From a virus (taxonomy: Duplodnaviria; Heunggongvirae; Uroviricota; Caudoviricetes), in IMG/VR virus record IMGVR_UViG_2531839103_000002: a DNA stretch of 4,165 nucleotides. One strand, 5' to 3'. Of this stretch, positions 1 to 4,165 are shown piece after piece (positions within the stretch are counted from its first letter, which is position 1; every line of letters begins with the position of its first letter). Under the pieces are notes generated by a model that did no database searches, had not been told where the DNA came from, and saw nothing but the letters and a program-made list of their open reading frames with translations. Position numbers and translations under genes: made by a program.

Positions 1-481
1 GATTGCTCAGATTGGCGCGATGACTGAACAGCAAATCCGGCAGGTCTGCCGTCAGTGCATGGACCGCTGCCGGGCGGGTGAAACGTGGCCTCCGGACCTG
101 GCTGAGTTTGTGGCGTTGATTTCGGAGAGCGGGGCAAATCCATTTGGCCTGACGGTGGATGCCGTGATGGAGGAGTACCGTCGCTGGAGGAATGAATCCT
201 GGCGGTACGACGGGAGTGATAAATACCCGTGGCCACAGCCGGTGCTGTACCACATTTGCCTCGAGATGCGTGACAGAGGGATTGAGCGGCAGATGACGGA
301 AGGTGAGTTAAAACGACTTGCAGAACGGCAACTGACGAAATGGGCAAAGCAAGTTGGTAACGGGATGAGTATTCCCCCGATCCGGAGACAACTCGCATCG
401 CCGAAGTGCCCGCAAGGGCCAACGCCAATTGAATTACTGAAACAGGAATACGAGCGCCGGAAGGCGGCTGGTTTTGTTTGA
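1..481 (+). CDS. Replication protein P-like (lambda P family, DnaB helicase loader), 5'-truncated by the window edge
   Basis: The frame is open from position 2 to TGA 479-481; the first in-window ATG is at 20, but no stop lies upstream, so the gene probably begins before the window. The translation aligns by eye with the central and C-terminal part of lambda P as I recall it: TEQQIRQ...TWPPDLAEFVA versus MEQVNAG...FLPSPGQFVAW, a shared YPW motif, and MTEGELKRLAERQL...GNGMSIPP versus LTDAELRRKAADEL...NRGEAIPEP. Confidence 0.7.
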   Translation, partial: IAQIGAMTEQQIRQVCRQCMDRCRAGETWPPDLAEFVALISESGANPFGLTVDAVMEEYRRWRNESWRYDGSDKYPWPQPVLYHICLEMRDRGIERQMTEGELKRLAERQLTKWAKQVGNGMSIPPIRRQLASPKCPQGPTPIELLKQEYERRKAAGFV

Positions 482-514
482 ATCTGAGAAACGATTTTGT
501 CGGAGGAAATTTTA

Positions 515-1231
515 ATGGAAACCGTATCTGACGCACTGAAAGCACTGAAAAGAGCCTCTTCACATGTGGTGGCAGCTCGCCTTGGAATTAGTCGTGAAGA
601 GGCTGTCAACGAACTGTGGAAACTGAAACGCCGTGGAGAAGCGGATAACAAGGGGGCGATATGGTGGCTGACTCAGGCTGGTGAAAGTGAACCGGTGTCA
701 CCGGTACCGAAAGTGACGGCGCAAATGCTGACAGAGGCGATTGAACAACATGGCCCACAAACGGCGGATGAACTGGCATTGATGTTCGGAATTACCTCCC
801 GCCGGGCGAATTCATCGCTGGCAATGGCAATCAGCAAAGGGTGTCTGATTCGCGTGAATCAGGATGGTAAATTTCGTTACTGCATACCGGGCGTTGATTT
901 ACCGGCAGAGCCGAAAGCAGCATCCGTAGCTGAAACGGAGGGTAAAGCCCTTCCTCAGCCAGCTGGTGTTGCGTTACCAGTCCAGGAAACGGCTGCACAG
1001 GAAGAAATTAAAACAGAAGCGGTGGAGGACATTGTGAAGTTGCAGCAATCGTTCACTGAAGCGAAAGCAGATGACCTGATTCTACCATCGCTGCATGTGG
1101 CTAACCGCGAGCTGCGCCGGGCGAAAAGTAATGTTCAGAAGTGGGAGCGAGTCTGTGCTGCGCTACGGGAACTGAACAAACACAGGGATATTCTCCGGGA
1201 TATTACCGCCACCAGAGAGCAGCAGCGGTGA
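515..1231 (+). CDS. Hypothetical phage protein; two N-terminal segments look like winged-helix/HTH folds, followed by a Pro/Ala/Glu-rich linker and a helical C-terminus
   Basis: ATG 515 is preceded by GGAGG (502-506) at 8 nt spacing; the ORF track's 497 start is a TTG without a better RBS. Stop TGA is at 1229-1231. It sits 33 nt after the P-like gene in the same orientation. The fold assignment is by eye from [31 protein letters not shown] and [32 protein letters not shown]. Confidence 0.7.
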
Positions 1232-1545
1232 GTGGCTGGAAGAAGTGGCGCTGGGCTGAAATCCTGATACTCCGGCAGTGTGCGGGAACGATGAGAGTCG
1301 AAAGCATCGGTTATCTGATTGGCCGTAGTGAGTCAGCCGTCAGGACGAAAGCGCGGGAACTGGGTATCAGCATGATGTTACGGGGTGATTATCACCAGTC
1401 AGCCAAATGTTCACAGCGTGATATTGAGCTGGCGTGGCAACTGCATCAGCGTGGTGTACCCCGACGGGAAATTGCCGAAAAGTTTGGGATGAAGTTGGGC
1501 GCAGTGAATAACTACGTTTATTTCGACAGGAGGGTTCAGGAGTGA
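1228..1545 (+). CDS. Putative small HTH DNA-binding protein (GcrA-like / NinH-like helix-turn-helix pattern)
   Basis: GTG 1228 overlaps the upstream stop (GTGA, 1228-1231), implying translational coupling. Alternative in-frame starts are GTG 1141 (ORF track) and ATG 1291. Stop TGA is at 1543-1545. The segments [21 protein letters not shown] and [19 protein letters not shown] look like HTH motifs. The start codon is uncertain. Confidence 0.55.
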
Positions 1546-1844
1546 GGGTGAGGGTTTATATCGCCGGTCCGATGACGGGATATGAAAATTTTAACCGCGA
1601 GGCATTTCACAAAACGGAAGAGGTGCTGAAACGGGAAGGGCATACCGTTTTAAACCCGGCAGTACTTCCGGACGGGCTGACTCAGCCACACTACATGGAT
1701 ATTTGCATGGCAATGCTCCGTTGCGTGGATGCGGTTTACATGCTGAAAGGCTGGCAGCAGTCGGCAGGTGCAGGGGCTGAGCTGGCACTGGAGGAGAAAC
1801 CGGGCCATGCGGTGATTTTTCAGGAGGTGGGCAGTGAATATTGA
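1542..1844 (+). CDS. DUF4406 / nucleoside 2-deoxyribosyltransferase-like domain protein
   Basis: GTG 1542 overlaps the preceding stop (GTGA), with AGGAGG at 1527-1532 upstream. The N-terminal motif VYIAGPMTG followed by NFNR...F is the signature I associate with the nucleoside 2-deoxyribosyltransferase-like fold (DUF4406, PF14359). Stop TGA is at 1842-1844. Confidence 0.7.
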   Translation: MRVRVYIAGPMTGYENFNREAFHKTEEVLKREGHTVLNPAVLPDGLTQPHYMDICMAMLRCVDAVYMLKGWQQSAGAGAELALEEKPGHAVIFQEVGSEY

Positions 1845-2151
1845 CCCGGCGATAACGATTGATATGGCCCTGAACGCCGGCCTGGCACTTCTTGGTTATT
1901 TCTACATTATGTTCTGCAGCGGACGATGGCTGTCACTGTTGTTCATGAAAAAATGGAATAAACGCCGTAAGCAGGAGCAACGCCAGAAGGCAATGGATGC
2001 ATTTTTCGAAGCCTTCGGAATTGACGGCATGGAACCAGGGGATCCAGCTCGCGCAATCAGCAGAGGGGGTGTAGTAATCCTTGTATATCGGAGTGAAGAG
2101 AAAAATGACGATCACAAAACAACGTGTAGAAGAAATCATATCCCGCATTGA
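1834..2151 (+). CDS. Small predicted membrane protein (one N-terminal hydrophobic helix followed by a Lys/Arg-rich segment)
   Basis: GTG 1834 is preceded by AGGAGG (1822-1827) at 6 nt and overlaps the 3' end of the upstream gene by 11 nt. The hydrophobic stretch is ALNAGLALLGYFYIMFCSGRWLSLLF, followed by MKKWNKRRKQEQRQK. The 3' 47 nt overlap the next ORF, so the true C-terminus is uncertain. Confidence 0.5.
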   Translation: MNIDPAITIDMALNAGLALLGYFYIMFCSGRWLSLLFMKKWNKRRKQEQRQKAMDAFFEAFGIDGMEPGDPARAISRGGVVILVYRSEEKNDDHKTTCRRNHIPH

Positions 2152-2422
2152 AATGTATGGACATGGTGCAGGGTATATCGCAGACGAGGTTAATGATCTG
2201 GCTATACTGGCGCTGAATTTATCAAATATCGCGAACCTGAAGCGATACGAGCTTGATATGGGAGGTTGCGACTCGTGCGGTCAGGATTGTGGCGCTGATA
2301 TGACTGAAGATCCTGATGGTGATTATGTCCTGTTTGATGACGTGGTTAAGTTGTTTGAATTTGATACAACCACTCAAAAGTTAGAAATCCCGGCAAAGGA
2401 GGCAGCCAGTGGGCAAGATTGA
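2105..2422 (+). CDS. Hypothetical acidic protein with a Cys-rich CDSCGQDCG motif
   Basis: ATG 2105 has a GGAG-like RBS at 2090-2093. Alternative starts are ATG 2153, two nt after the upstream stop, and TTG 2081 (ORF track). Stop TGA is at 2420-2422. The gene is visibly more AT-rich than its upstream neighbours. Confidence 0.55.
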   Translation: MTITKQRVEEIISRIEMYGHGAGYIADEVNDLAILALNLSNIANLKRYELDMGGCDSCGQDCGADMTEDPDGDYVLFDDVVKLFEFDTTTQKLEIPAKEAASGQD

Positions 2423-2846
2423 CTATCAGGCACTGCGTGAGGCAGCACAAAACTATCAATCGACGCTGGCGTGGTATCAGGCTACCCCGGACAGCCCAAA
2501 TGCTGAACGGGATTGTGATGCGGCTCTTGCTGCGTTTAAGCGTCACATCCGTCATCGGGAAGCGGATATTATCGCTGATTTGCTGGATGGACTGGAAGAA
2601 GCAAAATCACAACTCAACGAGCAGCGTGAGTATTACGAAGGCGTTATCTCTGATGGGAGCAAGCGTATTGCTGAACTGGAAGCGCGGGAAGTTCAATTAC
2701 CGACTCGCTACGACCTTCGATATGGACACCCGATAAATGCAGATGAGCGACATGTCATGATACCTAAAGAAAATGGCAGTTGGCTTTACCTGATTGACCT
2801 AGAACACGCATTACGCGTCGCTGGCATTCGCATCAAAGGAGAGTGA
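2409..2846 (+). CDS. Hypothetical phage protein; the N-terminus (IDYQALREAAQ...) is reminiscent of ead/Ea22-like prophage proteins (low confidence)
   Basis: GTG 2409 is preceded by a strong RBS AAAGGAGG (2395-2402) at 6 nt and overlaps the upstream gene by 14 nt. Stop TGA is at 2844-2846. The central region looks coiled-coil (EEAKSQLNEQREYYEG...RIAELEAREVQL). Confidence 0.65.
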   Translation: MGKIDYQALREAAQNYQSTLAWYQATPDSPNAERDCDAALAAFKRHIRHREADIIADLLDGLEEAKSQLNEQREYYEGVISDGSKRIAELEAREVQLPTRYDLRYGHPINADERHVMIPKENGSWLYLIDLEHALRVAGIRIKGE

Positions 2847-2847
2847 G

Positions 2848-3039
2848 ATGAACGGACAAATATCAATTGTTCGACCAGGAGCATGTGACGATCGCGAAAT
2901 ACGAATGATTATTCGTCTGGCGATGGGGAAAACAATAACTGCTCTCATTACTCCAGAAAATCTCGCATTAGCATTAACAGGAAAGTCAGACATGCCAGTA
3001 GAGCTAAAGCTGCGAAATGTTGAGATTAAGGTGAAATAG
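2848..3039 (+). CDS. Hypothetical small protein (63 aa)
   Basis: ATG 2848 lies one nt after the upstream TGA, with AAAGGAGAG (2836-2843) as RBS. Stop TAG is at 3037-3039. It is AT-rich relative to the flanking genes. Confidence 0.55.
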   Translation: MNGQISIVRPGACDDREIRMIIRLAMGKTITALITPENLALALTGKSDMPVELKLRNVEIKVK

Positions 3040-3041
3040 CT

Positions 3042-3599
3042 ATGACCACTATTACCAAAGATCGACTGCTGACAATCCAGCATTGGCGCGAAACATACGG
3101 ACCGGGTAGCAACGTTGTGCTTCCAGCAGAAGAAGCGGAAGAGCTGGCACGGATTGCGCTGGCATCACTGGCAGCAGTATCGGATGAACGAGCAGCCTAT
3201 GAATTATTTATGGAGAAGCGTTTCGGAGAATCTGTAGATCGCCGCAGAGCAAAAAATGGCGATAGAGATTACATGGTATGGGATATGGCGCTTGGCTGGA
3301 TTATCTGGTGTCACCGCGCCGCCATGCTTCAGGCTGGAAACTTTCGGGAAAATAAGGGTTCGTCAACCAATAATTTTCGGATAATCTCGGAAACGTCAAC
3401 CAACTCTCCGGCAATCCCTGATGAGGTGTTGTCCGCAATCCTGAAGGTCGCCAGGCTTCGTGCAGATTTCGATGCTTCTGAAGTGGACAGGCGAGGTATC
3501 GGTAGTTGTCTGGATGAGGCCGAGCAAGAACTTATCGTTACCATTAACGAATACGCCAGTCAGATCGCAGTAGAAGCGACACAGGGGGAGAACCAATGA
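3042..3599 (+). CDS. Hypothetical phage protein (185 aa), function unknown
   Basis: ATG 3042 lies two nt after the upstream TAG, with an AAGGTGA RBS at 3028-3034. Stop TGA is at 3597-3599. I could not assign a family from the sequence. Confidence 0.65.
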   Translation: MTTITKDRLLTIQHWRETYGPGSNVVLPAEEAEELARIALASLAAVSDERAAYELFMEKRFGESVDRRRAKNGDRDYMVWDMALGWIIWCHRAAMLQAGNFRENKGSSTNNFRIISETSTNSPAIPDEVLSAILKVARLRADFDASEVDRRGIGSCLDEAEQELIVTINEYASQIAVEATQGENQ

Positions 3600-3673
3600 G
3601 CCGGCCAGATGCATTTGCAGGCGTTGCTATAGCTATTGCTTTTCTAGTATATGTTATTTGTCGGTGGGGGTAA
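3596..3673 (+). CDS. Candidate 25-aa hydrophobic micropeptide (MSRPDAFAGVAIAIAFLVYVICRWG)
   Basis: ATG 3596 overlaps the upstream stop (ATGA), with GGGGGAG (3583-3589) at about 6 nt. Stop TAA is at 3671-3673. It is too short to appear in the ORF track. The product would be a single predicted transmembrane helix. It is supported only by coupling geometry and hydrophobicity. Confidence 0.35.
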   Translation: MSRPDAFAGVAIAIAFLVYVICRWG

Positions 3674-3708
3674 AAACGTTCGCCGGGATTCACACCAAGG
3701 GAGGGAAT

Positions 3709-3813
3709 ATGTCGGATGATATTTCACTGGTAATGGAAGGCGCTCTGGCTGTTATTGCTGTTGTGGGTGTTTACTGCCTGGTTGTGTTTTTGATGGAGCG
3801 CCTGGGGAACTGA
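3709..3813 (+). CDS. Candidate 34-aa single-transmembrane-helix small protein (MSDDISLVMEGALAVIAVVGVYCLVVFLMERLGN)
   Basis: ATG 3709 is preceded by a strong RBS AAGGGAGGG (3697-3705). Stop TGA is at 3811-3813. The product has an acidic N-terminus, a roughly 20-residue hydrophobic core and a short charged tail. It is absent from the ORF track because of its length. Confidence 0.5.
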   Translation: MSDDISLVMEGALAVIAVVGVYCLVVFLMERLGN

Positions 3814-3823
3814 ATTCATTCCG

Positions 3824-3839
3824 TATGGGAATTCCCATA
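3824..3839. repeat. Perfect 16-bp palindrome TATGGGAATTCCCATA
   Basis: The sequence is exactly self-complementary and contains an EcoRI site at its centre. It lies 10 nt after the stop of the 34-aa ORF and about 15 nt upstream of the predicted hok -35. No U-tract follows it. Confidence 0.9.
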
Positions 3840-3853
3840 TCGGGCAAAACGGT

Positions 3854-3881
3854 TTGCTGTAAAGCGAGAGTTAAGTAGAAT
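3854..3881 (+). promoter_or_regulatory. Predicted sigma70 promoter for the hok mRNA
   Basis: A -35-like TTGCTG (3854-3859) and a -10-like TAGAAT (3876-3881) are separated by a 16-nt spacer. The predicted start near 3888-3890 coincides with the GCTTGAGGC motif that I recall at the 5' end of the plasmid R1 hok mRNA. Confidence 0.45.
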
Positions 3882-3887
3882 TGCTGC

Positions 3888-4056
3888 GGGTGCTTGAGGC
3901 TGTCTGCCTCGGGCATGCCACCGTAAGGCAGACAGAGAAAAGCCCCAGTTAACATTACGCGTCCTGCAAGACGCTTAACATTAATCTGAGGCCCAATCTA
4001 TGCTTCACAAACGTAGGTTAGCCTCTTACGCGCCGAAAGGCAAGGAGAAGCAGGTT
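3888..4056 (+). promoter_or_regulatory. hok mRNA 5' leader with structural elements, the Sok target region and a mok-like upstream start
   Basis: Hairpin GAGGC-TGTCT-GCCTC lies at 3896-3910. A perfect 9-bp inverted repeat CTGTCTGCC (3900-3908) / GGCAGACAG (3927-3935) offers a mutually exclusive pairing. ATG 4000 has a CTGAGG RBS-like sequence at 3985-3990. The hok RBS AAGGAG is at 4042-4047. The overall order resembles the R1 hok leader as I remember it. Confidence 0.55.
3938..4008 (-). ncRNA. sok: Predicted Sok-like antisense RNA (antitoxin of the hok/sok type I TA system)
   Basis: On the minus strand there is a -35 TTGCCT (plus-strand 4038-4043), a 17-nt spacer and a -10 TAACCT (plus-strand 4015-4020), giving a start near 4008. 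The transcript would be antisense to the leader around ATG 4000 and would contain the stem GCGTC/GACGC (plus-strand 3958-3974) followed by a pyrimidine/U-rich tail. The ends are approximate. Confidence 0.45.
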
Positions 4057-4165
4057 ATGAAGCAGCAAAAGGCGATGTTAATCGCCCTGATCGTCATCTG
4101 TTTAACCGTCATAGTGACGGCACTGGTAACGAGGAAAGACCTCTGCGAGGTACGAATCCGAACCG
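4057..4165 (+). CDS. hokD: Hok/Gef-family type I toxin, 3'-truncated by the window edge; the first 36 residues match HokD/RelF as I recall it
   Basis: ATG 4057 has AAGGAG (4042-4047) 9 nt upstream. The translation is MKQQKAMLIALIVICLTVIVTALVTRKDLCEVRIRT, with the transmembrane helix and TRKDLCE motif characteristic of Hok/Gef. An in-frame ATG at 4000 could give a 19-residue N-terminal extension, so an automated annotation might call 4000 as the start. Confidence 0.8.
   Translation, partial: MKQQKAMLIALIVICLTVIVTALVTRKDLCEVRIRT

What the first reader, a model, noticed from the sequence alone, without database searches (positions are those of the whole stretch)
1542..1844. DUF4406 / nucleoside 2-deoxyribosyltransferase-like protein inside the phage early operon
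The YIAGPMTG N-terminal motif places this 100-aa protein in the nucleoside 2-deoxyribosyltransferase-like superfamily, whose characterised members act on deoxynucleosides and deoxynucleotides (transferases and the DNPH1/Rcl-type N-glycosidases). In a phage early operon such an enzyme could alter nucleotide pools or hydrolyse modified or signalling nucleotides, which would fit a counter-defence or DNA-modification salvage role. The family's function in phages is, to my knowledge, not established.
Basis: partly seen in the sequence, partly recalled or inferred. Interest (0 to 1): 0.5.

Follow-up and report, generated by a model that had tools for sequence, protein, structure and literature searches.

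The report
Small prophage DUF4406 nucleotide-glycosidase-like gene
This is an already annotated 100-residue prophage protein of the widespread but uncharacterised DUF4406 family; it is a stripped-down relative of enzymes that cut the base off deoxynucleotides, and its real activity and role in the phage are untested.

Summary
ORF 1542-1844 (+) encodes a 100-aa protein that matches Pfam DUF4406 end to end (E 2e-33). RefSeq already annotates it as WP_001310212.1. It lies in the rightward operon of a Rac-like prophage of E. coli O157:H7.

A confident AlphaFold model has the NDT fold. Closest solved structures:

Three independent alignments give the same residue equivalences to DNPH1:
- Tyr6 = Tyr24.
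- Ser74-x-Gly76-x3-Glu80 = Ser98...Glu104. Ser and Gly bind the phosphate; Glu is the nucleophile and is invariant in 84 of 84 diverse relatives.
- Cys55 takes the place of the general-acid Asp80.

The protein ends after strand 4, so it lacks the C-terminal extension that completes the neighbouring active site in NDT and DNPH1.

My best guess is a minimal deoxynucleoside-5'-monophosphate N-glycosidase, or a phosphodeoxyribosyl transferase, that alters nucleotide pools. This is inference only.

I found no support for a counter-defence role: no fixed neighbour gene, no PADLOC match, no literature. The family is common (about 24% of complete E. coli genomes). This allele carries two unusual substitutions, A84E and L87P. 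The finding is ordinary; interest is low to moderate.

The parts
1542..1844 (+). CDS of the 100-aa DUF4406 / NDT-fold protein (an alternative start is the GTG at 1548)
   Evidence: ORF list. Pfam PF14359 E 2e-33. RefSeq WP_001310212.1 at the same coordinates. dN/dS 0.09-0.25 against diverged homologues.
1528..1533 (+). AGGAGG Shine-Dalgarno-like sequence 8 nt upstream of the GTG at 1542. A second AGGAG at 1538-1542 could serve the GTG at 1548.
   Evidence: Read directly from the sequence.
1557..1580 (+). YIAGPMTG motif (residues 6-13): end of strand 1 plus the Gly-rich loop. Tyr6 aligns with catalytic-triad Tyr24 of DNPH1 and Tyr7 of L. leichmannii NDT. Met11 aligns with base-stacking Ile29 of DNPH1.
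   Evidence: Model secondary structure. Alignments. Column counts: Y 73, F 10 of 84. DNPH1 residue roles from PMC10603095.
1593..1598 (+). Asn18-Arg19, a family-specific conserved pair at the start of helix 1. Candidate phosphate ligand (inference only).
   Evidence: N in 74 of 84 and R/K in 76 of 84 sequences. No equivalent in DNPH1 or MilB at the aligned positions.
1650..1679 (+). LNPAvLPDGL loop (residues 37-46) between strand 2 and helix 2, nearly invariant in the family. It occupies the place of the base-recognition/lid element of DNPH1 (residues 54-70). Pro39 aligns with the Pro that follows strand 2 in T. brucei NDT.
   Evidence: Conservation. Alignment to 2a0k. The lid's role in DNPH1 is from PMC10603095.
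1704..1706 (+). Cys55 (TGC), at the position of the general-acid/base-contacting Asp of the superfamily: Asp80 in DNPH1, Asp72 in LlNDT, Asp78 in MilB, Asn77 in DmtZ.
   Evidence: HMM alignment to BlsM, BcmB and MilB. hhalign to the DNPH1 family and to LlNDT. Weak hhalign to Wayne DmtZ. Column counts: C 63, D 11, A 5, T 2 of 84.
1761..1781 (+). Ser74-Ala-Gly76-Ala-Gly-Ala-Glu80 motif at the strand 3 / helix 3 junction. Ser74 and Gly76 align with the 5'-phosphate ligands of DNPH1 (Ser98) and MilB (Ser97, Gly99). Glu80 aligns with the covalent nucleophile (Glu104, Glu98, Glu103).
   Evidence: S in 83 of 84, G in 84 of 84, E in 84 of 84. Alignments. Residue roles from PMC10603095 and PMC4081090.
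1791..1802 (+). Allele-specific substitutions Glu84 (family: Ala in 80 of 84) and Pro87 (family: mostly Leu) in and just after helix 3.
   Evidence: Column counts. Only 1 of 64 unique homologous genes carries E84/P87, and it is the one identical to the window.
1228..1545 (+). Upstream gene: small HTH protein (PHROG 323, 'transcriptional regulator, D5-like'). Its TGA overlaps the GTG of the DUF4406 gene (GTGA).
1834..2151 (+). Downstream gene: DUF4752 protein. Its start overlaps the last 11 nt of the DUF4406 gene.

Best explanation
The gene encodes a stand-alone, minimal member of the nucleoside 2-deoxyribosyltransferase (NDT) superfamily, Pfam DUF4406. It is co-transcribed, and probably translationally coupled, with other small accessory genes downstream of the replication genes of a Rac-like lambdoid prophage.

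Shown:
- Family membership.
- A predicted four-strand Rossmann-like NDT fold.
- Conservation of Tyr6, Ser74, Gly76 and Glu80.
- Purifying selection across the family.

Inferred:
- Glu80 attacks C1' of a 2'-deoxyribonucleotide and forms a covalent deoxyribosyl-5-phosphate-enzyme ester while the base leaves. Tyr6 positions Glu80 and favours 2'-deoxy sugars. Ser74 and Gly76, possibly with Arg19, hold a 5'-phosphate.
- The intermediate is then resolved by water (a DNPH1/Rcl-like dNMP N-glycosidase) or by another base (a DmtZ-like phosphodeoxyribosyl transferase).
- Cys55, or Asp in a minority of relatives, sits where the other enzymes have the acid that protonates the leaving base.
- The biological effect would be a change in the dNMP/base pool during prophage induction or infection. 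The specific substrate and the benefit to the phage are unknown.
For: Family membership: Pfam PF14359 E 2e-33 over the full length; PHROG 355.

Sequence link to characterised enzymes: a profile of 73 diverse DUF4406 sequences hits T. brucei NDT (E 1.2e-4), BlsM (0.0077), L. mexicana NDT (0.0088) and BcmB (0.018) in the PDB, with residue-level alignments.

Residue equivalences: hhalign against a DNPH1 family alignment (E 0.0025, 88 columns) gives Y6=Y24, M11=I29, Y51=I76, C55=D80, S74=S98, G76=G100, E80=E104. The same register is found against LlNDT.

Conservation: Glu80 84/84, Gly76 84/84, Ser74 83/84, Tyr6 73/84 plus 10 Phe.

Residue roles in the characterised enzymes:
- Triad Y24/D80/E104, and phosphate bound by S98 (PMC10603095).
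- MilB S97/G99 bind phosphate, and F17Y switches preference from ribo to deoxyribo (PMC4081090 and PMC10603095).
- NDTs have Asp, not Ser, at the Ser74 position (D92 of LlNDT; 'EPDCG' of T. brucei NDT).

Precedents:
- The phage NDT-like enzyme DmtZ is a dAMP hydrolase/transferase with Asn at the Asp position and uncharged residues at the phosphate pocket (PMC12884076).
- An actinophage DUF4406 protein passes the gathering threshold of both PF14359 and PF05014.

Selection: dN/dS 0.09-0.25.
Against: - No biochemical data exist for any DUF4406 protein.
- The general-acid Asp is replaced by Cys here. That position is variable in the family (C/D/A/T/N/G), so the chemistry may differ or the position may not matter.
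- The protein ends after strand 4. It lacks the C-terminal extension that supplies Ser128' (DNPH1) or the C-terminal carboxylate (NDT) to the partner active site.
- The Arg that binds phosphate in MilB (R23) aligns with Thr12.
- All residue equivalences rest on weak profile alignments (E 1e-4 to 2.5e-3) and a predicted structure. I could not measure distances in the model.
- This allele has A84E and L87P at otherwise conserved positions and sits in a decaying prophage (pseudogenes nearby). This copy may be impaired.
- The window protein itself does not reach PF05014.
Confidence: 0.5

Rival explanations
1. It is a true nucleoside 2-deoxyribosyltransferase, as PHROGs and many GenBank records call it. 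It would swap bases between free deoxynucleosides for salvage.
For: - The PHROG 355 label.
- The best PDB sequence and Foldseek hit is T. brucei NDT, with 'IYIAGP' identical.
- Conserved Pro39 aligns with the Pro after strand 2 that is said to be typical of transferases (PMC12884076).
- A phage PF05014 NDT with dA-preferring transferase activity exists (bioRxiv 10.1101/2025.10.22.683976).
Against: - The residue that binds the 5'-OH in NDTs (Asp92 in LlNDT, Asp in T. brucei NDT) is Ser in 83 of 84 DUF4406 sequences, as in the 5'-phosphate-specific enzymes.
- The C-terminal segment whose terminal carboxylate completes the NDT active site is absent.
- The window protein does not hit PF05014.
- Two of four phage NDTs tested in that preprint had no transferase activity, so the label is not predictive.
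Confidence: 0.15
2. It is a counter-defence protein. It would destroy or sequester a nucleotide-derived immune signal or NAD-derived molecule (cADPR isomers, cyclic oligonucleotides), or rebalance pools against nucleotide-depleting defences.
For: - NDT-like effectors are used by retron Ec86 to deplete adenine derivatives (statement in bioRxiv 10.1101/2024.10.10.617714).
- The gene is a small accessory gene in a mosaic early region.
- The family is very widespread in phages.
Against: - No direct evidence of any kind.
- No PADLOC match.
- No conserved neighbour and no recurrent fusion.
- No mention of DUF4406 in the anti-defence literature I searched.
- The conserved Tyr/Ser/Glu constellation is that of mononucleotide glycosidases, not of TIR NADases.
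Confidence: 0.1
3. This particular copy is a functionally decaying allele in a defective prophage. The family may be enzymatic, but the window's protein is impaired or inactive.
For: - It is the only one of 64 unique homologous genes with Glu84 (family: Ala in 80 of 84) and Pro87 (Leu).
- dN/dS rises to 0.58-0.66 against its nearest relatives, compared with 0.09-0.25 against diverged ones.
- The prophage carries truncated exonuclease, RusA and DUF6645 genes.
Against: - The reading frame is intact.
- All putative catalytic residues are retained.
- The model is confident through residues 81-90 (pLDDT 84).
- The allele is fixed at >= 99% identity in 278 complete genomes.
- The nearest-relative comparison rests on about a dozen substitutions.
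Confidence: 0.15
4. It is a non-catalytic nucleotide-binding or regulatory protein that only keeps the NDT scaffold.
For: - The closest solved structure (1T1J, DUF1937) has no known activity.
- The canonical Asp is missing.
- The fold is truncated.
Against: An absolutely invariant Glu at the nucleophile position, together with conserved Ser/Gly and Tyr across relatives only 40-60% identical, is hard to explain without catalysis.
Confidence: 0.07

Closest known systems
Pfam DUF4406 (PF14359) / PHROG 355
   Same: Full-length match far above threshold. All family motifs are present.
   Different: Only the allele-specific A84E and L87P substitutions. The family itself has no characterised member.
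DUF1937 protein PA1492-type (PDB 1T1J)
   Different: Only 18% identity. A different Pfam family, below its threshold here. Its function is also unknown, so it says nothing about activity.
DNPH1 / Rcl (2'-deoxynucleoside 5'-phosphate N-hydrolase; hmdUMP hydrolase)
   Same: Same fold. Tyr on strand 1. The S-x-G-x-G-x-E motif, with the phosphate-binding Ser and the nucleophilic Glu, is in identical register.
   Different: - Asp80 is replaced by Cys55.
- No helical lid carrying Glu55/His56.
- No C-terminal extension carrying Ser128'.
- About 20% identity.
- 100 aa against about 145 aa for the catalytic core.
MilB / BlsM / BcmB (CMP and hydroxymethyl-CMP N-glycosidases)
   Different: Those enzymes have Phe on strand 1 (ribose preference), Asp78, and Arg23 as phosphate/hydroxymethyl ligand. 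Here the residues are Tyr6, Cys55 and Thr12.
Class I/II nucleoside 2-deoxyribosyltransferases (L. leichmannii NDT, T. brucei NDT; PF05014)
   Same: Fold, the 'IYIAGP' start, the Pro after strand 2, and the nucleophilic Glu.
   Different: - Ser instead of the 5'-OH-binding Asp.
- Cys instead of Asp72.
- No C-terminal tail reaching into the partner site.
- No PF05014 hit for this protein.
DmtZ of Z-genome actinophages (dAMP hydrolase / deoxyribose-5-phosphate transferase, PMC12884076)
   Same: A phage-encoded NDT-superfamily enzyme with a non-Asp residue (Asn77) at the acid position, Tyr6, a Glu nucleophile and an uncharged phosphate pocket. The Wayne DmtZ domain shows an S-x-G-x3-E-type motif in the same register, though the alignment is weak.
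   Different: Not a DUF4406 member: no Pfam hit on the Wayne DmtZ domain. It is longer, is linked or fused to a dUTPase-like dATPase, and occurs next to purZ. The window's prophage has none of these genes.
Retron Ec86 (Eco1) NDT-like effector and TIR/ThsB domains
   Different: No sequence similarity detected by the PADLOC models. Those proteins are host defence effectors with partner components. This one is a solitary phage gene.

Membership tests
Pfam DUF4406 (PF14359) | Whole-protein HMM score above the curated gathering threshold, over the whole domain | tested here: met
   115.1 bits against a cut-off of 22, E 2e-33, profile positions 2-90 of 91.
Pfam DUF4406 (PF14359) | Family-conserved motifs: YIAGPMxG, NRxxF, LNPAxLPxGL, YMxIC, GWxxSxGAxxE | tested here: met
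   All are present. The exceptions lie outside these motifs: E84 for the 95%-conserved Ala, and P87 for Leu.
NDT-like superfamily (fold level) | Rossmann-like alpha/beta fold superposable on NDT, DNPH1 and MilB | tested here: met
NDT-like superfamily (catalytic triad) | Glu nucleophile at the start of the helix after strand 3 | tested here: met
   Glu80 is invariant in 84 of 84 sequences. It aligns with E104 (DNPH1), E98 (LlNDT) and the Glu of BlsM, BcmB, MilB and T. brucei NDT.
NDT-like superfamily (catalytic triad) | Tyr (Phe in ribo-specific enzymes) at the end of strand 1 | tested here: met
   Tyr6 aligns with Y24 and Y7. Column counts: Y 73, F 10 of 84.
NDT-like superfamily (catalytic triad) | Asp in helix 2 acting as general acid / base contact (D72, D80, D78) | tested here: not met
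   Cys55 occupies this column in three independent alignments. Family counts: C 63, D 11, A 5, T 2 of 84. DmtZ shows that Asn is tolerated at this position.
NDT-like superfamily | Active site completed by a C-terminal segment of the partner subunit (Tyr157 carboxylate in NDT; Ser128' extension in DNPH1) | tested here: not met
PF05014 Nuc_deoxyrib_tr (true nucleoside transferases) | HMM match above threshold | tested here: not met
   No PF05014 hit at E <= 0.1 for the window protein. An actinophage DUF4406 protein just reaches it: 29.2 bits against 28.8.
PF05014 Nuc_deoxyrib_tr (true nucleoside transferases) | Asp that binds the free 5'-OH of the nucleoside (D92 of LlNDT) | tested here: not met
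   Ser74 is in that column, in 83 of 84 family sequences.
DNPH1 / MilB-type nucleotide N-glycosidases | Ser (plus backbone Gly) six residues before the Glu, binding the 5'-phosphate | tested here: met
   S74-A-G76-A-G-A-E80 against S98-L-G-V-G-Y-E104 and S-P-G-T-H-V-E. Residue roles are from PMC10603095 and PMC4081090.
DNPH1 / MilB-type nucleotide N-glycosidases | Second phosphate ligand (Ser128' in DNPH1, or Arg23 in MilB) | tested here: inconclusive
   Neither is present at the aligned positions: Thr12 is there, and there is no C-terminal extension. Conserved Asn18-Arg19 might substitute, but this could not be checked without model coordinates.
DNPH1 / MilB-type nucleotide N-glycosidases | Hydrolysis of (d)NMP to base plus (deoxy)ribose 5-phosphate | not testable with these tools
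   Needs an enzyme assay.
Known defence-system proteins, including retron NDT effectors (PADLOC-DB) | HMM match to a catalogued defence-system protein | tested here: not met
   No PADLOC family at E <= 1.
Phage anti-defence proteins | Experimentally shown inhibition of a defence system, or homology to such a protein | not tested
   No anti-defence profile library was available. Literature searches found nothing linking DUF4406 to counter-defence.

The most novel reading that the evidence does not exclude
DUF4406 proteins are a distinct, minimal class of phage N-glycosidases that use Glu80 with a Cys (not Asp) partner and no C-terminal extension. Their natural substrate would be a non-canonical or defence-related nucleotide rather than an ordinary dNMP: for example a damaged or modified dNMP produced when host or phage DNA is degraded, or a nucleotide-derived immune signal. 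That would make them a widespread, unrecognised pool-sanitising or counter-defence module of temperate phages.
Probability: 0.1. Interest if true: 0.7.

Novelty: already known. Interest (0 to 1): 0.3.

Why it matters
DUF4406 is large and phage-centred:
- 9087 clusters at 50% identity.
- 310 GenBank phage records.
- DNA relatives in 1315 of 5426 complete E. coli genomes.

No member has been characterised, and GenBank names for the same family conflict: NDT, MazG-like pyrophosphatase, dCMP deaminase.

If the predicted dNMP-directed glycosidase or transferase activity were confirmed, it would:
- fix the annotation of thousands of phage genes;
- add a minimal, Cys-containing variant to the NDT enzyme superfamily, which is of interest for nucleoside biocatalysis;
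- show that ordinary temperate coliphages, not only phages with modified genomes, manipulate deoxynucleotide pools.

As it stands, the finding is a correct annotation of a known family with no new biology demonstrated.

Tried and rejected
1. Direct sequence search of the PDB with the single protein and with a shallow alignment found nothing relevant. Only a 73-sequence diverse profile reached NDT, BlsM and BcmB.
2. hhalign of the family against single DNPH1, LlNDT and DmtZ sequences gave the expected register but no significance.
3. Rosetta-stone search for fusions, by four routes:
   - 45 long relatives scanned with Pfam and PHROGs gave no recurrent partner.
   - The apparent 'MazG-like' and 'dCMP deaminase' partners in actinophage records are 122-124-aa single-domain DUF4406 proteins that are misnamed.
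   - Milly gp55 has an N-terminal 150 residues with no Pfam domain.
   - A DUF5664 protein does not hit PHROG 12019.
   - Two BFVD entries named 'dATP/dGTP diphosphohydrolase N-terminal domain-containing' could be real fusions. I could not retrieve their sequences.
4. Gene-neighbourhood analysis of 79 related viral loci found no conserved partner.
5. NCBIfam and PADLOC gave no hits.
6. Literature searches for DUF4406, PF14359 and DUF1937 returned only incidental mentions or nothing. Two broader searches were uninformative.
7. The DNPH1 homologue search returned almost only mammalian orthologues, so the comparison profile was shallow.
8. Promoter/terminator, repeat and antisense-ORF checks showed nothing beyond chance within the gene.
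9. I could not read model coordinates, so spatial clustering of Tyr6, Cys55, Ser74 and Glu80 was not verified.
Full report
**1. The observation**

The window has an ORF at 1542-1844 on the + strand, with a GTG start and 100 codons. Residues 6-13 read YIAGPMTG. The protein matches Pfam PF14359 (DUF4406) with E 2e-33 and 115 bits against a cut-off of 22, over profile positions 2-90 of 91. It also matches PHROG 355, labelled 'nucleoside 2-deoxyribosyltransferase', with E 4e-43. NCBIfam and PADLOC give nothing. The three antisense ORFs that overlap the gene have no Pfam match. A second in-frame GTG at 1548, preceded by AGGAG, would give an N-terminus closer to most homologues, so the exact start is uncertain by two codons.

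**2. Where it is**

The window is 99% identical to a prophage integrated next to potC in E. coli O157:H7 genomes. In strain SS52 the gene order is: integrase, excisionase, racR repressor, an HTH (cro-like) gene, YdaT, a DnaT-like protein, replication protein P, DUF1627, a small HTH protein, DUF4406 (WP_001310212.1), DUF4752, a hypothetical protein, Ead/Ea22-like, a hypothetical protein, DUF551, hokD, and then the lysis and head genes.

This is therefore the rightward, replication-side operon of a Rac-like lambdoid prophage. The gene sits in the position of lambda's nin region.

The DUF1627, HTH and DUF4406 genes are joined by GTGA start/stop overlaps, and the DUF4752 gene starts 11 nt before the DUF4406 stop. 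The consensus scan finds no more promoter-like or terminator-like sites in the window than in shuffled sequence. The prophage carries truncated exonuclease, RusA and DUF6645 genes, so it is decaying.

**3. How common it is**

- A scan of 1.84 billion cluster representatives finds 9087 relatives at E <= 0.001.
- tblastn finds the domain in 310 GenBank phage records, mostly from Vibrio, Arthrobacter, Aeromonas, Mycobacterium, Pseudomonas and enterobacteria.
- DNA relatives occur in 1315 of 5426 complete E. coli genomes. Of these, 278 are at >= 99% identity, and 99 places are on plasmids.
- Full-text searches for DUF4406 and PF14359 return three incidental mentions and none, respectively.

I found no experimental work on any member of the family.

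**4. Structure**

An AlphaFold2 model built on 26 homologues is confident (mean pLDDT 85.8, pTM 0.81). Its topology is b1(4-8)-a1(19-31)-b2(35-37)-a2(48-60)-b3(64-67)-a3(75-85)-b4(90-93).

The NDT-like fold assignment is therefore supported. The targets are 125-165 residues long, and only their first 90-97 or so residues are matched. The DUF4406 protein stops just after strand 4. It lacks the last strand/helix segment that, in NDT and DNPH1, reaches into the partner subunit's active site.

**5. Catalytic residues**

I built a set of 84 relatives, all less than 62% identical to each other, and counted each column. A 73-sequence version of this set is alignment A3.

| Position | Counts in 84 sequences |
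|---|---|
| Glu80 | 84 |
| Gly76 | 84 |
| Phe22 | 84 |
| Gly9 | 84 |
| Ser74 | 83 |
| Tyr6 | 73, plus 10 Phe |
| Asn18 | 74 |
| Arg19 | 67, plus 9 Lys |
| Position 55 | Cys 63, Asp 11, Ala 5, Thr 2 |
| Asp53 | 39 (conserved only among enterobacterial members) |

The A3 profile hits PDB sequences of T. brucei NDT (E 1.2e-4), BlsM (0.0077), L. mexicana NDT (0.0088), BcmB (0.018) and MilB (0.14). The printed alignments show three things:
- 'IYIAGP' lies on the equivalent strand-1 motif.
- Cys55 lies on the Asp of 'PLDQLEI', 'KLDYDAI' and 'RLDHDEI' in the three CMP glycosidases.
- S74-x-G76-x3-E80 lies on 'SPGTHVE'.

hhalign of A3 against a 12-sequence DNPH1 alignment (E 0.0025, 88 columns) gives Y6=Y24, M11=I29, Y51=I76, C55=D80, S74=S98, G76=G100 and E80=E104. 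Local hhalign against L. leichmannii NDT gives Y6=Y7, C55=D72, S74=D92 and E80=E98. Each alignment is weak on its own, but all three agree in register and fit the predicted secondary structure.

**6. What these residues do in characterised enzymes**

- In DNPH1 the triad is Y24/D80/E104. E104 forms the covalent glycosyl-enzyme intermediate and D80 protonates the leaving base. The phosphate is held by S98 and by S128' from the partner subunit's C-terminal extension. I29 and I76 sandwich the base (PMC10603095).
- In MilB, S97, G99 and R23 bind the phosphate and D78 contacts both ribose and base. Phe17 in place of Tyr gives ribose preference, and F17Y reverses it (PMC4081090 and PMC10603095).
- True nucleoside transferases carry Asp where these enzymes have Ser.
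- The phage enzyme DmtZ is a dAMP hydrolase and deoxyribose-5-phosphate transferase. Its triad is Tyr6/Asn77/Glu103 and its phosphate pocket is uncharged. N77D lowers its activity rather than raising it (PMC12884076).

**7. Inference on mechanism**

The DUF4406 protein keeps the nucleophile (Glu80), the Tyr that positions it and disfavours a 2'-OH (Tyr6), the Ser/Gly phosphate ligands typical of the 5'-phosphate-specific branch (Ser74, Gly76), and hydrophobic base-stacking positions (Met11, Tyr51).

It does not keep the Asp, which is Cys55 here. It also lacks the second phosphate ligand and the lid elements. In their place it has a nearly invariant LNPAxLPxGL loop and an Asn18-Arg19 pair.

The most economical reading is a minimal N-glycosidase acting on 2'-deoxynucleoside 5'-monophosphates through a covalent Glu80 intermediate. 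The intermediate would be resolved by water, or as in DmtZ by another base. Which base it prefers cannot be read from the sequence. I put this at about 0.5.

The fold assignment and family membership rest on tool results, the fold on a predicted model. Everything about chemistry and substrate is inferred.

**8. Is there evidence for a counter-defence or modification-salvage role?**

I found none.
- PADLOC has no match.
- In 79 related viral loci, the gene upstream falls into 9 unrelated clusters and the gene downstream into 21, usually joined by a 4-nt overlap. The gene therefore moves as a single-gene cassette with no fixed partner.
- Among 45 long relatives no second domain recurs, in Pfam or in PHROGs.
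- GenBank labels that look like informative partners ('MazG-like pyrophosphatase', 'deoxycytidylate deaminase') belong to 122-124-aa proteins that are just DUF4406.
- Mycobacteriophage Milly gp55 is a real two-part protein, but its N-terminal 150 residues match nothing. It has Asp at position 55.
- Two BFVD models with 32-39% identity are named 'dATP/dGTP diphosphohydrolase N-terminal domain-containing protein'. If they are genuine fusions, they would parallel the DmtZ-DutZ fusion and support a dNMP substrate. I could not retrieve their sequences to check.
- The prophage has no purZ, no dUTPase-like gene and no DNA-modification genes near this gene.

**9. This allele**

Pairwise dN/dS between the window gene and 63 other unique homologous genes is 0.09-0.25 where dS is 0.3-0.9, so the family is under purifying selection. 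Against the nearest relatives (dS about 0.06) it is 0.58-0.66. The window allele is the only one with Glu84 (Ala in 80 of 84 diverse relatives) and Pro87 (Leu or Met elsewhere). Given the pseudogenes in the same prophage, this copy may be under relaxed constraint. The frame and all putative catalytic residues are intact, and the allele is fixed in the O157:H7 lineage.

**10. Comparison with what is known, and verdict**

The protein is a member of DUF4406: the membership features were tested and met. It has the NDT-superfamily fold. It fails two features of the canonical enzymes, the Asp and the C-terminal partner-site segment, and it fails the PF05014 model, so it should not be filed as a nucleoside 2-deoxyribosyltransferase. 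It most resembles the nucleotide-specific hydrolase branch (DNPH1, MilB, DmtZ) in its phosphate-site Ser.

The 'Asp conserved' expectation is wrong. The biological role it proposed is untested speculation. Its statement that phage functions are unknown holds for DUF4406, but no longer for the superfamily.

The object is already annotated and belongs to a catalogued family. What remains open is its biochemistry, which is directly testable. Interest is 0.3.

Noticed in passing
window 3888-4165: A hok/sok type I toxin-antitoxin locus follows the accessory-gene block. Rfam 'sok' matches at 3888-4062 (114.9 bits). RefSeq places hokD at a position equivalent to window 4095 onward, so it is cut by the window end. 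An inverted repeat at 3889-3946 lies inside the locus.
   Followed up: partly
window 1791-1802 (residues 84 and 87): The O157:H7 allele has Glu84 and Pro87, where 63 other unique homologous genes have Ala (one Val) and Leu or Met. dN/dS against the nearest relatives is 0.58-0.66, compared with 0.09-0.25 against diverged ones. This may mean relaxed constraint in a decaying prophage.
   Followed up: partly
L003 3004-3372; L005 2980-3354; L004 3157-3285: In GenBank actinophage and Pseudomonas phage records the same single-domain DUF4406 protein is named 'MazG-like pyrophosphatase', 'deoxycytidylate deaminase' or 'nucleoside deoxyribosyltransferase'. The first two names have no support from Pfam.
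   Followed up: yes
BFVD entries A0A6J5LQ71 (216 aa) and A0A6J5S4N9 (462 aa), not in the window: Viral proteins with a DUF4406-like domain (39% and 32% identity) carry the UniProt name 'dATP/dGTP diphosphohydrolase N-terminal domain-containing protein'. This would be a possible fusion of a dNTP pyrophosphohydrolase with the glycosidase-like domain, analogous to DmtZ-DutZ. The sequences could not be retrieved.
   Followed up: no
window 1228-1231, 1542-1545, 1834-1844: Three consecutive gene junctions (DUF1627/HTH, HTH/DUF4406, DUF4406/DUF4752) overlap: GTGA, GTGA and 11 nt. In related loci the DUF4406 gene overlaps unrelated upstream genes by 4 nt (one base shared between stop and start codon) in most of the upstream gene clusters.
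   Followed up: partly
window 3042-3599: The 185-aa ORF has no Pfam hit here. The corresponding gene in strain SS52 is annotated as DUF551-containing and is 30 nt longer. Matches to Stx1 phages stop at about 3417. This suggests a mosaic joint inside the gene that swaps the C-terminal domain. One long DUF4406 relative carries a DUF551 domain.
   Followed up: no
window 515-1231: The DUF1627 protein (E 2e-81) has weak winged-helix-like hits (MarR_2, HTH_Crp_2, AlkZ-like) and a weak PHROG hit to Ren-like exclusion proteins. It occupies the position of ren/ydaW, directly after the P-like gene.
   Followed up: no
E. coli genome collection: 99 of 1626 places matching the DUF4406 gene are on plasmids, which may be phage-plasmids.
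   Followed up: no
L087 2048-2806 (Mycobacterium phage Milly gp55): A 252-aa protein with an unassigned 150-residue N-terminal region fused to a DUF4406 domain that has the canonical Asp at position 55. It defines PHROG 15484, labelled 'hydrolase'.
   Followed up: partly

Follow-up and report, generated by a model that had tools for sequence, protein, structure and literature searches.

The window, a stretch of 4,165 nt of viral DNA, very likely contains a structurally intact hok/mok/sok module that joins a hokD toxin allele to a hokW-type leader, belongs to a lambdoid prophage of enterohaemorrhagic-type E. coli and would work by an R1-like mechanism. Approximately three quarters of this type I toxin-antitoxin locus lie within the window (3854-4165), and the 3' quarter lies beyond its edge. 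The elements of the locus are present, in order and conserved, and alternative folds are predicted for it. A preliminary description of this DNA had recognised a prophage-borne locus of the hok/sok type whose leader is intact, and it was right on every structural point. The locus is of a kind that is already known, very common, and already annotated and studied.

Prophage setting, toxin gene and 3' end

By the order and annotation of its ORFs, the window reads like early-right DNA from a lambdoid prophage. The first ORF encodes the C-terminal part of replication protein P (20-481) and is followed, in order, by DUF1627, a small helix-turn-helix protein, DUF4406, DUF4752 and an Ead/Ea22-like protein. 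These are succeeded by a region annotated as DUF551 in the closest O157 match and by two tiny hydrophobic ORFs, from which the hok start codon at 4057 is separated by 244 nt that contain no annotated gene. The hok locus is co-directional with the upstream operon. A generic scan found no terminator-like site between the upstream small ORFs and hok, the sole such site found being 3' of hok. In strains E2865 and O157 strain 472 the genes are arranged as repressor/cro, replication, accessory, hok, rem-like, DUF968, rusA and Q-like or DUF1133. The Qin prophage of K-12 exhibits the same order around hok, with an antiterminator gene at the Q position, and the free phage mEp460 carries the hok locus in the same slot and with the same gene order. 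Rather than ending a prophage early operon, as the preliminary description had it, the locus thus sits inside the early-right region, ahead of rem, DUF968, rusA and Q.

Two prophage types are combined in the window as a mosaic. Positions 1-3417 are 99.85% identical to the prophage of O157 strain 472, and positions 3153-4165 match the E2865 type. No single record in the collection contains the whole window at 100% identity, and the best full-length matches cover 95-96% of it. The sequence downstream of the window was therefore borrowed from genomes that are identical over its last 566 nt, namely EHEC chromosomes (O157:H7, O26 and others) with 100% identity over window positions 3600-4165. Strain E2865 served as the reference continuation (locus L001, in which the coordinate equals the window coordinate plus 2401), and positions beyond the window edge are given below as virtual coordinates.

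The toxin gene starts with the ATG at 4057, and its first 36 codons (4057-4165, plus strand) run off the end of the window. Translation from this ATG gives MKQQKAMLIALIVICLTVIVTALVTRKDLCEVRIRT..., the same peptide as quoted in the preliminary description. The gene is named hokD by PGAP in the identical EHEC chromosomes. In the L001 continuation the ORF ends at virtual 4212, and the resulting product of 51 aa is identical to K-12 HokD (51/51) and matches the Pfam family PF01848 (HOK_GEF) with E = 1.2e-23 and 82.9 bits against a cutoff of 22. A hok Shine-Dalgarno sequence, AAGGAG, is located at 4042-4047, 9 nt before the ATG. Some 50 nt past the hok stop codon, at virtual 4262-4274 (plus strand, outside the window), lies the fbi element CCUCAACGCACCC, which is complementary to the 5' end of the RNA with one bulged base. 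It is followed on the 3' side by a terminator identified by the generic scan, a GC-rich hairpin with a T run at virtual 4281-4308 (plus strand, also outside the window). Translation and the Pfam match agree with the earlier assignment of the toxin N-terminus to Hok/Gef, and the 3' extension that had been suggested reveals a complete hok, a fold-back element and a terminator in the identical continuations. In these continuations the toxin gene is full length and has its fold-back element in place, and each element of the leader can be aligned with its counterpart in known loci.

The leader, its promoters and the folding of the two RNAs

An Rfam scan of the whole window returned one significant match, to RF01794 ('sok'), a model that describes the hok mRNA leader strand. 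The match is full-length (model positions 1-157 of 157), extends over 3888-4062 on the plus strand and scores 114.9 bits against a gathering score of 59 (E = 1.4e-26), which is far beyond chance. A second Rfam match, to the ceN48 snoRNA, was dismissed as a chance hit with E = 0.97 and a score far under the gathering score.

The leader (3888-4062, plus strand) comprises the following plus-strand elements. The translational activator element tac, GGGUGCUUGAGG (3888-3899), forms the 5' end of the hok mRNA and is identical in phage 933W. A stable 5' hairpin, located by RNA folding, occupies 3900-3935, and the upstream complementary box ucb, AAGCCCC (3940-3946), is the anti-Shine-Dalgarno of mok. 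The mok Shine-Dalgarno sequence GAGG (3988-3991) precedes the mok ATG at 4000 by 8 nt, with 3988-3992 as the stem partner of both ucb and the downstream complementary box dcb, GCCUC (4021-4025). The mok start codon is contained in a hairpin (3995-4019), in which the Sok 5' tail is predicted to bind 3995-4008. The mok frame (4000-4165) is in frame with hok and is cut by the window end; it has 70 codons in the complete locus. The in-frame arrangement was considered as an unusual feature and rejected as such, the 933W mokW and an R1-like plasmid locus being arranged likewise.

The promoters of hok and sok both fall below the threshold of a generic sigma-70 scan and were therefore placed by homology. 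For hok, a putative -35 hexamer TTGCTG (3854-3859, plus strand) and a putative -10 hexamer TAGAAT (3876-3881, plus strand) are read from the sequence with a 16-nt spacer, the latter ending ~6-7 nt before the RNA 5' end at 3888. The -35 hexamer matches TTGACA at only three of six positions, which accounts for the absence of this promoter from the scan list; it was positioned from the RNA 5' end and by homology with 933W and the R1-like locus. The same TAGAAT hexamer occurs in 933W hokW and in O157 strain 472. The sole promoter-like hit of the generic scan, TTAACA/TATGCT (plus strand, L001 6376-6405), lies inside the leader, fits no known element and was rejected.

The weak -35 hexamer, the co-directional orientation and the lack of a terminator-like site between the upstream small ORFs and hok would also suit an arrangement in which hok, as a passenger, owes most of its expression to the early-right transcript instead of its own promoter, with Sok and the leader being secondary. 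Such an arrangement would resemble K-12, in which hokD is the third gene of relBEF. It is nevertheless highly improbable for the window, given that tac stands exactly where both the Rfam model and the fbi pairing put the RNA 5' end, that the TAGAAT hexamer is conserved at the right distance, and that hokW mRNA is present in uninduced lysogens of the phage Sp5 (PMC8621323). Moreover, read-through can add to transcription from the hok promoter and need not replace it.

The antisense RNA was placed with the help of the 933W record, which annotates mokW, hokW and sokW (the last as a misc_RNA). As the 933W and window loci align without indels, the sokW ends transfer to a putative 71-nt Sok RNA running from 4008 to 3938 on the minus strand. 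Its putative promoter, read from the sequence, is located as expected from the start annotated for 933W sokW and consists of a -35 hexamer TTGCCT (complement of 4038-4043), a 17-nt spacer and a -10 hexamer TAACCT (complement of 4015-4020) that is situated 6 nt upstream of the Sok start. Neither hexamer differs from that of 933W; at the position of the -10 hexamer, the R1-like locus reads TATCCT. The predicted Sok fold begins with an unpaired 5' tail of 14 nt, continues as a long terminator hairpin and closes with a U tail, with an energy of -29.2 kcal/mol (z = -5.2) that was equalled by none of 200 shuffles. The tail is complementary to 3995-4008 and thus covers the mok AUG.

Several claims of the preliminary description are thereby given positions. 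The sigma70-like hok promoter corresponds to TTGCTG, 16 nt and TAGAAT at 3854-3881, a weak consensus match whose placement relies on homology; the 5' hairpin is found by folding; the upstream AUG with its own ribosome-binding site is the mok start, open in frame through hok; and the hok ribosome-binding site is AAGGAG. The convergent minus-strand promoter and its antisense RNA of roughly 65-70 nt probably correspond to TTGCCT, 17 nt and TAACCT and to the putative 71-nt Sok, as judged by homology to sokW.

Folding calculations suggest that the hok mRNA may adopt three states. The full-length RNA (3888 to virtual 4308, 421 nt) has a minimum-energy fold of -174.9 kcal/mol (z = -6.7 relative to shuffles), in which tac (3888-3899) is paired with fbi (virtual 4262-4274) and ucb residues 3942-3944 are paired with 3990-3992, overlapping the mok Shine-Dalgarno sequence. 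In the predicted fold of the 3'-truncated RNA, tac residues 3888-3895 pair with ucb (3940-3946), and the mok Shine-Dalgarno region (3988-3992) pairs with dcb (4021-4025), an arrangement that is also the Rfam consensus structure. For the nascent RNA, a hairpin that pairs tac with 3906-3915 is predicted within the first 28-49 nt. The R1 hok mRNA is described as having a closed tac/fbi state, an open state with tac/ucb and Shine-Dalgarno/dcb pairing, and a metastable nascent hairpin (PMC9841398), and the three predicted folds correspond to these states.

By analogy, an mRNA of ~420 nt would start at ~3888, and its 5' tac would be held in a transient hairpin during synthesis. The finished mRNA would be locked by the pairing of tac with the 3' fbi, with ucb covering the mok ribosome-binding site. 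Slow trimming from the 3' end would take off fbi, allowing tac to pair with ucb and the mok start region to refold, and this refolded mRNA would permit translation of mok and, along with it, of hok. A short-lived 71-nt Sok RNA, synthesised from the convergent promoter, would bind the mok start hairpin through its free 5' tail, leading to a block of translation and cleavage of the duplex. Once Sok synthesis stops, the stored mRNA would yield Hok, presumably a small peptide that sits in the inner membrane, depolarising the cell and killing or lysing it. The trigger might be loss of the element, shut-off of transcription or prophage induction, the last as reported for the Sp5 homologue.

Conservation and probable activity

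The locus is found at 80-96% identity in 79 phage records, including 933W, VT2-Sakai/Sp5, other Stx phages and mEp460. Its leader (3854-4056) is covered to at least 80% in 4252 of 5426 complete E. coli genomes, at a median of two places per genome and at up to nine. A wider family was assembled from 80 Hok loci of species-representative genomes, and 56 of the 57 sequence-cluster representatives were scanned with Rfam; a full RF01794 match was obtained in 49 of these 56. Enrichment of hok loci in prophages has been described (bioRxiv 10.1101/2025.08.07.668861).

Pairing between tac and fbi was evaluated in 50 loci, made up of 47 Rfam-positive representatives, the window locus, the 933W locus and an R1-like plasmid locus. 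In 44 of the 50, a sequence complementary to the RNA 5' end lies 45-57 nt past the stop codon. The two elements exhibit coupled changes, GGGUGC occurring with GCACCC, GGGCGC or GGCGC with GCGCC(C), GAGG with CCUC, and GAGA with UCUC, and the base-pair changes seen are U-A/C-G and G-C/A-U. A comparison of cognate with non-cognate tac/fbi duplex energies over these 50 loci had no power because tac is nearly invariant (nine variants), and position-specific pair counts were used in its place. Among 17 close relatives of the window locus, tac/fbi is 98% paired, tac/ucb 99% and mok Shine-Dalgarno/dcb 100%. Three base pairs of the 5' hairpin have undergone compensatory change in these relatives, the pair 3902/3933 having changed from G-C to A-U in 12 sequences.

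Variation along the transcript in the 17 relatives is lowest in the regulatory boxes and highest in the hairpin loops. The loop of the mok-start hairpin (3995-4019) is among the three most variable spots within the transcript. A uniquely hypervariable Sok target would suggest insulation of co-resident copies from one another; this idea was rejected, the target being no more variable than two other hairpin loops. Decay of such a locus can be detected in its sequence, as demonstrated by one copy (L008) that retains a perfect HokD ORF but has a mutated tac, a broken 5' hairpin and no Rfam match. Decay of this kind is absent from the window copy.

The best characterised relative is the hokW-sokW locus of Sp5, which functions as a type I system (Takada et al. 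2021; PMC8621323). HokW localises to the inner membrane and is toxic, and it is neutralised when sokW is expressed from the sokW promoter, an effect that depends in part on RNase III and Hfq (PMC8621323). Upon induction with mitomycin C, sokW RNA vanishes and HokW is produced in a RecA-dependent manner; deletion of hokW-sokW from Sp5 delays growth arrest and halves phage release, and the locus speeds lysis (PMC8621323). These published experiments concern the hokW allele and not the hokD allele of the window. The HokD coding sequence has been reported to be toxic on overexpression (bioRxiv 10.1101/2025.08.07.668861).

Intact anatomy is no guarantee of activity, since the intact-looking chromosomal hokA, hokB and hokC failed tests of post-segregational killing and of rifampicin activation and are reported as inactive (summarised in bioRxiv 10.1101/2025.08.07.668861). 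The window locus might likewise be anatomically intact and physiologically silent, with both RNAs possibly made and Hok never reaching meaningful amounts. The weak consensus match of the promoters would fit such silence, as would a possible need for editing of Tyr47 to Cys for full toxicity; A-to-I editing of this codon is reported for hokB and, in the same source, for hokC, hokD and hokE (bioRxiv 10.1101/2025.08.07.668861). A silent locus is nevertheless judged to be unlikely, because the regulatory boxes are all conserved and the helices are maintained across relatives, decayed copies betray their decay in sequence, and the 92%-identical hokW-sokW is active in its native prophage (PMC8621323). 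For an intact module with an R1-like mechanism, the analogy with characterised relatives suggests that both RNAs are transcribed, that the product is toxic and neutralised by Sok, and that the window copy has a role.

One conceivable role follows from the setting of the module. Since it is co-directional with the early-right unit and is preceded by no terminator, read-through from the early promoter upon induction might collide with the convergent sok promoter, shut Sok off and add hok RNA, in which case the locus would be a lysis-timing device and not an addiction or abortive-infection module. This is a speculative proposal, and quite an improbable one. If true, it would give a mechanism for the RecA-dependent loss of sokW RNA in Sp5, though the Sp5 copy sits elsewhere. 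More generally, if the intact module of the window is active like its Sp5 relative, it may help to time lysis, to retain the prophage or to exclude phages. The hosts concerned are Shiga-toxin-producing E. coli with up to nine such loci per genome, and for defining the roles of individual copies the window is no more tractable than the published systems.

The novelty implied by the preliminary description does not hold, as prophage copies with an intact leader have been annotated since the 933W record and are functional in Sp5 (PMC8621323). The finding confirms that a type I toxin-antitoxin locus can be recognised from raw sequence and otherwise adds little.

Comparison with known hok loci

The mokW/hokW/sokW locus of 933W has the same order of elements as the window locus and differs from it by 36 substitutions in 426 nt and no indels (91.5% identity); over window positions 3846-4165 the identity is 93.5%. 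No substitution falls in tac, ucb, either Shine-Dalgarno sequence, dcb, the sok -10 and -35 hexamers or fbi, and the base pair 3902/3933 is altered in a compensatory way. In both loci mok is in frame with hok, and the putative 71-nt Sok of the window has the ends of sokW. Five substitutions are located in the Sok region, three of them in the 5' recognition tail (3999, 4005 and 4006). The -35 hexamer of the hok promoter is TTGCTG in the window and TTGCGG in 933W, and the terminators of the two loci are unlike. HokW and the Hok of the window share 47 of 51 residues, with C-terminal ends of ...FVDYESEK and ...FTAYEPEE, respectively. The genomic settings are also different, since the 933W locus is near attR and antiparallel to its large neighbour L0134, whereas the window locus is in the early-right region and co-directional. 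By nucleotide identity across the leader and Sok region, the window locus fits the hokW/sokW subgroup of lambdoid phage loci.

The hok/mok/sok (parB) locus of R1/IncF plasmids exhibits the same architecture, with mok in frame 19 codons upstream of hok and its Sok promoter in the position of the putative one of the window. It also shares the predicted folding pathway, namely tac/fbi closure, the switch to tac/ucb and Shine-Dalgarno/dcb pairing, and the metastable 5' hairpin. In contrast, the R1-type Hok is only 43% identical to that of the window, and the R1-type tac reads GGCGC... instead of GGGUGC..., fbi having changed to match. In leaders of the R1 type the 5' hairpin is longer and the region of the Sok terminator hairpin is shorter. 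R1 is a plasmid for which post-segregational killing is established, whereas the window locus belongs to a prophage.

The K-12 Qin hokD (relF) is 98-99% identical to the window type from window position 4043, within the hok Shine-Dalgarno sequence, through fbi and the terminator. Its downstream neighbours are those of the window type (rem, DUF968/ydfU and an antiterminator), with 82% identity over rem/ydfU. Everything upstream of 4043 is replaced in Qin by relB-relE, and K-12 hokD consequently possesses no hok promoter, tac, ucb, mok start or Sok region, only part of the sok -35 hexamer being kept. The Rfam scan of the K-12 Qin hokD region gave no match to RF01794. The preliminary description had stated that K-12 hokD lacks the regulatory elements, which is borne out by the start of homology at 4043 and by the scan of Qin. 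The relBE-type architecture, with a leaderless hokD directly 3' of relB-relE, is not that of the window, which has the full leader and no relBE. From this alignment, the window locus appears to represent, in intact form, the prophage slot that holds hokD in K-12 Qin, and K-12 hokD is documented as a derivative, lacking the leader, of an intact module that is widespread in prophages.

Mosaic structure and flanking features

Sequence matches show the window to be a recombinant mosaic: a prophage of O157 strain 472 matches positions 1-3417 with 99.85% identity, and the E2865-type prophage matches positions 3153-4165 with 99.4-100% identity. The two matches overlap inside the ORF at 3042-3599, which places the junction somewhere in 3153-3417. 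No complete genome in the collection searched contained the whole window at 100% identity.

Two tiny hydrophobic ORFs are located on the plus strand directly upstream of the hok promoter. The first (3596-3673; MSRPDAFAGVAIAIAFLVYVICRWG) encodes 25 amino acids, and the second (3709-3813; MSDDISLVMEGALAVIAVVGVYCLVVFLMERLGN) encodes 34 amino acids and is annotated in RefSeq as a hypothetical protein. Both could be small membrane peptides. Outside the window, the same prophage in the EHEC strain E2865 chromosome (L001) carries two Rfam matches at L001 11815-12069, one to STnc100 (140 bits) and one, encoded on the other strand, to AgvB, an anti-GcvB sRNA (96.5 bits); they lie approximately 5 kb downstream of hok and past tRNA genes.

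Divergence and decay among related loci

The mok-start hairpin (3995-4019), the target of the 5' tail of the antisense RNA Sok, exhibits many differences among otherwise near-identical copies, as seen by comparison with loci L002, L019 and L086. The strain 472 copy shows 24 differences, approximately 10 of which are located in this hairpin, and the copies with differing hairpins include ones that reside together in one genome. Such divergence could reduce cross-talk among the Sok RNAs of co-resident copies, but a further two hairpin loops of the hok transcript are equally variable.

A decayed sibling copy in E. coli ECMA0423 (L008 500-960) contains a HokD ORF, a 3' fold-back element fbi and a terminator that are all perfect. 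Its leader is damaged: tac, the element at the mRNA 5' end, carries mutations (GACTGCATGTGGC), the 5' hairpin is disrupted, and 1 nt has been lost from ucb, the anti-Shine-Dalgarno box of mok. The Rfam scan yielded no match to the hok leader model RF01794 in L008. This copy provides a useful negative example of the appearance of an inactivated leader.

Near-identical E. coli-type hok loci also occur in several other records (PP818812.1, L015, L025, L031 and L063-L065), whose labels include Actinobacillus phage vB_Apl-pPE4, a Veillonella parvula MAG, Acinetobacter idrijaensis and Xanthomonas pisi; further labels in the same set are Streptomyces morookaense, Ferruginibacter and Oscillibacter. 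Most of these loci lie on short contigs. Such occurrences appear to reflect contamination or a misassigned host rather than real distribution.

In Erwinia sp. CGal63 (L058 250-397) and Kalamiella sp. (L074 362-389), RF01794 detects a hok leader with 131-133 bits. This leader starts approximately 100 nt past CRISPR-DR4 repeats in both records, and therefore the hok locus adjoins a CRISPR array.

The Tyr47 codon

Beyond the window end, the L001 continuation shows that this hok copy retains the UACG motif containing the Tyr47 codon (GCUUACGAACC; L001 6596-6599, corresponding to virtual window positions 4195-4198). A-to-I editing by TadA at such sites, which yields Cys, has been reported for hokB, and according to a survey hokC, hokD and hokE undergo the same editing (bioRxiv 10.1101/2025.08.07.668861).

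Follow-up and report, generated by a model that had tools for sequence, protein, structure and literature searches.

A hokD locus of a lambdoid prophage whose mokC-type leader is in frame with the toxin gene follows a known layout of hok/sok loci

The hok/mok/sok locus of plasmid R1 and the flm locus of F carry a mok reading frame (FlmC in F) that begins 58 nt upstream of hok in the +1 frame and forms a separate, overlapping ORF of 70 codons; in F-type sequences mok spans 343-555, with hok beginning at 401. The R1 system is plasmid-borne and mediates post-segregational killing, and its hok mRNA is known to fold back, 5′ end on 3′ end. [quoted passage not shown] In the mokC/hokC/sokC locus of K-12 (gef/orf69/sof), the leader start lies 57 nt upstream of hok and in frame with it, and mokC (16751..16960) and hokC (16751..16903) end at a common stop, so that MokC, the 69-aa UniProt entry MOKC_ECOLI, consists of 19 aa followed by the whole of HokC. 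K-12 mokA and hokA likewise have a common stop codon, whereas mokB, at a distance of 58 nt from hokB, ends at a stop of its own; MokB had no match in Pfam or NCBIfam. In a further relative, hokW-sokW of the Sakai prophage Sp5 (phage VT2-Sakai), experiments showed a functional toxin-antitoxin pair: Sok represses the toxin, which localises to the inner membrane, and HokW expressed from its 51-codon ORF alone is toxic (PMC8621323). We equate the VT2-Sakai locus with hokW-sokW because its Hok is 44% identical and 69% similar to R1 Hok, the figures published for HokW (PMC8621323). This locus also has a 57-nt in-frame ORF of 70 codons, deposited as ‘gef homolog’, and the records of VT2-Sakai and Stx2 phage I annotate it as a 213-nt CDS.

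We analysed a stretch of 4,165 nt (the window), which ends within a hok gene. Positions 3820-4165 are 100% identical to hokD as annotated in many O157:H7 and other STEC chromosomes, where the gene is part of a lambdoid prophage and is flanked by replication gene P on one side and the DUF968/RusA/Q genes on the other. The toxin gene itself (4057..4165, + strand) is cut by the window’s end after codon 36; in L001, a full-length record 100% identical to the window, the complete gene has 51 codons (4238-4393). Its product is a hydrophobic Hok/Gef toxin of about 50 aa that matches the Hok/gef domain PF01848 with 81.6 bits (cutoff 22) and the annotated HokD with 100% identity. [quoted passage not shown] This is not a new kind of system, and the in-frame layout is ordinary, already known and annotated: the K-12 reference annotation has it as mokC, UniProt lists it, and phage records include the 70-codon ORF, so that as a discovery it carries little weight. 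Annotation pipelines name the same locus as a 51-aa or a 70-aa toxin. RefSeq/PGAP annotates the 51-aa HokD alone here, and the records of at least 1000 contigs include the exact 70-aa protein of the window and call it a Hok-family toxin; no dedicated NCBIfam model matched the 70-aa form above its cutoff. Between 20 and 3599, the window is a typical lambdoid early/nin region in which every gene is on the + strand: those for replication protein P and a DUF1627 protein, and several small hypothetical ones. Directly 5′ of the proposed hok promoter, a 34-aa ORF (3709-3813, + strand) with one hydrophobic helix (MSDDISLVMEGALAVIAVVGVYCLVVFLMERLGN) is annotated in the identical record as hypothetical protein WP_001278460.1. 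Individual E. coli genomes contain up to 10 matching places for the hok locus.

Direct reading of the leader/hok junction (window 3700-4165) places ATG 4000-4002 exactly 57 nt upstream of the hok ATG at 4057-4059 and in the same frame. The leader frame (4000..4056, + strand) comprises the ATG and 18 more codons, 19 stop-free codons in all, reads MLHKRRLASYAPKGKEKQV and continues without interruption into MKQQKAML..., so that the ORF from ATG 4000, followed on the full-length record, has 70 codons and ends where hok ends. The frame of position 3999, which corresponds to the R1-type mok, reads YASQT* and is closed by TAG 4014-4016; the third frame has a TAG at 4019-4021 and is closed at the hok start by TGA 4058-4060. 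The original prediction was correct in these readings, and also in stating that an N-terminally extended Hok could arise, for ribosomes starting at 4000 would necessarily produce the 70-aa form. The locus thus has the mokC-type layout, with its 57-nt distance, common stop and 19 aa preceding Hok, and lacks the R1-type layout of a mok 58 nt upstream in the +1 frame with its own stop. A Shine-Dalgarno sequence, GAGG (3987-3990, + strand), precedes ATG 4000 at a spacing of 9 nt and also serves as the 5′ arm of a conserved GAGGC...GCCUC stem; GAGGC is invariant in our leader alignment (A4). Because ATG 4000 follows GAGG at this spacing, occupies the mok-start position of the Rfam RF01794 leader model and has a counterpart in 148 of 157 related loci, it is, on this comparative evidence, not a chance ATG. 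The hok gene has its own Shine-Dalgarno sequence, AAGGAG (4042..4047, + strand), within the block CAAGGAGA, which is invariant in the same alignment.

The remaining parts of a hok/sok locus were found around this junction. The hok mRNA 5′ leader (3888..4062, + strand), which extends from the 5′ end GGGUGCUUGAGG to the hok start, matches Rfam family RF01794 (‘sok’) over the full length of the model, with 114.9 bits against a gathering score of 59 (E = 1.4e-26), and thus has the structured leader of this family. A putative hok promoter was read by eye at 3854..3881 (+ strand; -35 TTGCTG at 3854-3859, -10 TAGAAT at 3876-3881), and its distance fits the RNA 5′ end implied by the start of the Rfam model. 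When the full mRNA was folded on L001, GGGUGCUUGAGG was predicted to pair with CCUCAACGCACCC near the 3′ end (z = -7.2), as in a 5′-3′ fold-back (fbi); the latter element lies at about 4443-4457 of L001, beyond the window and just 5′ of an intrinsic terminator. Around the mok start, a stem-loop (3995..4019, + strand) is predicted in which AAUCUAUG (3995-4002) pairs with CGUAGGUU (4012-4019), in the MFE and centroid structures as well as in the Rfam consensus, and its loop (4003-4011) falls within the hypervariable segment targeted by Sok. The mok start and its Shine-Dalgarno sequence thus lie in a predicted Sok-target loop, and the ORF beginning there reaches the hok initiation region, its frame being open through 4057. 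A small GC hairpin, GCGCCGAAAGGC (4030..4041, + strand), separates the conserved CUCUUAC motif from the hok Shine-Dalgarno sequence. Its length of 12 nt in the window rises to 13 nt in certain relatives, and it is thus one of the sites at which the spacing, and with it the frame, varies.

A candidate antisense Sok RNA was placed on the minus strand at 3933..4008 by alignment to the annotated K-12 sokC (L002 553-611). Its 5′ end at about 4008 would cover the mok ATG and Shine-Dalgarno sequence and its 3′ end would fall near 3933, both being positions transferred by alignment rather than mapped termini. In the predicted Sok fold, the first 22 nt at the 5′ end form an unpaired tail that complements the mok Shine-Dalgarno sequence and ATG, and a terminator-like hairpin follows. 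The putative Sok promoter (4015..4043, minus strand) has a -35 element TTGCCT (4043 to 4038), a 17-nt spacer and a -10 element TAACCT (4020 to 4015), and is proposed from a conserved block upstream of the annotated 5′ ends of sokC and sokB. Its -10 element would overlap TAG 4014-4016 and its -35 element the hok Shine-Dalgarno sequence. A consensus promoter scan called neither the hok nor the Sok promoter, and both are therefore proposed from the alignment to annotated sokC and from reading by eye. The scan’s single hit, TTAACA...TATGCT (L001 4156-4185, window 3975-4004), was without homology support and was not adopted.

The closest described systems are hokW-sokW, mokC/hokC/sokC, the R1 and F loci and hokD of the K-12 Qin prophage. 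The hokW-sokW locus shares the prophage context and the HokD-type toxin and is about 93.5% identical in nucleotide sequence, but differs in leader codons 2-6 (LNTCR in VT2-Sakai, LHKRR in the window) and at the toxin’s C-terminus (VDYESEK versus TAYEPEE); it is a paralogous copy in another prophage. K-12 HokC is 82% identical to the window’s toxin, its leader contains the same blocks (GAGGC, GCCUCUUAC and CAAGGAGA), and Sok begins 9 nt inside mok in K-12, as does the candidate Sok of the window. The K-12 copy, however, lies in the chromosomal backbone rather than in a prophage nin region and is adjoined by IS186; its Sok-target codons differ, its small hairpin has 13 nt instead of 12, and its sokC hairpin is 18 nt shorter than that of the window’s candidate Sok. 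The R1 and F systems belong to the same family as the window and resemble it in how the leader is built, in a Sok target (predicted here) that covers the mok start, in the fold-back pairing and in the Hok/gef fold family, whereas the R1 toxin is only about 43% identical and their mok, at 58 nt, is out of frame. The HokD protein of the K-12 Qin prophage (hokD, relF) is identical to that of the window, but the gene directly follows relE without leader, mok start or Sok, and has kept the hok Shine-Dalgarno region alone. Leaderless copies of this kind, directly after relE, were seen in L005 (K-12 Qin), L038, L095, L112, L116 and L164, and their homology to the intact leader starts only at the hok Shine-Dalgarno sequence (ACAGGAGAAGCAGGCT-ATG). 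By this comparison of sequences, the K-12 reference hokD is a derived, deregulated form and the window holds the intact one.

Leader layouts were surveyed in two sets, anchored in each locus on the hok ATG and the conserved GAGGC arm: the best 80 loci from viral contigs, all encoding a HokD identical to that of the window, and 80 loci from species-representative genomes, of which 77 were usable, collected by a scan with a three-protein alignment. The in-frame layout (57 or 60 nt) was the commonest, accounting for 66 of the 77 viral loci with a leader (11 with the short layout of 56 or 59 nt, none with the +1 layout of 58 nt) and for 39 of the 71 such genome loci (24 at 58 nt, 8 short), although the viral loci, as best hits with an identical HokD, make the sample a biased one. 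Together, 105 of 148 loci were in frame, 24 were at 58 nt and 19 were short, and among 69 distinct leader sequences the numbers were 42, 18 and 9; the loci are phylogenetically related, and these counts are not independent events. Nine surveyed loci, mostly of the K-12-type relE-hokD junction, had no leader. The original prediction had regarded the in-frame start as a departure from canonical loci that might change how the toxin is regulated. With functional homologs in frame as the norm (K-12 mokC/hokC and hokW-sokW (PMC8621323) have the same layout), neither the departure nor the altered regulation was borne out, and the R1 textbook mok, in the other frame, should be taken with caution as one of three interchangeable layouts.

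The third of these layouts has its mok-position ATG 56 nt upstream of hok (59 nt in L160) and an ORF of 19-20 codons whose TGA overlaps the hok ATG (cTATGAag). It was observed in viral loci L018, L008, L044 and L084 and in genome loci L102, L103, L105, L125, L143, L157 and L159, including loci that encode the window’s HokD. The mok ORFs at 58 nt range from 24 to 71 codons. Spacing does not follow the toxin: an identical HokD was found with 56, 57 and 58 nt, hokC has 57 nt in E. coli and 56 nt in E. ruysiae and E. whittamii, and R1-like toxins mostly have 58 nt, but Leclercia has 57 nt and L160, a metagenome-assembled Enterobacteriaceae genome, has 59 nt. In alignment A4, the length changes map to the variable loop that follows the mok ATG and measures 15-20 nt, to the small GC hairpin (12 or 13 nt) and, in hokB only, to the spacer between Shine-Dalgarno sequence and ATG. 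Whatever the spacing class, the hok Shine-Dalgarno sequence AAGGAG and ATG 4057 do not vary. In L096, a second ATG gave the false appearance of a 53-nt start; the 57-nt in-frame ATG is present there as well.

What is conserved across these layouts becomes apparent from the stop codons. The mok-start frame contains no stop in any of the 69 distinct leaders, against 50 and 53 leaders with a stop in the other two frames, and no surveyed locus with a leader has a leader ORF that ends short of the hok ATG. The same holds within the hypervariable 15-nt segment, where 0 of 55 distinct versions have a stop in frame 0, compared with 21 in frame 1 and 36 in frame 2. Because the mok-start frame is kept open in all three spacing classes, we read this pattern as a signature of selection for translation from the mok start up to the hok initiation region, with none on the frame beyond. 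Judged by these sequences, what the family conserves is that translation begins at the Sok-targeted start and continues as far as the hok start; how the leader frame relates to that of the toxin is not constrained. The open-frame statistic agrees with the genetics of the R1 mok mutants (PMC9841398).

The strongest competing explanation holds that ATG 4000 is not translated at all: the leader would serve as RNA structure and Sok target, hok would start at its own Shine-Dalgarno sequence, and the in-frame relation would be accidental. That PGAP calls only the 51-aa protein at this locus and that HokW from the 51-codon ORF alone is toxic (PMC8621323) is in keeping with such an account, as are the dominance of RNA-level and promoter constraints over the leader sequence and a lability of frame that shows the leader peptide’s sequence to be unimportant. 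Against it stand a mok-start frame that is free of stops in 69 of 69 leaders of every spacing class and in every version of the hypervariable segment, the conservation in 148 of 157 loci of a start codon preceded by a suitably spaced GAGG, and the loss of toxicity in R1 mok start and early-stop mutants (PMC9841398). We consider it unlikely.

The reading that we prefer, an ordinary hok/sok locus with a translated leader, suggests the following course of events. A stable hok mRNA, transcribed from near 3888, would be held inactive by the 5′-3′ fold-back and by local stems that hide the mok start, and Sok, from a minus-strand promoter inside the leader, would pair around GAGG 3987-3990 and ATG 4000 and block initiation. 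Once Sok has decayed, ribosomes would start at ATG 4000 and translate through the small hairpin and the hok Shine-Dalgarno sequence, thereby opening the hok initiation region; by analogy with the R1 genetics, leader and hok would be translationally coupled here. Because the leader and hok frames coincide, ribosomes from 4000 would produce a 70-aa form consisting of a basic 19-aa extension and the whole of HokD, and the 51-aa HokD could also be started internally at 4057. The invariance of the hok Shine-Dalgarno sequence and ATG 4057 argues that this shorter form is initiated as well. Use of ATG 4000, the Sok ends, both promoters and the protein forms that would accumulate are thus proposals drawn from the comparisons above. 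Over evolutionary time, spacings of 56, 57 and 58 nt would interconvert through 1-nt indels in the Sok-target loop and the small hairpin, with selection acting only to retain the loop’s start codon and to keep the frame open as far as the hok start.

This view of the spacing classes bears on the 1-nt indel that had been proposed relative to canonical loci. Our alignment to characterised hok/mok loci, a check that the original prediction had called for, gave 17 nt between the mok ATG and AGCCUC in the window and 18 nt in R1 and F; the length difference is therefore real, but it belongs to a family-wide polymorphism. A related explanation, that a recent 1-nt deletion fused mok to hok in an R1-like locus and left a degenerate or lineage-specific, altered regulation, fits the spacing of 57 nt here versus 58 nt in R1 and F, and past the TAG the R1-like frame is indeed open for 62 codons, with a reading nearly the same as that of the real 68-codon mok found in relatives at 58 nt, for instance L097. 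On this sequence evidence, one base is what separates the 57-nt and 58-nt layouts. A recent event is nevertheless very improbable, given that the 57-nt in-frame state occurs in 40 distinct leader sequences and in seven named genera (Escherichia, Shigella, Photorhabdus, Pantoea, Mixta, Citrobacter and Leclercia), is shared by K-12 mokC and the functional hokW (PMC8621323), and is accompanied here by remaining regulatory elements that all appear intact.

The TAG at 4014-4016, previously taken to close a frame that would correspond to an overlapping mok, was considered as a nonsense relic of a former mok and rejected as such. It lies in the 3′ arm of the predicted stem, where it pairs with CUA 3998-4000 beside the mok AUG (the same helix appears in the Rfam consensus), and the other strand of AGGTTA 4015-4020 is the putative Sok -10 hexamer. 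Stem and putative -10 box account for the TAG, and stops in both unused frames are the rule in the family. In our reading, constraints from RNA structure and promoter produced this TAG in a frame that is not used, and it is not a sign of a disrupted overlapping mok.

The literature examined does not state which N-terminal forms accumulate at in-frame loci, a minor point; initiation-site ribosome-profiling reports among it made no mention of hok/mok, the text of the hokW paper gives no band sizes (PMC8621323), and searches on in-frame mokC or orf69/gef returned nothing useful. A recent survey of Hok diversity states that mok was left unanalysed (10.1101/2025.08.07.668861). We tentatively put forward, as a proposal that falls somewhat short of an even chance, that at in-frame loci a 70-aa ‘long Hok’ with a basic cytoplasmic extension is a real second proteoform that inserts in the membrane and adds to killing, with Sok controlling toxin synthesis directly, and that ‘mok’ in general is a frame-free leader ORF that stays functional as it drifts between three states: fused in frame to hok, overlapping it at length in the +1 frame, or short and terminating at the hok ATG. 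The extreme version, in which the 70-aa form is the main or sole active toxin at in-frame loci and Sok acts directly without coupling to an internal start, can draw on the read-through of all of hok by every ribosome from 4000, on a strongly basic extension (six K/R, one E) that by the positive-inside rule should be cytoplasmic and keep the Hok orientation, and on databases that name 69-70-aa forms toxins, but it is barely credible given that AAGGAG and ATG 4057 are invariant in all spacing classes, which points to an internal start used everywhere, that the 51-aa form suffices for toxicity (HokW, PMC8621323) and that sister loci at 56 and 58 nt with the same HokD can make the short form only.

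Several further features of the surveyed loci were observed. Codons 2-6 of the leader (window 4003-4017; compared across L007-L086) are hypervariable among prophage loci with an identical HokD, between flanks that are nearly invariant; the whole set contains 55 distinct versions of this 15-nt segment, which is the predicted target of the Sok 5′ tail. The hypervariability probably keeps the multiple hok/sok copies of one genome from cross-reacting. The motif TACG falls on a Tyr codon twice, at leader codon 10 (TAC 4027-4029 followed by G) and at HokD Tyr47 (L001 4376-4379, beyond the window). A-to-I editing has been described at the position-46 codon of hokC, hokD and hokE (10.1101/2025.08.07.668861), and codon 46, by HokC-type numbering, is the HokD Tyr47 codon. 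The leader match is probably a coincidence, because the motif is not conserved in relatives, several of which have TACA or TACC. Hok loci of the E. coli type, some with 100% protein identity, were also found on contigs labelled Veillonella, Acinetobacter, Xanthomonas, Ferruginibacter, Streptomyces and Oscillibacter (L096, L106, L113, L148, L149 and L150); these contigs are mostly short, and the loci seem to stem from contamination or from the mis-binning of enterobacterial or plasmid DNA. Two hok copies, one in L135 (Shigella flexneri hokC) and one in L131 (E. coli), combine an intact leader with an internally disrupted hok frame (e.g. MKQHKAMIVAPDRHLYHRRSGGAGGRKDLCEV...) and appear to be decaying toxin genes.
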